A stretch of DNA of 64,000 nucleotides from positions 386,979 to 450,978 of the forward strand of contig CP064975.1 in assembly GCA_016699425.1 (NCBI GenBank). The letters run 5' to 3'. This document shows, piece after piece, positions 1-64,000 of the stretch. Source of the DNA: Candidatus Moraniibacteriota bacterium. Lineage in GTDB: Bacteria; Patescibacteriota; Minisyncoccia; Moranbacterales; UBA1568. Position 1 is the stretch's first letter, and every line of letters begins with the position of its first letter. Under the pieces are notes generated by a model. That model ran no database searches, had not been told where the DNA came from, and saw nothing but the letters and a program-made list of their open reading frames with translations. The position numbers were made by a program, and so were the translations under genes.

Positions 1-2
1 TT

Positions 3-98
3 AAGAAAGATGATCGCAAAGAAGCGGGTGTGGTTGCCGAAGATACGACAGCCAAGCTCGAAGCCGAATTCAATGCGCTCCCGGGGCCAAGGATATGA
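3..98 (+). CDS. 3' end of an upstream gene of unknown product (partial)
   Basis: Open frame runs from the window edge (…KKDDRKEAGVVAEDTTAKLEAEFNALPGPRI*). Its TGA stop overlaps the ATG of the next ORF in an ATGA junction. Confidence 0.3.
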   Translation, partial: KKDDRKEAGVVAEDTTAKLEAEFNALPGPRI

Positions 99-298
99 AT
101 ATGTTTCAGCGTTTTGCGATGAAGCGCGTCTTGAAGATGTCGCCTGCGGAACGGCAGAAAGTGATGCAGAAAGCCATGACGCCGAAGAATATCGAGAAGC
201 ACAAAGGCGAAATCATCGCTCAGCTCGAGGCGATGAAGAAGGCGGGGCAGATGTCGGATGATCAGTACCGCCTCGCGAAACGCAAACTCGGTCTCTAG
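95..298 (+). CDS. Small Lys-rich hypothetical protein (67 aa)
   Basis: 67-aa Lys-rich ORF whose ATG overlaps the upstream stop. No family was recognised. Confidence 0.4.
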   Translation: MNMFQRFAMKRVLKMSPAERQKVMQKAMTPKNIEKHKGEIIAQLEAMKKAGQMSDDQYRLAKRKLGL

Positions 299-300
299 AT

Positions 301-741
301 ATGGGGCAGCATCTTCCAACCGCGATACTCGCTTCCTACGCAATTCTGAAACAAGGTGGCAGGATATTATTTGGTCTGCGTCAAAACAGCGGCTATTGTG
401 ATGGACAATGGGGACTCCCGGCCGGTCATATCGAAGTGGGTGAAAGTTTCGTATCGGGACTCATAAGAGAGATGAAAGAGGAATTGGGAATTGATTTGAT
501 TCCTGAAAATATCCGTCTCGTCCATATAAACCATCGGAAAGCTGAAGACACATCGGAAAGAGTGAATGTGTTTTTTCTGATTGAGAGCTGGTCCGGCGAG
601 GTGGAGAATCGAGAACCCGAAAAAACGAAAGAGCTCAAGTGGTTTTTTGCGGATGATTTACCGGAGCTCACTATTCCGTACATCCGAGACACTCTTGAAT
701 ACATCAAGAAAGGAATCGTGTATCGTGAGGAGGGATGGTAG
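301..741 (+). CDS. NUDIX hydrolase
   Basis: Nudix box GHIEVGESFVSGLIREMKEELGI (GX5EX7REUXEEXGU). Confidence 0.8.
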   Translation: MGQHLPTAILASYAILKQGGRILFGLRQNSGYCDGQWGLPAGHIEVGESFVSGLIREMKEELGIDLIPENIRLVHINHRKAEDTSERVNVFFLIESWSGEVENREPEKTKELKWFFADDLPELTIPYIRDTLEYIKKGIVYREEGW

Positions 742-750
742 AATGAACCT

Positions 751-1953
751 ATGGAAAAGACTCAGGAACAACTCGTCGATGATATTTTGAGCCGAGGTAC
801 CATCGTTTCAATTCTCCCCGACAAGGAAAGTTTCCGGGTTCGGCTATTGAGCGGGGAAAAGATGAGATTTTTCATCGGTTTCGACGCGACCGCACCGACA
901 CTGCACCTCAGCCATGCGAAAAATATCATGCTGCTCGAGAAATTCCGGAAACTTGGGCATGAGACGATTGTTCTCTTTGGAGACTTCACAGCGCGGATCG
1001 GGGACCCGACAAGCGAGAAGTCAGCTCGGACCCAGCTTTCCCGTGAGGAAGTGCTACACAATATCGCCGCCTGGAAGGAACAGATAGCACCTCTGATGGA
1101 TTTCGGCGATGAGGTCAACCCACCCCGAGTGAAGTACAATCACGACTGGCTCTCCAAACTGAGTTTCGAGGATGTCATCCGCCTCGCTTCAAACTTTACG
1201 GTGCAACAGATGCTTGAGAGGGATATGTTCGAGAAGCGGATACAGGAGCAACTGCCCATTTACTTGCATGAGTTCTTCTATCCGCTGATGCAGGGATACG
1301 ATAGCGTTGCGATGGATGTCGATGTCGAACTGTGTGGCACTGACCAGACGTTCAATGCGCTCGCTGGCCGGACATTGATGAAGAAGTTAAAGCAGAAAGA
1401 GAAGTTCGTCGTTACGGTGACGCTCATGGAGGATCCAAAGACGGGGGAACTCATGTCCAAGAGTAAGGGGACGGGGGTGTTTTTGAATACATCAGCCAAT
1501 GAGAAGTTCGGACAGGTGATGGCTCAGCCGGACGAGATGATCCGGGTGCTGCTCGTGAACTGCACCCTGCTGTCCCTCGCTGAGATCGAAGTGATCATGC
1601 AAGCTCCGAATCCGCGTGATGCGAAGCTCCGACTCGCGAAAGAAATCGTCACTCTGTATCACGGGGCCGAAGCTGGTGTGGCGGCTGAACAATATTTCAT
1701 CGATACTTTTAGCAAAGGGCAGACGCCGACGGAGATGCCGTCTGTCACGGCAAGTGAAGGCATGGCATTTACTGAACTCATGGTCCTGGCGGGTGTCGCT
1801 ACGAGCAAGGGTGAGGCGCGGCGCAAGATCGAGCAGGGAGGCGTGTCGGTCAATGACACAAAACTTGAGGATTTTCTGGCCACAGTTTCAAAAGACCAAA
1901 ATGGCGCCGTCGTGAAAGTCGGGAAGAAGGATTTCTTTCGAATTATCCTTTAG
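751..1953 (+). CDS. tyrS: Tyrosyl-tRNA synthetase
   Basis: Class I aaRS with an HLSH (HIGH-like) motif, a KMSKS-like motif (LMSKSKG) and a C-terminal S4 domain (GEARRKIEQGGVSVND). Confidence 0.9.
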   Translation: MEKTQEQLVDDILSRGTIVSILPDKESFRVRLLSGEKMRFFIGFDATAPTLHLSHAKNIMLLEKFRKLGHETIVLFGDFTARIGDPTSEKSARTQLSREEVLHNIAAWKEQIAPLMDFGDEVNPPRVKYNHDWLSKLSFEDVIRLASNFTVQQMLERDMFEKRIQEQLPIYLHEFFYPLMQGYDSVAMDVDVELCGTDQTFNALAGRTLMKKLKQKEKFVVTVTLMEDPKTGELMSKSKGTGVFLNTSANEKFGQVMAQPDEMIRVLLVNCTLLSLAEIEVIMQAPNPRDAKLRLAKEIVTLYHGAEAGVAAEQYFIDTFSKGQTPTEMPSVTASEGMAFTELMVLAGVATSKGEARRKIEQGGVSVNDTKLEDFLATVSKDQNGAVVKVGKKDFFRIIL

Positions 1954-1960
1954 TGCATGT

Positions 1961-2578
1961 ATGTCACTGGAACACCCCGTCGAAGCGGGAAAAAAGAAAA
2001 ACGATTCCGAGAAGGCGAATCGACAGCGAACGGTTACGGGGTCCCCAGAGCACGAGATGACTCGTCAGAGGATGGCATTGCTTGAAAATATCCGGAAAGA
2101 ACTGAGGAGCACGACGGATGCGTTGGGGGAGCCGATTGAAGCGGGGATTTTCGAGACGGTGGCGATATTGAATGCGCTTAAATTTCCGACCTATCAATCT
2201 TGCGAGGGGCATCCGGATGGAGGGGGTGAGAAAGGGCGCATGAGTCCATGGGTCGTCGTCCACCCAGAAGAGCCGGAGCAGTCAGATTGGAAGGAACAAG
2301 AGTCGCTCCGGACACAAGTAGTCCAGATGAGTGAGGCACTGCAGAATAGACTAGTGAAGTTATTGGATGAATTCTACCTGAAACGACAAGCCTTTCCTGA
2401 TGTCCGGCTGGCGCTGCGGCCCTATAACTATGGGTTCTCATTGGAAAGCAAAGGGATGCAACTGTTACCGAATCTGAAGACAATCGAGGAAAGAACGAAT
2501 CGCAGTGCGCTCTATCGGAGGGAAATGGAGGATTTCACAGCGTTTCTCCAATCTCAGTTTTTTTCCCAGGAAAAATAG
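1961..2578 (+). CDS. Hypothetical protein (205 aa)
   Basis: ORF lying between tyrS and pheS with no recognisable motifs. Confidence 0.45.
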   Translation: MSLEHPVEAGKKKNDSEKANRQRTVTGSPEHEMTRQRMALLENIRKELRSTTDALGEPIEAGIFETVAILNALKFPTYQSCEGHPDGGGEKGRMSPWVVVHPEEPEQSDWKEQESLRTQVVQMSEALQNRLVKLLDEFYLKRQAFPDVRLALRPYNYGFSLESKGMQLLPNLKTIEERTNRSALYRREMEDFTAFLQSQFFSQEK

Positions 2579-2649
2579 CACGCCCTGTCTTTTGGGTAGT
2601 GTGGATGGGACCTGTGCGTGAGTGTTCTTCTTAGGGGTGGAGAGTAGAA

Positions 2650-2680
2650 TTTTGACCGACGGGGAAGCAAACGATAGAAT
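2650..2680 (+). promoter_or_regulatory. Putative sigma70 promoter of pheST (TTGACC-N17-TAGAAT)
   Basis: Read directly: ttTTGACCgacggggaagcaaacgaTAGAATgacactATG. Confidence 0.4.
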
Positions 2681-2686
2681 GACACT

Positions 2687-3718
2687 ATGACGCTCGATCG
2701 ACTGGAGGCAATAAAGAAAGAGGCACTCTCCGCGCTCGCCCTGGTGGCGGACGAAGCGGGTCTTCAGGCTTGGGAAAATACGTACCTCGGCCGAAAAAGT
2801 GAGTTCAATACGCTCCTCCGGGGAGTGAAAGAACTCTCGCCCGAGGAACGGAAAAAAGTTGGCGCTGCGGGGAATACTATCAAGCGTGAGCTGTTTGAGG
2901 CGTTCGAAGGAACAAAGAAAAAGAATACAATGACGGTCCGGGCTTCGGATACGGAGCGGATTGATGTGACACTGCCGGGTGGGGGGGATGGTACAGGACA
3001 CTTACACCCGATCACGCGGATCGAGCACGAGATTGAGGATATCTTTGGCTCGATGGGATTTTCAGTGGCCGATGGTCCCGAAGTCGAGAGCGAGTGGTAC
3101 AACTTTGATGCGCTGAATTTTCCACCCGACCACCCTGCGCGCGATATGCAGGACGCCTTCTGGCTCGCCGATACGTGGGGGAAAAAGAAATACTTGCCGC
3201 GTACTCACACGTCTTCCGTCCAGGTTCGGTACATGGAGACGCACAAGCCACCGTTCCAGATCATCATCCCAGGTCGCATCTTCCGTAACGAAGCGACCGA
3301 TGCCTCGCACGAGCATACTTTTCATCAGTTCGAGTGTTTGGTGGTCGGGGATACTGTCTCAGTCGCAAATTTTAAGTCGGTCGCAGAGACGTTCTTCACC
3401 ACATTTTTTCAGCGAGCGACGACGGTGCGGCTTCGGCCAAGTTTCTTTCCCTTCACTGAGCCGTCATTTGAGTTCGATGTAAACTGTCTCCTCTGTAACG
3501 GTCAGGGCTGCCCGGTGTGCAAGGGGACAGGCTGGCTTGAAATCGGTGGCGCCGGCATGGTCCATCAGCATGTCTTCGAAGCCGCCGGGTATCCCAAGAA
3601 TCGCTATCAGGGGTTCGCCTGGGGCTTCGGTCTGACCCGGCTCGCGATGATGAAGTACAAGATTTCCGATATTCGTCTCTTCATGTCGGGGGACCTTCGT
3701 TTTATCCGCCAATTCTAG
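2687..3718 (+). CDS. pheS: Phenylalanyl-tRNA synthetase alpha subunit
   Basis: Class II core with FNFDALNFPPDHPARDMQDAFW and the C-terminal GFAWGFGLTRLAM. Confidence 0.95.
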   Translation: MTLDRLEAIKKEALSALALVADEAGLQAWENTYLGRKSEFNTLLRGVKELSPEERKKVGAAGNTIKRELFEAFEGTKKKNTMTVRASDTERIDVTLPGGGDGTGHLHPITRIEHEIEDIFGSMGFSVADGPEVESEWYNFDALNFPPDHPARDMQDAFWLADTWGKKKYLPRTHTSSVQVRYMETHKPPFQIIIPGRIFRNEATDASHEHTFHQFECLVVGDTVSVANFKSVAETFFTTFFQRATTVRLRPSFFPFTEPSFEFDVNCLLCNGQGCPVCKGTGWLEIGGAGMVHQHVFEAAGYPKNRYQGFAWGFGLTRLAMMKYKISDIRLFMSGDLRFIRQF

Positions 3719-3721
3719 TTT

Positions 3722-6091
3722 ATGCTCTTTTCTTATCACTGGCTCAAAGAGCTCTCGGGCACGAAGAAAACACCTCAGCGCCTGGCGGATATGCTCATGG
3801 CGCATGCGTTCGAAGTGGAAGCAGTGATGCCGTACGCCCATGGTCTTTCGGACGTCATCATCGGGAAAGTCATGACCGTGAAGCCGCACCCGAACGCTGA
3901 TCGACTCCGGGTGGCAACCGTCTCGACCGGCAAGAAGACTATTCACGAGATAGTTTGTGGTGCCCCCAATCTCGCCGCTGGTCAGAAAGTTGCCGTGGCT
4001 CTGCCGGGAGCGAAACTCCCGGGTGGAATTGAAATTAAATCAGCTGAGTTACGCGGGGTGAAATCCGACGGGATGATCTGTTCGGCGCATGAACTGGGAC
4101 TCGGGGATGACCATGCGGGTATCCTCGTCTTGCCTCCGGATGCACCACTAGGCAAGAGCTTTAGCGCGTATGCGGGGCTCGAAGATACCGTGCTGGATGT
4201 GAAGGTACTACCGGACCGCAGCTGCGATGCGCTCTCGTACCGAGGGATGGCCCGTGAGATCGCCGCTCTCGAAGGCGGAATCGCTACCTTCCTTTCGTTG
4301 ACGAAGCGACCCGCTCGTCTGCGGAAGAGCGCCAAGGTACCGAAAGTAACCCTCAGGACCGATCGCGCCAAACGCTATCTAGCAATCCGGATGGACCACG
4401 TGACACCGAGTCCGAGCCCGCTGCTCGTTTTGGCACGGCTCAGCCTTTCGGGCATTCGTCCTAGACAGGCGATTGTCGATCTCACCAATTACCTCATGCT
4501 CGAGACAGGACAGCCGGTGCACGCCTTCGACGCGGACGCAATTCCCAAGGGAGGTATCGTCGTGCGTTTAGCGAAAGCGCGCGAGCGACTCTTGCTTCTC
4601 GATGGTACGCAAATTGCTTTGTCCAAAGACGACATCGTCATCGCAGACACGAAGAAGTCGTTGGCGCTCGCCGGCGTGATGGGAGGAAAGCATTCCGCGA
4701 TTAGTGAGAAAACGCAACGGGTGGTTTTCGAGATCGCAAGTTTCGATGCTCCGAGTATCCGTCGGACGGAAAAACGTCACCGCCTGCTGACCGACGCGGC
4801 CTATCGGTTCGAACGGGGTGTTGACGTCGATCGCCCGGGCGAGACAGCTCAGCTATTGGCGACCTATGTCGAAGCGTGGGGGATCGGGCAGGGACTGACA
4901 GTCCGTGACGTCGCTTCGCGCCCCGGGAAACCAACCGTTATCCTCCTCGAACTGGCCTATCTCGAACGCCTACTCGGGACGAAACTTCCGCTCTTCCAGG
5001 CCGTCCAGTATTGCGCCTGGCTCGGTCTCACCGTGAAGAAGGTGCCGAATCAACCAGTCCTCCGAGTAGTCGTCCCGTCCCGGCGGCCGGATCTTCGCAA
5101 CCCGGAAGACCTCATCGAGGAGATTGGCCGACTTCATGGGTACCACACCATCGATCCACTCCCGCTTCTGCGACCGGCGGTGCCGCTAGTGCGAGATCCA
5201 GCCAAGACATTTGAACGCACGGTCAAGACAACACTCGCCGCGATGGGCTTCGACGAGGTCATGTCGTACTCGTTCTATGGAGAGAAGAGTCTCGCCCTTG
5301 TTGCGCTGCCGAAGGAAGAGCATCTCGCGGTTGCCAATCCGATGAATCCTGAGCAGGCATTCATGCGCGCGAGTCTCTTCCCTGGGCTCTGTCGGGCTCT
5401 CTCGGCCAATGCCAAGCAGAGCAATCGTCTCAGTCTCTTCGAGTTCGGAAGTGTTCATAAGCGAGGGGACGGTGGTCCGCAGGAGGAGAAACACGTGGCA
5501 TTGGCCGTCCTCACTCCGGCAGGAGATTTGGCCGAAACAGATTTTCTCCGTTTCAAGGCCCGGGTAGAAGCGTTCTTCCAATCGGTCCGGGTAGAAGTTG
5601 TGTGGAATGAATTGGCAACTGGAACGCCAGCTGCCTATCGATCCGGCAGCGTGGCACATCTCACGACACGGAGTGGGCATTCCCTCGGGTATGCTGGGGA
5701 GATTAACCCGACGTTGTCCAGACGTCTCGGGAGCGGCACGAGAAGTTACTTTGCGGAATTGTCTGTACCGGCCGTGATGAGCGAGACTCAGGACGCGATA
5801 GTGTACCGTGATTTCTCGCGCTTCCCCTTGGCGCATCGCGACATTTCTCTCATTGGACCCAAATCCGTATCGTTCGCTGATCTCGAAACCGTGCTCTTGG
5901 CTGCGGGCGGATCGCTTCTCGTCGAGCACGAGCTATTCGATGTCTATGTAGCAGGGGAGGAGAAGAGTTTTGCGCTACATCTCTCATTCGGTTCACCCGA
6001 GCGGACGCTTTCTGGTGATGAAATGGACAAGGTGTTTGAACACATTGTCGAGGCAGCCAAAGAACGTCTCGGGCTCCGATTGAAGATGTGA
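3722..6091 (+). CDS. pheT: Phenylalanyl-tRNA synthetase beta subunit
   Basis: N-terminal MLFSYHWLKEL…, a tRNA-binding domain, and B3/4 plus B5 domains. It is 789 aa and lies immediately downstream of pheS. Confidence 0.95.
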   Translation: MLFSYHWLKELSGTKKTPQRLADMLMAHAFEVEAVMPYAHGLSDVIIGKVMTVKPHPNADRLRVATVSTGKKTIHEIVCGAPNLAAGQKVAVALPGAKLPGGIEIKSAELRGVKSDGMICSAHELGLGDDHAGILVLPPDAPLGKSFSAYAGLEDTVLDVKVLPDRSCDALSYRGMAREIAALEGGIATFLSLTKRPARLRKSAKVPKVTLRTDRAKRYLAIRMDHVTPSPSPLLVLARLSLSGIRPRQAIVDLTNYLMLETGQPVHAFDADAIPKGGIVVRLAKARERLLLLDGTQIALSKDDIVIADTKKSLALAGVMGGKHSAISEKTQRVVFEIASFDAPSIRRTEKRHRLLTDAAYRFERGVDVDRPGETAQLLATYVEAWGIGQGLTVRDVASRPGKPTVILLELAYLERLLGTKLPLFQAVQYCAWLGLTVKKVPNQPVLRVVVPSRRPDLRNPEDLIEEIGRLHGYHTIDPLPLLRPAVPLVRDPAKTFERTVKTTLAAMGFDEVMSYSFYGEKSLALVALPKEEHLAVANPMNPEQAFMRASLFPGLCRALSANAKQSNRLSLFEFGSVHKRGDGGPQEEKHVALAVLTPAGDLAETDFLRFKARVEAFFQSVRVEVVWNELATGTPAAYRSGSVAHLTTRSGHSLGYAGEINPTLSRRLGSGTRSYFAELSVPAVMSETQDAIVYRDFSRFPLAHRDISLIGPKSVSFADLETVLLAAGGSLLVEHELFDVYVAGEEKSFALHLSFGSPERTLSGDEMDKVFEHIVEAAKERLGLRLKM

Positions 6092-6186
6092 ACCAGGCCA
6101 CATCAGATTGGGCCGTGGTTTCTATGTCAAAATAGTGACAAAGCATATTAATTATGCTTCAATATACATGGGACGGCAGCTCTTTA

Positions 6187-6954
6187 CAAAACAGATCAGA
6201 CTACCGCGCTGGCCCTCGTAAAAGAGGGTAGTGAGGAAAGTCCGGACATCGGCCCGCCCCTTTGGTTAGAAAAGGCTTGAGGGAGCTATTTTTCGCCCAA
6301 AGGGGCGGGCAGCAGGTAGCGGGTAACACCCGTCTCTCGTTTCGGCGGGAAGAGGTGCGAGCAGTGACGCCGGAGCCGAAAGGCCGAGGGTTCCTGGACT
6401 GCCATCAGGCAAACCGGGAATAATCCTGTCGCAAGGCAGGAGTGAAACGGCTAAATCCTTATCTCGATGCAAGGTCGCGTCTCGCACCTTTTTTGGAAGC
6501 TTGGATGCATAGTGTGAGTGTATGGGGAAGATTGAGGCGCTTTTGTGCCAGAAATCACCCACACTCATTTCCAAAAAAGGTGCGGGAAGAACCGCAAAGA
6601 TCTCTCTGGCGACAGAGAGGCAAGAGAAATGGTAGTCCCTCGCACCTTTTAGTCTTTACGAGAGCATATGTATTACTTGTATGTGCTGAAGAGTAAGAAG
6701 ACAGATAAGTTTTACATCGGTTATGCTAAAGATCTTCAGCAAAGAATTCTTCAACATAACAATGGAGAGTCTTTAGCCACAAAGTCCGCTATCCCTTGGG
6801 AATTGGTATACTACGAAGCGTATGCTTCTCAGGGATTAGCCAGGAAACGAGAGGCAAAGCTCAAACATCATGGAAAAGGATTCGCGGAACTCAAAAAGAG
6901 AATTCTTGAAGACTAAAAGGTGCGGGGACAGAATCCGGCTTATCGATCTGTTTT
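6187..6954 (+). ncRNA. rnpB: RNase P RNA (bacterial type A-like) with a ~450-nt insertion in the P15-P18 region
   Basis: The P1 helix pairs 5' aaaacagatc (6187-6196) with 3' gatctgtttt (6945-6954). P3 is the hairpin ccctcgtaaaagaggg. The P4 5' strand is GAGGAAAGTCCGGAC. The 3' part GGGACAGAATCCGGCTTATCG matches the universally conserved ACAGAAnCCGGCUUA. The stretch 6470-6918 falls where P15-P18 would normally occupy about 100 nt. Confidence 0.7.
6668..6916 (+). CDS. GIY-YIG nuclease-domain protein (YhbQ/UPF0213-like, 82 aa) encoded inside the rnpB insertion
   Basis: N-terminal YYLYVLKS…KFYIGYAKDLQQRILQHN is the GIY-YIG signature. The C-terminal KGFAEL resembles E. coli YhbQ. The ORF is enclosed by the inverted repeats ctcgcaccttttagtc (6634-6652) and gactaaaaggtgcggg (6911-6926). 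Confidence 0.7.
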   Translation: MYYLYVLKSKKTDKFYIGYAKDLQQRILQHNNGESLATKSAIPWELVYYEAYASQGLARKREAKLKHHGKGFAELKKRILED

Positions 6955-6996
6955 GTACAGAGCCGTCGTCTCGGGGCTTATGTCCCGCGCGTATTT

Positions 6997-8451
6997 TTGC
7001 GTGAAGAAAGCACTAACTCGATATTTGTTAACGGGGTGAAACGATCGGAAATTTATTTCAGCGCCATCCAACTCCCAGTCGACTTTCTCATGATTGTCCT
7101 CGCGGCGCTTTCGGCCTATGCGGTCCGTGACGTGCCGCAGATCCTCGCTCTTCGGCCCAAGCTCTATTCTGTTGATTTCGTCGATTTTCTCCAGGTGACG
7201 CTCATCATCGCGCCGCTGTTCCTCGTTGTGTACGCGATCGAGGGGCTGTACACGATGCGAGCGACCCGAACAATGCTTTCGGAGGCCTTCAAGGTGTTCC
7301 GTGCGACATCGCTTGTCCTGGTGCTCGTCATTGTGACTATTTTCTTGAAGCGGGAATGGTTCTCTTCGCGATTTATCATTCTCGCCGGGTGGTCGTTCAT
7401 GGTGATGTATGTCACGATTGCGCGTTACCTTATCCAGCGTATTCAGAAATACTACCTGGCAAGGAAAGGTGTTGGCGTGCACCGCATCCTCCTTGTCGGT
7501 ACCAATGGAAAAATCGAACGGCTAAAGAAACTTTTTGCGACGCGGCCGGAGCTCGGATATGTGACCGCCGGACAAGTCGAAGCCGTCTCACTCCACACGA
7601 TCAAGGACATCCGTGCCGCTCACGGCATTGATGAGATCATGGTCTGCGATCCGTCGCTAACCGATGATGAGCAGGAAAAGCTCCTCGACTATTGTCAGAT
7701 CAACAACATCACGTTGAAGTATCTCCCAACGACGCGTGAGACCTCGCGATTCACGATGAGTATCTTCAATGGCGAGCCGATTATCGAGTTTCAACACACT
7801 CCGCTTGATGGCTGGGGGAAAATCTTGAAGCGCGCGTTCGATATCGTTGGCGGTGTGTTCTTGACGATCCTGTTTTCACCTATCATGCTCGCGATCGCGA
7901 TTCTGACGAAGCTGGAGGATCCGGATGGTCCGATCATCTATACCAATGAGCGGATTGGTGAAGACGGGGAGAAGATTTCCGTGTTCAAGTTCCGCTATAT
8001 GCAGTGGAAGTGGTGCATCAACAAGAAGAATCCGAACTTTGGAGCCGCGCTCGAATTTGAAAAGCAGCTCATCGCGGAGCGGAGCGTTCGTCAGGGCCCA
8101 CTCTACAAGATCAAGGATGACCCACGCAAGACAAAAGTGGGTGCGTTCATTGAACGTTACTCACTCGATGAGCTCCCGCAGTTCTTCAATGTGTTGCGTG
8201 GGGAAATGAGTCTGGTGGGCCCCCGACCGCATCAAAAGCGCGAGGTCGAGAAATACAGCGAGTACCATCGTCGGCTGCTCACTATCAAACCGGGAATTAC
8301 TGGCATGGCGCAGGTTTCCGGTCGCTCGGATCTTGATTTCGAAGATGAGTTCCGGCTTGATGTCTTCTATATCGAAAATTGGTCCCTCTGGGTTGATATC
8401 GTGGTTTGCCTGAAGACCGCGGGAGCGCTCCTCCGCCGCCGGAAGAACTAA
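6997..8451 (+). CDS. Polyprenyl-phosphate sugar-1-phosphate transferase (WbaP/EpsB 'bacterial sugar transferase' family)
   Basis: Several N-terminal TM segments. The C-terminal catalytic domain carries …FKFRYM…LDELPQFFNVLRGEMSLVGPRP. The exact start codon is uncertain. Confidence 0.8.
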   Translation: MREESTNSIFVNGVKRSEIYFSAIQLPVDFLMIVLAALSAYAVRDVPQILALRPKLYSVDFVDFLQVTLIIAPLFLVVYAIEGLYTMRATRTMLSEAFKVFRATSLVLVLVIVTIFLKREWFSSRFIILAGWSFMVMYVTIARYLIQRIQKYYLARKGVGVHRILLVGTNGKIERLKKLFATRPELGYVTAGQVEAVSLHTIKDIRAAHGIDEIMVCDPSLTDDEQEKLLDYCQINNITLKYLPTTRETSRFTMSIFNGEPIIEFQHTPLDGWGKILKRAFDIVGGVFLTILFSPIMLAIAILTKLEDPDGPIIYTNERIGEDGEKISVFKFRYMQWKWCINKKNPNFGAALEFEKQLIAERSVRQGPLYKIKDDPRKTKVGAFIERYSLDELPQFFNVLRGEMSLVGPRPHQKREVEKYSEYHRRLLTIKPGITGMAQVSGRSDLDFEDEFRLDVFYIENWSLWVDIVVCLKTAGALLRRRKN

Positions 8452-8584
8452 TAGTAACAGGGTGCTGGGTAGCGAGGGGTGAGTTTTTAGATAATACCGG
8501 ACAGACAAGTTTAGGTGTAGAATAGAGTTACAGATTGGACTCCCTTTCAATTTCTGGCTCCTAACCCCTAATCTTTTCGGTCTT

Positions 8585-8941
8585 ATGAAACTTATTCTGC
8601 GTTGGGCGCTCAGTGCTGGTGCGTTCTGGATCGTCGCTCACTATGTCCCGGGTGTGAGCTTGGCGAGCTGGAAGGTGGCGCTCATTTTGTCGTTCCTCTG
8701 GGGACTCATCGGCTTTACCGTGAAGCCGGTACTCGTGCTCCTGACGCTTCCGATTAATTTCCTGACGTTTGGACTGTTCACGCTCGTCATCAACGGGTTT
8801 CTCCTCTGGCTCCTCGGTGGAGTTGTAAAGGGCTTTGAAGTTGATACGTTTGTCCATGCGATCGTCGGCGCTCTCGCGCTGTCGCTCCTCGTTGGAGTTA
8901 TCAACTGGTTTCTGGATGCTGCTGATCGAGAAGATGACTAA
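8585..8941 (+). CDS. Phage-holin-4/DUF360-like 4-TM membrane protein
   Basis: 118 aa. Matches the YvlD/holin-4 family pattern …VKPVLVLLTLPINFLTFGLFTLVINGFLLWLL…. Confidence 0.55.
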   Translation: MKLILRWALSAGAFWIVAHYVPGVSLASWKVALILSFLWGLIGFTVKPVLVLLTLPINFLTFGLFTLVINGFLLWLLGGVVKGFEVDTFVHAIVGALALSLLVGVINWFLDAADREDD

Positions 8942-8964
8942 GGTCTTTCTTGACTCTACGGTCA

Positions 8965-9657
8965 TTACTCTTTCCGACGAGCGATCCAGGTGAAGAAAAG
9001 AATTCCAAGGAGAAGTCCTGAAACCCCAAGTGTGAGCATCGAACCTTTCGCAATAGCCGGCTTGTACTGTGAAAGCCTGTTTTCTAATGCTTCAATACGC
9101 TCGGTAGGGTTTCCTCCGTTTGGTGCGTAGAGCGGACGGATTTCGAGTGTGCGTCCAAGATAGGTTTTCCCTTTGCCGTGATCAGTATACGAGAGTTCTT
9201 GAGATGACTCTGCTTCGGTGACCCTGATATAGGGCCGCTCCTTCTTTTTCCAGAGGCCTGGATGATATTCAATAGAGAGGCAATAGGAATTGTTTGTGCT
9301 AGCAGGGATGGTGGGAAATACGAAATGAATATCTCGTCTCGTTGGAATCGAGAACATGTTCCGGTTCGCACGGGCGAATACCTTGTGGCATGTCAGGTCC
9401 GACAGTACGAACTCGATCCGTTCACCGAGCCCGAGATCCGTATCGCCCATGAATATCTGAAAGCCTTCAAGTTCGTCCTGGTCCGCAATGAACACTTGAG
9501 TAATCGGGCCATTTGATGAGAGCTCAGCTCGTTTGGTATCCCCAAGAAAGTTCTGTGATGAATCAGGGAAATGAAGCAGGCTGAAGAACGCGACTCCGCA
9601 GGCTCCGATTGTAACGGTGAGGATGAGCGTCTTTGTGTTGAACCGGGCTAATTTCAT
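8965..9657 (-). CDS. Hypothetical exported/membrane-anchored protein
   Basis: Start placed at MKLARFNTKTLILTVTIGACGVAFF, a signal peptide or TM segment. Its ATG overlaps the upstream gene's stop (ATGA). It also has a C-terminal TM segment. Confidence 0.5.
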   Translation of the reverse strand: MKLARFNTKTLILTVTIGACGVAFFSLLHFPDSSQNFLGDTKRAELSSNGPITQVFIADQDELEGFQIFMGDTDLGLGERIEFVLSDLTCHKVFARANRNMFSIPTRRDIHFVFPTIPASTNNSYCLSIEYHPGLWKKKERPYIRVTEAESSQELSYTDHGKGKTYLGRTLEIRPLYAPNGGNPTERIEALENRLSQYKPAIAKGSMLTLGVSGLLLGILFFTWIARRKE

Positions 9658-11123
9658 AAGTAGTAGCGAGGGAGGATGACGAACCACAAAACATATGAGG
9701 TGAGCGCAAACATGGAAACTGAGAGAACGAGCAGGAGCTTTTGGAAAGACGCTCTCGTACGAGTGAAGTAGCCGAGGCCGGAAACCAGGAGGAGAACATG
9801 AGGGACGATATTTGGGAGAAAGTAGCGCCCCGGTGTCCCACTCAGAATCTTGCCCGTGGTATCGAAGATACGCCAATCAAAGAAACGGATCGCGAACTGA
9901 AGGAAAAGGATAGAAATGAACGCAAAAAGAAGGACGGATTTGTTCGCGAGAAAACGAGGAGGGTTTTTATCAAAAGTAAGCCAGATTAAGCCAAACGCAG
10001 CGGCAGTTTCGATGGCGAGAATGGTGTGAAGAATCGTTTTGGGAATATATGCATCAAGCCAACCGAAGCTGCCCCAGTAGGTGATGGCGGTCCAGGTGAG
10101 TGCTCCGAGTGACAATGTTTTTTCAATGTAGGCACTGATGGATTCAAGCGGGCTAGCGAAAACCGAAGCTGCCCCGAGATGAAGGAAGTTGGCAAGGATA
10201 TGAGCCGGAGTGAAGATGAAGAAAAGGCTCGTAATAACGAATCCAAACAAGAGACAGTAGGGGAAGAGGTCTCGACACGATGAGCTATAGCGACGGTATC
10301 CTGAAAAGAGTATGAGCACAATGAAAAGTCCGGCAAGTATAATGCCGGGACCCTTGGTGAAAACTCCAATGAGTGTTGCGACAAGAGAGATGCCGACCGA
10401 TTGAATTGTCAGACCAGAGGAAATCCAGAGGACTCCTCCATAAAAGAACAGTGAGAAGGCGAAAACGAGGAGGATATCGATGTTGACGACGGAACTCGTG
10501 GCGAGGAGCATCGGTTGAAAAGCGATGAGTGATGCAAACAGGGAGGCGATGATGGGTGACCAACCGAGTCGACGTGCGCTTAAATAAGCAACGAGAACGG
10601 TTAGGGCCCCAATGGCCACAGAGAGCAGACGAGCGAAAAAGAGTCTGTCAAAGATGGAATTGTCTGAAAACAGTCTCTCAATACCTGAACCGAGCCAATA
10701 GTAGAGTGACCAGGTTCCGGAAGTGTTTGCTGGGTAGGTGTCGATATACGGTTTCCAATTATTGTTCCGAATTTCATTTTCGGCAGGACCTTCTCGTGTT
10801 GCGGAAAAGTGCTGAGTATTGTTGGGTTGCCACTTGATCTCATCGAACTGCATCCGATAGACAGTCTCTCGGACTTCTTCCGAGAAGCGGTATGTACGAA
10901 TGTCGTCACCCTGGTTGAACTCGTGACTTTCAATGGTAGGCCAGGTTTTCTCGCTCGGTTCTGCCCAATGCTGGATGGTGGCGTAGTGGACCTGCTCATC
11001 GGGACCCTGGAAAAACGGTACGAGGAGCGCGATCCAGGTTCCAAGGATAAGAAAAAGTCCGACAAGCGGCATCCAGATGAACCGTTTTTCTACTCCGCGA
11101 GTGGTCGCTTGCTCAGTGGTCAT
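9654..11123 (-). CDS. GT-C fold integral-membrane glycosyltransferase (ArnT/PMT-like)
   Basis: About 12 TM segments. The first extracytoplasmic loop carries FFQGPDEQVHYA, resembling the ArnT PDExRYAE motif. Confidence 0.55.
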   Translation of the reverse strand: MTTEQATTRGVEKRFIWMPLVGLFLILGTWIALLVPFFQGPDEQVHYATIQHWAEPSEKTWPTIESHEFNQGDDIRTYRFSEEVRETVYRMQFDEIKWQPNNTQHFSATREGPAENEIRNNNWKPYIDTYPANTSGTWSLYYWLGSGIERLFSDNSIFDRLFFARLLSVAIGALTVLVAYLSARRLGWSPIIASLFASLIAFQPMLLATSSVVNIDILLVFAFSLFFYGGVLWISSGLTIQSVGISLVATLIGVFTKGPGIILAGLFIVLILFSGYRRYSSSCRDLFPYCLLFGFVITSLFFIFTPAHILANFLHLGAASVFASPLESISAYIEKTLSLGALTWTAITYWGSFGWLDAYIPKTILHTILAIETAAAFGLIWLTFDKNPPRFLANKSVLLFAFISILFLQFAIRFFDWRIFDTTGKILSGTPGRYFLPNIVPHVLLLVSGLGYFTRTRASFQKLLLVLSVSMFALTSYVLWFVILPRYYL

Positions 11124-11172
11124 ATATGGCAGTATACTACCAACAATGGCTTTATGAAAGCTTTTTTGTTGT

Positions 11173-12081
11173 ATGCTTGATCGGTACGATTCAATTCTTA
11201 TCGGTGGATCTGGGTTTGTTGGTACTCAATTGGGTGCACATTTGGCCAGAACTGGTGAGCGGGTTTTGAATGTGTCTCGGCGCCCACCTGCAGAGCCTTT
11301 AGCCGGCGTGGATTTTGTCCCGATAGATTTTGAAAACCAAGAAGCAGTAGCGAGCTTTACACTCCCTCATGCAGATTCGATTATTATATTGATCGGACAG
11401 ATTGGCCCAGGTTTCGATCCTGAGTCCGACCGGCGTGCACGCCGAACTATTATTGATCTTGTGAACGCTCAAACGGAGCTGATGAAAGTGCTGTATTGCT
11501 CAACCACCCTCGTCTATGGCAACAGTGATACGCCAGCGGAGGAATCTGATCCGCTTCAAGCGATCGAACCATATGCGAAGCATAAGGCGGAAAATGAAGA
11601 TTTTCTGAAAAAACATCTCTCCCCGAGGCATCACCTCGGTATCCTAAGACTGTCCAATGTTTTCGGGGATACCCGGAGCCGGGGATTCGTATCGCTCGTC
11701 ATGAATCGAATCCTCGCATCCAGTACGGAGAAGTTTCGAGTCAATGGTGATGGGAATCAGGAGCGTGACTATATCTACATAGACGATCTAGCAGAGGCGA
11801 TTGCGAGCGTCAAAGCTCGTCTCGTAGGAAATGATACGGTGAATATCGCGACAGGGGAGAGTCGGACACTTGTCTCGGTCCTGGGCACGGTCCAGTCGGT
11901 ATGTAGTGAAAAGCTCGCATTTGAAGTCACTCATGAGCCAGTGCTCGAGGCAACACGGATACGGGTTTCCAATATGCGCCTCTGGGAAAAATATGGCTAT
12001 GTCCCTCGCCATACGTTTGCCGAGGGTGTGGCGCTGATGTGGAAGCACTCACGGGCTATCAAGATGAACCATCCATATTAG
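11173..12081 (+). CDS. NAD-dependent epimerase/dehydratase (SDR)
   Basis: Rossmann motif GGSGFVG and catalytic YAKHK (YxxxK). Confidence 0.8.
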   Translation: MLDRYDSILIGGSGFVGTQLGAHLARTGERVLNVSRRPPAEPLAGVDFVPIDFENQEAVASFTLPHADSIIILIGQIGPGFDPESDRRARRTIIDLVNAQTELMKVLYCSTTLVYGNSDTPAEESDPLQAIEPYAKHKAENEDFLKKHLSPRHHLGILRLSNVFGDTRSRGFVSLVMNRILASSTEKFRVNGDGNQERDYIYIDDLAEAIASVKARLVGNDTVNIATGESRTLVSVLGTVQSVCSEKLAFEVTHEPVLEATRIRVSNMRLWEKYGYVPRHTFAEGVALMWKHSRAIKMNHPY

Positions 12082-12091
12082 AAAACAGATT

Positions 12092-13498
12092 ATGAACCAG
12101 CACAATATACTGATTGTCGGAGCAGGTCGAGCGGGACGGATTCTTGCTCGTGACATAGCTACTCACCATCACGATTGTCACATGGTTGGTTTTGTCGACG
12201 ACAACGTAAAGGTTTCTGGAGCAGTACTCGGAGATATTAGCGCGATGCCAAAACTCCTGAAGCTGTGGCGAGTCGACGAAATCATCATCGCTATTCCATC
12301 GGCTGACGGTGCACTTATCCGTCGGATTCTGCTTACAAATATCAAAAACCGGATACCAATCCGTATCGTACCGCGTGATCAAAGAATTATTAGTAAGAGC
12401 GATGTACGGTATGCAGAGGTCCGTTCACTTGATCCGGAGGATTTTCTCGGTCGGCCATTCAAGCGGCAGCATGTTGACCGGCTGACTGATTACTATCGAG
12501 GAAAGACGGTGTTCGTTACTGGCGGAGCAGGATCAATTGGCTCAGAGATCGTCCGTCAGCTTATCGATCTCCAGGCGAAGCAAGTCATTGTGTATGACAA
12601 TTCCGAATACCTCATTTTCCTTCTCGAGCAGCAGTTGAAAGAACGTGGTCAGCGCGATAAGTGCGAACTTATCGTTGGGAGTATCCTGCATGACAATAAG
12701 TTACTCGCGCTCCTTACTCGTTTCAAACCGGATATCGTTTTCCATGCGGCAGCGTACAAACATGTCCATCTCATGCAGGACAATATCGACGAAGCTGTCT
12801 ATAACAATGCCATTGGTACGCGGCGGGTCATTGATGCGGCGATGGCTGCTGCTGTCCCGCAGTTCACATTTATCTCGACGGACAAGGTCGTCAACCCGAC
12901 GAGTGTGATGGGTGCGACAAAAAAACTTTGTGAATACTATATTCAATCGCTTCGAAATACAAAGACAAAATTCAATATTGTCCGTTTCGGAAACGTCATC
13001 AATTCGAACGGGTCGGCTCTGCCACTTTTCGAGCGTCAAATGGAACTGCATGGTTATGTAACCGTGACCCACAAGAAAATGCAGCGTTTTTTCATGTCGA
13101 TCCGCGAAGCGGCCTCACTCGTCATTGAAAGTACGGCGGATGGAAAGCCGAATGCAATCCATATCTTGAATATGGGCGAGCTCATCAATATCTACGATGT
13201 GGCACTCTGTCTTATCCGTTCCAGGAATCATGTGCCTGATGAGGATGTAGAGGTTCGGATTACTGGGCTCCGGAAAGGGGAGAAGATGATCGAGGAACTC
13301 TACACCGAAACAGAGAAGGGGAACCTGCGTCAACTTAAAGGTGGTAAAAGTATCTATACGTTAAAGAATGAAGAAGAATGTCCAGTCGATATTGTCAACG
13401 TGCTGAATGAATTAGAGGCTATCGTAAAAGAAGTGGATGCCAAAGGTGATCTTCGAAAAAAAATTCGCCAGATATTTCCTTCACTCAAAAAGATCTAA
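12092..13498 (+). CDS. Polysaccharide biosynthesis protein CapD-like NDP-sugar 4,6-dehydratase/epimerase (soluble form)
   Basis: Second Rossmann domain TVFVTGGAGSIGSEIVRQL, which is typical of the CapD/WbpM/PglF family. Confidence 0.8.
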   Translation: MNQHNILIVGAGRAGRILARDIATHHHDCHMVGFVDDNVKVSGAVLGDISAMPKLLKLWRVDEIIIAIPSADGALIRRILLTNIKNRIPIRIVPRDQRIISKSDVRYAEVRSLDPEDFLGRPFKRQHVDRLTDYYRGKTVFVTGGAGSIGSEIVRQLIDLQAKQVIVYDNSEYLIFLLEQQLKERGQRDKCELIVGSILHDNKLLALLTRFKPDIVFHAAAYKHVHLMQDNIDEAVYNNAIGTRRVIDAAMAAAVPQFTFISTDKVVNPTSVMGATKKLCEYYIQSLRNTKTKFNIVRFGNVINSNGSALPLFERQMELHGYVTVTHKKMQRFFMSIREAASLVIESTADGKPNAIHILNMGELINIYDVALCLIRSRNHVPDEDVEVRITGLRKGEKMIEELYTETEKGNLRQLKGGKSIYTLKNEEECPVDIVNVLNELEAIVKEVDAKGDLRKKIRQIFPSLKKI

Positions 13499-13503
13499 GT
13501 CTC

Positions 13504-14769
13504 ATGTACAAGCAACTTGTAGATTTTACAAGTAGAATATTGAAAGTAGACGCGGGATATTTTTTCCGGAATGGATTCTGGGTGTCATTTCGTTACGCCT
13601 TTGTTTCAATTATTGGCCTAGCGACGACAATTGTGTTTACGCGGATGGCCCCCAAGGAGGTGTATGGCGCGTATCAGTACATCCTCTCTTTTGTTGCTTT
13701 CTTCTCTTTCCTTTCTCTCCCAGGGATGAATATAGCTGCCCTCAAGTCTGTGGTGAATGGTAATGACAGTGCGGTTTTCCAGGCGATTAAGTGGAGTTTC
13801 CTTTCCGGACTTCTCGGTATCCCATGCATTATCGGTTACAGACTGTATTATCAAGGCACGCAGGAAATACCAGCAATTCTTTTTATTATTATTGCCCTTG
13901 CTTTTGCCCCATACTATGCACTCAATACGTGGTACGTATTCTATGAGGGTCGGCAAGACTTTTTTTCAGTCGCCTGGAGAGCACTTTTTGCTGTAGTAGT
14001 TAATTTCCTAGCGCTTTGGATCGCACTTTTATTTGATGCGTCGCTTACGATGCTCATAGCAGTCTATTTCGCTACGGGAATCATTACTTCAGCAGTATTC
14101 TGTTTTGAAATATGGCTCAAAACAAAAAAGAAACTCCCATCCGTACCTCCTTTATCCGAAGACAAACTAGATGCCCGTTATGGCTTAGCCGCGACTGCGC
14201 AAAAACTAATTTTTAACGCTTCTGAAACCTTACCCCTCATGACCATCGGTTCGGTTTATGGATTTGCCGAGGTTGCAATTTTTCAGGTTGCATTTTTTGT
14301 CTACTCCAGTATAAGTGGATACATCGGAGCGCTCATAGCCATGTATCTTCCTCGATTATTTTCCGGCACGCGGCTTGAGAGAGGGAAAATGATCACTCAT
14401 AATCTGCTTTCTGGGTTGCTCATCGCGGGCGGGATGGCGCTCTTCTTAGTTGTTCTCTTCCCATTTTTATTTGGCGATGGTTATCGAGAGAGCGTGCGCA
14501 TCGCCTGGTATCTCCTCCCGATAGTAGTACTCCTTCCACTCAAGAGTTACCTCACGAGCTACTTTACCGCAAATCATCGAATCACCCTTTTGATCGTTAC
14601 CTATTTGGTCGGAAACGTTCTGGCTGGCATCATATTTTACTTAGTTCGCGCTGAAGGCGCAGGTATCGCTGGGAGCCTATACGTAGCAACACTTGTTCTG
14701 ATAACTACGATACTTCTGTTACTTAGCTATTTTCCAGATGCCGCTTCAAGAAAAACAGCCTCTATTTGA
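13504..14769 (+). CDS. Polysaccharide flippase-like polytopic membrane protein (Wzx/MOP-like)
   Basis: 421 aa with about 12 predicted TM helices, inside a polysaccharide locus. Confidence 0.6.
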   Translation: MYKQLVDFTSRILKVDAGYFFRNGFWVSFRYAFVSIIGLATTIVFTRMAPKEVYGAYQYILSFVAFFSFLSLPGMNIAALKSVVNGNDSAVFQAIKWSFLSGLLGIPCIIGYRLYYQGTQEIPAILFIIIALAFAPYYALNTWYVFYEGRQDFFSVAWRALFAVVVNFLALWIALLFDASLTMLIAVYFATGIITSAVFCFEIWLKTKKKLPSVPPLSEDKLDARYGLAATAQKLIFNASETLPLMTIGSVYGFAEVAIFQVAFFVYSSISGYIGALIAMYLPRLFSGTRLERGKMITHNLLSGLLIAGGMALFLVVLFPFLFGDGYRESVRIAWYLLPIVVLLPLKSYLTSYFTANHRITLLIVTYLVGNVLAGIIFYLVRAEGAGIAGSLYVATLVLITTILLLLSYFPDAASRKTASI

Positions 14770-15923
14770 TCAGAAATTTTCTGAGCTGCAAATTTTCGTT
14801 CGTAGAGTTCAATTGAGGACTGAGAGAATCGAGAAAGAAGGGTGTGGTCTAAAAGAAATCTCTCCACGGATGTCTCGATGAAGCTCTCAATTGGTTTCAT
14901 TTTTCCCTCATCTTGGAATCGAAAAAGATCGGTATAGAAATCGGCCGGACTATAGTATTTTCCTAGCATTCGGTATGTTTCAGGGTCGTAATCTTTAAGC
15001 GGATGATCGGGATAGACGAATCCGTTCTCATTATCGATAACCATCTCCGTTGTCGCATACTGGTCTGTCGCTATGATTGGCATACCATGTGCCAGTGCCT
15101 CGATAAGGACGAGGCCAAAACCCTCGCGAAAAGTTGGGAGAACAAAAATATCATGTGTTCGGTACATCTCCCGCATTTCTGCTTCATTTAGTTTTGCATC
15201 AATGAGAGTGAGTCCAGGAATTGATCGTAGATAGTTCAAGTCCTGTTCTTTAATCATACGAAGAACGGTTATGATGGTCAGCGTGACATTGTGGTTCTTC
15301 TTCCTTAATGCCTCGAAACCGTGGGCAAGCTCGATTCCGCCCTTCATGTAAAAGAGCCCAGCAAAGAGAAGTTTGAGAGATCCCGACCAGCCTTTTGGCG
15401 GTGCTGCTGTTGTATCAACGAGTGGGTACACTACGCAAGCTTTTTGAGCGGCGGCGGTGGTTATCCAAGACGGGTAATGAACGGAAGCAAAGAAGCTTTT
15501 GCGCGAAGCTTCGCTCATAAAAATGAGCTGTTTGCATTGCGGGGAGAGAATTGATAACGCGATGATGAACCGAGCGATAGGATTTTTTGCTATACCAACG
15601 TCGTAACTGAACGGGGCGAGTCCTGTCTCGAGGTATGTGACAAACGGACGGTTGGAAAAAAGGAAACAGCCATAGGTGAATAGTACATCACCGCTAGTCG
15701 TAAGCTTGATCCTAATGTTGGGTATTCCCAAAATGCGACGTAATCTGACAAACCACGAATCCTTCCGTCGCCGCATCTCTCGATCAAAATCTGGCAACGA
15801 TGCGTAGCTGAACTTTTTGGTCTTTGATTGTTGCCAAACAAAGTCGACTTTTTGTAGACCTCTGCCAAAGTTTAGTATGTGTTGACGTAAATATGGCTGG
15901 AAAAGCAATACGATCGGTTTCAT
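14727..15923 (-). CDS. Glycosyltransferase family 4 (GT-B)
   Basis: EGFGLVLIEALAHGMPIIATD (EX7E-type motif). Confidence 0.85.
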   Translation of the reverse strand: MKPIVLLFQPYLRQHILNFGRGLQKVDFVWQQSKTKKFSYASLPDFDREMRRRKDSWFVRLRRILGIPNIRIKLTTSGDVLFTYGCFLFSNRPFVTYLETGLAPFSYDVGIAKNPIARFIIALSILSPQCKQLIFMSEASRKSFFASVHYPSWITTAAAQKACVVYPLVDTTAAPPKGWSGSLKLLFAGLFYMKGGIELAHGFEALRKKNHNVTLTIITVLRMIKEQDLNYLRSIPGLTLIDAKLNEAEMREMYRTHDIFVLPTFREGFGLVLIEALAHGMPIIATDQYATTEMVIDNENGFVYPDHPLKDYDPETYRMLGKYYSPADFYTDLFRFQDEGKMKPIESFIETSVERFLLDHTLLSRFSQSSIELYERKFAAQKISDQIEAVFLEAASGK

Positions 15924-16726
15924 GATCGTGTTTTTCTGAGTACAAGGAGAATGGAATGGCTGGAGTAAGGAGCTAGGAGGCGTGCGAGAATGAAGCTGAG
16001 AACTTGCGCAAAGATATTCTTTCCCGCGTAGATAGATTTTAGCAAGGACTGAACAGGGCCGGTGAGCTCGTCTTTTGCTCCTTTTAGTCCTTCTAGTGGA
16101 CGTTTTTCGACGAGTGTGAATCCGTGACCTTTCAAATCTTTAATAACTAACTCTTCGGGAAGGGCAAACTGATAGAAATTCCCATTCTTTATTAGCTCCG
16201 AATTGAAAATCAAAAACTTCGATCGACGAGCTTTGTTTCGGCGAAGTTTTGACATGTGGGGAAAGGTAAGAAAAAGATATCCATCTGGCCGGACGACACG
16301 AACCATTTCCTTGAGGATAGCCTCGTAGCCGTCATAAAAATGTTCGATAACGCCGAGTGACCAGTATCCATCAAAAGTGTTATCGGGATATGGTAGCGAT
16401 CTAACATCACCGTGTTCAAAGTGGTGTAGCGGAAAAAGGGATTGGAGGCGATCTATGATATTTTCTGCAAAGTCGATCCCATAGGCCTCATAGCCACGTT
16501 CCTGAAGTGAATAGACGAACTGCCCCTTTCCACAGCCTCCCTCGAGAATTTTTGAACCGAGGGGAAGGTATTTTTTTGTGGTTGGATAGACGAATCTTTC
16601 ATGGATCCCTGCGGTCACATGTTTTTGTAACTGCTCATCTTGCCATTGCCGATCCCAAAAATCTGGCGTGGCGGATTCGGCAAAAAAAACAAGTCGATTG
16701 TGTGACGGATCAAAATATTTCATCAT
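15920..16726 (-). CDS. Class I SAM-dependent methyltransferase
   Basis: Motif I ILEGGCGKGQF and an acidic motif II GIDFAE. Confidence 0.8.
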   Translation of the reverse strand: MMKYFDPSHNRLVFFAESATPDFWDRQWQDEQLQKHVTAGIHERFVYPTTKKYLPLGSKILEGGCGKGQFVYSLQERGYEAYGIDFAENIIDRLQSLFPLHHFEHGDVRSLPYPDNTFDGYWSLGVIEHFYDGYEAILKEMVRVVRPDGYLFLTFPHMSKLRRNKARRSKFLIFNSELIKNGNFYQFALPEELVIKDLKGHGFTLVEKRPLEGLKGAKDELTGPVQSLLKSIYAGKNIFAQVLSFILARLLAPYSSHSILLVLRKTRS

Positions 16727-17406
16727 AATCCGGTCGGTTTTTTGGCGCGAATTACCATCTCATTGAAGAGCATTGACGGAAGGTACGGTACGAGAAATCG
16801 ATGTCGGCCAAGAATGAGAACCGTCAAAAAATCATTTATGTTGAATCCAGCTTTCTTCAACATGAAACGGATGAGTCGCGGGGTGAAGAAAGTGTGGTGT
16901 TTGTAGAATCCGGATGTCATGTACATGCCTTCTTGATGAGAGATGCCGAAGAGCATCTTGACGCGCGAAACGAGTCCGACATCACTCGGAATAGTGATGA
17001 GCATAGCGCCGCCTGGTTTCAGAACGCGGCCAGATTCGCGGAGGAGGCCGATCGGGTCGAAGACATGCTCGACGATATCGCCAGCCCAAACGATGTGAAA
17101 GGTAGCATCCGGAGGGGGAATACCTTCATCCAGATTAGCTCGCTTCGCATCGATCCCACGTGCAACAGCTTTTTTTACCGCTTCCTCTGAGAAATCGAGT
17201 CCAGTTACGTGGTAGCCGAGATTCTGTAAGTTTTTACTAATTCGTCCACTACCGCAACCAATGTCGAGTACGTGGACGGCATTATTTGGAAGCCCAAGTT
17301 CGCTTACTGTTTTTTTGAGGAGGTCGAGCATGAGTCGCTCTTCCTTACTGACTGTACAAAAGTCCTCGTTGGCGTATCGTTGATTCTCTCGGTCTTCGGG
17401 TTTCAT
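16723..17406 (-). CDS. Class I SAM-dependent methyltransferase
   Basis: VLDIGCGSGRISKNL…GLDFSEEAV. Confidence 0.8.
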   Translation of the reverse strand: MKPEDRENQRYANEDFCTVSKEERLMLDLLKKTVSELGLPNNAVHVLDIGCGSGRISKNLQNLGYHVTGLDFSEEAVKKAVARGIDAKRANLDEGIPPPDATFHIVWAGDIVEHVFDPIGLLRESGRVLKPGGAMLITIPSDVGLVSRVKMLFGISHQEGMYMTSGFYKHHTFFTPRLIRFMLKKAGFNINDFLTVLILGRHRFLVPYLPSMLFNEMVIRAKKPTGL

Positions 17407-17407
17407 T

Positions 17408-18400
17408 TCAATGGTTGTCAGTGAGTAAAGTTTCGTACGAACGTATCATGTTATCGAGATTGTACGTGGACTTAGCTCGTTTGTGGGAGTTCTCAGACAA
17501 GGTGAGGAGATCGGTAGTTACGTCGTGTATCGCATCGGCGAACATCCTATACTGGTAGCCGGAAAATGGATACGCGTCTCTATAAGGGTCCGAATCATTC
17601 TGAACGGCGACTGTTTTTCCATTGTAGCCGGATTCGATGAGTTCTGGAATGCTCCCTCGCTCGAAGGCAACCGTCGGTAATCCAGCCGCCATAGCTTCGA
17701 GAACACTATTTGGGCAAGCCGACTGGTCGGAAAAGAGGAATATGTCGTATCCCGAAAGTAGCCCCAGCATCTCATCATTTTTTCGTTTTCCCATGAAATG
17801 GATATTGTCAGGAAGACCTTCGAAGAGCGACCGGAGATTCTCTGTGTAAGAACCGTAGATGTCGAGCAGGAAGGCCTCGGGATCGAGGTGCTTTACCGAC
17901 TCCACAATCGGTTCTATCTGGTCGCGGCGGCGGAACTTGGCAAAGGTGACAAGTTTTGTCGGGGGACTGGAGCTGAATGGATTTCGGGCTTGTATCTTTT
18001 CAACGTCGACACCATTGTAAATGACAGTGGTATGCTTCGCTCCAGTCTTTCCGATAAAGAGTTCGCAGGAACGTTGGCTGAAAGTGCTTTGGTAAATGAC
18101 GGTGTCAGCGAGGAATCGATGAATGATCCACATCTTCAGATTGTAGAGTGGATACAGTCGACCGGCTGGAGTGGCAGGATGATACACGCCATCAAGGCGC
18201 TGGACAACCTTTTTTCCGATAAGTTTGGCATATAGAGGGATCCAGAGTGGGCAGTCCGCGATGATAAGGAGGACATCGAAATCACTCTGAAATTGATTGA
18301 GTAACGTATGCCCATGAACAGAGATGCGGTCACGAAACTTTGCCGCAAAGGTCGCGGTGCCACCGATGTCTTTAATTTCAAATGGAAGGAGGATTTTCAT
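17408..18400 (-). CDS. Glycosyltransferase (GT-B, GT4-like)
   Basis: C-terminal LEAMAAGLPTVAFERGSIPELI. Confidence 0.7.
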   Translation of the reverse strand: MKILLPFEIKDIGGTATFAAKFRDRISVHGHTLLNQFQSDFDVLLIIADCPLWIPLYAKLIGKKVVQRLDGVYHPATPAGRLYPLYNLKMWIIHRFLADTVIYQSTFSQRSCELFIGKTGAKHTTVIYNGVDVEKIQARNPFSSSPPTKLVTFAKFRRRDQIEPIVESVKHLDPEAFLLDIYGSYTENLRSLFEGLPDNIHFMGKRKNDEMLGLLSGYDIFLFSDQSACPNSVLEAMAAGLPTVAFERGSIPELIESGYNGKTVAVQNDSDPYRDAYPFSGYQYRMFADAIHDVTTDLLTLSENSHKRAKSTYNLDNMIRSYETLLTDNH

Positions 18401-18403
18401 AAA

Positions 18404-19192
18404 CTAGCCTAAATATTTCCGTTTGAGATGGCGTAGCCAATCAGGAGCGAGGGCAACGGCAAGCGGTTCAAGTATGAAGCGGTATTCGGTAAAGGGTCGT
18501 TGGTAGTGCTTGAGATATTTGAACTGCGTCTTTACGCACTGCAACATCTGCTCACGCTGGCGGCGGGCAGTGAGGGTTCCTTCAGTCATCCGAAAACAGA
18601 GTATTTCGGGAACATTTGCGAAAACGGTTTCCGGGAGGAGACGGAGCCAGAGGTCATAGTCTTGGCCATAACGTATGGTTTCGTCATATCCGCCGAGGTG
18701 TTTTACTATGTCGGTCCGGAAGAGGACGCAGCTATGCGCGAAGGGGTTACGTTTGAAGATCGACTGCCTGATTTCAGTATCAGTCTCGGGTAGCGATAAC
18801 CGTTTCGATCCATGGGAAGAGATGTTTTCATACCAGGATCCAATGATTCCGCATCCCGGATGTGAATCAAAATATTCCAATTGTTTTTGGAGTTTCTCGG
18901 GATGCCACCAATCATCGGCATCGATGCGCGCCGTGTAGGGTTCGCTGATCACTGCAAGTCCCGCATTGAGGGATTGGGTAAGGCCAAGGTTCGTTTGGTT
19001 CTTGATGATCGTGAACCGTGATTCTCCGAAACGCGACTGCCAATGCGTGAGACGAGCCCCAGTATTGTCACTTGAGGCATCGTTAACCGCTATTATGCGG
19101 AAATCCTGAAAAGTCTGCGCCGAAAGGCTCTCGAATGTCTTGTCGAGCGTCTGTTCAGCATTAAAGAGAGAAATAAGGACAGCGCATTTCAT
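18404..19192 (-). CDS. Glycosyltransferase family 2
   Basis: VLISLFNAEQTL…IIAVNDASSDNT, which is the DXD-type GT-A N-terminus. Confidence 0.8.
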   Translation of the reverse strand: MKCAVLISLFNAEQTLDKTFESLSAQTFQDFRIIAVNDASSDNTGARLTHWQSRFGESRFTIIKNQTNLGLTQSLNAGLAVISEPYTARIDADDWWHPEKLQKQLEYFDSHPGCGIIGSWYENISSHGSKRLSLPETDTEIRQSIFKRNPFAHSCVLFRTDIVKHLGGYDETIRYGQDYDLWLRLLPETVFANVPEILCFRMTEGTLTARRQREQMLQCVKTQFKYLKHYQRPFTEYRFILEPLAVALAPDWLRHLKRKYLG

Positions 19193-20292
19193 ATAGAGTG
19201 AAGGAAATCATTCCAGTCCTGCGCAATTGAGACCAGTCCATGGCGGACTTTGATGGTGGTTTTGGCCTGTACCATGATGCTCTGAGCGGCAGCTGGATCA
19301 GTGATAAGTTGCTTGATAGCCTCTGAAAGACGACTAACATTTTCTGCTGGGACGAGGAAACCTGTTGTCTCATGTTCGATGCAAGCGCGGTTTTCGGGGA
19401 TATCGGTCGAGATGACGGGGACGCCGGCGGCCATTGCCTCTAGGATAGCATTGGACTGGCCTTCGAAGAGCGTCGGCAACACGAAGAGGTGGGAGAGTTT
19501 CAAAATGGCGGGTACGTCGCTCCGTCGACCGAGGAGTCGGATGGCGTCCTTCGAACGAAAGGAGGCGATTATGGTCTCTATATTCCTTCGCTCTTTACCG
19601 TCTCCGACCAGGAGGAGTCGTAGATGCGGGAAGTCTGGCCAGAGAGCTTCGAAGGCTTTCAGCAGAAATTCATGACCCTTATTCGGGTGGAGATTGGCCA
19701 CGCAGGTGATGACGAAATTATCCGGACCGATAGTGAGCGTAGCCCGAAGTTCTGGATCGGGAGTGAGTTGGTCAAAGTACCCGGTATCGATCCCATTTGG
19801 GATGACCGTGATGTTTTCAGCTGCTACGCCGATACGCTGGACGTAAAAGTCTTTGACGGCTTCAGAATTGGCGAGATAGCGCCGAACAAGAGGTTTCGAG
19901 AGCCATTCGAAGATCCGAGCAATCGCGTAGCGGGGATGATTGAAGGTGGTTCGGAGGAAAGGGACGATCGGTGCATGAGTGGCGCCGATGAGCGCGAGGC
20001 GGCCGAGGACGTCAGCGTGAAAGAGATAGGTGATGATGATATCGGGATTCTTCTCCTGGACACGTGCTCTGAGCCGTCGAATTCCAGCAGGGCTCAGTAG
20101 GTGGTGAGTGTTGATCGATTCCACCGGGATGCCGACCGGCCTGAATTTCGGCGCGAGCTCACCCGGTTCTTTCAGGGTCAGAACCAGGTGTTCAAAGTCA
20201 GAAACGAGCGGCAGAGTGCGAAGCAACATGTTCTCACAGCCGCCGTTTCCGAGCGAATGGATGAGGTGGATGATGCGGCGCCTAGTTGCCAT
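19189..20292 (-). CDS. Glycosyltransferase family 4
   Basis: GT-B fold with FEGQSNAILEAMAAGVPVISTD. Confidence 0.85.
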   Translation of the reverse strand: MATRRRIIHLIHSLGNGGCENMLLRTLPLVSDFEHLVLTLKEPGELAPKFRPVGIPVESINTHHLLSPAGIRRLRARVQEKNPDIIITYLFHADVLGRLALIGATHAPIVPFLRTTFNHPRYAIARIFEWLSKPLVRRYLANSEAVKDFYVQRIGVAAENITVIPNGIDTGYFDQLTPDPELRATLTIGPDNFVITCVANLHPNKGHEFLLKAFEALWPDFPHLRLLLVGDGKERRNIETIIASFRSKDAIRLLGRRSDVPAILKLSHLFVLPTLFEGQSNAILEAMAAGVPVISTDIPENRACIEHETTGFLVPAENVSRLSEAIKQLITDPAAAQSIMVQAKTTIKVRHGLVSIAQDWNDFLHSI

Positions 20293-21376
20293 AGATACCC
20301 GTTGCGGTGATACCGGCCTCTGGATGCTCGTATGATTTTGTATTTTTCAGATGTGCCGCTGCGAACCACTCCTCAATTGTTTCGACGAAATAGTAATTGC
20401 TTTTTGGTGTGGCGAGGACATCAAAAGCATCATTCAATTTCATATTGAACGGGAAATGGCGGTAGTAGTTGAAGGGAAGTTTTTTCTCAAGATCGGGGAA
20501 ACCAATATCGGCAATCCAGCGACCGAAGAGGTTGATACCATGGACGACTCCGCCGGGGAGATAACAGAGCTTGTACAGGATTGGCTTGGGAAGGTGTCGG
20601 AGGACGGCACGGAGTGGCTCGTAGAAATAGAGTGCCCGCCCATTGTCTCGGCGATTGTACACCCAGATAAGGAAACGCCCGCCTTGTTTCAGTACTTTCG
20701 GAAGCGCAAGAAATCCTTGTTTCGGCTCGGGTAAGTGGTGGAGGACGCCGATGGAGTAGGCAAAGTCAAAGGCTCCATGGAACGGCATCGCATAAATGTC
20801 GGCCTGGATGATGCAGGCATTCGGTAGTTCTTTTGTCATCTCGTAAGCGACAGCGACGCTTTCGCCAAGGTCGGAGCCGATCGCCATCTCAGCGCCAGAG
20901 AGCGCAGCCCATTTCGTGAATCGACCGGACCCGCAGCCAATATCGAGCGTACGCTTTCCGGTGAGATCCGCTTCCTTTACAAAAGGGCTGAGGAAGTGGA
21001 GGAAGTTCTGTTGCTCATAGTCGTTCTCGCGATAAATGTATTTCCATTCGTAGGCGAAACTTTCCCCGGTCTTCTTTTGATGGGCGAGGAAGGCATCGAG
21101 ATCATTGATCGCATCAATCGCGCCCTGCCACTCAGCCTCGGCGCTTGCCGTAAGTCGTTCACGATACGTGCGGAAGAACGTGAGCTTTTCCTGGAGCATG
21201 TTCTGTCGAAGTTCGCCTACGAGGAAGCGCGGAATGCCATCAATGATTGGGTACCAGTTTGAGTTGCTCTCGAGGACGCCATCGACTACGTGTTCGCCGT
21301 CTTTTTTGAAGGCATTGAGGGTAATGGCTGAACCATCGATGGGGTCCGAGAACAGACTGATGAATCGTTCACGCAT
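20282..21376 (-). CDS. SAM-dependent methyltransferase with an N-terminal Trm112-like domain
   Basis: Motif I LDIGCGSGRFTKWAALSGAEMAIGSD. The N-terminal …WYPIIDGIPRF resembles Trm112p. Confidence 0.75.
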   Translation of the reverse strand: MRERFISLFSDPIDGSAITLNAFKKDGEHVVDGVLESNSNWYPIIDGIPRFLVGELRQNMLQEKLTFFRTYRERLTASAEAEWQGAIDAINDLDAFLAHQKKTGESFAYEWKYIYRENDYEQQNFLHFLSPFVKEADLTGKRTLDIGCGSGRFTKWAALSGAEMAIGSDLGESVAVAYEMTKELPNACIIQADIYAMPFHGAFDFAYSIGVLHHLPEPKQGFLALPKVLKQGGRFLIWVYNRRDNGRALYFYEPLRAVLRHLPKPILYKLCYLPGGVVHGINLFGRWIADIGFPDLEKKLPFNYYRHFPFNMKLNDAFDVLATPKSNYYFVETIEEWFAAAHLKNTKSYEHPEAGITATGIYGN

Positions 21377-21416
21377 ACGGAAAAATGTCAGGAAAACGGC
21401 TGATTACTAGGGTATT

Positions 21417-23311
21417 TTACCCCTTCCCGAAGTATTCTTCAAACCAGAGTTCGAGGGTGAGGAGAGCCCAGATATGAGGCGCAAAATTGATGTTTGTCTG
21501 ATTGTGTTGGTCAAGGATTCGTTTCACGGCATCTCGTCGGACGATTTCCCTTCGAACGAGCTCGCCATCCTGGAGTTTGACATAGGCATAGTCTCGGAGT
21601 TCGTTCCGAAACCAGTGATCGATCGGGACGCCGAAGCCCATTTTGGGCCGATCCATCACTTCATCTGGGACGATGCCGCGGAGCGCTTCTTTCAGGATAT
21701 ATTTCTTGTTGTTGACTCCCTTCAGCTTGAGCTCGAAAGGGATCTTGGCGGAGAGTTCTAGAAGATGGTGATCGAGAAAAGGCGATCGGCCTTCGAGGGA
21801 TACCGCCATGGTAGCGATATCGACCTTGGCAAGGAGATCTTCGGGGAGGTAGGTGGCAAAGTCAGCATAGAGAGCCTGTTCAGTCCGGTTTCTCGAACCT
21901 GACTCAAGAAAGTGTGTCGCTATGAGATCGTAGGTATTTGCATCCCAAACTTTTGATGCAAAGCTATCTGTGTACAGTTCAGCCTTCTGTTCATTGGTGA
22001 AGTAGGAAGTAAAGCCCATGTAGCGCTCACGATAGTCCGTTGAAAGTGTTTTCGTCAGGCGATGAAAGCGACTCGTGAGTGTATTCGGTACAGTATCAGC
22101 AAGGAGCTTTGTTACCGGAACACCGATAGTTTTTGCGAGCCAGGAAAAGTGTTCAAGGAAAAGCGAAGCCTGAAGTGCAGCATAGCGCGTGTAGCCAGCA
22201 AAGTTTTCGTCGCCTCCATCGCCATTGAGTGCTACGGTCACATGTTCACGCGTGAGTTTGGAGACATAGTAGGTCGGGAGCGCGCTTGAATCCGCATAGG
22301 GCTCCTCATAGTGTTTGACGAGCATGGGGAGAAGGTCGATAGCATGTGGCTCGACCACGAACTCGGTATGGTCAGTACCAAATGCTTCAGCGACTCGCTT
22401 CGCATAGGGGAGTTCATTGTATTTTTCTTCTTTGAATCCGATGGAAAATGTCTTTATCGGCTGTGCAGAATTCCGTGCCATCAAAGCGACGACAGCACTT
22501 GAATCGACCCCGCCCGAGAGGAAGGCTCCGATCGGTACGTCGGAAATCATGCGGAGCTTCACTGATTCCTCGAGCGTGCTTATGATACGGTTCTTCCAAT
22601 CTTCTTCCGGGAGATCGAGCTTCTCGAGTAGTCGAGCTTCCAGTAACGTTCCTTCTGGAGAATTTTGGTCTTCAAATCGAGGTGTAGATAGTGACCGGGT
22701 TCAAGCTTGGAAATCCCGACGAATCCAGTCAAAGGAGCTGGGACATACTGAAGTGTCAGATAGTGGTGTATTGCTACATAGTCAGGTTCGCGCTCGTATT
22801 CTGGCTGCGTGAGGATGGCTTTCAATTCTGAAGCAAAGAGAAACATCTTCCCATCAAAAAAATATTTGAGGGGCTTCTTGCCGACGCGATCGCGGGCCGC
22901 AAAGAGCACTTGCTCTCGCTCATCATAGATCGCAAAAGCGAACATGCCACGCAAATGATCGACGCATTTCTCTTGGTACTTGTCGTACAGCGCGAGGATG
23001 ATTTCGGTATCGGAGTGCGACTGGAACGTGTACCCGTCCTTTTCGAGGAGCGCGCGTTCCTCTTGGAAATTGTATATTTCTCCATTAAAGACGATCTCAT
23101 AGCGATTCATGTAGCGCATCGGCTGATGACCAAGCGGAGAAAGGTCAATAATAGCGAGCCGGCGATGGCCAAGTGCGACTGACCGGTCGGGCGAGAGGTA
23201 GGAACCACTATCGTCTGGTCCACGGTGACGGATGGCATCGCACATCATCTCGACGGATTCAATCGAGACCGGTGTATCAGAGAGGGAGATTTTTCCAGCG
23301 ATACCGCACAT
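21417..23311 (-). CDS. asnB: Asparagine synthase (glutamine-hydrolysing)-like amidotransferase, disrupted by an apparent frameshift
   Basis: The N-terminal ORF (22580-23311) begins MCGIAGK, the Ntn glutaminase domain, and ends …RYWKLDYS. The C-terminal ORF (21417-22562) carries the synthetase PP-loop SDVPIGAFLSGGVDSS. Its frame continues upstream as …KLDLPEEDWKNRIISTLEESVKL, so the two frames overlap around 22600-22660. Confidence 0.8.
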
Positions 23312-23323
23312 AGGCCTTTAGGA

Positions 23324-24481
23324 TTACTTTGATTTCCGAGAAATACTCTTGAAGATGTCGAGATATTGCTTGACGGCATTCGGCCAGGAGAATGTATTTT
23401 GTACGGCATCATGCGCACGTAGGCCGAGCGAACGCCGCAGCTCGCCATCATTGGCGAGGAGTTGTAGTTTTTCCCCGAGCGTTCTGATATCACCGACTGG
23501 GACGAGGAAACCATCGCTATTTCCAGTGATGATCTCTGGTGTTCCACCAACGTCAGTGGCGACGATCGCTTTCTTTAAAAGTGCGGCTTCGATGACAGAG
23601 GTCGGGATACCCTCGGAATAGCTCGGATTGACGAATATATCAAACGACTTCATCAACCCCAATGCTTCGGGGAGTGGTCGATGACCGAGGAGCATGACAG
23701 AGTTCTCGAGGGAATGCTCTTTGATGTAGGTCTCCAGTTTCGTCCTTTCTGGCCCGCTGCCGATGATGGCACAGGCGAGTCGTTTGTCACTGATACGGTC
23801 TAAGGCTTCGAGTACATGGATCACTCCTTTGCCATCGATGAGACGTCCGAGATAACCGATGATGATTTGATCGGGAAAACGTTCACGAATCTCGTTTTGT
23901 ACAGGGGCATGAAGTATTTCATCGGTCTCGACGCCACGATAGATGGTGGTGCAATCCGTGCGGCCGGAGAGTTTGGTCACAAATGCAGATGAGGCCAGTG
24001 AATTCGCCACCACCCGGTCTGCTTGACGGAGCGTGAAACGGCCAAGGGTCCAGTCATAGAGCTTGCCGATTGAGGATTTCAGAGCTGAATGAAAGTGGAC
24101 GAAATCCGAGCCGTGCTCGACGTGGAGCCAGGGGAGCTCTTGCGAACGAGCGAATCGCCATGCCATGAGTGAAGTGAAGAAGAATCGCGTGCGCGAGACG
24201 AGATGGGATGGCGTACTGTTGAGTGCCTCTCGCCACAGTTCCCAGAAATCAGAACGCCAGAATTTCGGGATAGGATAGTTATGTATCGGTTCGAAGGCAG
24301 GAAAACGGAGGACGGTAATGTTGCCTTTGGTTTCACGGACCGGGGCAGATACTGGGAGCCGTGGTGTGAAAACCAGAATACTCTCGACGGAGGGCGCGAT
24401 ATGTCGGTTGAATTCGAGGGCATGCGTTTCAAGTCCACCGATATGCGGTGGATAGAACGGGCAAAAAATGAGGAGTCGCAT
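23324..24481 (-). CDS. Glycosyltransferase family 4
   Basis: MRLLIFCPFYPPHIGGLETH… and a C-terminal GT-B domain EGIPTSVIEAALLKKAIVATDVGG. Confidence 0.85.
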   Translation of the reverse strand: MRLLIFCPFYPPHIGGLETHALEFNRHIAPSVESILVFTPRLPVSAPVRETKGNITVLRFPAFEPIHNYPIPKFWRSDFWELWREALNSTPSHLVSRTRFFFTSLMAWRFARSQELPWLHVEHGSDFVHFHSALKSSIGKLYDWTLGRFTLRQADRVVANSLASSAFVTKLSGRTDCTTIYRGVETDEILHAPVQNEIRERFPDQIIIGYLGRLIDGKGVIHVLEALDRISDKRLACAIIGSGPERTKLETYIKEHSLENSVMLLGHRPLPEALGLMKSFDIFVNPSYSEGIPTSVIEAALLKKAIVATDVGGTPEIITGNSDGFLVPVGDIRTLGEKLQLLANDGELRRSLGLRAHDAVQNTFSWPNAVKQYLDIFKSISRKSK

Positions 24482-24487
24482 ATGGCT

Positions 24488-26638
24488 TTATTGTATCAGC
24501 TCCCAAATGACTACTTCATCCTCGGGGAGGGTATAGACACGCCGAAATTCGCCTGGGTAGCGGTCGAATACCGGTAGGTCTCCCGGTCGGATGGTTTCCT
24601 GCGCTTTCATGTACGGACGATTCGCATACGGACTCTCAGTATTGGGCTTTGCATAGTAGATATAGATTTTCGGATCACTTTTCTTTGTATCGGTCTGGGG
24701 AGCAGTATCGGAAAAATTTGAGGATAGAAAAGTACGAATAAGCGTATCGTTTGCCAAGAGATCAGTAGTAATTCGCCCCCTTTCGTTAATCGGGTCAAGT
24801 GAGATGATGCGTTTGAGCGAATTATCCAGGTTTGTGATCAACGTCGCAAACGAGCGACGATAGATCTGATTCTCATTGGGAAGATTCTTACGGGCTGTTT
24901 CAAAGACACGGATATCTCGATAGAAAAGCGGGTCATTAATCTCGATGGCTGCTTCGGTCTGCGAGTGGAAACGAATGAGATTCCAGTGGCTTCCCGTGAG
25001 AATGATCCGGTTTGTGGGAAGTGATCCACGTATCCATTCTGCTGAGGAAATCTGTGTTGGTGTGATCAAGAAACGTTTTTCGCTATTGATGTAGAGCGCC
25101 GCTCCAGCATTCAGCAGCGCGGTACAAATGAGGATAAGTGATAGAGCGTTCGGCCAAAGACGCTTGGTGCTCCCGGCAAGCGCGATCATGACGAACGCAA
25201 CAACAGTAAATCCAAAGAAACCCATAGCGCGCTCGGGAAGAAGGGCGATATTGAAGAGTCGTGGGAAAACCTCACCCATGAAAAAAAAGAGGATGAGGAG
25301 GCATGTGAGAAAAACAAGTGATGCGTGCTCGGAAACGGTTCGTTCAAGAGGAATAAGTACCGGTGGTCGCCTACGATGGAAATGCCATCCGAGTGTGAGG
25401 AGACTTGCTCCGACCAGTGGTCCAAAGTAAAACGCGTAGTATCTGAGTACGCCCTGCCAGTCCCCCCATCCAACGGCATTACCGTCGACATTGATATAGG
25501 TTACCGGAAAGGCGAGATTTGGTTGGAGATGAATGATGCTCCGGAAAATTTTATCGGTCCAGCTTATGAGGAACCGTCCTATCTCGAAGAATGCCGGAAA
25601 GAGGTGGCTTGTGATGAGTATCAAGGCAAGGATTGCTGCGAGTGGGTTTTTCCTGATGTGTCCAAGGAGCTCGATACGATAGAGAAACAGGGTAAGCCCA
25701 ATCCAAGGGAGGAAGAAAAGTACGGCCATCTCGTGATAGAGCATCGAGAGAAAGAAGATACTGCCAGCCAAAAAATAGAATATGGGTCGCCGGGCGATCA
25801 GTGAATAGGTGATGAAGTAGATTCCGGAAAGAAAGGAGAGATTGAGAATAGTTTGCGGTATCGAGGAGAAGGAGTAGAGGATAAATGACCCGCACACGGC
25901 CGGCATGAGAAAGACGAGCAGAGTGTCAAAAAATCGCCGCATTCGACTGGCGACCAGTGCGGCAGGGATAAGGACGACGAGTGCAAGTGACGGCAAGAGG
26001 TATTTGAAGTATGCGTAGAGGTCAATTCCAGCGGTCTGAAAGAAAACGTAGCCGATTGATGAGAAGAGGGGTCGATGGAGTCGTATATCCGTGACGAGGT
26101 TTTCGGTGTATTCAGTTTGGAATTTTTGTAGCCAGTAGTAGGGGTCAAAATCAGGTAATGCGTAGTAGGCAGTTGTTAGGTGAAAGAACAAAACGGCGTA
26201 GAGAGTAGCCGCCAGGATTGCTGCGGGGAGAAGGTGTGGCGAATATGCTGTATCGGGCGTATCTTCCCAGAAATAGGGATGGATCCAGATGGCGATACAG
26301 CTCGTCGCTCCTGCGAGAAGAATTGGGACGAACCGTAGCCAGTCCGTCGTGGCGTGAGCCGAAAGGGTTACAGTGAGCGGCGCAGCAAAAATTGCTATGA
26401 GCACGATGACAGCAAATTTCTCAAGGAGTGATAATCGGTTTCGGCTGACCGTTTCGAGAGTTGCGGTGATATTCTGGCCATTCAAAAAAAATGCGATGCC
26501 GAGCGCGATGAGCGAGTGGATATAGCCGCCGATGATACTCTCCTGAAGCGTCGGCAAAAAAAGAAAAAAACCATAGATCCCAAAGGCGATCGTATTGATC
26601 CAGAAAAGGAGTCCGAAACCGCGATTCGTCTTAGTCAT
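24488..26638 (-). CDS. Large polytopic membrane protein (716 aa), possibly a GT-C-like glycosyltransferase or polymerase
   Basis: More than 12 TM helices followed by a C-terminal soluble domain. No diagnostic motif was found. Confidence 0.45.
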   Translation of the reverse strand: MTKTNRGFGLLFWINTIAFGIYGFFLFLPTLQESIIGGYIHSLIALGIAFFLNGQNITATLETVSRNRLSLLEKFAVIVLIAIFAAPLTVTLSAHATTDWLRFVPILLAGATSCIAIWIHPYFWEDTPDTAYSPHLLPAAILAATLYAVLFFHLTTAYYALPDFDPYYWLQKFQTEYTENLVTDIRLHRPLFSSIGYVFFQTAGIDLYAYFKYLLPSLALVVLIPAALVASRMRRFFDTLLVFLMPAVCGSFILYSFSSIPQTILNLSFLSGIYFITYSLIARRPIFYFLAGSIFFLSMLYHEMAVLFFLPWIGLTLFLYRIELLGHIRKNPLAAILALILITSHLFPAFFEIGRFLISWTDKIFRSIIHLQPNLAFPVTYINVDGNAVGWGDWQGVLRYYAFYFGPLVGASLLTLGWHFHRRRPPVLIPLERTVSEHASLVFLTCLLILFFFMGEVFPRLFNIALLPERAMGFFGFTVVAFVMIALAGSTKRLWPNALSLILICTALLNAGAALYINSEKRFLITPTQISSAEWIRGSLPTNRIILTGSHWNLIRFHSQTEAAIEINDPLFYRDIRVFETARKNLPNENQIYRRSFATLITNLDNSLKRIISLDPINERGRITTDLLANDTLIRTFLSSNFSDTAPQTDTKKSDPKIYIYYAKPNTESPYANRPYMKAQETIRPGDLPVFDRYPGEFRRVYTLPEDEVVIWELIQ

Positions 26639-26996
26639 GCAATTCCGGCGTTTTCAGTTTCTTCAAGGCATCTTCACGGGTGAAGAGTGTCACCTGCTGT
26701 TCAAGACGTTCGATAGCGGAGAGGAGCTTGAAGATCATGAGGAAGACCAGGATAAAGCCGGTGAGGATGACGGCGTTGATATTGCCCTGGATGCCGATGA
26801 GTTCGGCGAGGACATTGCTGAAATTTGGAAAGAGAGCGATCGTCGCCATGCCGCCCCAGACGACGATGCGGACACCGAGCTTGAGGATGGTTTGATGATT
26901 TTTGCCCTTGAAGTAGTCGCTCACGCCCTGATAGAGCATGAAGCCTGCGAGGATCAGGATGACCACTTGATAGAGCCGAAGCGAGCTAAAATCCAT
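26631..26996 (-). CDS. Small 4-TM membrane protein (DUF2304-like; GT2 partner)
   Basis: 121 aa and hydrophobic, located immediately downstream of the GT2 genes. Confidence 0.45.
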   Translation of the reverse strand: MDFSSLRLYQVVILILAGFMLYQGVSDYFKGKNHQTILKLGVRIVVWGGMATIALFPNFSNVLAELIGIQGNINAVILTGFILVFLMIFKLLSAIERLEQQVTLFTREDALKKLKTPELHD

Positions 26997-27008
26997 ACGC
27001 GTGATGAT

Positions 27009-27710
27009 TTAGGAAATAAGGTTCCAAACGATTTTGTAGAATGTCTTCAGGCCATTGACGAATCCTTGCTTATGGAGCTTTCCCATGGAGTAGTCAGTGT
27101 AGCGCACCTCGATGGGAACCTCCTGATATTTTAGCTTATACTGGTAGATCTCCCGAATGACTTCGCTGTCGTATTCGTAGCGATCAGTTTTGGTGTTGAT
27201 GAGTTCGGAGGCATGGCGCGAATAGGCACGGAAACCAGACTGGCTGTCTGAGACCCATAGGCCGTAGAAGTACCAGGTGATGGCATTGCCCACCCAGTTG
27301 GCGAGGAGCTTGTGCCAGGGCATGCCCCGGAAGTCCTTCAGTCGAGTACCGAGAACGACATCGCAGTGCTGCTTTTGGATCGGTTCGACGAGTCGGGAGA
27401 TATCGGCGGGATTGTGTTGACCATCACTATCCATCGTGACGATGATATCAGCACCCAGAAGTTTGGCCGCTTCAATGCCGGTTTTGGTGGCTGCCCCTTT
27501 GCCACGGTTCAACCGGTGTCGGAGAGCGATGACTCCCGGAGTAGCCTGTGCGACCGTGAATGTCGCATCGCGGCTGCCGTCGTCGACGACGATGATCTGG
27601 CGATGGCCGGCTGATTGGATTTCATGGAGGACATCACTGAGCATCTGGGATTCATTCCAGGCCGGGAGAACGATACAGACGAGATCAGGGCTAGTGGTTG
27701 AGGTGGTCAT
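27009..27710 (-). CDS. Glycosyltransferase family 2
   Basis: VCIVLPAWNESQML…IIVVDDGSRDAT. The start was chosen at MTTSTTS; the longer ORF extends to 27803. Confidence 0.8.
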   Translation of the reverse strand: MTTSTTSPDLVCIVLPAWNESQMLSDVLHEIQSAGHRQIIVVDDGSRDATFTVAQATPGVIALRHRLNRGKGAATKTGIEAAKLLGADIIVTMDSDGQHNPADISRLVEPIQKQHCDVVLGTRLKDFRGMPWHKLLANWVGNAITWYFYGLWVSDSQSGFRAYSRHASELINTKTDRYEYDSEVIREIYQYKLKYQEVPIEVRYTDYSMGKLHKQGFVNGLKTFYKIVWNLIS

Positions 27711-28482
27711 AGCGGCCAAGGGATTCATTCCAACGAATTTTGATGAGCGCGCCGAGCATATTGAGTGAGTCACGGATGATGCGGACATTGGTGTTGCGAG
27801 CATCTTTCAGGATACGGACGGGGAGGATAGCGACACGCAGGTTCATCCGGCGGGCGAGGAAGAGGAGCTCGGCATCGAAGGCGAAACGATTGATGGTGAG
27901 CGCTTCGAAGAGCGGCCGGGTTTTTTCACGGCGGAAGAGTTTGAAACCACACTGGGTATCCGAGAATTCGAAATTACCAAGGAGGAGTATCTGTAGAACA
28001 TGGAAGATTCGGGCGGTCAGAACACGGTGAAAGGGTGTTGGTTCCTCGAACACTGTCCCAGGGACGAGACGTGAGGCGATCGCCATGTCGGCATGCTCGA
28101 TAGCGGGGAAGAAATTATCGAGCTCGGTGACAGCGATCGTGAGGTCGGCATCGATCATGAGGACGAACTCGGAATTGGCGGCGAGAAATCCGGCTCGGAC
28201 CGCAGCTCCTTTTCCGCGGTTCAACGGGAATTCGATCAGATGGATGGGCAGCGCCGGATAGGCCTGCTGCATGCGTCGCATTTCAGCGGGGGTTCCGTCC
28301 GGGCTACCATCAGTGACGACGATGATCTCGTAGTGCTCGAAGCGGGTTCGGACAAATTCATCAACAATCAACACGTTTGCCGTGATGACCTCACGTTCCT
28401 TGTAGCAGGGAATGATGACAGAAAGGGATGAAAGCATTACTAAAAGGCTTAGAGAAAGCAAAACATGCCATGAGTATAGCAT
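27691..28482 (-). CDS. Glycosyltransferase family 2
   Basis: LSVIIPCYKEREVI…IIVVTDGSPDGT. The start was chosen at MLYSWHV; the longer ORF extends to 28596. Confidence 0.8.
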   Translation of the reverse strand: MLYSWHVLLSLSLLVMLSSLSVIIPCYKEREVITANVLIVDEFVRTRFEHYEIIVVTDGSPDGTPAEMRRMQQAYPALPIHLIEFPLNRGKGAAVRAGFLAANSEFVLMIDADLTIAVTELDNFFPAIEHADMAIASRLVPGTVFEEPTPFHRVLTARIFHVLQILLLGNFEFSDTQCGFKLFRREKTRPLFEALTINRFAFDAELLFLARRMNLRVAILPVRILKDARNTNVRIIRDSLNMLGALIKIRWNESLGRYDHLNH

Positions 28483-28517
28483 GTTTCGGATGAAATTTGC
28501 AGTGGTAATTGTGAGGG

Positions 28518-29453
28518 CTAGCTTTCTCGAGAGCGAGCCTTGAACCAAGTCGCAGTCGCCACGAGGCCTTCGGAGAGGGCGACTTTCGGTTCCCACTGGA
28601 GGACGGTTTTGGCTTTGCCTGCGGCGAGTGCACTCGCTTTTATTTCCCCGGATTTGGCCGGCCCATGCGATTCTTCGAAAGCTTTGCCAAATTGCCAGTT
28701 GAGCATGCGGAAGATGTCATTGACGCTCGTTTCGATGCCCGTTCCGATATGGAAGACACCTTCGGAGATGGTTGCATCAAGTGCGAGCATATTTGCTTGG
28801 GCGACATCGCCGACATAGACATAGTCGCGAGTCTGGAGACCGTCGCCATTGATGGTCGGGGTCTGGCCATCGAGGAGTCGGGTGAGGAAAATGGAGACGA
28901 CTCCAGCCTCGCCATGGGCGTTTTGCCGTGGTCCATAAACATTGGCATAGCGCAGCACGATATAAGGCAATCCATGCACCTGATGGAAGAAGCGCAGATA
29001 ATGCTCGGTGGTGAGCTTGGCGATGCCGTAGGGTGAAAGGGGTGCCGCCGGCACGGACTCCGGAGTGGGTCGAGGCGCTGTATCATCGAACATGGCCCCG
29101 CCCGTGGACGAAAAAATAAACTTCTTCACTTTATGCTTGGCAGAGAGCTCGATGAGGGAGAGGCTACCGAGGATATTGGTCGCCGCGTCTGCCGACGGAT
29201 CTTCGACTGAGGCTCGGACATTGATCTGGGCGGCGAAGTGGAGCACGGCTTCGGGTTCGGTGGTCTCGAAGATCTTTTCAAGCCGTTTCCGATTGCCAAT
29301 GTCAACTTTGTAGAATTTGGCGCGACGATTTACGTTCTCTTCGCTCCCGCTCGACAGATTGTCGATGATGGTGACGCGATGACCGCGATCGATGAGAGCG
29401 TCGGCGACATGGGAACCAATGAATCCGGCACCGCCGGTGATCAATATTCGCAT
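28518..29453 (-). CDS. galE: UDP-glucose 4-epimerase-like NAD-dependent epimerase
   Basis: MRILITGGAGFIGSH and YGIAKLTTEHY (YxxxK). Confidence 0.8.
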   Translation of the reverse strand: MRILITGGAGFIGSHVADALIDRGHRVTIIDNLSSGSEENVNRRAKFYKVDIGNRKRLEKIFETTEPEAVLHFAAQINVRASVEDPSADAATNILGSLSLIELSAKHKVKKFIFSSTGGAMFDDTAPRPTPESVPAAPLSPYGIAKLTTEHYLRFFHQVHGLPYIVLRYANVYGPRQNAHGEAGVVSIFLTRLLDGQTPTINGDGLQTRDYVYVGDVAQANMLALDATISEGVFHIGTGIETSVNDIFRMLNWQFGKAFEESHGPAKSGEIKASALAAGKAKTVLQWEPKVALSEGLVATATWFKARSRES

Positions 29454-29666
29454 AATAGGGATGAATGGATTGAAAGTAAGATTCGTGTATAGGATTCGAT
29501 GCCTGGGTGCGGTTCGACCGAGGCGCGCTTGGTCTCGGAAGCAGCAAATCAGTATATTTGTTTCAATTATTGATATTGCCGGAAAAGACTCATTTTGTCA
29601 AGATCGCACGAGTTTTATGCGTACAAACCATTTTGCTAAGAGCGCATATATCCGCTACCATAAAGC

Positions 29667-30612
29667 CATGGAAAAAAGTGATACGATGCTTTCGGTTGTG
29701 GTTCCGCTCTACAATGAGGAGGGGAACGTTTTCGAGTTGCATCGTCGAATCAAATCAGCCCTGGAGGAGATCGGAAATCCCTATGAGATCATCTTCGTTG
29801 ATGATGGCTCAAAAGACAAGACCCGCGCTGAGGCGATGGCCTGCACGCCGGTAAAGTTGGTTGTTTTCCGTAAGAATTTCGGGCAGACAGCGGCTTTCGA
29901 CGCGGGCATCAAGGCTGCAACCGGCGGCATCATTATCACGCTTGATGGTGATCTCCAGAATGATCCGGCCGATATCCCGCTCCTCCTCGAAAAGATTGAC
30001 GCTGGGTATGACGTCGTTTCAGGCTGGCGGTACAAGCGGCGGGATCCCTGGAGCAAGACGATCCCTTCCCGGATTGCGAATTTTCTCAGGACCTGCCTGA
30101 TTCACGATCGGATTCATGACTCGGGCTGCAGTTTGAAGGCGTATCGGAGAGAATGTTTCAATGACGTCGATCTCTTCGGTGAGATGCACCGGTTCATCCC
30201 GGCCATTCTCCAGCTCGAGGGGTTCCGCGTGGCCGAGGTGAAGGTCAGTCATCACCCACGTCTTCACGGAGTGACGAAATACAATTGGAAGCGGGGCATG
30301 AAAGGCTTCGTCGATATGCTCGCCATCTGGTTCTGGCGGAAATACTCGCATCGTCCGCTCCATCTGTTCGGAGGGGTCGGGGTCGTTCTGTTCCTCCTGG
30401 GATCAGCGATTCTTCTCTGGATGCTCGCGTTGAAGCTGTATTTTGGCGCCTCACTCGCGGAACGCCTCTGGCCGCTCGTCGGCATCTTCTTCACCCTCGT
30501 CGGCATCCAATTCTTCATCTCGGGCCTGTTGGCGGATATTTCTGTGAAGAGCTACTATCAAGCGCGTGGTCGGATGAATTACAACATCCGCGAAGTAATC
30601 ACGAATCGATAA
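29667..30612 (+). CDS. GT2 polyprenyl-phosphate glycosyltransferase (DPM1/GtrB/ArnC-like) with C-terminal TM helices
   Basis: Start at MEKSDTMLSVVVPLYNEEGNV…IIFVDDGSKDKT. Two C-terminal TM segments. The listed ORF start at 29392 overlaps the convergent galE. Confidence 0.8.
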
Positions 30613-30634
30613 GCTAGACGGGAACATTACGGTT

Positions 30635-31945
30635 ATGAAACTCTCCTTCCTCGGGACTGGCTATGTCGGGCTGGTATCAGGCGCCTGCATGGCAGAGATC
30701 GGGCATACTGTAATCTGTGCCGATGTTGATCGGGCCAAGATCGCCAAGCTCAACAAAGGAGTCATTCCGATTTATGAAATTGGCCTCGAAGAAGTAGTAG
30801 AACGGAATGTCCGCGAGGGCCGGCTGACTTTTACGACGAATTTGAAAGCGGCGATTCAACAGTCGGAAGTGATTTTTATGGCGGTCGGTACGCCCGAAGA
30901 TCCTGTGACCGGTGAGGCGGACTTGAAATATGTTGTCTCGGCGGCTGAGGCCTTTGGCAAGTACCTAAACGGCTATAAACTTTTCGTTGACAAATCGACA
31001 GTCCCCGTCGGGACTGCAGAGGAGGTCACTCGTGTCATTCAGCGGGCGTCTCGAGGGAAACACTCGTTTGAAGTGGTCTCTAACCCGGAATTCCTCCGCG
31101 AGGGTGCAGCGGTAAAGGATTTCCTCAACCCGGACCGGATTGTCGTCGGTACCGCATCAGTGAAAGCGAAAAAGATTATGGAGCGTGTCTACCGGCCGAT
31201 TGCTCGGGCGGGACGGCCGCTTATGCTGACCGATGTCCGGAGTGCTGAAATCATCAAATACGCCGCGAATTCCTTTCTCGCGATGAAGATCACCTACATC
31301 AATGAGGTGGCGAATTTCTGTGAGCTGGCCGGTGGCGATGTCAAAGAAGTAGCGCGCGGTCTCGGTTATGACAGCCGTATCGGATCGCGGTTTTTGTATG
31401 CGGGTATCGGCTATGGTGGCTCCTGTTTTCCGAAAGACGTGAAGGCCTTCATCCGGACTGGACAGGTGTTTCACTCACCTTTCCGGTTGCTTGAGACTGT
31501 CGACGAGGTGAATGCGCTTCAGCGGTTGCGTCCCTTCATGAAACTCCAGGACTTGTGGGGCGAGGATATGAAAGATAAAACGGTGGCCGTCTGGGGGCTG
31601 GCATTCAAGCCGCGGACTGACGATGTGCGGGAAGCTGCTGCGCTCCTCAATATCGCTGCGCTCCTCAGGGCCGGGGCCAAAGTGCGCGCCTTCGATCCGG
31701 TGGCGATGGAGAATGCTGCTCGGGCTCTTTCGGGAAAGAGGTTGGTGTATACGAAGAAGGCGGTCGATGCCGTACGGCGGGCCGATGCCCTCATCATTGC
31801 GACCGAGTGGGATGAGTTCCGTGTCCTCGACTTCGCAGATCTGAAGCAGCGGATGAAGGGGGACATCATCTATGACGGTCGGAATGTCCTCGAGCGCAGT
31901 GAAGCCGAAGCAGCTGGTTTCGTCTATTACGGCATTGGGGTCTAA
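30635..31945 (+). CDS. ugd: UDP-glucose 6-dehydrogenase
   Basis: MKLSFLGTGYVGLVSGACMAEIGHTVICAD and the catalytic Cys region GGSCFPKD. Confidence 0.9.
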   Translation: MKLSFLGTGYVGLVSGACMAEIGHTVICADVDRAKIAKLNKGVIPIYEIGLEEVVERNVREGRLTFTTNLKAAIQQSEVIFMAVGTPEDPVTGEADLKYVVSAAEAFGKYLNGYKLFVDKSTVPVGTAEEVTRVIQRASRGKHSFEVVSNPEFLREGAAVKDFLNPDRIVVGTASVKAKKIMERVYRPIARAGRPLMLTDVRSAEIIKYAANSFLAMKITYINEVANFCELAGGDVKEVARGLGYDSRIGSRFLYAGIGYGGSCFPKDVKAFIRTGQVFHSPFRLLETVDEVNALQRLRPFMKLQDLWGEDMKDKTVAVWGLAFKPRTDDVREAAALLNIAALLRAGAKVRAFDPVAMENAARALSGKRLVYTKKAVDAVRRADALIIATEWDEFRVLDFADLKQRMKGDIIYDGRNVLERSEAEAAGFVYYGIGV

Positions 31946-31959
31946 TCATTGCCAAAAAA

Positions 31960-33126
31960 ATGAAAGTCCTTTTCCTTAACTATGAGTACCCGCCTCTTGG
32001 CGGCGGCGCGGCCAATGCGACTGCCTGTATTCTCGAGGAATGGGGCCAGGATAAGTCGCTTGAGGTCCATCTGGTCACCTCAAGTATCAGTGCTGAACTG
32101 AATGAGACGATGCTTGGTGCCAATGTGTTTATCCACCGTTTGCCGATTGGGAAAAACGCGGGTAATCTGCACCATCAATCGATCAAAGATGTCCTCGTCT
32201 ATAGTCTGAAGGCATGGTGGTTCTCGCGTACGCTCATCAGAAAGCAATTGACCCCATTCGATATAACGCTCGCTTTCTTTGGTGTGCCATGCGGATTCCT
32301 TGCTCTGCTTCTCAAAACAGAATTCCGTATTCCGTATGCCGTGGCGCTTCGTGGATCGGATGTCCCAGGCTACAGCCACAAGTACCGGTGGTTGTACCCT
32401 TTCCTCCGACCGGTTATTCGTCTGGTCTGGCACTCGGCATCGACGGTTGTCCCGAATAGCGTCGGTCTCGAAGTGCTGGCCAAGGAGACAGCGCCAGATC
32501 AGTCGTTCACCATCATCGAAAATGGAGTCGATGTCCGCCGCTTTTTACCTGATCAGGCCAAACGCCCAAAGAGCGAGTTCATCATTACGCCTGGAGCCTC
32601 TCGGGTGACGGAGCGGAAGGGGTTGAATTATCTGATTGAAGCGATCGGGATACTCATCCCGAAGTATCCAAACATACATCTCAAAGTCATGGGTGATGGC
32701 AGCGCCAGACCGGCGCTCGAGGCGCTCGTTCGAGAAAAGGGGCTAGAAGAAAAGGTGACCTTTCTCGGCCGGATACCGCGCGAAGCAACCGCTCCTTATT
32801 ACCAGGAGGCCTCGCTCTTTGTCCTCCCGTCGCTCAACGAAGGAATGAGCAATGCCATGCTCGAGGCGCTCGCTTCAGGACTGCCCATTATTGCTACTCC
32901 GACTGGTGGAACGGCTGAGTTGGTTCAGGAAGGGATAAATGGTATGGTTGTTCCGGAGAAATCTGCCGAAGCGCTCGCGAAAGCGATTGAAATGTTTCAG
33001 CAAAACCGAGAGCTCATCCTTGCTTATGGAAACGAGAGTCGTAAGCGAGCCGAAGCGCAGAGCTGGCAGCGGACAGCGAAGGATTTTCAAAAACTTCTGG
33101 CTGAATCTATACGGCGCAAGAATTGA
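31960..33126 (+). CDS. Glycosyltransferase family 4
   Basis: MKVLFLNYEYPPLGGGAANA… and NEGMSNAMLEALASGLPIIATPTGG. Confidence 0.85.
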   Translation: MKVLFLNYEYPPLGGGAANATACILEEWGQDKSLEVHLVTSSISAELNETMLGANVFIHRLPIGKNAGNLHHQSIKDVLVYSLKAWWFSRTLIRKQLTPFDITLAFFGVPCGFLALLLKTEFRIPYAVALRGSDVPGYSHKYRWLYPFLRPVIRLVWHSASTVVPNSVGLEVLAKETAPDQSFTIIENGVDVRRFLPDQAKRPKSEFIITPGASRVTERKGLNYLIEAIGILIPKYPNIHLKVMGDGSARPALEALVREKGLEEKVTFLGRIPREATAPYYQEASLFVLPSLNEGMSNAMLEALASGLPIIATPTGGTAELVQEGINGMVVPEKSAEALAKAIEMFQQNRELILAYGNESRKRAEAQSWQRTAKDFQKLLAESIRRKN

Positions 33127-34106
33127 TGGTTAAGAAAATCAGCCCATCAGCCACTATGAAGGATTGGAAGACGTTACTCAAAATTCTCGTGTCGTTCGGG
33201 CTGGTAGTCTGGTTGATTGAACGCGTGGATTGGCCAACGGTTGGTCATATCTTGGGGGGTGTTTATCTGCTCTTTATTGGAGTGTATATTGTCCTTCAGA
33301 TCACGGGGAATATTATCTCTGCCGCAAAGTGGCGTTATCTCGCCGGGCTCCAGGGGAGCGCTACATTTTCGCTGAGAGATGGATTCTTTGCCTATCTCAC
33401 GGGAGCATTCATTAACAATTTTCTGCCGTCGACAGTCGGAGGTGATACGTACCGAGTGCTATGGATGAGTCGCACCAGTGCCCGAGCAAGGGCGTTTGCG
33501 GTTGTTTTTTTTGATCGCATCACTGGACTGGCCGCACTCTTTCTCTTTTCCGCTTTGGGCTTAGCATTCTTGCCCTGGCAGTTACTCCTTGAGAAGCCGG
33601 GATTCATTATTCTTTCAGCGATTGTCTTTTCGGGAGCGCTGGTGATTCTCGCAGGACTGTTTCTCATTCGAAAATACTTTGAAATCGTTCGGGCACTTTT
33701 CAGGCAACTGCCCTGGCAGCGTATCCCGATGATCGTGAGTCAGTTTCAATCGTTCGCACTGTACCGTCCGTATGGAACGACACTCGCCTGGGCCGTACTT
33801 TTTACGGTGGTCGGCATCGGGGGGAGTAATTATTTCTTGTTTCAGAGTCTCGGAGCCGAACTTTCGCTTACCGGATTTTTTAGTGCGATTTTTGTCGCGA
33901 CACTCGTCGCAAATATCCCGATTTCGATTAATAATATCGGCGTGAAGGAATGGGCGTATGTCTTTTTCTTCGGACTGGTTGGCGTTTCAGTCGAGGTAGC
34001 TGTGACGGCCGCACTCCTGTCGCGACTCCTCCAGATGCTCATTTCTTTCATTGCTTTGCCCAGCTATATCGCTGAGCGTCGGCAGGGGCAGGCTGAGACA
34101 GTCTGA
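33123..34106 (+). CDS. Flippase-like membrane protein (lysylphosphatidylglycerol-synthase TM-region/UPF0104 family)
   Basis: 327 aa with about 8 TM segments. It overlaps the upstream GT4 stop. Confidence 0.55.
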   Translation: MMVKKISPSATMKDWKTLLKILVSFGLVVWLIERVDWPTVGHILGGVYLLFIGVYIVLQITGNIISAAKWRYLAGLQGSATFSLRDGFFAYLTGAFINNFLPSTVGGDTYRVLWMSRTSARARAFAVVFFDRITGLAALFLFSALGLAFLPWQLLLEKPGFIILSAIVFSGALVILAGLFLIRKYFEIVRALFRQLPWQRIPMIVSQFQSFALYRPYGTTLAWAVLFTVVGIGGSNYFLFQSLGAELSLTGFFSAIFVATLVANIPISINNIGVKEWAYVFFFGLVGVSVEVAVTAALLSRLLQMLISFIALPSYIAERRQGQAETV

Positions 34107-34108
34107 CG

Positions 34109-36355
34109 TTACTCTGCGTACGGGTAGATTTTCACGAATTGGTTCGGCCGTCCGTTGATGAGGATTTCATGGATAGGTGACGGCTTGTGGTAATACTGAT
34201 CATAGCGGATGACATTTGATACCCCGCTGTTAGCTTGCCCGACGACAATTTTGGTCGTTCGGCTTTCACGACCGGACGAGACTACGATGTAATCAATCCC
34301 TTCCCGGCGCCGGGTATCATAGTTTCCGAAGCCACGCCGACACTTGCCGACAAAAAACTTGCAGACACCGTCTTTGTCGGTCCAGATCGTCAGATTTTCT
34401 GCATCTGGCTGGCGGTTGAGCCACTGGGCAGCCTCATAGCTTCCTGGTCCCATATCCTTCACGTCGGTGTGGAAACGGTCCGGCAAGAGCGAAGAAGCAT
34501 AGGAGAGGGGGAAAGGTGTCGTCACGAGCGTGCTCAGGCCGGTCACGCCGAGAAGGCTGAAAAGCAGAGTGAAAGCATAACCGGCCTTCAGTGTCACGAA
34601 GCGATCGAGGAGCACCAAGAGCCCGAGTGTGGCAAGGAGGGTAGCAATCGGGAAGAGGATGATCTGATAGCGGACAATCATCGCGACACCGTTGCCCGTC
34701 GCCCCGACATAGTAGAGGAGGATGAAGAGGATGAGGTAGAGAGCGAGTCGGGCTTGATCATCCGCGAAGAATGCTTTGCGGAAAATGAGGGACACCCCAG
34801 CGAATATGCCGAGGAGGATGAAGGGAGGGAGACCAAAAAGGAGCGGGTAGAAATTCGTGAGAAAGATCCCGAAGATATCGGTTCGTCCGGAGACTGTCTT
34901 GGGCGAGGAAAGCAGGCTCATAAAGTCGTACCCTGTCATCCCAAGCCAGCTGTTTACGAGAACTGTAAGTGTCGCCACGAGAAAGAATCCCGCCGCACCC
35001 CAACCAATCCACACTCGGGCACGCTCGAGGCGGCCGAGCAGATAGGAGAGGGCCCGGGTTCGATTCCAGGCGAGGTCGATACCGATGAAGATGAGTAGGA
35101 CGATGAACAGTGGAGCGAACTTTTCAAAGGCTTGGCTGTACAGTGTCGATGTGATGAGTTTTTCGGGCTTCACCCACACGGCCGGGAAGAGCACGTAGAA
35201 GGTGGCGAGCGCCGTGAAAATGAGGATAGAAAGATCGGAAAGGGATCGTTTCAGGTAGTCGCTGAGAGAAACGGCATGCGCCCGTTCCTGGTAGATCCAT
35301 TCGAGGAAAACGAGCCCGACCATGAAGACGATCACGAAGTTGGCGACGTACTTGGTCAGGAGGGCGAGTCCGACGAGGACACCGGAAAGGATCAGGTAAC
35401 GGTAATGACGGCGTTTCAGGAAGACGAGATAGGCCAAGAGCGCCTGAGGGACGAAGAGCCAGAGGAGCGAATCGGGATTGATGATGGTGCTCATCCCGAG
35501 GAGGACAGGTGAGAGGGTGATCCCCGCATAGGCGAGCAGGGCATCGCGTTTTCCCAACAGTCGTTCGATCAGGACATAGAAGAACGGGAGGAAGAGTGTA
35601 ATCGTGATGAGGAGGGGGAGCCGGAGGGCGTAGTAGAGAGTTTCGATGTCGAGATCCTTAGCATGGAGTTCGCCGCCGGAACGAATAGCTTTGTAGTCTT
35701 TCGTATCGACGAACCAGATGCCTGGGCCGGCAGCAAGAGCGACGGTGATGCCGGGTTTGTCGCTGATGCGCGTCCCTTTCCAGTCGCGTTCACCGATATT
35801 CTTCCAGTACTTCGGTATCCGTCCGTCTGTCCAGAGCGGTTCATCGACAGCGGCGAAGTGGGTGAGACCGTGGTAGCCGAATGAGAAGAAGAGGATAGTG
35901 AGGAATGCTACTGCGAAGAGAGTTAGGAATCCTTGTTCCCGGATCCAGGGCAAAGCCGAGCGCAGTGCATGCGCGAGGAGCGGGCGTTCCCCGGTCTCTC
36001 TCGTCACATAGACATGGATGGCGACCATCCCCGCGACGAGGATATAGAATCCGATCGCGATGAGGAAGACATAGTGGAAGTTCTTCGATTGGGACAAGCC
36101 GAAGATGAGGGTGAGTTCTGTGGGGAAAAAAAGGAGCAGGAGCCGCTCGAGTATTCGTCGGACCCGGATGGAACGCATGAAATACAGGACGGCACCGACG
36201 GAGAGAATCCCGAGAATGAGAAAGGCGAGGTAAAAGGGGTCGTTGTTCTCGGTGAATTTCGCCTGAGGAAACCACTTGAATTGCTGAGAAACGAAGAGGA
36301 GTGCGTTTCCAGCGAGGAGCGTGGAGAGGATCGACGGAATGAGGCGTTCGGCCAT
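34109..36355 (-). CDS. GT-C fold membrane glycosyltransferase (ArnT/PMT-like) with a C-terminal periplasmic domain
   Basis: 748 aa. The loop after TM1 carries FAAVDEPLWTDGR, a DE motif. Many TM helices. Confidence 0.6.
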   Translation of the reverse strand: MAERLIPSILSTLLAGNALLFVSQQFKWFPQAKFTENNDPFYLAFLILGILSVGAVLYFMRSIRVRRILERLLLLFFPTELTLIFGLSQSKNFHYVFLIAIGFYILVAGMVAIHVYVTRETGERPLLAHALRSALPWIREQGFLTLFAVAFLTILFFSFGYHGLTHFAAVDEPLWTDGRIPKYWKNIGERDWKGTRISDKPGITVALAAGPGIWFVDTKDYKAIRSGGELHAKDLDIETLYYALRLPLLITITLFLPFFYVLIERLLGKRDALLAYAGITLSPVLLGMSTIINPDSLLWLFVPQALLAYLVFLKRRHYRYLILSGVLVGLALLTKYVANFVIVFMVGLVFLEWIYQERAHAVSLSDYLKRSLSDLSILIFTALATFYVLFPAVWVKPEKLITSTLYSQAFEKFAPLFIVLLIFIGIDLAWNRTRALSYLLGRLERARVWIGWGAAGFFLVATLTVLVNSWLGMTGYDFMSLLSSPKTVSGRTDIFGIFLTNFYPLLFGLPPFILLGIFAGVSLIFRKAFFADDQARLALYLILFILLYYVGATGNGVAMIVRYQIILFPIATLLATLGLLVLLDRFVTLKAGYAFTLLFSLLGVTGLSTLVTTPFPLSYASSLLPDRFHTDVKDMGPGSYEAAQWLNRQPDAENLTIWTDKDGVCKFFVGKCRRGFGNYDTRRREGIDYIVVSSGRESRTTKIVVGQANSGVSNVIRYDQYYHKPSPIHEILINGRPNQFVKIYPYAE

Positions 36356-36447
36356 ATTTTTGCTCTAGAATGAGGAAAAGGCTACAATAAAAGGGCTAAT
36401 TCATGGCCTTTCTCCTTATCATAGAGGGAAACGGTTGAGATGAAAAG

Positions 36448-38244
36448 ATGACTGCGAACCGGCAAGTGCGTCTCGTCTGGTTGGGCCTCGCACTTATTGT
36501 GGCGTTCGGTTTTTTTCTTCGAAGCTATCACTTTGTTGACTGGCTCCATTTCGAGTTGGATCAGTCGCGTGATGCACGAGTCATCGATGCCGCACTTGAG
36601 GCAGGCCCGGGCGCGTTGCCCTTGCTCGGGCCGAAAGCGGGCGGGACTTTTCTCCGGCTCGGTCCAGGTTTCTATTACCTCCAGTATCTCGGTGCGTTGA
36701 TCTTCGGCGGGTCGCCGGCGGGGATGGCGATGATCGTCATGGTCGTATCGGTTGTATCGATCGGTCTTTTCTTTCTCCTCATTCGGCGGTTTTTCCCGGA
36801 TTGGCTCTCGCTCATGCTCACACTCGCGTACGCCGTTTCTGAATACTTCGTCATGTACGGGCGATTTGCGTGGAATCCGAACATGCTTCCGGGTTTCCTT
36901 CTCCTTGGGATGTACGCGCTTCTGCGATCGGTCGGCGGCAGTGAACGCCATCCGGGCCGCTGGTTTGCGGTTTCTATCGCCGCATTCGGTATCGCGACTC
37001 AGCTGCACTTCCTTGCGTTTCTGGCCGTTCCCACCTTCCTCACCCTCTTCCTCTTGCTCCGACGGCCGAAATTTCGGGCACGGACCTGGGGTCTGGCGGC
37101 AGGAATCGTCTTACTCTTGTATTTCCCGATGTTCTTGAATGAGCTTGCGACCGGTGGAGCGAATACGCGCCAATTTATCGGTGCGATTACCGAGAAATCA
37201 ACCAAGGAAAATCATACGCTGCTGGAAAAAATAATTCGTAATGGAGCTGAGCATGTGCTCGCCGGTCTCGTCATCACGACCGGTTTCGAGGGCGGGACGC
37301 TGCCAAGGGTGGAGACAGTGAGTGGCTTGCTCATCAGCTGCCAGGGGAAATGTGATGTCGGCAAACCCTATGGCCTGGCCGCGGGGGTGGTGTTTCTCCT
37401 CGCGGTTGTCGCCTCGGTCCTACTCTTCGCTCGGGAAACAGAGCAACGGAAGAAAGACTTTTTCCTCGCGGTGGGTCTTTGGTTCCTTATCACCTTTGTC
37501 TTGTTCACGCCCTTGGCCTATGGGATGGCACCGCGCTTCTTCCTGCTCTCTGGACCGTTCTTCTTTGTACTGATTGGTTGTCTTATGCTCCTGGTATCTC
37601 GACTGATGCCATGGAAGAAACTCGGACATACCGTTGCGGTCACGGCGCTGGTCATTTCGGCGGCGTTCAATTATTCATCGCTCAACTTGCGCTTTGATGA
37701 ATTATCGCGGGCAGCGAGCGAACCGGTAGACAGTCCGCCGGATCGGATATTGAAAGAACGCATCCGGGTGACACTCGCGCAGCAGGAACGGATCGTCGAT
37801 TTCCTGCAGGCCCGCTCGGCCGAGTATGGCTATCCGGTCTATATGTTCAGTGAGCCACAACATCGTCGGGCACTCAAGTACCTCATGGAGCGGCGCGGCA
37901 TCGAGAACGCGGTGCTCGGTTATGACGGTATCTATCGACAAGGAGTTTACTACCTCGTTCTCCGAGCGCAGTCTGAGCTCGAGGATGCACTGCGGAAATA
38001 CCGAGCCTACTATACCATTGGCTCGACCGTTCCTTTCGGGACGCTCGTAGCGATTGAACTCATTCCTCAGCCATCGGCGATTATCGGCGAGCGGCAGGAC
38101 TTCTCTGTGTCGAAGCCGAGCGATTCGCTGGCTCCGCGGCGTTACACTTGGAGTGAGTACTTCGGTCAGATGGACAGTGGACTGCCAGACGATACGACAT
38201 CACTCGACCAGTCCGAGGATGCGGCGAATAATCAATCCGAATAA
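36448..38244 (+). CDS. Glycosyltransferase family 39-like (ArnT/PMT, GT-C)
   Basis: N-terminal LRSYHFVDWLHFELDQSRDARVID and about 11 TM segments. Confidence 0.7.
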   Translation: MTANRQVRLVWLGLALIVAFGFFLRSYHFVDWLHFELDQSRDARVIDAALEAGPGALPLLGPKAGGTFLRLGPGFYYLQYLGALIFGGSPAGMAMIVMVVSVVSIGLFFLLIRRFFPDWLSLMLTLAYAVSEYFVMYGRFAWNPNMLPGFLLLGMYALLRSVGGSERHPGRWFAVSIAAFGIATQLHFLAFLAVPTFLTLFLLLRRPKFRARTWGLAAGIVLLLYFPMFLNELATGGANTRQFIGAITEKSTKENHTLLEKIIRNGAEHVLAGLVITTGFEGGTLPRVETVSGLLISCQGKCDVGKPYGLAAGVVFLLAVVASVLLFARETEQRKKDFFLAVGLWFLITFVLFTPLAYGMAPRFFLLSGPFFFVLIGCLMLLVSRLMPWKKLGHTVAVTALVISAAFNYSSLNLRFDELSRAASEPVDSPPDRILKERIRVTLAQQERIVDFLQARSAEYGYPVYMFSEPQHRRALKYLMERRGIENAVLGYDGIYRQGVYYLVLRAQSELEDALRKYRAYYTIGSTVPFGTLVAIELIPQPSAIIGERQDFSVSKPSDSLAPRRYTWSEYFGQMDSGLPDDTTSLDQSEDAANNQSE

Positions 38245-38255
38245 TTATCCTTGGT

Positions 38256-39782
38256 ATGCTCAATGGGAAGCGAACCCTGCAGGTACTGGTTGCGATACTC
38301 ATTCTCGGCACCGTCTTGCGATTTTATCATCTCGGTGAAAACGCATTCGTGGCGGACGAGTTTCTCGATATCAATTCGGCGTACGGCTATCACCAGACCG
38401 GACAGTGGCAGGCCTGGGATTTCAATTTTGCGAAACCCAGTGAGATGAATGGAAACCAGCTTCGCGATGAACGGGCCGCTCCATACAAATGGCAGGTCGC
38501 GCAGGTCTTCTCCTTGCTGCCACCGACCGAGGGTGTCGCTCGATCGGTGAGCGCTCTGTGGGGAGTCTTTGCGATCTTGGTCGTATACTGGTCCGCCTGG
38601 ATATTCACCCGCCGTCGAGACATCAGCCTGGTCGCGGCCCTTTTGTGTGCGATCAGTGTCTCGGCGATTATCTTCAGCCGGCGACTTCGCATGTACGCGA
38701 TGTTCTTCCCATTGTATCTCGCCAGTGCAACAGCCTTCTACGCGGCCTATGAAAACGCGTACACTGGCAGTATCCGCGCGTGGAAGTCCGTGTCGGAACG
38801 TTTCGGTATCCATCTTCCCTACATCTTGCTCGGCGTCGTCCTGACTGGTCTCTCGCTGTCGGTCCATCAATTGGCAGCTCACCTCCCATTGTCATTGGGA
38901 GCGTACCTACTGGTTCAAACCATCCGTCAGTATCGGAGCACGGGAACCTGGCAGCACAAGTACGGCTATACGGTCTTGCTCGGTCTCATCGCGTTCGTGG
39001 GCGGCTTGGTCTTCTTTCCGAAAGCGATTCAGGCCTTCCTGCAGGGGCTTGTCTTCTTCGATGATCATTTTGGCTACTTGGCGCATGCCTTGAATGATTT
39101 TGCGACCCCTGCCATCGGCGCAGCTCTCATCGGCGGCGGGGTCTGGTACCTGTTCCGGCAGCTAGCGTCCCGTCCCGCGGCGCTGTATCTGTCTATCGCC
39201 TATGCGCTTCCGCTGGTGATGGCGGTTTTCCTGTGGCGGCGCAATGTTGGTCCGCAGTATATCTTCTTCATCCAATCGTTCGGGATGATCTTGGCCGCGG
39301 CGGGTATCGTAGCAATCTTCGAGCTCTTACAAAAGATGATGGCCGAGCGGTGGAATCGGCGCGCAGCCATCGCTCTTTCCCTTGGGCTGTTCGTGCTCGT
39401 GCCAAACCTTGCGTACTTCCTCGAAGAGAACAATACCTATCACGAAACCTCGACGGGCGGCAATCCGAATTATCGCAAGGTCTTTGCGTATTTCAAAAAA
39501 GAAAAAACTGCCGACGCGGTGCTCATCACTCGGAACTTCCGCAACTATTATTGGAGCGGTGCAAACACCCAAGTATTTGATTTCGGGGGAGAACTTTCGA
39601 AAGAGAAGCTTTCCTTAGCGGACATCCAAAAGATACAAGCAGAGCATCCCACTGGCTGGTTCATTTACTCGGGCAATGACGAAGACTATATCTCGTCTGA
39701 AGTGGAACGTTTTGCTGAGAAAAACTGGGAGCGGGTCAGCAATGCCCAAGTCCGTGGAGACATCACGGTCTATCACTGGTAG
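38256..39782 (+). CDS. Glycosyltransferase family 39-like (ArnT/PMT, GT-C)
   Basis: LRFYHLGENAFVADEFLDINSAYGY, an ADE motif after TM1, and about 11 TM segments. Confidence 0.75.
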   Translation: MLNGKRTLQVLVAILILGTVLRFYHLGENAFVADEFLDINSAYGYHQTGQWQAWDFNFAKPSEMNGNQLRDERAAPYKWQVAQVFSLLPPTEGVARSVSALWGVFAILVVYWSAWIFTRRRDISLVAALLCAISVSAIIFSRRLRMYAMFFPLYLASATAFYAAYENAYTGSIRAWKSVSERFGIHLPYILLGVVLTGLSLSVHQLAAHLPLSLGAYLLVQTIRQYRSTGTWQHKYGYTVLLGLIAFVGGLVFFPKAIQAFLQGLVFFDDHFGYLAHALNDFATPAIGAALIGGGVWYLFRQLASRPAALYLSIAYALPLVMAVFLWRRNVGPQYIFFIQSFGMILAAAGIVAIFELLQKMMAERWNRRAAIALSLGLFVLVPNLAYFLEENNTYHETSTGGNPNYRKVFAYFKKEKTADAVLITRNFRNYYWSGANTQVFDFGGELSKEKLSLADIQKIQAEHPTGWFIYSGNDEDYISSEVERFAEKNWERVSNAQVRGDITVYHW

Positions 39783-39805
39783 TCGAGGCCGAAAAAAGAG
39801 GACTG

Positions 39806-39862
39806 AAAAAAAGAGCCCCGGCCAACCTCATGGTTCGAGGTGGTCGGGGTATGGCCGGAGTC
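39806..39862 (-). terminator. Rho-independent terminator for the minus-strand gene ending at 39870
   Basis: Minus-strand hairpin ccggccataccccgaccacctcgaaccatgaggttggccgggg followed by ctcttttttt. Confidence 0.5.
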
Positions 39863-39869
39863 AGGCGTT

Positions 39870-40400
39870 TCATGCGGCGAGACCCACGGTTGCTTCGGTT
39901 GCGGTAAGCGCTCGGGAGAGCTCGGTCAGCAGTGCGTTGACGGCTGACGGCGTGGCCGTATCCGACAAGAGCACACGTCGGTACAGGCTGGAATCAACGC
40001 AGAGGAGCGCTGAGAGCCGGTCCCGGTATGAACCAGGTCGCCGCCACTCGGTCCAGCAGATACCCATGCGACGGCTAAGTCCATGCTCCACTCGCTGGAA
40101 GTTTCGGACGAAAGTCCGGAGCAGCCGCACTTCAAGTGCATGGATCAGCGGGATTCCGCTGCACTCGGTGAGTACATGATTGTACTCGAGGAAGGGACGG
40201 ATAGCGGCCGAGATCCGGAGCAGTCGGAGCATAGCCCTTTGCTCATCATCCTGGTTGCCCTTTGCTCGGGGTCGGTTCGTTGCGAGAGCAACCTGGATGG
40301 CCGCCTCGTTGGAGAAGCGGGTTTCCTCCAGGAACTTTCGAAAAAGAACCGCAAAGGAATCCCAATAGGTACTAAACTGCAACACCTGTGCGGTGTTCAT
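39870..40400 (-). CDS. Hypothetical protein (176 aa)
   Basis: No motif recognised. It has its own candidate promoter in the 40400-40580 gap. Confidence 0.4.
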   Translation of the reverse strand: MNTAQVLQFSTYWDSFAVLFRKFLEETRFSNEAAIQVALATNRPRAKGNQDDEQRAMLRLLRISAAIRPFLEYNHVLTECSGIPLIHALEVRLLRTFVRNFQRVEHGLSRRMGICWTEWRRPGSYRDRLSALLCVDSSLYRRVLLSDTATPSAVNALLTELSRALTATEATVGLAA

Positions 40401-40579
40401 GATGAACTCCTTTCACAGAACATTGAACACTGATACAACAATCATGGTAAAAACCCACGAAAGTCACCCTTGTTTCATACCATTGGTATACTCCCAAAAG
40501 GAGAATTCCACAAGGGCATTTTCTATCTTCTGTCAAGTCCCCCGAAAGAGAGGTAAAGAAATGCCTCGGGTATGCCTTT

Positions 40580-42052
40580 TTAAGGCGCTTTCTTCGTGAA
40601 TAATCGAAGGAGTGGAGCGGTATCAGCCGGCGTGAGGACTCCAAATGCACGCAACATGAGAAAATGCACTCCTGTGAGGAAGGATCCGGATGCGATGAAA
40701 AAAAGATGTGTCCGGGGGAGATATCGGGCAGCGATGACAATACTCACCATGCCGAGAAGCGAAACCGCGATGAGTCTGAGTGAGAGTCGCGCTTTGAAGT
40801 GAAGCTCGGTATAGGCGAGTATCGAGAGCATCAGGACGCCAGAGATAATCGTCGTCGCCATCGCGGCGCCGGTGATCCCGTAGCGGGGGATGAAATAGAG
40901 ATTGAGGAGGATGATACCAATCATACCGAACAAGGTGAGTTTCATCGGCACTCGGGCTTGTCCTGCACCATTGAGTGCAAAAGCGAGGATATAGAAAATG
41001 GTGAGGAAGCCGACACCGACCGCGTAGATCCGCATCGGCGCAACTGCTTCGGCATACTGACCGCCATAGAAGAGATTGAGTACTTCTGGCGCGAAAGCAA
41101 TGAGGAGGGCCACCATCGGGAAGAGCAGGAGTGTGAGTAAGCGCAGGGCCTGAGTGATGAAACGGGTGGTTTCGGCCTCGTCACGCTCTGCGTTAAGCTT
41201 GGATACGGTTGGGAGCATGATGAGGGCGAGGGCGTAGAAGAGGTAGTAGGGGATGCGACCGACGGTGATAGCGGCATTGTAGATCCCGGTTAGGTGGTCG
41301 CTTCCGAGCATGGCTTTGACGAAATACAGGTCGAGGGTGAGGATACACTCATAAAAAAGCAGAAAGAGGGTGACTGGCCAGGCGTACTGGAGAATTGTTC
41401 GCATGGAAAACAATGATTCGTCTTTTGTGCTGTGGGCGGCCAGGAAGTGTCGCTTCATCGTTATTCGTTCGGCAATGAGTCCGATGAGGAAGACGACGAG
41501 CGGGGCGGCGATATAGCCACTGATCGCTCCCTGGACACCGAAGTAATAGCCGAAAAGGATGATGAAAATAATCCGCGCCAGGGCCCGGCTCATTTTGAGC
41601 ATGGCCTGGATTCGGAAGAAGTGCAGGCCCGTGAAGAAGAAGGCATTGAAAGAGGCCGCCGAGAATGCTGGGATGATGAGCGCGGAGAGTCGGAAGAGAG
41701 GTGTCAGACCAGGGTCATTGAGGAGCACGGCAATCACGGGCGCAAAGAGGAAAAATATGACAGTGACCGATCCCATGAGGAAGAACTGGAGTCGAGCGGC
41801 TGCCCTGCGAATCCCGTAGATTTTTTCTGGTGTCGTTTCGAAGACTTCGCTCAGGTATTTGGACATGGCGGTCGGGATGCCATTGCCGATGAGCACGATG
41901 ATCATGGTGGTGAGAGTGACGACGAGCCCGAATCGGCCGTAGTCGGAGGGCCCAAGGATGCGCCCCATCGCAGAGTGGATGATATAGCCAGCCAAGTTGA
42001 AGACGATCTCGGAGAGCGATAACCAGAAGAGGGATCGGGAGAAGGTGCTCAT
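40580..42052 (-). CDS. Oligosaccharide flippase (Wzx/MOP superfamily)
   Basis: 490 aa and about 14 TM segments. The N-terminus is typical of polysaccharide_biosynth/MurJ-like flippases. Confidence 0.75.
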   Translation of the reverse strand: MSTFSRSLFWLSLSEIVFNLAGYIIHSAMGRILGPSDYGRFGLVVTLTTMIIVLIGNGIPTAMSKYLSEVFETTPEKIYGIRRAAARLQFFLMGSVTVIFFLFAPVIAVLLNDPGLTPLFRLSALIIPAFSAASFNAFFFTGLHFFRIQAMLKMSRALARIIFIILFGYYFGVQGAISGYIAAPLVVFLIGLIAERITMKRHFLAAHSTKDESLFSMRTILQYAWPVTLFLLFYECILTLDLYFVKAMLGSDHLTGIYNAAITVGRIPYYLFYALALIMLPTVSKLNAERDEAETTRFITQALRLLTLLLFPMVALLIAFAPEVLNLFYGGQYAEAVAPMRIYAVGVGFLTIFYILAFALNGAGQARVPMKLTLFGMIGIILLNLYFIPRYGITGAAMATTIISGVLMLSILAYTELHFKARLSLRLIAVSLLGMVSIVIAARYLPRTHLFFIASGSFLTGVHFLMLRAFGVLTPADTAPLLRLFTKKAP

Positions 42053-42648
42053 AGTCGTTCAAGAACCGTCTGATGGATTTTTTCTGGGTTGTCATCAGCT
42101 TCGACAAGGATAAAGTCCCAAAGCGCCGCCGCCTCGGCAAAGAGCAGTTGTTTGTCTTTCAGGTAGGCGAGACCTTGCTCGGGCTGTCGTTCGCGCGCCA
42201 TGACGCGCTCCGGGTCGATCGAGAGGAAGAATGCATGGTTGGGTTTTGGGATGAGACGCGTCATCCAGGCAGCATACGGTGTCTTGAGCAGAGTACCGTC
42301 GAGATAGGCGATATTGACGAGGGAATCATAGAGATAGCGATCGGAGAGGAGGTAGTCAGTATCAGCGTGCTCGAGGCGGCGGACATACCGTCGGAATCGA
42401 AGGACATCGACGAAGAGAATGATCTGACGCAAGAGCACGCCGAGGCCCGAGCTCTTGATGACCGCTTTCGCTGTGCCGGGCTGGCTTGCGTGACGGCGGA
42501 ACAGTCGTTTGGCTGCCTGAGGCAGACTCCACTCGACGGCGTGGAAGTAAGCGACTCGGGCGCCGCCTGTCTCTACGTATTTCCGGAGCAGCGCGAGCTG
42601 GCTCGACTTCCCCGATCCATCAATGCCGCTGAAGGTGATGATTTTCAC
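42049..42648 (-). CDS. tmk: Thymidylate kinase
   Basis: P-loop FSGIDGSGKSSQ, DRY motif LLSDRYLYDSL, and 199 aa length. Confidence 0.8.
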   Translation of the reverse strand: MKIITFSGIDGSGKSSQLALLRKYVETGGARVAYFHAVEWSLPQAAKRLFRRHASQPGTAKAVIKSSGLGVLLRQIILFVDVLRFRRYVRRLEHADTDYLLSDRYLYDSLVNIAYLDGTLLKTPYAAWMTRLIPKPNHAFFLSIDPERVMARERQPEQGLAYLKDKQLLFAEAAALWDFILVEADDNPEKIHQTVLERL

Positions 42649-42666
42649 AGCAAAGAAATGACGTGA

Positions 42667-43227
42667 TTACCGTGAGTCTTCTGATAGAATGTACTCCCAA
42701 CCAGGTTGCCAGTTCTTCGTCTTCCGCCAATCATCTGCGAGCGCTTGCTTCCATGTCTTGCCATTGATCAGAACATCCAGCGAGAGTTGTGGAGCCTTAT
42801 GCGCAACGATGGCAACACGTTTCCCGTCGTAGTTTTTCTTCAGGAATTCGAGAAAGTCTGCCACACGTGCTTTGACATCCTCATAGCTTTCTCCTTCCGG
42901 AAATGGCTTTTCAATGCATTCTTCTTCCTGCATGGGCTCAACGATATCAGATGAAGCGCCATTGAGTGTTCCATAATTACACTCACGCAGTCTGGCATCG
43001 GGGATAATTACATAGAGACCTTCCCATGAGAGCTTTGCCGAGTTGTGGGCGCGCTGTAAATCAGAACAGAAAACAACATCAAATGTCTTGTCTTTGGTCT
43101 GCTCTTTCAAGTCAACGGACTGCTTGACTCCAAGTTCGGAAAGTTCGACATCTTTCCAACCAGAAGATACATGTCGTTCGTTATCCGTAGTGGTGCCATG
43201 AACAAAGTAGGTAATGTAAACGGGCAT
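42667..43227 (-). CDS. Histidine phosphatase (phosphoglycerate-mutase-like) family protein
   Basis: N-terminal FVHGTTTDNE, a conserved SDLQRAHNSA, and the second His in IVAHKAP. Confidence 0.65.
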   Translation of the reverse strand: MPVYITYFVHGTTTDNERHVSSGWKDVELSELGVKQSVDLKEQTKDKTFDVVFCSDLQRAHNSAKLSWEGLYVIIPDARLRECNYGTLNGASSDIVEPMQEEECIEKPFPEGESYEDVKARVADFLEFLKKNYDGKRVAIVAHKAPQLSLDVLINGKTWKQALADDWRKTKNWQPGWEYILSEDSR

Positions 43228-43233
43228 AGGAGG

Positions 43234-44739
43234 TTAGTACATGATGATCGAGACGGGCATGAGGCGGGCGACGGGCTTGACGATATTGTTTTCTTTGACC
43301 GTCGCGATGATGTCGTCGATCCGCTTGTAGTGCGCACTGTCCTGTTCGATGACTTTGGAGGACTGGCCATTGTAGAGCCTCACACCGCGGGCTGTGAGTT
43401 TCTCATGGAGAGCTGACTTGTCCTCAGGGACAATCGTATCCGATTTTGACTTGGCCTTGCCGGCGCCATGATTGCAGGAGTAGAAGCTCGACTCGTTGCC
43501 GTCCATGCCGACGCAGAGGAAGGCTTCGGTTGACATCGAGCTCGGGATGAAAGCGGGCTCGCCCGTATCCTTGAACAGCGGGTGTCCCGCCATGCGCGAT
43601 GGACCATAGGCGCGGCTCGTGCCGTTGCGGTGTACCCAGACGGACTTCCCGTAGTGCTCTTCCTCCGAAACAAGGATATGCGGCATGTCGTAGAGGAGCT
43701 CGAGCTCAGGATCACGGCCGAGGACCTGCTTTACCGTCTCACTCACGTTGTGGGTGATGGTCGCACGGTTCGCATGAGCGAAGTTGGAGCAGGCATTGCG
43801 CGCCGCCATGTACATCTCGCCTTCCGGTCCGTGGCCATCATAGGTGAAGAGCTCTTCTTTGGCGCCGAACTGGTAGGCTTTGATCTTCTTTGCGATCCGA
43901 TCGTACACTGGCCGGAGCGGTGAGCGGAAGAGAAACTTGCCGAGCTCGACCATGATGGCCTGCGAGAGGTGCTCGCGCTTTTTCGCCGTGTACATGTACA
44001 TCGTGTATTGGCCGAGGATGCCCGATCCACAGTGGACCATGAAGACGTATTGGCCGTTTTGGAGACCGAATTTCTTGGCGGTCTCTTCGTCTTCGATGCC
44101 GGTCACTTTCATGAGGTCAAGGAAGTGATTACCGGCCGCGCCGAGGATGCCAAGCCGAAAGGTTGCAAACCAGAGGAAGAGTTTCGGGATGACGCTGTAG
44201 ATGCTCTCGCGTGAAACCTCGCTGCCGAAGAAATTTCCACTTTCGATGCAGTGCGTCTCCTCGTTCTTCGTCTCGATACCGAGCGCCGTGATGAGCGGAC
44301 GAATGCCGCCCCGGCAGATATCGACGACGGTATCAAAGGAAACCCGGGTACCGACAAACTGCTTCGTCGGGACGGTCGCGACGAGCGCCTGAAAGAGCAC
44401 ATCGAGTTCCTCAGGCGTGATATTGTTCTCGGTCAGATTGGTCTTCACCAGGCGCATGCCACAGGCCGGATCGGAGTCATTGACCTGGGGGAGGATGTGG
44501 TGTTCCGAAGTGACCGTTGTACCGGTGGCGTTCTTGCGGCCTGGCTTGGAGTGGACGTCGGCCATGGCCGCGATGTGATGGAACACCGTGTCGTTACTCG
44601 CGACACTTTCGAGTTGTTCTAGCGTCGCATCGCTTGGCATCAGGTCGTCGCCGACATGGAAGACGACGGGGACTTTCATCTGGTCCGTCTTCATTTCTTG
44701 CTTGAGATTGCCGATTTTCTTGATGGCGTCTTCGAACAT
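43234..44739 (-). CDS. rtcB: RtcB-like RNA ligase
   Basis: AMADVHSKPG, MVHCGSGILG and SCNHGAGKAKS correspond to the RtcB metal-binding and His-nucleophile regions. Confidence 0.6.
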   Translation of the reverse strand: MFEDAIKKIGNLKQEMKTDQMKVPVVFHVGDDLMPSDATLEQLESVASNDTVFHHIAAMADVHSKPGRKNATGTTVTSEHHILPQVNDSDPACGMRLVKTNLTENNITPEELDVLFQALVATVPTKQFVGTRVSFDTVVDICRGGIRPLITALGIETKNEETHCIESGNFFGSEVSRESIYSVIPKLFLWFATFRLGILGAAGNHFLDLMKVTGIEDEETAKKFGLQNGQYVFMVHCGSGILGQYTMYMYTAKKREHLSQAIMVELGKFLFRSPLRPVYDRIAKKIKAYQFGAKEELFTYDGHGPEGEMYMAARNACSNFAHANRATITHNVSETVKQVLGRDPELELLYDMPHILVSEEEHYGKSVWVHRNGTSRAYGPSRMAGHPLFKDTGEPAFIPSSMSTEAFLCVGMDGNESSFYSCNHGAGKAKSKSDTIVPEDKSALHEKLTARGVRLYNGQSSKVIEQDSAHYKRIDDIIATVKENNIVKPVARLMPVSIIMY

Positions 44740-44745
44740 AGGATT

Positions 44746-45237
44746 TTATTTGTGGTCGCCGAAGGGTTCAATGGAACGATTGGGGCGAATAAGAAAGCGT
44801 AGTGAATAACCAGCACCATTTTCTTCTTTATGGAGAAAGTCAGCGAGACCAGATTGGAAATTTTCGAGAGCAGCCCATGAACAATCCTGATCGCGTTTTT
44901 CGGGATGGAGCTTAGATCCGAACGGTGACTCCCTGCCTTGAGTCGTGTGCAGATTGATACGGTAGACTCCTACCGGCCACCAAGAAGTATCGAGAGAGTA
45001 GTATCCGTCTTTATTGGCGGAGAGAGGCATCATTGTATCATCGAGCTTATTTCCAACCCACATTCCGTACGGAACATGAGGATAGTATTTTTCCATTAAT
45101 TCTCGAGTTTCTTTGACACGGGTGTCATCATTATCAAGCGCACTATAAGCCGAACCTACCCATAACCAGGCCGTATCGGTCCCAAGGAGCGTTTGAGAAA
45201 AGCGCATTTGATCTCGTGAAAGTTCAATTAGCATACG
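44746..45237 (-). CDS. Hypothetical protein
   Basis: The start is uncertain. The longer ORF, extending to 45321, would overlap the upstream GT4 gene. Confidence 0.35.
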   Translation of the reverse strand, partial: RMLIELSRDQMRFSQTLLGTDTAWLWVGSAYSALDNDDTRVKETRELMEKYYPHVPYGMWVGNKLDDTMMPLSANKDGYYSLDTSWWPVGVYRINLHTTQGRESPFGSKLHPEKRDQDCSWAALENFQSGLADFLHKEENGAGYSLRFLIRPNRSIEPFGDHK

Positions 45238-45253
45238 AATAAACGGTAACAAG

Positions 45254-46396
45254 TTAGAGGGAAGCGTAGAGTTCACCGTAGTGTCGGGCCGTTTCTCGGA
45301 GGTCGAAATGTGTTTCGGCATAGGTCCGAGCGGTTTGCCCGATTGCTGCCCGAGTATCCGAATTATGCTTTAAATAAAGGATAGTATCGATCAGTGCCTG
45401 GTCATCGAGCCTGGGGATGGTAACAGAAATTTGGTCATTTGAGAACTCTCGAAAGGCTTCCAAGTCAGAGAGGATGACGGGCTTTCCGCAGGCATAGGCC
45501 TCGATGATGACGAGCGGGACGTCGAATTTGCCACGGAGGTCGCCCACAGGAAATGCGATCACATCCGCGGTATTGTAGACGGTGGCCATATCGGCGGTGG
45601 CATTGCCATCGTCGAAGCGGATATGTTCGAGGCAGCCGGCCTGACGGAACCGTTCCCGTACTTCTTCGCGTTTCACTCGATCGGCTTCGTTCTTGATCCG
45701 GCAGGCAAAGAGGAAAATAAACGGTTCAGAGATCGGAGCTGTGAAATGGCGAATGAGCGTTTCGACGAGATAGTCTGTCGCGCCGAGCCGAGTGTATTCG
45801 CCAGGGTAGACGACCAGGAAATCCTCGGGTGTGAGGTTGTATGAATCAAGGACGGCCTGGCTCTTCGGCCGGGGCTGATACTTTTCCAGATCGATGCCGG
45901 GATAGATCCGCTCGACATTGTCGAAGCCGAGCGCATTCAGTTTCGTCTTGGTCGCATCGGTGTAAGTTGCGAGTTGATCTGCGAAGAAAAGGTGTTTGAG
46001 AAGATTTCGAGGGTATCGATCTTCACGAAGTGTCGCGACGGTTTGGATACTTTTAGGACGGAAAGGTGTAAAGTACTTTATGACAAAAGCATTGAAGAGT
46101 GTCGGAGTAAAGAGGTAGTGAACAATGTCGTATTTAAAACTCTGAGCAAATAAATAGAGCGGAAGTCTCGCTTTCTGAAGAAATGGATAATGTGATTTAG
46201 CTCCAGTTTTTTGTTTTGAATAGAGTGGGTGAAGAATGACGTTGGTACCCATATCCTTGAGTCCTTCCGGGGTTGTCAGAACATGCATCGTCAAATCTTC
46301 ATTGCGAATGTTTTTGGCTAAAAAGTACGCAAAGTTTTTTGAGGCTTCATCCCAAGGCGGGACAATCGGTCGGGTCGCGAGGAGGATTTGCTTCAT
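45254..46396 (-). CDS. Glycosyltransferase family 4
   Basis: GT-B fold with IIEAYACGKPVILSDLEAFREF. Confidence 0.8.
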   Translation of the reverse strand: MKQILLATRPIVPPWDEASKNFAYFLAKNIRNEDLTMHVLTTPEGLKDMGTNVILHPLYSKQKTGAKSHYPFLQKARLPLYLFAQSFKYDIVHYLFTPTLFNAFVIKYFTPFRPKSIQTVATLREDRYPRNLLKHLFFADQLATYTDATKTKLNALGFDNVERIYPGIDLEKYQPRPKSQAVLDSYNLTPEDFLVVYPGEYTRLGATDYLVETLIRHFTAPISEPFIFLFACRIKNEADRVKREEVRERFRQAGCLEHIRFDDGNATADMATVYNTADVIAFPVGDLRGKFDVPLVIIEAYACGKPVILSDLEAFREFSNDQISVTIPRLDDQALIDTILYLKHNSDTRAAIGQTARTYAETHFDLRETARHYGELYASL

Positions 46397-46755
46397 AGTG
46401 AGCGATAGATGGTTTCGTCGCGGCCATCGTGCGAGACGGTGATGGTGATACGTCCAGAGACGGGCATGAATGGTATCGAAGGGACGTGTGTCATATCGTT
46501 CCCGGGTTCGACTACGAATACGCCCGTGGCGAGGGTCTGATCATCGGCCGAGATAGTGTAGCGGAAGTCAGCAGTTGTCGTATGGTTTGAGACGACAAAG
46601 TCGAGGCTCGCCGCGTTCTTCGGTTCGGCGAAAGACAAGCTCCACCAGTTTTTCCCAGTGTTCGGATCAAGCCCCCGTTCGTTCACCGAAAACAGGTACG
46701 CGGCCGAAAGCGCAAAGAGAACAATCAAGCCAAAAATGAGGCGTTTTTCAGTCAT
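46393..46755 (-). CDS. Small exported hypothetical protein
   Basis: Start at MTEKRLIFGLIVLFALSAAYLF, a signal anchor. Its stop overlaps the start of the downstream GT4 gene. Confidence 0.45.
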   Translation of the reverse strand: MTEKRLIFGLIVLFALSAAYLFSVNERGLDPNTGKNWWSLSFAEPKNAASLDFVVSNHTTTADFRYTISADDQTLATGVFVVEPGNDMTHVPSIPFMPVSGRITITVSHDGRDETIYRSL

Positions 46756-46843
46756 AGCAGTACCGCTAGTATACTGGGAATAAAGTAATATTTCCACATA
46801 CTCTCAGAACCCGCACGCAAACCCTAAATCCCGTTTCCTCTAC

Positions 46844-46883
46844 CTGTACAAAGTGTGTTACTATAGTACCAGTCTTTGTACAA
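46844..46883. promoter_or_regulatory. Bipartite palindromic operator-like repeat (copy 1): cTGTACAA-N24-TTGTACAA
   Basis: TTGTACAA is a perfect 8-bp palindrome. The two boxes sit 32 bp centre-to-centre, separated by a conserved AGTGTGTTACTA spacer, and overlap the promoter of the regulator gene at 46911. Confidence 0.45.
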
Positions 46884-46910
46884 AGAGAAGTTATTCTATC
46901 CAAGATTCTT

Positions 46911-47516
46911 ATGCATCCGAAAACTCAAGAAGCTATTTGGTACGGAGCTTCAGCCAAACATACGGGTAACATCTCGATCAGTGGAGTGCTCCTCGGTGTC
47001 GTTGGGATGACGGGCCTCGTTGCGATCAGTCTCGTTGCTCCAAACGCTCTGAAACTGCTTCAGGCGATACCCACGCGAAATCGCCGCCGATCAGACAAAA
47101 AGTCTATTGATCAAACCCTAGATAAGCTCATCCAACAGCAGCATATCCATAAGGTACGAAAAAATGGAGCAAGTTTTTATATGCTTACCAAGAAAGGGGC
47201 GGCACAGTTGGCGAAGCTGAGACTCTCGATGGGTGCGCTCACTATTCCAAAAAAATGGGATGAAAAGTGGCGTATAGTGACCTATGATATTAGTGAAAAG
47301 CGACGTTCTAAACGAATACTGTTATTGCGAGCCTTATATGAGGCGGGATTTTATCACCTGCAGGATAGCGTGTGGGTTTATCCGTACCCTTGTCGAGAGC
47401 TCAGTGTGTTACTCAAATTTCACTTCGCGCTGGGGAAAGAAGTCTTGTATATTGAAGCAGCAGAAATTGAATTAGAGCCAAAATTGCTCAAACACTTTGG
47501 CCTACAGAGGAACTGA
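46911..47516 (+). CDS. PaaX-family-like wHTH transcriptional regulator (short, 201 aa)
   Basis: A winged-helix wing GASFYMLTKKG resembles PaaX RSFYSLSDKG. A middle-domain motif KKWDEKWRIVTYDISEKRRSKRILLLRALYEAGFYHLQDSVWVYPYP resembles PaaX AWDGKWLLLLSEGLDKS…LIWQGFGALAPSLMASP. Confidence 0.55.
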   Translation: MHPKTQEAIWYGASAKHTGNISISGVLLGVVGMTGLVAISLVAPNALKLLQAIPTRNRRRSDKKSIDQTLDKLIQQQHIHKVRKNGASFYMLTKKGAAQLAKLRLSMGALTIPKKWDEKWRIVTYDISEKRRSKRILLLRALYEAGFYHLQDSVWVYPYPCRELSVLLKFHFALGKEVLYIEAAEIELEPKLLKHFGLQRN

Positions 47517-47533
47517 TGCTGTGGTTGAGATTT

Positions 47534-47573
47534 ATTGTACAAAGTGTGTTACTACCGTTACTGGATTTGTACA
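47534..47573. promoter_or_regulatory. Bipartite operator-like repeat (copy 2): TTGTACAA-N24-TTGTACAA
   Basis: Same motif and spacing as copy 1. It lies about 25 bp upstream of the -35 of the COG0523 gene's promoter TTGACG-N17-TATGAT. Confidence 0.45.
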
Positions 47574-47634
47574 ATAAAGTGACGGGAGTAGGTTATTGAC
47601 GTATGATTGAGCGCTGCCTATGATGCAGTGACCT

Positions 47635-48684
47635 ATGGTTATGTCTGAGAAACTTTCACCAGTATTCAAGAAGATCCCAGTCACTATCCTGACGGGCTTC
47701 CTCGGCGCCGGCAAGACCACGCTCCTCAACCATATTCTCTCGTCCAAGACCGGTGAGAAGATCGTGGTCATCGTCAATGAATTCGGCGCGGTCGGGATCG
47801 ATGGGGCGTTGGTGGTCGGGGGCGAGGAGCACCTCGTCACGCTCGACAATGGCTGCATCTGCTGCACGGTCCGCAATGACTTGGTCGAGACCCTGACTGA
47901 CCTTCTGAAGCGGAAACTCGGCATGGCAGGAGAAATGGCCGAAGCAGGGGAAAGTGCTGCCCCACTTGTTTTCGATCGGATTGTGATCGAGACCACGGGC
48001 TTGGCTGATCCCATCCCGCTCGTCCAGACATTCATGATGGATGATGTCCTCATGGCAGCCTATGAAATAGCGGCCATCGTCACGGTCGTCGATGCCGTCC
48101 ATATCGAAAAGCAGCTCGGGTACCTGCCCGTAGCAGCCGAGCAGATCGCGCTCGCCGACCTCATCCTCCTGTCCAAGACCGATCTCTTCTTGGGCGAGGG
48201 AGAGAGCGAAGAAAGAAAAAAACGTATGTCTGAGATCGAGTCAAAAATTCAAGCCATCAATCCTGCGGCTCCGATCATAGCGACTGTCATGGGAGTGATC
48301 CCGAATGCCGAGCTCTTCCGCGAGCGGCGTTTCTTTGCGGCACCCGAAACCGTCCAAGGACATGACCACACGAGCCATACACACGGCATCTCGAGCGTTG
48401 TTCTAAAAACAGATAAGTTAATCGATATCGACCGGCTTTATGCCTGGATCGGGGAGCTTCAGAATAGCCTCGGCCCCGACCTCCTCCGCTACAAGGGCAT
48501 CATCTATTCGGACGAGTACCCAGGCAAACACGCTGTCCTGCAGGGTGTCCATGCGCTCTATACCGTCACCCCAGACCGCGAGTGGAAAGAAAATGAAAAA
48601 CGCGAATCCGTCATCGTCGTCATCGGCCAAAACCTCGATCGTGAAGCGATAGAACAAGGATTCAAGCGGTCACTAGCAGACTAA
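47635..48684 (+). CDS. COG0523-family GTPase (CobW/YeiR/ZigA-like metallochaperone)
   Basis: Walker A GFLGAGKTTLLNHIL and the metal-binding CXCC motif GCICCT. A C-terminal CobW_C-like domain is present. Confidence 0.85.
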   Translation: MVMSEKLSPVFKKIPVTILTGFLGAGKTTLLNHILSSKTGEKIVVIVNEFGAVGIDGALVVGGEEHLVTLDNGCICCTVRNDLVETLTDLLKRKLGMAGEMAEAGESAAPLVFDRIVIETTGLADPIPLVQTFMMDDVLMAAYEIAAIVTVVDAVHIEKQLGYLPVAAEQIALADLILLSKTDLFLGEGESEERKKRMSEIESKIQAINPAAPIIATVMGVIPNAELFRERRFFAAPETVQGHDHTSHTHGISSVVLKTDKLIDIDRLYAWIGELQNSLGPDLLRYKGIIYSDEYPGKHAVLQGVHALYTVTPDREWKENEKRESVIVVIGQNLDREAIEQGFKRSLAD

Positions 48685-48698
48685 GAGGCAAAAAGAAG

Positions 48699-48730
48699 AC
48701 GACCTCTGAGGTGGGTCGTCGTAGCTTCGG
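48699..48730 (-). terminator. Intrinsic terminator of the secreted-protein gene A (minus strand)
   Basis: Minus-strand hairpin gacgacccacctcagaggtcgtc followed by ttctttttg. It shares the cgtagcttcggttgaagcg tail with the other two terminator copies. Confidence 0.5.
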
Positions 48731-48750
48731 TTGAAGCGCCTTGGTGAACC

Positions 48751-49119
48751 CTAGTTCACCTTCTCGATCATTTTCAGCGGGCCGCTGGAGCAGGGCGATT
48801 GGCCGCCGCAAGGGCAAAGCTTGCCGAACTCGTTCAGCGCAGCTTGGACGGACGTCCACGAATTCGGCGACGCAGCCTTGACCACGGCCAGATCGACCTT
48901 CTCGCGAAGGTGGCGCGGCTGTCCCTTGAGGTTGGCCAAAGCAAAGGTGATCTCCATCATGGTTTCGTGAGGCTTCTCGTCGAAGACCGCGGCCTTGTAG
49001 TTCGAGATGTTGCCAGCGCCGATACCGGCCGCGCGGCAGATGGCTTCGTTGGTCACAGTCTGTGCCAGGGCAGCGGCAGACATGGTAGCGAGAAGGGCAA
49101 TGAGAAGGAACTTGGACAT
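48751..49119 (-). CDS. Small secreted Cys-containing protein, paralog A (122 aa)
   Basis: Signal peptide MSKFLLIALLATMSAAALA. Conserved blocks EAICRAAGIGAGNISNYKA and ALNEFGKLCPCGG. Confidence 0.6.
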   Translation of the reverse strand: MSKFLLIALLATMSAAALAQTVTNEAICRAAGIGAGNISNYKAAVFDEKPHETMMEITFALANLKGQPRHLREKVDLAVVKAASPNSWTSVQAALNEFGKLCPCGGQSPCSSGPLKMIEKVN

Positions 49120-49143
49120 GTTTACACTCCTGTTTGGATTGAC

Positions 49144-49203
49144 GTCTGACGAGGGAATCTCATCAGACTTTATATGATAGCATATAACGTGCCATCAGTC
49201 AAC
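49144..49203 (-). promoter_or_regulatory. Sigma70 promoter (TTGACT-N17-TATCAT) plus 5'-UTR hairpin of paralog A
   Basis: Minus-strand read: TTGACTgatggcacgttatatgcTATCATataaaGTCTGATGAGattccCTCGTCAGAC…aggagtgtaaacATG. Confidence 0.55.
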
Positions 49204-49294
49204 TATTAAAATGAGGCTTGAAAAAGCCAGAATTTGCGAAATATTTTGATTGCTGCTAGTCCGTCACTGTCATGGGTGAGGTCTGTGTAGAATA

Positions 49295-49471
49295 GGGCGG
49301 AGGCTTTGAAGCGCTCGAAAGTCTGGAAGCACAGCGTGCAGGACCGAGAGAATGATCGCGATGGGCAACTGTCGAGGTATAAGGTGCGCAAGCATCCGCG
49401 GAGCCGACCGTGAAATACGCCCCGGGCGTCAAAAGGTGACCGGCATGTCGAGTTGGATGTGCCGTTTTTTT
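49295..49471 (+). ncRNA. Candidate small RNA (copy 1) ending in a rho-independent terminator. It is part of a ~255-bp conserved non-coding module (49276-49530).
   Basis: A possible -10 TAGAAT at 49288-49293. The body carries internal hairpins gcacagcgtgc and acgccccgggcgt. The terminator is ccggcatgtcgagttggatgtgccg plus T9 at 49438-49471. Confidence 0.35.
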
Positions 49472-49477
49472 TTACAC

Positions 49478-49508
49478 AAAAAGAAAACGACCCTCTTGTA
49501 GGCGGGGT
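49478..49508 (-). terminator. Intrinsic terminator of paralog B (minus strand), back-to-back with the plus-strand terminator
   Basis: Minus-strand hairpin cgaccccgcctacaagagggtcg followed by ttttctttttgtgt. Confidence 0.5.
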
Positions 49509-49546
49509 CGTTGTAGCTTCGGTTGAAGCGGCCTCGTGGGACTTAG

Positions 49547-49915
49547 TCAGTCCTTCACCTTCAACGGATTGGTCACCGGCATGGAGCATGGCGCTTGGCC
49601 GCCGCAAGGACAAAGCTTGCCGAACTCGTTCAGCGCGGCTTGGACGGAGGGCCAAGACTTCGGCGAAGCAGCGTTGATCTTGGCGACGTTGACCTTTTCT
49701 TGCAAGTAGCGTGGTTGTTTGGTAAGGCTGACCGTTGCCGACAAGATGACCAGCATCGTCTCGTGGGGTTCCTTGTCGAAGACCGAGGCCTTATAGTTGC
49801 TGATGTTGCCAGCGCCGATACCGGCCGCACGGCAGATGGCCTCGTCAGTCACATCCTGCGCCAGGGCAGTGGCGGACACGAGGGCGAGGGCGGCGATGAT
49901 AAAGAGCTTGAGCAT
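49547..49915 (-). CDS. Small secreted Cys-containing protein, paralog B (122 aa)
   Basis: Start at MLKLFIIAALALVSATALA. It is about 65-70% identical to paralog A, sharing the same ICRAAGIGAGNISNYKA and NEFGKLCPCGG blocks. Confidence 0.6.
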   Translation of the reverse strand: MLKLFIIAALALVSATALAQDVTDEAICRAAGIGAGNISNYKASVFDKEPHETMLVILSATVSLTKQPRYLQEKVNVAKINAASPKSWPSVQAALNEFGKLCPCGGQAPCSMPVTNPLKVKD

Positions 49916-49935
49916 GGAAACCTCCAGTTGTTGAT

Positions 49936-49989
49936 GCCGATGAGAATTCATCGGACTGCATATGATAGCACGTTTTGTGCCATCAGTCA
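49936..49989 (-). promoter_or_regulatory. Sigma70 promoter (TTGACT-N17-TATCAT) plus 5'-UTR hairpin of paralog B
   Basis: Minus-strand read: TTGACTgatggcacaaaacgtgcTATCATatgcagtCCGATGAattcTCATCGGcatcaacaactGGAGGtttccATG. Confidence 0.55.
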
Positions 49990-50083
49990 AACTAAAAAGT
50001 GGCTTTATAGAGCCGTAGTTTTCACTTATTTCTCACCTTGTACTAGTCTTTTTCTGTTACTAGTGAGGCCTGTGTAGGATAGG

Positions 50084-50261
50084 GCGGAGGGCTTTGATGC
50101 GCTCGAAGGTCTGGAAGCACAGCGTGCAGGACCGAGAGAATGATCTCGCGGGCAGCCCCCCGAGGTATACGGTGCGCAAGCATCCGCGGAGCCGACCTTG
50201 AAATACGCCCCGGGCGTCAAAAGGTGACCGGCATGTCGAGTTGGATGTGCCGTTTTTTTTT
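50084..50261 (+). ncRNA. Candidate small RNA (copy 2). It is part of the second ~255-bp conserved module (50063-50320).
   Basis: About 95% nucleotide identity to copy 1, including the identical terminator ccggcatgtcgagttggatgtgccg plus T9 at 50228-50261. Confidence 0.35.
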
Positions 50262-50275
50262 ACACAAAAAGAAAA

Positions 50276-50297
50276 CGACCCTCTTGTAGGCGGGGTC
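50276..50297 (-). terminator. Intrinsic terminator of the secreted-protein gene at 50335-50853 (minus strand)
   Basis: Same hairpin as at 49486-49508, followed by a U-tract. Confidence 0.45.
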
Positions 50298-50334
50298 ATT
50301 ATAGCGTCGGTTGACGCAGCCTATTGCTGCATGG

Positions 50335-50853
50335 CTACCAGGTGGGTACGAACCTGGCCAGCCCAATGGTGTCCAATTTCACGTAGTGGACATAGATTTT
50401 GTGGAGGATGTTCGGAACCTTAATGACGTCATTTCGCCAGTTACGTGATGTCACTGGGTTAATCTCAGCTTGCACGAAGACGCCGTTGCCGTACAGGTTG
50501 CCGGGACCACACTTTGCCTGAATGTGGACGGTTTCGGGCACGCCAATGACATCAACGAAACAACGCCCGGTGCGGTCGGTTTGACGACGGATTTCGTTCG
50601 TGCTTTCAGGAACCTTCGTCCAGTCGTTTCCGACAATCACCCAGCCGTCTTTGGCAAAGGCGGCCTGGATGTCCTTGAATGCAAACTCGACTGCGTTTCT
50701 GTCGGCTTTCGGACTGTCCAGGCGATAGCTCACGGTGATTTCCGGCATCCCCTTCTTCGAGAGGAGTGCGTAGTTGTCCGTGTCTTCGGCATGCGCGCAG
50801 GAAGTGACGATCGACAGCAGGGTGACGAATAGCGTGGTAAGGAACTTGGACAT
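50335..50853 (-). CDS. Secreted/possible lipoprotein, hypothetical (172 aa)
   Basis: Signal peptide MSKFLTTLFVTLLSIVTSCAHA, with a possible lipobox Cys. Its promoter and leader are like those of the two paralogs. Confidence 0.55.
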   Translation of the reverse strand: MSKFLTTLFVTLLSIVTSCAHAEDTDNYALLSKKGMPEITVSYRLDSPKADRNAVEFAFKDIQAAFAKDGWVIVGNDWTKVPESTNEIRRQTDRTGRCFVDVIGVPETVHIQAKCGPGNLYGNGVFVQAEINPVTSRNWRNDVIKVPNILHKIYVHYVKLDTIGLARFVPTW

Positions 50854-50886
50854 GGAAACCTCCGATTAGGTTGGTGCCGACGAGGA

Positions 50887-50941
50887 ATTCATCGGACAAC
50901 ACATGGTAGCATAAAACGTGCTATCAGTCAATATAAAAAGA
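50887..50941 (-). promoter_or_regulatory. Sigma70 promoter (TTGACT-N17-TACCAT) plus 5'-UTR hairpin of the third secreted-protein gene
   Basis: Minus-strand read: TTGACTgatagcacgttttatgcTACCATgtgttgtCCGATGAattccTCGTCGGcaccaacctaatcGGAGGtttccATG. Confidence 0.5.
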
Positions 50942-50966
50942 GGCTTATTGAAGCCGTAAATTTCAC

Positions 50967-52892
50967 TTATTTTTCGGTTCGTTCAAAGATAGCGGCGGTT
51001 TGGCTGGTGTAGAGCTTGGAGAAGGAGTCGGATTTCTCGAACTGCGCCTTGTCGTACTCGGGGTTCACGACGAGATAGCGGACCTCGGTCGTTTTGAAGC
51101 AGGCTTCGCCGAAAGCGGTGTTGGGCGTCGAGATCATCGCGAGGGTGCAGCGCTCACGGCGATTGCCGCCCTCTTCGTAGCGGCCAAAGAGTCCGCGCGA
51201 GAGTGGATAGCCATAGTCGCGGTGGAAGGAGAGCTTCATCCAGGCGTCGGCGGAGAGGTAGTTGTGGTCCTTCAGGATCATGGCGCCATCGGCGTGGTCG
51301 GCCAGGTAGCTAGTCGCCGCAAAGGTCTGGACGAGTTCCTTTGAGCGGTCCTTGGTGCTGAGCGAGCTCGCATTGTCGAAAGAGCCCGAGCCGACGAGGA
51401 AGACGAGGATAGCAGCGGTCGCGAGCATTCGGAAATCCACTGGGAGGTTTGATCGACTCCAGAGCGCGCCAGCGAGCCAGGTGAGTGCGAAAGCGGCCGC
51501 GAGCGCGAGCGGATAGGCCAAGTAGCTCCCGATGCGGCTCGAAGGGATATCGAGGAGGAGAAGATGCGGATACATGGCCATGACGAGGAGGATGCCGCCC
51601 CAGCCGATGACAAACCCGCTCTCGATCGGTCGGCGGCGGACGAAGCCAAGCACGAGAAGAATGCCAAAGACTCCGAGCGCGACTTTTCCCATGCCGATGG
51701 AGTTCGAGACTTGGAAGAAGGAAAGCCCGGTGCGCGTCGTTTTGGTCGGGGTGCCGATAGCGGAATCGATCGCGGCGGTATCGAGATAAGTCGGGAGCAG
51801 GGCGAATCCCATGAAGAGTCCGGCGAGGAGGAGGACTGATAGTACTGCTGGAGAGAAAGCGAGGCGAAGCCAATCACGGAGGAAGTTACGCTTGCTCATC
51901 ATGAGGCCGAGCGCCGTGATGGCGATCGTGCCAGCGAGGATGAATGCCAGGACAAGGGTCGAGAGATGATGAGTGTAGGCGAGGATGAACGCGAAGAACA
52001 GCCCAACCGCGATGAAGACCGAACGTCGCTCATGGAGCCCGCGATAGAAGAGGAGTAGCACCGCCGGGATGAAGAGATTGCCAAAGAGATTGCCCACGAC
52101 GCCGCCAGTCACGAATTTCGCCTGGGGTGAGGCCAAGGCGAAGAGCGGCCCGAGGATGAGGAGAACAAAGAGTGCGACATACTCGGGACGGATGTCTTTC
52201 TCGAACGGCTGCGCGACGCGAAACGCGAGCGCTGTCACTGCGAGGACGGAGAGGAGATTGATGATATGCAGGAAGAGAATCGGGAACGCGCTCGTGAAGT
52301 CGAGGCTCGAAAGTTCGGAGAGAAACGCGAGCGGGAGATGTTCGCCGATGATGAAGTCAGCGATACCGCGGGGCGGGGCGACGGTTGCCGTGCCAGTCGC
52401 GGGATCGACGACGATCTCGATTTTTTCGTAGTTTGGGAGGGCTTTGGTCTCGCGGATCATCTCGGACCAGTAGACATGATGGCCGAGGTCGGTCGCGGTG
52501 GGGAGGATGTTTGGCGCGAGATAGATGGTACGAATGAGAAGGGTCAACGCAAAGAGCACGAAGAAAATACGAAGGCCGTTTTTCGTGAAAGTCGGCACGG
52601 GATCGTTTATAGTCCCGGCAAGGGGCTTCTTCGCCCAGAGTATCGCTCCACCCAAGAGGATAAGGAAGACAAGTGAACTGCCGACATACGGGAGCGAGAG
52701 CGGGAGACCGAACCGTCCGAGGAGGAGCATGATGAGATCGATCGCTGCGAGGCTCGTGAGGAAGCTGAAGACGATCTCTTCTAATCCAGAGAACACGCGG
52801 CTGAAAATCGCGCGCCACCAGATGAAACCGGGGACGAAGAAAGCGCCGATGAGGGCGAGGAGGAATGCGGCGGTATGGAGGAGTGCGTCCAT
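50967..52892 (-). CDS. Large polytopic membrane protein (641 aa), possibly a GT-C-like glycosyltransferase or polymerase
   Basis: About 14 TM segments followed by a C-terminal soluble domain. No diagnostic motif. Confidence 0.45.
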   Translation of the reverse strand: MDALLHTAAFLLALIGAFFVPGFIWWRAIFSRVFSGLEEIVFSFLTSLAAIDLIMLLLGRFGLPLSLPYVGSSLVFLILLGGAILWAKKPLAGTINDPVPTFTKNGLRIFFVLFALTLLIRTIYLAPNILPTATDLGHHVYWSEMIRETKALPNYEKIEIVVDPATGTATVAPPRGIADFIIGEHLPLAFLSELSSLDFTSAFPILFLHIINLLSVLAVTALAFRVAQPFEKDIRPEYVALFVLLILGPLFALASPQAKFVTGGVVGNLFGNLFIPAVLLLFYRGLHERRSVFIAVGLFFAFILAYTHHLSTLVLAFILAGTIAITALGLMMSKRNFLRDWLRLAFSPAVLSVLLLAGLFMGFALLPTYLDTAAIDSAIGTPTKTTRTGLSFFQVSNSIGMGKVALGVFGILLVLGFVRRRPIESGFVIGWGGILLVMAMYPHLLLLDIPSSRIGSYLAYPLALAAAFALTWLAGALWSRSNLPVDFRMLATAAILVFLVGSGSFDNASSLSTKDRSKELVQTFAATSYLADHADGAMILKDHNYLSADAWMKLSFHRDYGYPLSRGLFGRYEEGGNRRERCTLAMISTPNTAFGEACFKTTEVRYLVVNPEYDKAQFEKSDSFSKLYTSQTAAIFERTEK

Positions 52893-52896
52893 AATA

Positions 52897-54027
52897 TTAG
52901 TGCGTGTTGGTTACGCTTTTCACGAAGTCTTCGAGAAGCGCAGCATAGCGTTGGCTGATGATCGACCAATGAAAGTGTTCCCGTGTATAGCGAGCCGATC
53001 GTTCGCCGAAAGCCTGACGTTTCTGCTCATCAGTGAGGAAGGTGTTGATTTTCTGCACGAAGTCCGCGGCATTTCCCGCCTCGGCAAAGACGCCGTTCTC
53101 ACCATCCACGACAGCTTCCTGAAGTCCTTCCAGACGGGAGACGACGATCGGGAGGCGGGAGATGCTCGCTTCGAGGACCGAAATACCGAACCCTTCCATG
53201 GTCCCTGGGACGGGGATATTGGGCGCGACGGCGACATCGGCTGTGTGGAGGAGGAGTTGGACGTCTTTTCCGGGAAGATTCATGAGGAGGATGACCCGAT
53301 CCTGCAGACCAAGCTCTCGGACGGCCTGTTCGCAGCGCGGGAAGAAACTCGTGTCACCCGGGACGCCTTTTTTGGCGACTCCACCCGCAGCGACGAAGAG
53401 CACTGACACGGGGAGCTTCGGCATGACATTTCGGATAAACCATTCGACGCCCTTGTGTTCGACGAAGCGGCCCAAGCGGAGGATGATCTGCCGGCCGGCG
53501 ATGTCTCTTCCAAGGAGTTTTTCCAGTTCTGTCCGTTCATATTCACCGGCAAAAGTCTCGGGATGGATGCCGTTTGGAATAACGAAAGCACGTTCGGGCG
53601 CGATACCGATACGGAGGGCGACTCGTTTCGTTTCCTGACTCACGCAAATAACACCATCGAGGGCGCACAGCGAAGGAAAGTGAAAGAATCGGTAAACGCG
53701 CGGCAGGAAGCCTGACTTTTCGGCAAAGGTGAGATCGAGGCCATGGACGACTGATACGACTGCTTTTCGTGGAAAGAAAATTTTCGCGATAGCACCAAGT
53801 GGCGCGAGGACACCGTCACCGAGGAGGAGGGCATCATGACTTGGGAGGAGGAAGAGAGTTTTGACGAGCGCGAATGGAAAAAATATCGGAAGGAAACTCT
53901 TCCCGCGGCGGTTGGCGATGAGAGTCAGCTCGCACTGACCCCCAAGAAAACGGGCGAGGTCAGCATTCTGCTGCTCGATACCGCCGATGGTCGGTGGGAA
54001 CGCACGTGAGACGAAGAGAATACGCAT
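52897..54027 (-). CDS. Glycosyltransferase family 4
   Basis: MRILFVSRAFPPTIGGIEQ… and a GT-B C-terminal domain. Confidence 0.85.
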   Translation of the reverse strand: MRILFVSRAFPPTIGGIEQQNADLARFLGGQCELTLIANRRGKSFLPIFFPFALVKTLFLLPSHDALLLGDGVLAPLGAIAKIFFPRKAVVSVVHGLDLTFAEKSGFLPRVYRFFHFPSLCALDGVICVSQETKRVALRIGIAPERAFVIPNGIHPETFAGEYERTELEKLLGRDIAGRQIILRLGRFVEHKGVEWFIRNVMPKLPVSVLFVAAGGVAKKGVPGDTSFFPRCEQAVRELGLQDRVILLMNLPGKDVQLLLHTADVAVAPNIPVPGTMEGFGISVLEASISRLPIVVSRLEGLQEAVVDGENGVFAEAGNAADFVQKINTFLTDEQKRQAFGERSARYTREHFHWSIISQRYAALLEDFVKSVTNTH

Positions 54028-54044
54028 ACATTCTGAAAAATCAA

Positions 54045-54608
54045 TTAGGAAGCGTTTTCTATGATCTTCCAGATATAAGCTAGGGTTTCTGGAGGGTTGA
54101 GATTATCCGTCTTGATAATGATTGCGTCCTTTCTTGTTGTAAGAAATTCTTTCATGGCATTGTGGAATTCGATAACAGTCGTAGGGGTAACTGATCCATC
54201 TGGTCGAAAACCCCTCTTTTCAGCACGCTTCATCAGTGTATCCTCATCAGCCATAAGAATGAATTCGAAAAAAATCCCGCCTTGTGCCAATGTTACAGAT
54301 CGATAGATATCGATTGCTGATGCCATTTCTCCATAAGAAGGTTCATCAAAGAGCATCTTATCAATTACGACATCGAAACCGTCAGATACAGCTTCTTCAA
54401 GAATACGTTTTGTGAATTTTCGCGCAACCGGGTAGCTTATTTCTGGGAATTGCTTTCTAGAAGTTATCAGATGTCGAATCTCATCTATATTGATTCGTAT
54501 GCACGGCTGAGGAAGCTTTTTGCATAAGAGCTCAACAAGCGTTGTCTTCCCGACCGCCCCAGGTCCGTTTATCAGGATAACACGAGGTATTCTATTGGTC
54601 TTTGTCAT
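54045..54608 (-). CDS. P-loop small-molecule kinase-like protein (AAA_33/chloramphenicol-phosphotransferase/zeta-toxin-like)
   Basis: Walker A ILINGPGAVGKTTL. Its 187-aa size and single-domain layout are typical of small-substrate P-loop kinases. Confidence 0.55.
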   Translation of the reverse strand: MTKTNRIPRVILINGPGAVGKTTLVELLCKKLPQPCIRINIDEIRHLITSRKQFPEISYPVARKFTKRILEEAVSDGFDVVIDKMLFDEPSYGEMASAIDIYRSVTLAQGGIFFEFILMADEDTLMKRAEKRGFRPDGSVTPTTVIEFHNAMKEFLTTRKDAIIIKTDNLNPPETLAYIWKIIENAS

Positions 54609-54623
54609 AAAATAATCAGAAAC

Positions 54624-55097
54624 TCATTTTAGGCCTGAGATTTTTCTCAGATATTCTTGCTTCTTTTCTGTCTTTCCGCTTGTCAATGATTGTTCGTAGC
54701 AAGAGATGAGATCGGCTCTGCTCATAAACAGCAGTGGAGTGTCATTTATCAGTCCCTTAATAAGGGATTCCTTTTTCAGTTTGAGATTCTTTATGTCATG
54801 GAAACTGAGTTTGTTCCCTAAGTAGAACACACGTAAAGAAGCCGGTGATGGCTCAATGATGAACTGAGTAGTATTACTGATCGCTTTTTCGATTTTTGGA
54901 AACCATTCCGAGGGAACAATAAAATCTATATCTCCGATAATGATATCTTGATCGCCTGAGTAGAATGCGTAGGCGACGCTTCCGTATACGATTGCAGCAG
55001 CCTGAAGCCCCGGGCAATTCCCATAAAGCAGACAAACACCTTCGAGCATCGTGTCGAATGCCTCTGCATTTTTTGGTCGGTATATCCTATCGCTCAT
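54624..55097 (-). CDS. Pol-beta superfamily nucleotidyltransferase-domain protein
   Basis: NTase signature YGSVAYAFYSGDQDIIIGDIDFIV (GS…hDhD). 157 aa. Confidence 0.5.
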   Translation of the reverse strand: MSDRIYRPKNAEAFDTMLEGVCLLYGNCPGLQAAAIVYGSVAYAFYSGDQDIIIGDIDFIVPSEWFPKIEKAISNTTQFIIEPSPASLRVFYLGNKLSFHDIKNLKLKKESLIKGLINDTPLLFMSRADLISCYEQSLTSGKTEKKQEYLRKISGLK

Positions 55098-55105
55098 GAT
55101 TGAGG

Positions 55106-56059
55106 CTATTTCCCGTAGCGTTCCTTCTTTAGCTGGTACATCAGGTCTTCGGTGAGGCGGCGGCTCGTTTTGATCATGTCGGCGATGAAGGCGAAGACGA
55201 GGAGCTGCATGCCGATGAGGAAGGTGACGCTCGTGAAGAGGAGGTAATTGAGGTAGGGCGTCACTTTGAAGCCGTGCGAGAAGTACTGGAACAAGAAGAC
55301 AGCGAACGAGAGAAGCGCCAGAGCAATCAGTACCAGCCCGGGGATGCCGAAGAACTTCATCGGTCGGACATCGCGGACCGCTTTGACGATGATGCGGGCG
55401 CTATTGTTGACGAAGCTGTAGACACTTTTGACGATCTTGGATTTCCGGTCAGCGAAATAGGTGACCTGAACCGGGACCCAGAGGACACGCAGGTTCTTGC
55501 CGATCGCATCGATGATGGTCTCTTGGGTATAGGTGAAGCCGGTCGGGTTATTCAGCCGGAGGAGCGTCTCGCGGCTGTGGGCCCGGAAGCCACAGGTGAG
55601 GTCGGTCGTTTTGACGTTGAGGAAAGAACCGACAAGGCTGGCGCCGAGGCGGTTCAGAGTGTCTTTAATCCACGGAATATTCTTGGCACTCGACTCTGAG
55701 AAGCGATCACCTACGACCATATCCGCTCGATTGTTCAAAATCGGATCAATCAGTTTCTGAATTTCCTTCGCATCGAATTGCCCATCGGCGTCGATGTTCA
55801 CCATGATGTCCGCACCTTCCTTGAGGGCGTTTTCACTGGCCGTGGCGAACATGACTCCCAGCCGGCGATTGATACCATGGCGGAGAACAAAGTCAGCACC
55901 CGCTTCCTTGGCGACATCCGCCGTCCGATCCGACGATCCGTCATCCACGACCTGGACAAAGGCCTCGTCGATGCCGGTATAACTCCTCGGCATATTGCGG
56001 ATCGTGTTCCCGATGACGGACTCCTCGTTGTAAGCGGGGATGTTGATGATGAGACGCAT
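55106..56059 (-). CDS. GT2 polyprenyl-phosphate glycosyltransferase (DPM1/GtrB-like) with C-terminal TM helices
   Basis: MRLIINIPAYNEESVI…QVVDDGSSDRT and two C-terminal TM helices. Confidence 0.8.
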   Translation of the reverse strand: MRLIINIPAYNEESVIGNTIRNMPRSYTGIDEAFVQVVDDGSSDRTADVAKEAGADFVLRHGINRRLGVMFATASENALKEGADIMVNIDADGQFDAKEIQKLIDPILNNRADMVVGDRFSESSAKNIPWIKDTLNRLGASLVGSFLNVKTTDLTCGFRAHSRETLLRLNNPTGFTYTQETIIDAIGKNLRVLWVPVQVTYFADRKSKIVKSVYSFVNNSARIIVKAVRDVRPMKFFGIPGLVLIALALLSFAVFLFQYFSHGFKVTPYLNYLLFTSVTFLIGMQLLVFAFIADMIKTSRRLTEDLMYQLKKERYGK

Positions 56060-56193
56060 ACCCGGTCAGTAGAACTTCGACAGTGTATTTCATTTCTACA
56101 CCTTCGAAGTTGTATTAAATATTTAGAGACCTCCGGAATCCTGCTAGAGCTAGTTTATACATCAGTGGTCGAAGTTTCACTGCCGGACATAGT

Positions 56194-56433
56194 TTATTTT
56201 TTATGGATGAGGAGCTCCAGGTCGAAGCATTGCCACTGGCACTTTTCCTTCGCACCCTCCAGACCAGTCTTCACGAGATCGTTCTGGCACTGGCGGAGCA
56301 CTTTCTCGCACACGGCTTTGCGGTCAGAGAAATATTCCCAGTTCACGCTATAGCCCATGAAGGTGAGCACGAAATACACCACGACGGCCATACCCGCGAG
56401 CCAGATCAACAATCGCACGAGGCCGAAGATCAT
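56194..56433 (-). CDS. Small membrane protein, hypothetical (79 aa)
   Basis: One or two TM segments, with four Cys in the C-terminal half. It lies between the dehydrogenase and the GT2 gene. Confidence 0.35.
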   Translation of the reverse strand: MIFGLVRLLIWLAGMAVVVYFVLTFMGYSVNWEYFSDRKAVCEKVLRQCQNDLVKTGLEGAKEKCQWQCFDLELLIHKK

Positions 56434-56438
56434 AGTGG

Positions 56439-57722
56439 TTAGGCGCGGCCGATGCCGTGATAGCGGATCCCGTGACGGGCGAATTCGGCCTTGCTGAAGG
56501 CGTTCTTCCCATCGATGAACACCTTCACCCCGTGCTGTTTCAGGAGTTCCGGCGTGATGCCTTCACGGAACTCACGGTGGTCAGTTGCGAGGATCACGGC
56601 GGTTGATTTCTTCAGGAATCCAGCGAGCGTCTTTTCCGTTGAATGAGCCGGGACATGCGGGTCATGGGTGATGACATTCGCTTTGTGGCGCTTCAGTGCC
56701 GAAATGATTTTCAGCGCCGGGGATTCGCGGAGGTCATCGATGTTGGCTTTGTACGCGACCCCGAGGACGCCGACCGTCGTGCCATTCACTGCTAGCTTTT
56801 CATCGTTCAGCGCGTCTTGGAGTAGCTCGACGGCATACGCGGGCATGCTGTTGTTGATCTCGCGAGCGATTTTCAGAAAGCGGTGATCGAAGCCAGACTG
56901 CTTGGCGCGTTCGATCAGGTAATAGGGGTCGACGGGGATGCAGTGGCCACCGACTCCACAGGAAGGGTAATGCGCCAGGAAAGCGAAGGGCTTGGTCGCC
57001 GCTCCATCAATGACGTCTTTCGTATCGATACCGAGGACGTCAAAGGACTTGGCCAGCTCATTGACGAAAGCAATATTGATATCGCGGAAGGAGTTCTCGA
57101 CGATCTTCACTGCCTCGGCTTCTCGGATGGACTTCATCGGTCGGATTTCTCCGTCGACGATGGATTGATAGAAGTCGAGCGCCTTGGCGAGACCGGCTGC
57201 ATCAAAGGAGCCGACGACCCGCGGGATATTGGTCACATTCCACTTCGCATCACCAGGATTAATCCGCTCCGGACAGTGAGCGATGAAGACGTCCTTGCTG
57301 ACTTTTTTGCCCTGCTTTTCGAAGATGGGTCGGACGATTTCTTCGGAAACACCCGGGTTGACGGTGGATTCCAGGACAACCAGCGCGCCTTTCTTGGCCT
57401 GGCGGGCGACAAGCTCGGAGGCACTGATAACGGGTGTGAGGTCGGGATAATACGATTCATCGACGGGAGTGGGGACGCAGATGAGGAAGATATCAGCCTT
57501 TTTGAGCTCTTTCTCGTCCGAGGTGGGGCGGAATTTGAAGTGGCCGATGTTTTCTTTCAGGAAGGGGTCTTCGATCGGAGAGACTCCTTTTCGGAGAAGC
57601 GCGATCTTTTCCTTACTCGTATCGAAGCCGATCACATCATAGCCACGCTCGCTCGCACGCAGAGCCAAAGGGAGTCCGACATAGCCGAGACCGATGACTG
57701 CGACTGTTTCCTTCTTCGCCAT
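56439..57722 (-). CDS. Nucleotide-sugar dehydrogenase (UDP-GlcNAc/ManNAc 6-dehydrogenase-like; WecC/TviB/WbpA family)
   Basis: VAVIGLGYVGLPLAL…GFDTSKEKI is the UDPG_MGDP_dh N-terminal domain. It is a paralog of, and distinct from, ugd at 30635. Confidence 0.85.
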   Translation of the reverse strand: MAKKETVAVIGLGYVGLPLALRASERGYDVIGFDTSKEKIALLRKGVSPIEDPFLKENIGHFKFRPTSDEKELKKADIFLICVPTPVDESYYPDLTPVISASELVARQAKKGALVVLESTVNPGVSEEIVRPIFEKQGKKVSKDVFIAHCPERINPGDAKWNVTNIPRVVGSFDAAGLAKALDFYQSIVDGEIRPMKSIREAEAVKIVENSFRDINIAFVNELAKSFDVLGIDTKDVIDGAATKPFAFLAHYPSCGVGGHCIPVDPYYLIERAKQSGFDHRFLKIAREINNSMPAYAVELLQDALNDEKLAVNGTTVGVLGVAYKANIDDLRESPALKIISALKRHKANVITHDPHVPAHSTEKTLAGFLKKSTAVILATDHREFREGITPELLKQHGVKVFIDGKNAFSKAEFARHGIRYHGIGRA

Positions 57723-57811
57723 AGACAGAGAATAAGAGTGAAAGTTAACAATGCCCGTATTCTACGGAAAAATGGCTTGTTTGACAAGTTGTACTGGCTT
57801 CATCCGTCCTC

Positions 57812-57877
57812 TGGACAAGAGTGGCAAAAGATGCTATAGCGGCCAGTCCGATGAATCCTCATCGGCATGACAACGGA
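57812..57877 (+). promoter_or_regulatory. Promoter (TGGACA-N17-TATAGC) plus 5'-UTR hairpin of the 57878 gene. It matches the leader motif of the secreted-protein genes.
   Basis: Plus-strand read: TGGACAagagtggcaaaagatgcTATAGCggccagtCCGATGAatccTCATCGGcatgacaacGGAGGgtttgagATG. Confidence 0.45.
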
Positions 57878-58183
57878 GGGTTTGAGATGGCGAAAGATCT
57901 TGGTTTCGTTAAGCTGCGTCAGGGGAAGGAAAACCTGGTTCTGGAAATCCACCCCATTAGTTCCATGCAAGTCGTATGTCACCGGTTTCTGCAAGACACG
58001 CCCCACTTGATGCAAGTGGAAGTCGGGTCGCAAGTCTTTCCCGTCCCAATTGAAACCGTCAGGCGTCACTTGACGCTGGGGCAGATGGTGAGTGGGTACT
58101 TCGTTACCTACTGCGGGTCTTTGACTGATCCAGTCTGTGTCTCAGCTGATTTCTTTCCGACGCCTGAGCCGTCAGTGGACTAG
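57878..58183 (+). CDS. Hypothetical protein (101 aa)
   Basis: ORF preceded by a GGAGG ribosome-binding site and the conserved leader hairpin. Confidence 0.4.
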   Translation, partial: GFEMAKDLGFVKLRQGKENLVLEIHPISSMQVVCHRFLQDTPHLMQVEVGSQVFPVPIETVRRHLTLGQMVSGYFVTYCGSLTDPVCVSADFFPTPEPSVD

Positions 58184-58307
58184 TGGTCCAAGGCTCTCGT
58201 AAATTCGCCCTCGTTGCATCGCAGCGGGGGCAATTCTTTTTTGTCCTACATTGGCTTTCCCTTGGGGGGAAGGGTAAGATAGCGGTAGAGCTATCAAGGG
58301 TTTATGT

Positions 58308-58913
58308 ATGTTTCTCACTGATCCAATCTTTCGGGCGATCGAGCGGGCCACCGCGCTTCATCATGGTCAGATACGCCGCGTGACGGGTGTGCCGTATATC
58401 GTCCATCCGTATGCGGTTGGTTTTCTCTTGGCGCATTTCACGGACGACGAGTCGGTCATCATCGCCGCACTCCTGCACGATGTGCTCGAAGACGTGCCGG
58501 GCTATACGCGGACGATGCTTGAAGCTGAGTTTGGCTCCGAAGTTGCACGACTCGTCTCTGAGGTGACCGAGGACAATGCACTCTATGCCGAGCATCCCGA
58601 ACTTCCCCACGGTGATCGCGTCGGATTGAAGAAAGCTGATTATCTGCGACGACTTGCGGATGATTCCGAGGGCGCACTCTTGATCGCGGCGGCGGACAAG
58701 ATTTGTAATGCACGCTCCTTCCTCGCTGAGTACCCGAAACTTGGTATACATTTTTGGGCCAAGTATCACGGGACGCCCGAACGCTATCTCCTCTTTTCAC
58801 GCGCGGTGAACGCAATTATCCAGGAGAAGCTCGCGCATCCGTTGGCCGAAGAGCTCGATCGAGTGACAAAGCTAGCCGAGACCCTTATCCGGGAAACCGA
58901 AGAAACAGTATGA
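58308..58913 (+). CDS. HD-domain (p)ppGpp hydrolase-like protein (SpoT/RelA hydrolase domain only)
   Basis: ALHHGQIRRVTGVPYIVHPYAVGFLL…AALLHDVLED. A promoter TTGGCT-N17-TAAGAT lies upstream. Confidence 0.75.
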   Translation: MFLTDPIFRAIERATALHHGQIRRVTGVPYIVHPYAVGFLLAHFTDDESVIIAALLHDVLEDVPGYTRTMLEAEFGSEVARLVSEVTEDNALYAEHPELPHGDRVGLKKADYLRRLADDSEGALLIAAADKICNARSFLAEYPKLGIHFWAKYHGTPERYLLFSRAVNAIIQEKLAHPLAEELDRVTKLAETLIRETEETV

Positions 58914-60055
58914 AAATCGGCATCAATGCCAATTATTTCCAGAAGCCCTCAACGGGGATCGGTGTTGTCACGCGCGAATTCATGCGGGCGCTGGCGGATA
59001 GGCCCGAAGGACGCTCGCATGAGTGGATATGGTATTACGAGGGTGAGGTGCCGGCCGGGCAGTGGCCAGGCAATTGGCGTTTTGAAAAGGTATCGACCTG
59101 GTGGACGCGCGATGATATCCCACATCGGTACTTGTGGGAGCGCTTTTCATTGCCGCGCGCGGTTCGACGTGACCAGTGCGACACTGTTTTCAGTTTGTAT
59201 CAGTCTGTGACGCGTTTGCCACAGTCGGTCCACCACGTGATGCTCGTGCATGACCTCATCCCGAAACGTTTTCCAGCGTATCTCGGCAATTGGCGGCAGC
59301 GACTTTATTACCATGCCATCGAACGATCCATCTGTTCAGCCGATCGAATTGTGACGCCTTCGAAGGCGACGAAACATGATGTGGAACAATATCTCTCCGT
59401 CCCACGCAAAAAGGTCGCCGTCGCATCACTCGGGATCGCGACCGCGTTCCAGACACCGCTCGCGCCAGCAGATCGGGATGCGGTACTCAAGCGATACGGG
59501 CTGCAGCCAGGGTATCTGTATCACGGCGGCGGACTCGAGCTCCGGAAGAATACGGAAGTCTTGTTGCGGGCGTATGCTGCTCTCATGTCGATGCTCGATC
59601 GTGAGTCACTCCCGCTGCTCGTCGTGAGCGGCACGGTCTATGCAGAGACGAATCCTCTGGCGACGCCGGTCCACTCGCTCATCGCCGAACTGGGTCTCGG
59701 CGACCGGGTCCGATTGTTGGGTCAAGTACCGGAGACTGATTTGCCCGCGCTGTACCAGGGGGCGCTAGTGTTTATTTATCCGTCGCGCTTCGAGGGCTTC
59801 GGATTGCCAGTGCTCGAAGCCTTTGCCTCGGGGACACCAGTTATCACCACCGCAGCTGGATCATTGGGCGAACTAGCCGAGGGTACGGCTGAGATCGTTG
59901 CTGTCGATGATGTCGACGGGTTGGCCAGAGCGATGCAGCTGGTCGCGACGGATGAGACAGTCCGGGCAGGTCTCTCAGCACGGGGCCGAGAGCGCGCCCA
60001 AGAGTATGCGTGGTCACGGTTTGCCGATGCGACTGTGGCGGCTTTGCTACAATAA
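58909..60055 (+). CDS. Glycosyltransferase family 4
   Basis: Start at MKIGINANYF, with an ATGA overlap onto the HD gene's stop. C-terminal FEGFGLPVLEAFASGTPVITTAAGS. Confidence 0.8.
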
Positions 60056-60059
60056 TCAT

Positions 60060-61649
60060 ATGGATACCTTGTTTCGATGTTTTCGTATGTGGTCAGCCGA
60101 TCCACGGACGGTTTTCGGTATAGTCGGATTGCTCATCGGCGGACTGGGGGTCATGCTCATGCTTGTCGGTGCCTTCCCGCTCGGCGTCATCAATCTTGTT
60201 TTTTTTACCTTGCTGCTTTTCCTCATTGCTCTGTATCGGCCGAACTGGGGATTTTTGGGACTGGTTGCGGTGCTCCCATTTGAGACTGTGAATCTGCTGC
60301 CCGCGTCTGTGAGTGTCGCGTTGCGGCCGTATCAGTGGATCTTTCTCATCGTTGCCCTCGCTCTAGCGGTACGAGTCGGATCGAGGCGGACGCCCTGGTC
60401 GCTCTTCCGTTTGACCTCACTCGATGTCCTGCTGGCGCTCATCCCGCTCGGAGCCGGGGTTTCCGGACTCATGGCGGGTGGAGCGGGGGTACACAATGCG
60501 GTGATCCTCGCTTCTTTCTTTGCGCTGTATCTCCTGGGTCGGGTATTTCTCCGGACGCCGGGGGACATCGGTGTCGCCGCGACTGTACTGGCCGCTTCGG
60601 GGCTTGTCTCACTTAGTTTCGGCATCGCGCAAAACATCGCCTTCGAACACGGCCAAAACCTCGCCGCGGTCATGCCCGGTCGGCCAAATGGAACTTTTGC
60701 CGAACCAGATTGGCTGGGCTTATTTGCCGTGATTATCTTACTCCTGCTCCTCGCTCAGCTCACACCTGCTTCCAGAGACCGTTCGGATACGCTCGTCGAT
60801 CAACTGCCGAGCATCGTTTTGCTTGCTTTGCCGCTCACCCTCGTGATCGTGACCCTTATCCTCACAGTAAGTCGGAGCGCTTGGCTCGCGGCCTGTGTCG
60901 CCATCATCAGCTGGGCGAGCGCTCTCCTCATAGCGAAGGGGAAAGCAGCCATCTCTCTCGTTCTTCAGAGCGCACGGGTGCTCGTCATCGTCTTTGGGCT
61001 GGCGCTCCTCATCGTGGTGGATATTCCGTTGACCCGCTTCGACCTCTTGAATCGGGCGGGGAGTACGGCGACGGGCCTTCAGGAAATCACGGTCGCGTGT
61101 CCTATTCCGACCACACTTCCGACTGAAATTGCCAGTGTAGACGACCTGCGTTCCTTCGGTTGCCGCCACATCGATCTCGAGGAACGAGCCACGCTCGCAG
61201 CTCTCGGACAATCCATCCAGACGATCTACCGGCCAGACCCAAATGTCGTCATCCGGAGCAGTATTTATCAGCGCTCGTGGGAGGAGATCCGCTCTCAGCC
61301 GGTGTTCGGCATCGGCTGGGGGAATATCGGCACGGTGCTCGGTCGCGACGAGCATGGTGCGGCTTACAATGCGAGCAATCTCTGGTTTGAAGTCTGGCTC
61401 GGGGCGGGGATCATCGGACTCTTGGGTCTGGCTGGGGCGATCGGACTGGTGGCGGTTCGGGGAGTGCGTCTGCTCGCTCGTGACGTGCGCCCAGAACCAG
61501 GACGCATACATCTTCCCATCACGCTGTCACTCCTCGCTGCGTTCCTCGTGTTTAATTTCTTCAATGCAGGGCTGCTTATTGGTTTTGTCTGGATCGGCTT
61601 CGCTTGTTTGCCAGTGTTGTTGAGTGACACAGTAGCCGAACGGGTATGA
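60060..61649 (+). CDS. O-antigen ligase/polymerase-like polytopic membrane protein
   Basis: Start at MDTLFRCF. About 12 TM segments and a large periplasmic loop beginning at LTVSRSAWLAA (a Wzy_C-like position). Confidence 0.5.
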   Translation: MDTLFRCFRMWSADPRTVFGIVGLLIGGLGVMLMLVGAFPLGVINLVFFTLLLFLIALYRPNWGFLGLVAVLPFETVNLLPASVSVALRPYQWIFLIVALALAVRVGSRRTPWSLFRLTSLDVLLALIPLGAGVSGLMAGGAGVHNAVILASFFALYLLGRVFLRTPGDIGVAATVLAASGLVSLSFGIAQNIAFEHGQNLAAVMPGRPNGTFAEPDWLGLFAVIILLLLLAQLTPASRDRSDTLVDQLPSIVLLALPLTLVIVTLILTVSRSAWLAACVAIISWASALLIAKGKAAISLVLQSARVLVIVFGLALLIVVDIPLTRFDLLNRAGSTATGLQEITVACPIPTTLPTEIASVDDLRSFGCRHIDLEERATLAALGQSIQTIYRPDPNVVIRSSIYQRSWEEIRSQPVFGIGWGNIGTVLGRDEHGAAYNASNLWFEVWLGAGIIGLLGLAGAIGLVAVRGVRLLARDVRPEPGRIHLPITLSLLAAFLVFNFFNAGLLIGFVWIGFACLPVLLSDTVAERV

Positions 61650-62815
61650 ACGGACGACTCCTCGCGGTCGGGATCGATATCCGGCTCATCGGCAAGCAAC
61701 GGACAGGAGACGAGGTCGTTTTCTTCCAGTTAGTTCGCGAGCTCGTTCGACGCCAGGATTCCGATATTCGCTACGAGCTCTTCACCGATGAACAGAGCGC
61801 CGATCGTTTGGCCGCGCTTCGGTCCCGGCTCGAGGCGCTCGGTCGAGGGGATATCGAGATCATCTCGCTTTCGGCGAGGAATCGATTTGTGTGGAATGGT
61901 TGGGTGCTGCCGTGGCGACTCTTTCGACACCCGATCGATGTCTTCCATACGCAGTACATCCTCCCGCTCGTTCTACCGCGCCGATTGAAGGTCGTCACAC
62001 ATATCCACGACGTTTCTTTTCGGGCACATCCAGAGTGGATTGGAGCTGTCGATCGGCTGTTCCTGTCCCTCCTCATCCCGCGGACGCTCGCTCGTTCGGA
62101 TCGATTGATCGCCCCGTCCGTCTTTACCCGTGATGAAATCTGTGCGCGCTTCGGTTTTCCACCCGAACGAGTCGTCGTCATCGCAAATGCTGCCGCCGAT
62201 GAATGGTATCAGTCGATCCCGGTAGCAGCTATTGAAGCTGTCCTGGCGAAATACGGCCTGGCGCGCGGCCGATACTTCATCTCATCCGGGACGCTGCAGC
62301 CGAGGAAGAATATCCCATTTCTCATTGCGGCTTTCACCCGAGCCGTTCGCGAGCATGGACTTGGTCACAGGCTCGTCCTGACAGGTAACCCTGCTGGGCA
62401 CAATGTCGATACCCAAGTTCGAGCGGTTGGTGACGACCGCATCATCTACACCGGCTATGTGTCGGATGCCGACTTGCGGGCCCTGGTTGCGGGGGCGGCC
62501 GCATATGTCTTCCCATCGCTCTATGAAGGCTTCGGTATCCCGATCGAAGAAGCCCTGGCGCAGGGGACAGCTGTGCTCGCCTCAGACATCCCAGCTTTCC
62601 GTGAGATAGGGCGTGAACGGATCCACTATTTCGACCCGCGAGCGCTTGCTCCACTCGCTGACAGTCTGTATACTTTCTCTATTCGGAATGTTTCGGCCAC
62701 AGAGCGTAGAGACGAGCGCTCTACGTTTGGAACACCGCTCTATTCGTGGACCGAGAGTGCAGCCGCTCTGGTCCGGCTCTACCGATCACTGGCAGATCGG
62801 CCGGCTAATTTATAA
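61646..62815 (+). CDS. Glycosyltransferase family 4
   Basis: GT-B fold with YEGFGIPIEEALAQGTAVLASDIPAFREI. Confidence 0.8.
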   Translation: MNGRLLAVGIDIRLIGKQRTGDEVVFFQLVRELVRRQDSDIRYELFTDEQSADRLAALRSRLEALGRGDIEIISLSARNRFVWNGWVLPWRLFRHPIDVFHTQYILPLVLPRRLKVVTHIHDVSFRAHPEWIGAVDRLFLSLLIPRTLARSDRLIAPSVFTRDEICARFGFPPERVVVIANAAADEWYQSIPVAAIEAVLAKYGLARGRYFISSGTLQPRKNIPFLIAAFTRAVREHGLGHRLVLTGNPAGHNVDTQVRAVGDDRIIYTGYVSDADLRALVAGAAAYVFPSLYEGFGIPIEEALAQGTAVLASDIPAFREIGRERIHYFDPRALAPLADSLYTFSIRNVSATERRDERSTFGTPLYSWTESAAALVRLYRSLADRPANL

Positions 62816-62823
62816 AGCTTCTC

Positions 62824-63999
62824 CATGACTTCCCAATCAGCGAACACAGTGAATTCGCCTAACAAGAAGAAACGGATTATTCGAATCGTTTTGTTTTTTG
62901 TAGTGCTCGGACTCATTGCGGGCGGCGTTTTTGCTATCAAAGCCGGTTTCGTCTTCAACAAGATTTCATTGGGCAAGGACAGTATCTTCAGGAATCTGGC
63001 GAAGTCGCTACCGGGAGCGAAAGACGAGCTCAAAGGCGAAGCGGATGGCCGGGTCAATGTGCTTCTCCTCGGGATGCGGGGCGAAAATGTCCCCGGCGGT
63101 GGCCTTTTGGCAGACACCATCATGGTACTCTCGCTCCACCCGAAGGATGCAGAGAAAGAAGGGGGCGATACGGCGCGGGCCTCGCTTGTTTCTATTCCCA
63201 GGGATCTGTATGTGAAGGTGCCCGGGCGTGATGAACAACGCAAGATCAATGCGGTCTATGCGCTGGGCGAAGAACGCGGCAAGGGCGGTGGGATCGAAGA
63301 TATGCGGACGATCGTCGGTGAAGTAACGGGGCAGACTATTCCCTATGCGGTCGTGATCAATTTCCAGGGATTCATCGATCTCGTAAATGCCATCGGTGGC
63401 GTGACAGTGACTCTGAATGAGCCCTTCAGCGAGGGAGTGCAATTCCGTGAACCTCATGTGTGCGATGCCAATGTCTATACTGTCCCGACTCGCCCGCCCC
63501 AGTATGAGCACAAGTACTACACACGGAGCGAGGGCACTCGGTATATCGCGAAGTCGTATCTCCTCTGTTACAACAAGGATCAGGAGTGTGGGGGTGTCTT
63601 CGAATTGCCCGCGGGTCCAAACGAGCTCGATGGCAACAAGGCGCTCTGTTACGCTCGGGCCCGGTATCAGAGCAGTGATTTCCGGCGAGCCGAACGCCAA
63701 CAACTTGTCATCCAAGCGATCAAGGACAAAGCGCTCTCGGCGGGAACTCTCACTGATTTCGGTAAGATCAATGCACTACTCGACAGTTTGGGTGACAATC
63801 TCCTCATCAACATGGAGGCATGGGAGGCGAAGCGGTTCTTCGAACTGTATCAGGCGAATCAAGACGCGACACTGACGCAGCGTGTTCTCGAGGATTCCGA
63901 AGAGGGGTTGCTCTATGCACCGCCCGCGACACCGGAATCTGGCTATATATTGCTCCCGCGTGGGGATACCTATGATCGCATCCGGGCTTTGTTTCAGAG
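62824..63999 (+). CDS. LytR-CpsA-Psr (LCP) family protein, partial
   Basis: N-terminal TM anchor followed by RVNVLLLGMRGE…GLLADTIMVLSL…LVSIPRDLYVKVPG…KINAVYALGE…INFQGFIDLVNAIGGVTV. The ORF runs off the window edge. Confidence 0.8.
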
Positions 64000-64000
64000 C

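Follow-up and report, generated by a model that had tools for sequence, protein, structure and literature searches.

Predicted tandem small RNA genes resembling a free-standing 23S rRNA L1 stalk in Candidatus Moraniibacteriota

The 64-kb stretch of DNA analysed here (the window; 64,000 nucleotides of a 1.2-Mb Candidatus Moraniibacteriota genome) carries two paralogous secreted-protein genes, A and B, and two copies of a non-coding element that lie next to them. The neighbours of the element are a COG0523 GTPase and secreted proteins. BLAST places the copies at 49276-49534 and 50063-50322, in agreement with the initial annotation, and aligns them with 92.3% identity over 261 columns (92% over the ungapped segments 49302-49534 and 50090-50322, and 92.7% for the RNA part alone). 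The near-identity of the two copies thus stands, while the figure of about 95% given previously was slightly high compared with the 92-93% found here. Genes A and B are less conserved than the element, as had been noted, with identities of 68% at the protein and 75.6% at the DNA level. Differences between the copies are concentrated in a single hairpin, P5 (49355-49378 versus 50143-50166). Both copies belong to a ~790-bp unit that holds a secreted-protein gene, the operator-bearing promoter of that gene, the RNA gene and terminators, and two RNA copies exist because this unit was tandemly duplicated. Three operator-bearing promoters share the motif TGRTAGCA-N7-TGCYATYA, and the COG0523 neighbour hints at zinc limitation as one signal to which they may respond. 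The originally delimited 255-bp module is composite, consisting of a predicted ~205-nt RNA gene followed by the minus-strand terminator region of a convergent gene. In copy 1 this region lies outside the RNA and contains a CGACCC/GGGTCG hairpin with a minus-strand T-run as well as a GCTTCGGTTGAAGC hairpin; it recurs after gene A at 48689-48738 with 85% identity (BLAST). No third copy of the element was detected in the 64-kb window by BLAST or by our own covariance model (R1). A MITE or other mobile element was considered and rejected, as there are just two window copies, both at one locus, and one match in a representative MAG.

A search of relatives, proposed with the initial annotation, identified the element in a further two Candidatus Moraniibacteriota assemblies (L001; L015/L016), where it occupies the same cobW-linked, syntenic position, bringing the known set to four distinct sequences from three lineages. 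This synteny together with the lack of further window copies excludes chance as the source of the pair. Among the contigs of 11 gene-A homologues, the element is found only in L001/L002 and L015/L016. Pattern searches of the genome contigs of 185,579 species representatives returned 47 loci, 46 of which are chance coding matches, leaving one matching representative, and those of metagenome contigs returned 20 loci, none of them real. Viral contigs gave 0 matches. Spurious ORFs, when translated and compared with a protein database, recovered only L001's own ORF.

Queried as pieces of about 200 nt, all four distinct copies match the bacterial 23S rRNA model RF02541 on the plus strand at approximately positions 2120-2221, corresponding to the L1 stalk (H76-H77-H78). 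The initial annotation had recognised no RNA family in the module. Local scores are 24.1, 18.1, 17.8 and 23.0 bits (range ~18-24 bits, E 1e-3 to 8.6e-6) and fall below the gathering cut-off of 50 for this model. Using cmscan, copy 1 aligns at 49277-49431 to model positions 2128-2213 (24.1 bits, E 8.6e-6) and copy 2 at 50064-50219 (18.1 bits, E 7e-4), while the L001 alignment spans the full 2120-2221. The true E. coli stalk, used as a control, aligns to positions 2115-2227 with 70.6 bits. Near-exact BLAST matches of 24-27 nt to sequences annotated as 23S rRNA are also observed, and R1 scores copies 1 and 2 at 225.9 and 233.7 bits, respectively. At the gathering threshold Rfam returns no match at all for the whole 64-kb window, including no LSU match and no other 23S segment, and a scan of 48600-51100 at E<=10 returns noise only. 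The 6S RNA, CsrB/RsmZ, GlmY and riboswitch families have no Rfam match to the element. A ykkC/guanidine-like aptamer (shared CCGAGAG), SRP, 6S and RNase P were considered and found to be without Rfam support. A match of L015 to the C/D-box snoRNA sR23 (26 bits) was rejected as this model contains no base pairs and the match hangs on the variable P5; it is not listed for copy 1 or L001. On this sequence evidence, the duplicated module is predicted to be a pair of plus-strand small RNA genes, each representing a stand-alone copy of the 23S L1 stalk with an 83-nt branched insertion and its own terminator.

Table 1. Features of the stalk-like RNA locus (window coordinates)
Feature	Position	Strand	Details and basis
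Tandem duplication of ~790-bp unit	48713-50293		repeat families D1, D2, D3, D5, D6, all spaced 787-796
Gene A, secreted-protein gene	48751-49119	-	
Gene B, secreted-protein gene	49547-49915	-	
Candidate promoter, copy 1	49234-49262	+	TTGCGA (49234-49239), 17-nt spacer, TG-C-TAGTCC (49254-49262); by eye
L1-stalk-like RNA, copy 1 (predicted)	49269-49473	+	~205 nt, H76 base to U9 tail; RF02541 match, R1
H76 5' strand, copy 1	49269-49285	+	GUCAU (49269-49273), GGG bulge, UGAGGUCUG (49277-49285); Rfam alignment
Loop A, copy 1	49286-49294	+	UGUAGAAUA, contains TAGAAT; compared with E. coli
H77, copy 1	49295-49299 / 49418-49422	+	GGGCG / CGCCC, 5 bp; Rfam alignment
H78 base, copy 1	49302-49313 / 49397-49405	+	GGC, internal loop UUUGAA, GCG / CGC-GGA-GCC
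H78-tip insertion, copy 1	49314-49396	+	83 nt, skipped as [83] in Rfam alignments; RNAalifold consensus
P4, two-tier hairpin	49314-49348	+	G-C to A-U in L001
P5, variable hairpin	49355-49378	+	
P6, GCAA tetraloop hairpin	49383-49396	+	
Loop B, copy 1	49406-49417	+	GACCGUGAAAUA; compared with E. coli
H76 3' partners, copy 1	49423-49431, 49436-49440	+	CGGGCGUCA, GUGAC
Terminator, copy 1	49441-49473	+	9-bp stem (stem-loop 49441-49464), 6-nt loop, U9; terminator scan
Terminator region of convergent gene B	49474-49530	-	read from sequence; family D5, three copies
Candidate promoter, copy 2	50021-50049	+	TTCACT (50021-50026), 17-nt spacer, TAGTCT (50044-50049); by eye
L1-stalk-like RNA, copy 2 (predicted)	50056-50261	+	~206 nt; RF02541 match, R1
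H76, copy 2	50056-50072 / 50211-50228	+	
Loop A, copy 2	50073-50081	+	
H77, copy 2	50082-50086 / 50206-50210	+	
H78 base, copy 2	50090-50101 / 50185-50193	+	
H78-tip insertion, copy 2	50102-50184	+	
Loop B, copy 2	50194-50205	+	
Terminator, copy 2	50229-50252, U9 50253-50261	+	terminator scan
Terminator region of convergent gene C	50262-50320	-	within the originally delimited module, outside the RNA

The element shares H76, H77 and the base of H78 with the 23S L1 stalk (RF02541 ~2115-2227) in the same order, and H76 is of equal length (17 bp in L001; 9-17 bp are paired in the Rfam alignments). The two also agree almost completely in loop A (GUGUAGGAUAGG), in the UUUGAA/GGA internal loop of H78 and in loop B (GACCUUGAAAUA). 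We take loops A and B to correspond to positions 2111-2119 and 2162-2173 of 23S rRNA in E. coli numbering, representing the first and second T-loop of the stalk. E. coli loop A is found unchanged in copy 2, L015 and L001 and with one G-to-A change in copy 1, while E. coli loop B (GACCUUGAAAUAC) is identical in copy 2 and L015 with one change in copy 1 and two in L001. Over a 19-nt segment (GGAGCCGACCUUGAAAUAC) copy 2 does not differ from E. coli, and the H78 internal loop is the same as in E. coli and the Rfam consensus. All RF02541 matches stop at the base of H76, which is closed by the predicted RNA's own 5' and 3' ends and directly followed by the intrinsic terminator. Alignment and folding show the helices, both loops and the H78 base of the predicted RNA all to be present, in the right order and pairing, with a self-closed H76 and an immediate terminator. 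In contrast to the ribosomal stalk, the element lies outside any 23S gene in a cobW/secreted-protein locus, possesses its own terminator and candidate promoter and occurs as two tandem copies. It also lacks the simple hairpin that forms the tip of H78 in the model, spanning about 20 positions, and instead contains 83-85 nt with three hairpins (P4, P5 and P6) that, according to RNAalifold, form a four-way junction with the H78 stem. This insertion is conserved and structured among homologues, and P5, despite its differing sequence, forms a hairpin in each of the four variants (z -1.9 to -2.7).

A terminator scan identified a stem followed by T9 at both copies, in line with the initial proposal of a plus-strand RNA gene pair with intrinsic terminators. 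The terminator stem is invariant in all four homologues, with a single loop base varying. The predicted RNA is ~205 nt long instead of the ~175 nt suggested previously and begins about 7 nt upstream of the earlier start; transcription of copy 1 is predicted to initiate near G49269. The TAGAAT (copy 1) or TAGGAT (copy 2) motif formerly read as a -10 box is located inside the RNA, where it forms part of the conserved stalk loop A. A -35/-10-like arrangement is present upstream of all four homologues, with TTCACT-17-TAGTCT found in both copy 2 and L015. These candidate promoters may drive the RNA copies; that of copy 1 is a weak consensus match below detection of a consensus promoter scan. The RNA genes are oriented opposite to the flanking genes, but overlap no coding sequence, at odds with their earlier description as antisense.

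The consensus structure contains 59 pairs, with 97% of pair cells paired compared to 32-45% when partner columns are slid. Double-sided changes that keep pairing are found at three pairs, in H77, P4 and P5. In L001, H77 shows a compensatory change from C-G to U-A as well as one G-C to G-U change. Across the four sequences pairing is kept throughout the outer helix of H76 (100%), C-G/U-G changes included, and reaches 90% in the inner helix. The observed covariation score is reached by 39 of 500 shuffles, a comparison with little power given only four distinct sequences from three lineages. Folding energies of the whole RNA are unremarkable (MFE z-scores of -0.65 and -0.96). Seven G-U pairs would become A-C mismatches on the opposite strand, which fixes the strand of the RNA as plus. 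Copy 2 and the L015 RNA are 97.2% identical, compared to 76.8% for cobW DNA and 79.5% for the adjacent CDS DNA, upholding the original claim of conservation above that of neighbouring genes; the L001 RNA (~82%) is no more conserved than its adjacent CDS (84%). Taken over the three Moraniibacteriota lineages, the alignments show an element conserved better than adjacent genes. The L015 sequence resembles copy 2 more than copy 1 does, making recent gene conversion between the copies unlikely. The putative RNA domain is held under purifying selection, and the RNA copies would have stayed similar because rRNA-like constraints act on the RNA.

We give an even chance to the function that we consider most likely, namely that both copies are transcribed on their own as ~205-nt RNAs that copy the L1 stalk and serve as a decoy for uL1 and/or the tRNA elbow. 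Small stable RNAs such as 6S RNA, CsrB/RsmZ and GlmY titrate a factor by posing as the nucleic acid that it naturally binds, and the same logic is proposed here, but these RNAs have no sequence or structural relationship to the element. The autoregulatory leader sites of rplK and rplA (L11 operon), which occur in bacteria and archaea, are known to mimic only the H77/H78 junction. In the ribosome, uL1 binds H76-H78; it represses its own operon via sites in the mRNA that mimic this rRNA target, and of the two complexes the one with rRNA is the stronger (PMC10931766). [quoted passage not shown] The interdigitated T-loops of the stalk recognise the tRNA elbow (PMC4810234). The element would keep the nucleotides that form the uL1-binding surface as well as those of the interdigitated T-loops stacking on the tRNA elbow in the ribosome. 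Through molecular mimicry, a free decoy would be bound by uL1 first and possibly by deacylated tRNA, and would keep uL1 off ribosomes, or off its autoregulatory mRNA site, by titrating or storing the protein. Such a decoy would be the counterpart of the uL1-binding rRNA mimics in rplK/rplA mRNA leaders, but full-length and acting in trans. Like these leaders, extra-ribosomal RNAs whose sequence and structure imitate the 23S uL1 site, the element mimics the H77/H78 uL1 site; in contrast, the leaders consist of short, irregular and internally bulged stem-loops while the element comprises the whole stalk (PMC10931766 for the leaders). The leaders further act in cis from the 5' UTR of a ribosomal protein operon and bind more weakly than rRNA, whereas the element is predicted to be a separate terminated transcript and does not adjoin rplK or rplA. 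It is not located in the 5' UTR of either gene, its nearest same-strand downstream feature being the terminator of the convergent gene.

Several observations count against a decoy: the promoter is a weak consensus match, the known set is limited to four sequences, the locus, with its COG0523 GTPase and secreted proteins, is without ribosomal genes, and the 83-nt insertion and near-invariant terminator hairpin are left without a role. Neither rplA nor rplK was found in the 64-kb window by tblastn using approximate E. coli L1 and L11 queries. Moranbacterales presumably belongs to Paceibacteria. This class is reported to keep H78 but to be without rplA (PMC12641178). Were uL1 absent from this genome, the decoy reading would fail for uL1.

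Direct binding of tRNA is a reading that would hold in a lineage without uL1: the double T-loop platform would grip the elbow of (deacylated) tRNA, whether or not uL1 takes part, and the RNA would function as a tRNA sponge or sensor. Here, the H78 insertion and terminator would supply a second function. The T-loop-forming loops A and B are essentially identical to those of E. coli, and the RNA ligase RtcB is conserved ~4.5 kb from the element in the window and in L001, albeit several genes off. Elbow stacking alone provides only weak affinity, no second tRNA contact is visible (specifier-like, or UGGN for the NCCA end) and the terminator-loop UGG of the window copies is missing from L015 and L001; we regard this reading as unlikely. 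RNase P and T-box leaders have independently recruited the same motif for tRNA (PMC4810234). Their double T-loops, T-box Stem I included, share the elbow-recognition motif with the L1 stalk through convergence in unrelated contexts (PMC4810234), whereas the element is sequence-homologous to the rRNA stalk. As in the element, a terminator follows the structured domain of T-box leaders, but no specifier or antiterminator features were found in the element. That the terminator follows the structured domain at once, is unusually invariant and faces a convergent gene downstream in all four cases could also point to a riboswitch-like attenuator, with a ligand-sensing domain gating read-through antisense into the convergent gene (B, C and equivalents). 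Antisense-acting riboswitches are documented (PMC9943018, PMC2566862). Such gating is nevertheless very unlikely, considering that a terminator with a 9-bp stem and a U9 tract looks constitutive, no conserved antiterminator alternative was found by inspection and a ~75-nt spacer separates the L015 RNA from the next gene's terminator. Moreover, the domain is explained by rRNA homology instead of an aptamer, the downstream genes belong to different families and, in terms of riboswitch features, there is no same-strand downstream gene at any of the four loci and no match to a riboswitch family.

The element could also be a non-functional relic, a 23S fragment captured intergenically and carried along by tandem duplication, with similarity reflecting recent ancestry or gene conversion only. 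Its very narrow distribution (one representative in 185,579 and nothing real in metagenome or viral scans) and the L001 comparison (RNA ~82%, adjacent CDS 84%) are compatible with this. We nonetheless consider a relic quite improbable as the fragment is exactly one autonomous folding domain, self-closed and with a terminator, its substitutions avoid or compensate pairs, and both conservation and structure extend to the 83-nt insertion. The 97% RNA identity between genomes whose cobW DNA is 77% identical and the closer relationship of copy 2 to L015 than to copy 1, which makes recent gene conversion unlikely, likewise speak against it. The initial annotation favoured an sRNA pair antisense to the flanking secreted-protein genes, here taken as a novel base-pairing pair that regulates them, and left room for a micro-protein gene. 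A small terminated unit divergent from operator-controlled promoters would fit the former and an ORF in the window copies, 49 codons long and not 29 as first stated, the latter. When paired by RNAduplex with the 5' regions (5' UTRs) of the neighbouring genes A, B and C, the RNA scores no better than shuffled RNAs do (z -1.1 to +1.3), and no CDS is overlapped. In L001 a TAG interrupts the ORF after 16 codons; the ORF also reads through the terminator and matches no Pfam family. With the sequence explained by rRNA homology, both versions are highly improbable.

Literature searches found no free-standing L1-stalk RNA, and a part of the ribosome encoded as a separate small RNA appears unreported. 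Imitation of rRNA to bind ribosomal proteins is known only from short, cis-acting sites within ribosomal protein mRNAs. The element would represent an entire, autonomous domain of rRNA with a small gene to itself, duplicated and carrying a lineage-specific expansion. Within the CPR, no part of the ribosome is evolutionarily as labile as the L1 stalk: many Parcubacteria/Paceibacteria have lost uL1 (rplA), and ABY1, WWE3 and Microgenomatia have lost H78. A bolder but improbable proposal is that in this CPR lineage the L1 stalk is now a separately encoded and expressed module, either a trans-acting or exchangeable stalk or a stalk-derived tRNA-binding riboregulator in an organism that has lost uL1. 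Such a stalk would dock on ribosomes via the 83-nt H78 expansion, with the 23S stalk being reduced or the module providing a stress-specific alternative. Either variant, if true, would constitute a new RNA class, a ribosomal domain released from rRNA. A free stalk would further offer a testable handle on uL1 management and E-site tRNA handling in CPR organisms and would be the fourth setting in which the double T-loop tRNA-elbow module occurs. On the methodological side, the stalk match escapes a whole-window Rfam scan and shows only when the ~200-nt element is queried alone.

The duplicated element between the minus-strand neighbours A, B and C is very probably an RNA gene derived from the L1 stalk of 23S rRNA. 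Rfam searches of the whole window at gathering thresholds and of 2.5 kb around the element at E<=10 gave nothing meaningful. Searched alone, the ~200-nt element matched the bacterial LSU rRNA model RF02541 in every copy, locally and on the plus strand, at positions 2120/2128-2213/2221: copy 1 with 24.1 bits (E 8.6e-6), copy 2 with 18.1 bits (E 7e-4), and the copies on a JGI metagenome contig (L001) and an NCBI Moraniibacteriota MAG contig (L015) with 23.0 bits (E 1.9e-5) and 17.8 bits (E 1e-3), respectively. As a control, the true E. coli stalk aligned to 2115-2227 with 70.6 bits. BLAST against E. coli genomes returned near-exact 24-27-nt matches annotated as 23S rRNA. The matched model positions span helices H76-H78, which form the L1 stalk. 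An H76-like stem is closed by the element's own 5' and 3' ends, loop A reads GUGUAGGAUAGG, H77 comprises 5 bp and the UUUGAA/GGA internal loop is present at the base of H78. Loop B lies within GGAGCCGACCUUGAAAUAC, and copy 2 equals E. coli across those 19 nt. The 14-20-nt H78 tip of the model is exchanged for a conserved insertion of 83-85 nt. In the RNAalifold structure this insertion and the H78 stem make up a four-way junction whose three hairpins are P4, P5, which is variable, and P6, capped by a GCAA loop. Since the base of H76 marks the precise end of the alignment and Rfam detects no other LSU segments in the 64-kb window, the element is, judged from its sequence, an excised, self-closed L1-stalk domain outside any 23S gene. 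The conserved sRNA pair of the initial annotation stands as a prediction, while its identity, boundary, promoter and ORF claims do not; the TAGAAT/TAGGAT sequence read as a -10 box lies in the centre of loop A.

Features of the element locus, in window coordinates
Feature	Position	Strand	Remarks
RtcB RNA ligase gene	43234-44739	-	~4.5 kb from element
39-nt near-palindromes	46845-46883; 47535-47574		TGTACAAAGTGTGTTACTA...CTTTGTACAA
PaaX-like regulator gene	46911-47516		Cas2-like domain; just upstream of cobW
cobW/COG0523 GTPase	47635-48684	+	CobW/YjiA/ZigA-like
Gene A	48751-49119	-	122-aa secreted protein
Element copy 1	49269-49473	+	between genes A and B
H76 pairing, copy 1	49269-73 with 49436-40; 49277-85 with 49423-31	+	GUCAU with GUGAC (first pair of segments)
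Candidate promoter, copy 1		+	TTGCGA-17-TG-C-TAGTCC
Candidate promoter, copy 2		+	TTCACT-17-TAGTCT
Terminator stems	49441-49464; 50229-50252	+	copies 1 and 2
Gene B	49547-49915	-	gene A paralogue
Element copy 2	50056-50261	+	between genes B and C
Gene C	50335-50853	-	
641-aa membrane protein	50967-52892	-	
Sigma-70-like promoters of A, B, C	49175-49202; 49963-49990; 50904-50931	-	TTGACT-17-TATCAT/TACCAT
Predicted 5' UTRs of A, B, C	49120-49168; 49916-49956; 50854-50897	-	7-10-bp hairpin at start
GGCTT-N4-5-AAGCC hairpins	49213-49228; 49999-50016; 50942-50955	-	followed by T-run

Comparative analysis supports the stalk-like fold and its strand. When the rRNA-guided structure was laid on the four-sequence alignment, its 59 pairs were 97% paired, compared with 32-45% in slid controls. 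At three of the pairs both bases change without loss of pairing (C-G to U-A in H77, G-C to A-U in P4 and one in P5), and eleven vary on one side only, with all their cells but two remaining paired via G-U. P5 occurs as three different sequences, each folding as a hairpin. The observed covariation score was reached by 39 of 500 shuffles, four sequences affording low power. Seven G-U pairs would become A-C on the opposite strand, which combined with the plus-strand rRNA match identifies plus as the RNA strand.

The locus belongs to a Candidatus Moraniibacteriota (CPR/Parcubacteria) MAG, with gene A corresponding to NCBI IPJ68_02130 on a 1,217,328-bp contig. Repeat families spaced 787-796 bp delineate a ~790-bp unit (gene, promoter, element and terminators) duplicated in tandem. 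The annotated element pair was borne out, both copies being present and both of their plus-strand terminators being detected by a terminator scan. The copies are 92.3% identical over 261 BLAST columns and 92.7% over the RNA part, so that the earlier ~95% was too high and 92-93% applies; genes A and B share 68% protein and 75.6% DNA identity. The limits of the ~255-bp module were also misplaced, as the convergent gene's minus-strand terminator region makes up its final ~55 bp; this region recurs 3' of gene A.

Among the contigs of eleven gene A homologues, the element is seen only at the syntenic cobW-linked locus, ~82% identical in two JGI metagenome contigs (L001/L002) and 97.2% identical to copy 2 in two Moraniibacteriota MAGs (L015/L016). 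DNA identity to the window is 72.7% (L001) and 76.8% (L015) for cobW and 84% and 79.5%, respectively, for the CDS adjoining the element. The RNA is much better conserved than coding DNA in L015 and about equally conserved as the adjacent CDS in L001. Recent gene conversion is an unlikely cause of the likeness of the window copies, since L015 matches copy 2 more closely than copy 1 does. A pattern scan of genome contigs gave 47 loci, only the L015 contig being genuine; all 20 matches in metagenome contigs were due to chance, viral contigs gave 0, and a protein database search with spurious ORF translations recovered L001's own ORF alone. As these wider searches add no homologue, the element is rare, the known set consisting of four distinct sequences from three lineages.

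Other readings of the duplicated element were set aside. A mobile element should have left further copies, and BLAST and a covariance model found none beyond the two in the 64-kb window. The micro-protein proposed earlier has an open plus-strand frame of 49 codons in the window, but in L001 it is stopped by TAG after 16 codons. Antisense pairing to the 5' regions of the neighbouring genes A-C was rejected, duplex energies equalling those of shuffled RNAs, as was a riboswitch, there being neither a same-strand downstream gene nor a riboswitch match.

The stalk-derived RNA carries putative transcription signals. A pair of weak sigma-70-like elements separated by 17 nt, read from the sequence and absent from the consensus scan output, lies upstream of all four homologues and would start the RNA at the first G of H76. 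The terminator directly abuts H76. Its stem is invariant in the four homologues, with one loop base varying, against a ~20% difference in the remainder of the RNA in L001, which suggests a sequence-specific role besides termination. In L015 an additional spacer of ~75 nt (1600-1676, minus strand of the locus) separates the RNA terminator from that of the next gene; it is missing from the window and L001.

uL1 binds H76-H78, and surplus uL1 represses rplK-rplA via mRNA sites imitating the rRNA site, the uL1-rRNA complex being more stable than the uL1-mRNA complex (PMC10931766). Through its interdigitated T-loops the stalk stacks on the tRNA elbow, and RNase P and T-box leaders use this motif as well (PMC4810234). 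As the element retains the stalk determinants for uL1 and the tRNA elbow, we infer a free mimic that would bind uL1 and/or tRNA; the odds of such a decoy mechanism appear evenly balanced. Neither rplA nor rplK was found in the 64-kb window. Stalk components are in evolutionary flux in this group, which both bounds the decoy idea and adds interest to it. The element is homologous in sequence to the 23S rRNA L1 stalk yet does not belong to a 23S gene. It is similar in logic to uL1 mRNA operators but, unlike them, is full-length, trans-encoded, terminated and outside an r-protein operon. Literature searches yielded no account of an L1-stalk RNA encoded on its own. The element belongs with rRNA-mimic RNAs; a categorically new entity, for example a ribosomal domain that is detached or exchangeable, or a tRNA-binding riboregulator of a new type, seems quite improbable.

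Within each of the promoters of genes A-C lies the palindrome TGRTAGCA-N7-TGCYATYA. The 64 kb contain it nowhere else (chance expectation 0.01), and both L001 and L015 retain it. The palindrome probably serves a single regulon as its operator, and with a COG0523 gene next to it this regulon may respond to metal. The hairpins opening the predicted 5' UTRs are exemplified by GUCUGAUGAG-AUUCC-CUCGUCAGAC. Of the GGCTT hairpins just upstream of each promoter, the one nearest the 641-aa gene is likely its terminator, and the remaining two appear to be copies that came along with the promoter cassette. The COG0523 GTPase adjoins the element in 3/3 lineages, contains the His-rich stretch GHDHTSHTHG and weakly matches the ribosome-hibernation-factor-recruiting GTPase MRF in NCBIfam (E 5.7e-4, far below cut-off). 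The near-palindromes flanking the PaaX-like gene likely form an operator/promoter pair, and L016 also has a PaaX_M gene beside cobW. In L001 an RtcB RNA ligase gene (9010-10405) lies ~3.3 kb from the element. In some bacteria rtcB is linked to Y-RNA-like ncRNAs. Genes A and B represent a small secreted family (homologues P0002-P0013; 13 clusters found) with no match in Pfam or NCBIfam. Its N-terminal AICRAAGIGAGNISNYKA and C-terminal CPCGGQxPC motifs are conserved, and on the fetched contigs it often adjoins cobW or HI0933-like FAD oxidoreductase/DsbB genes.
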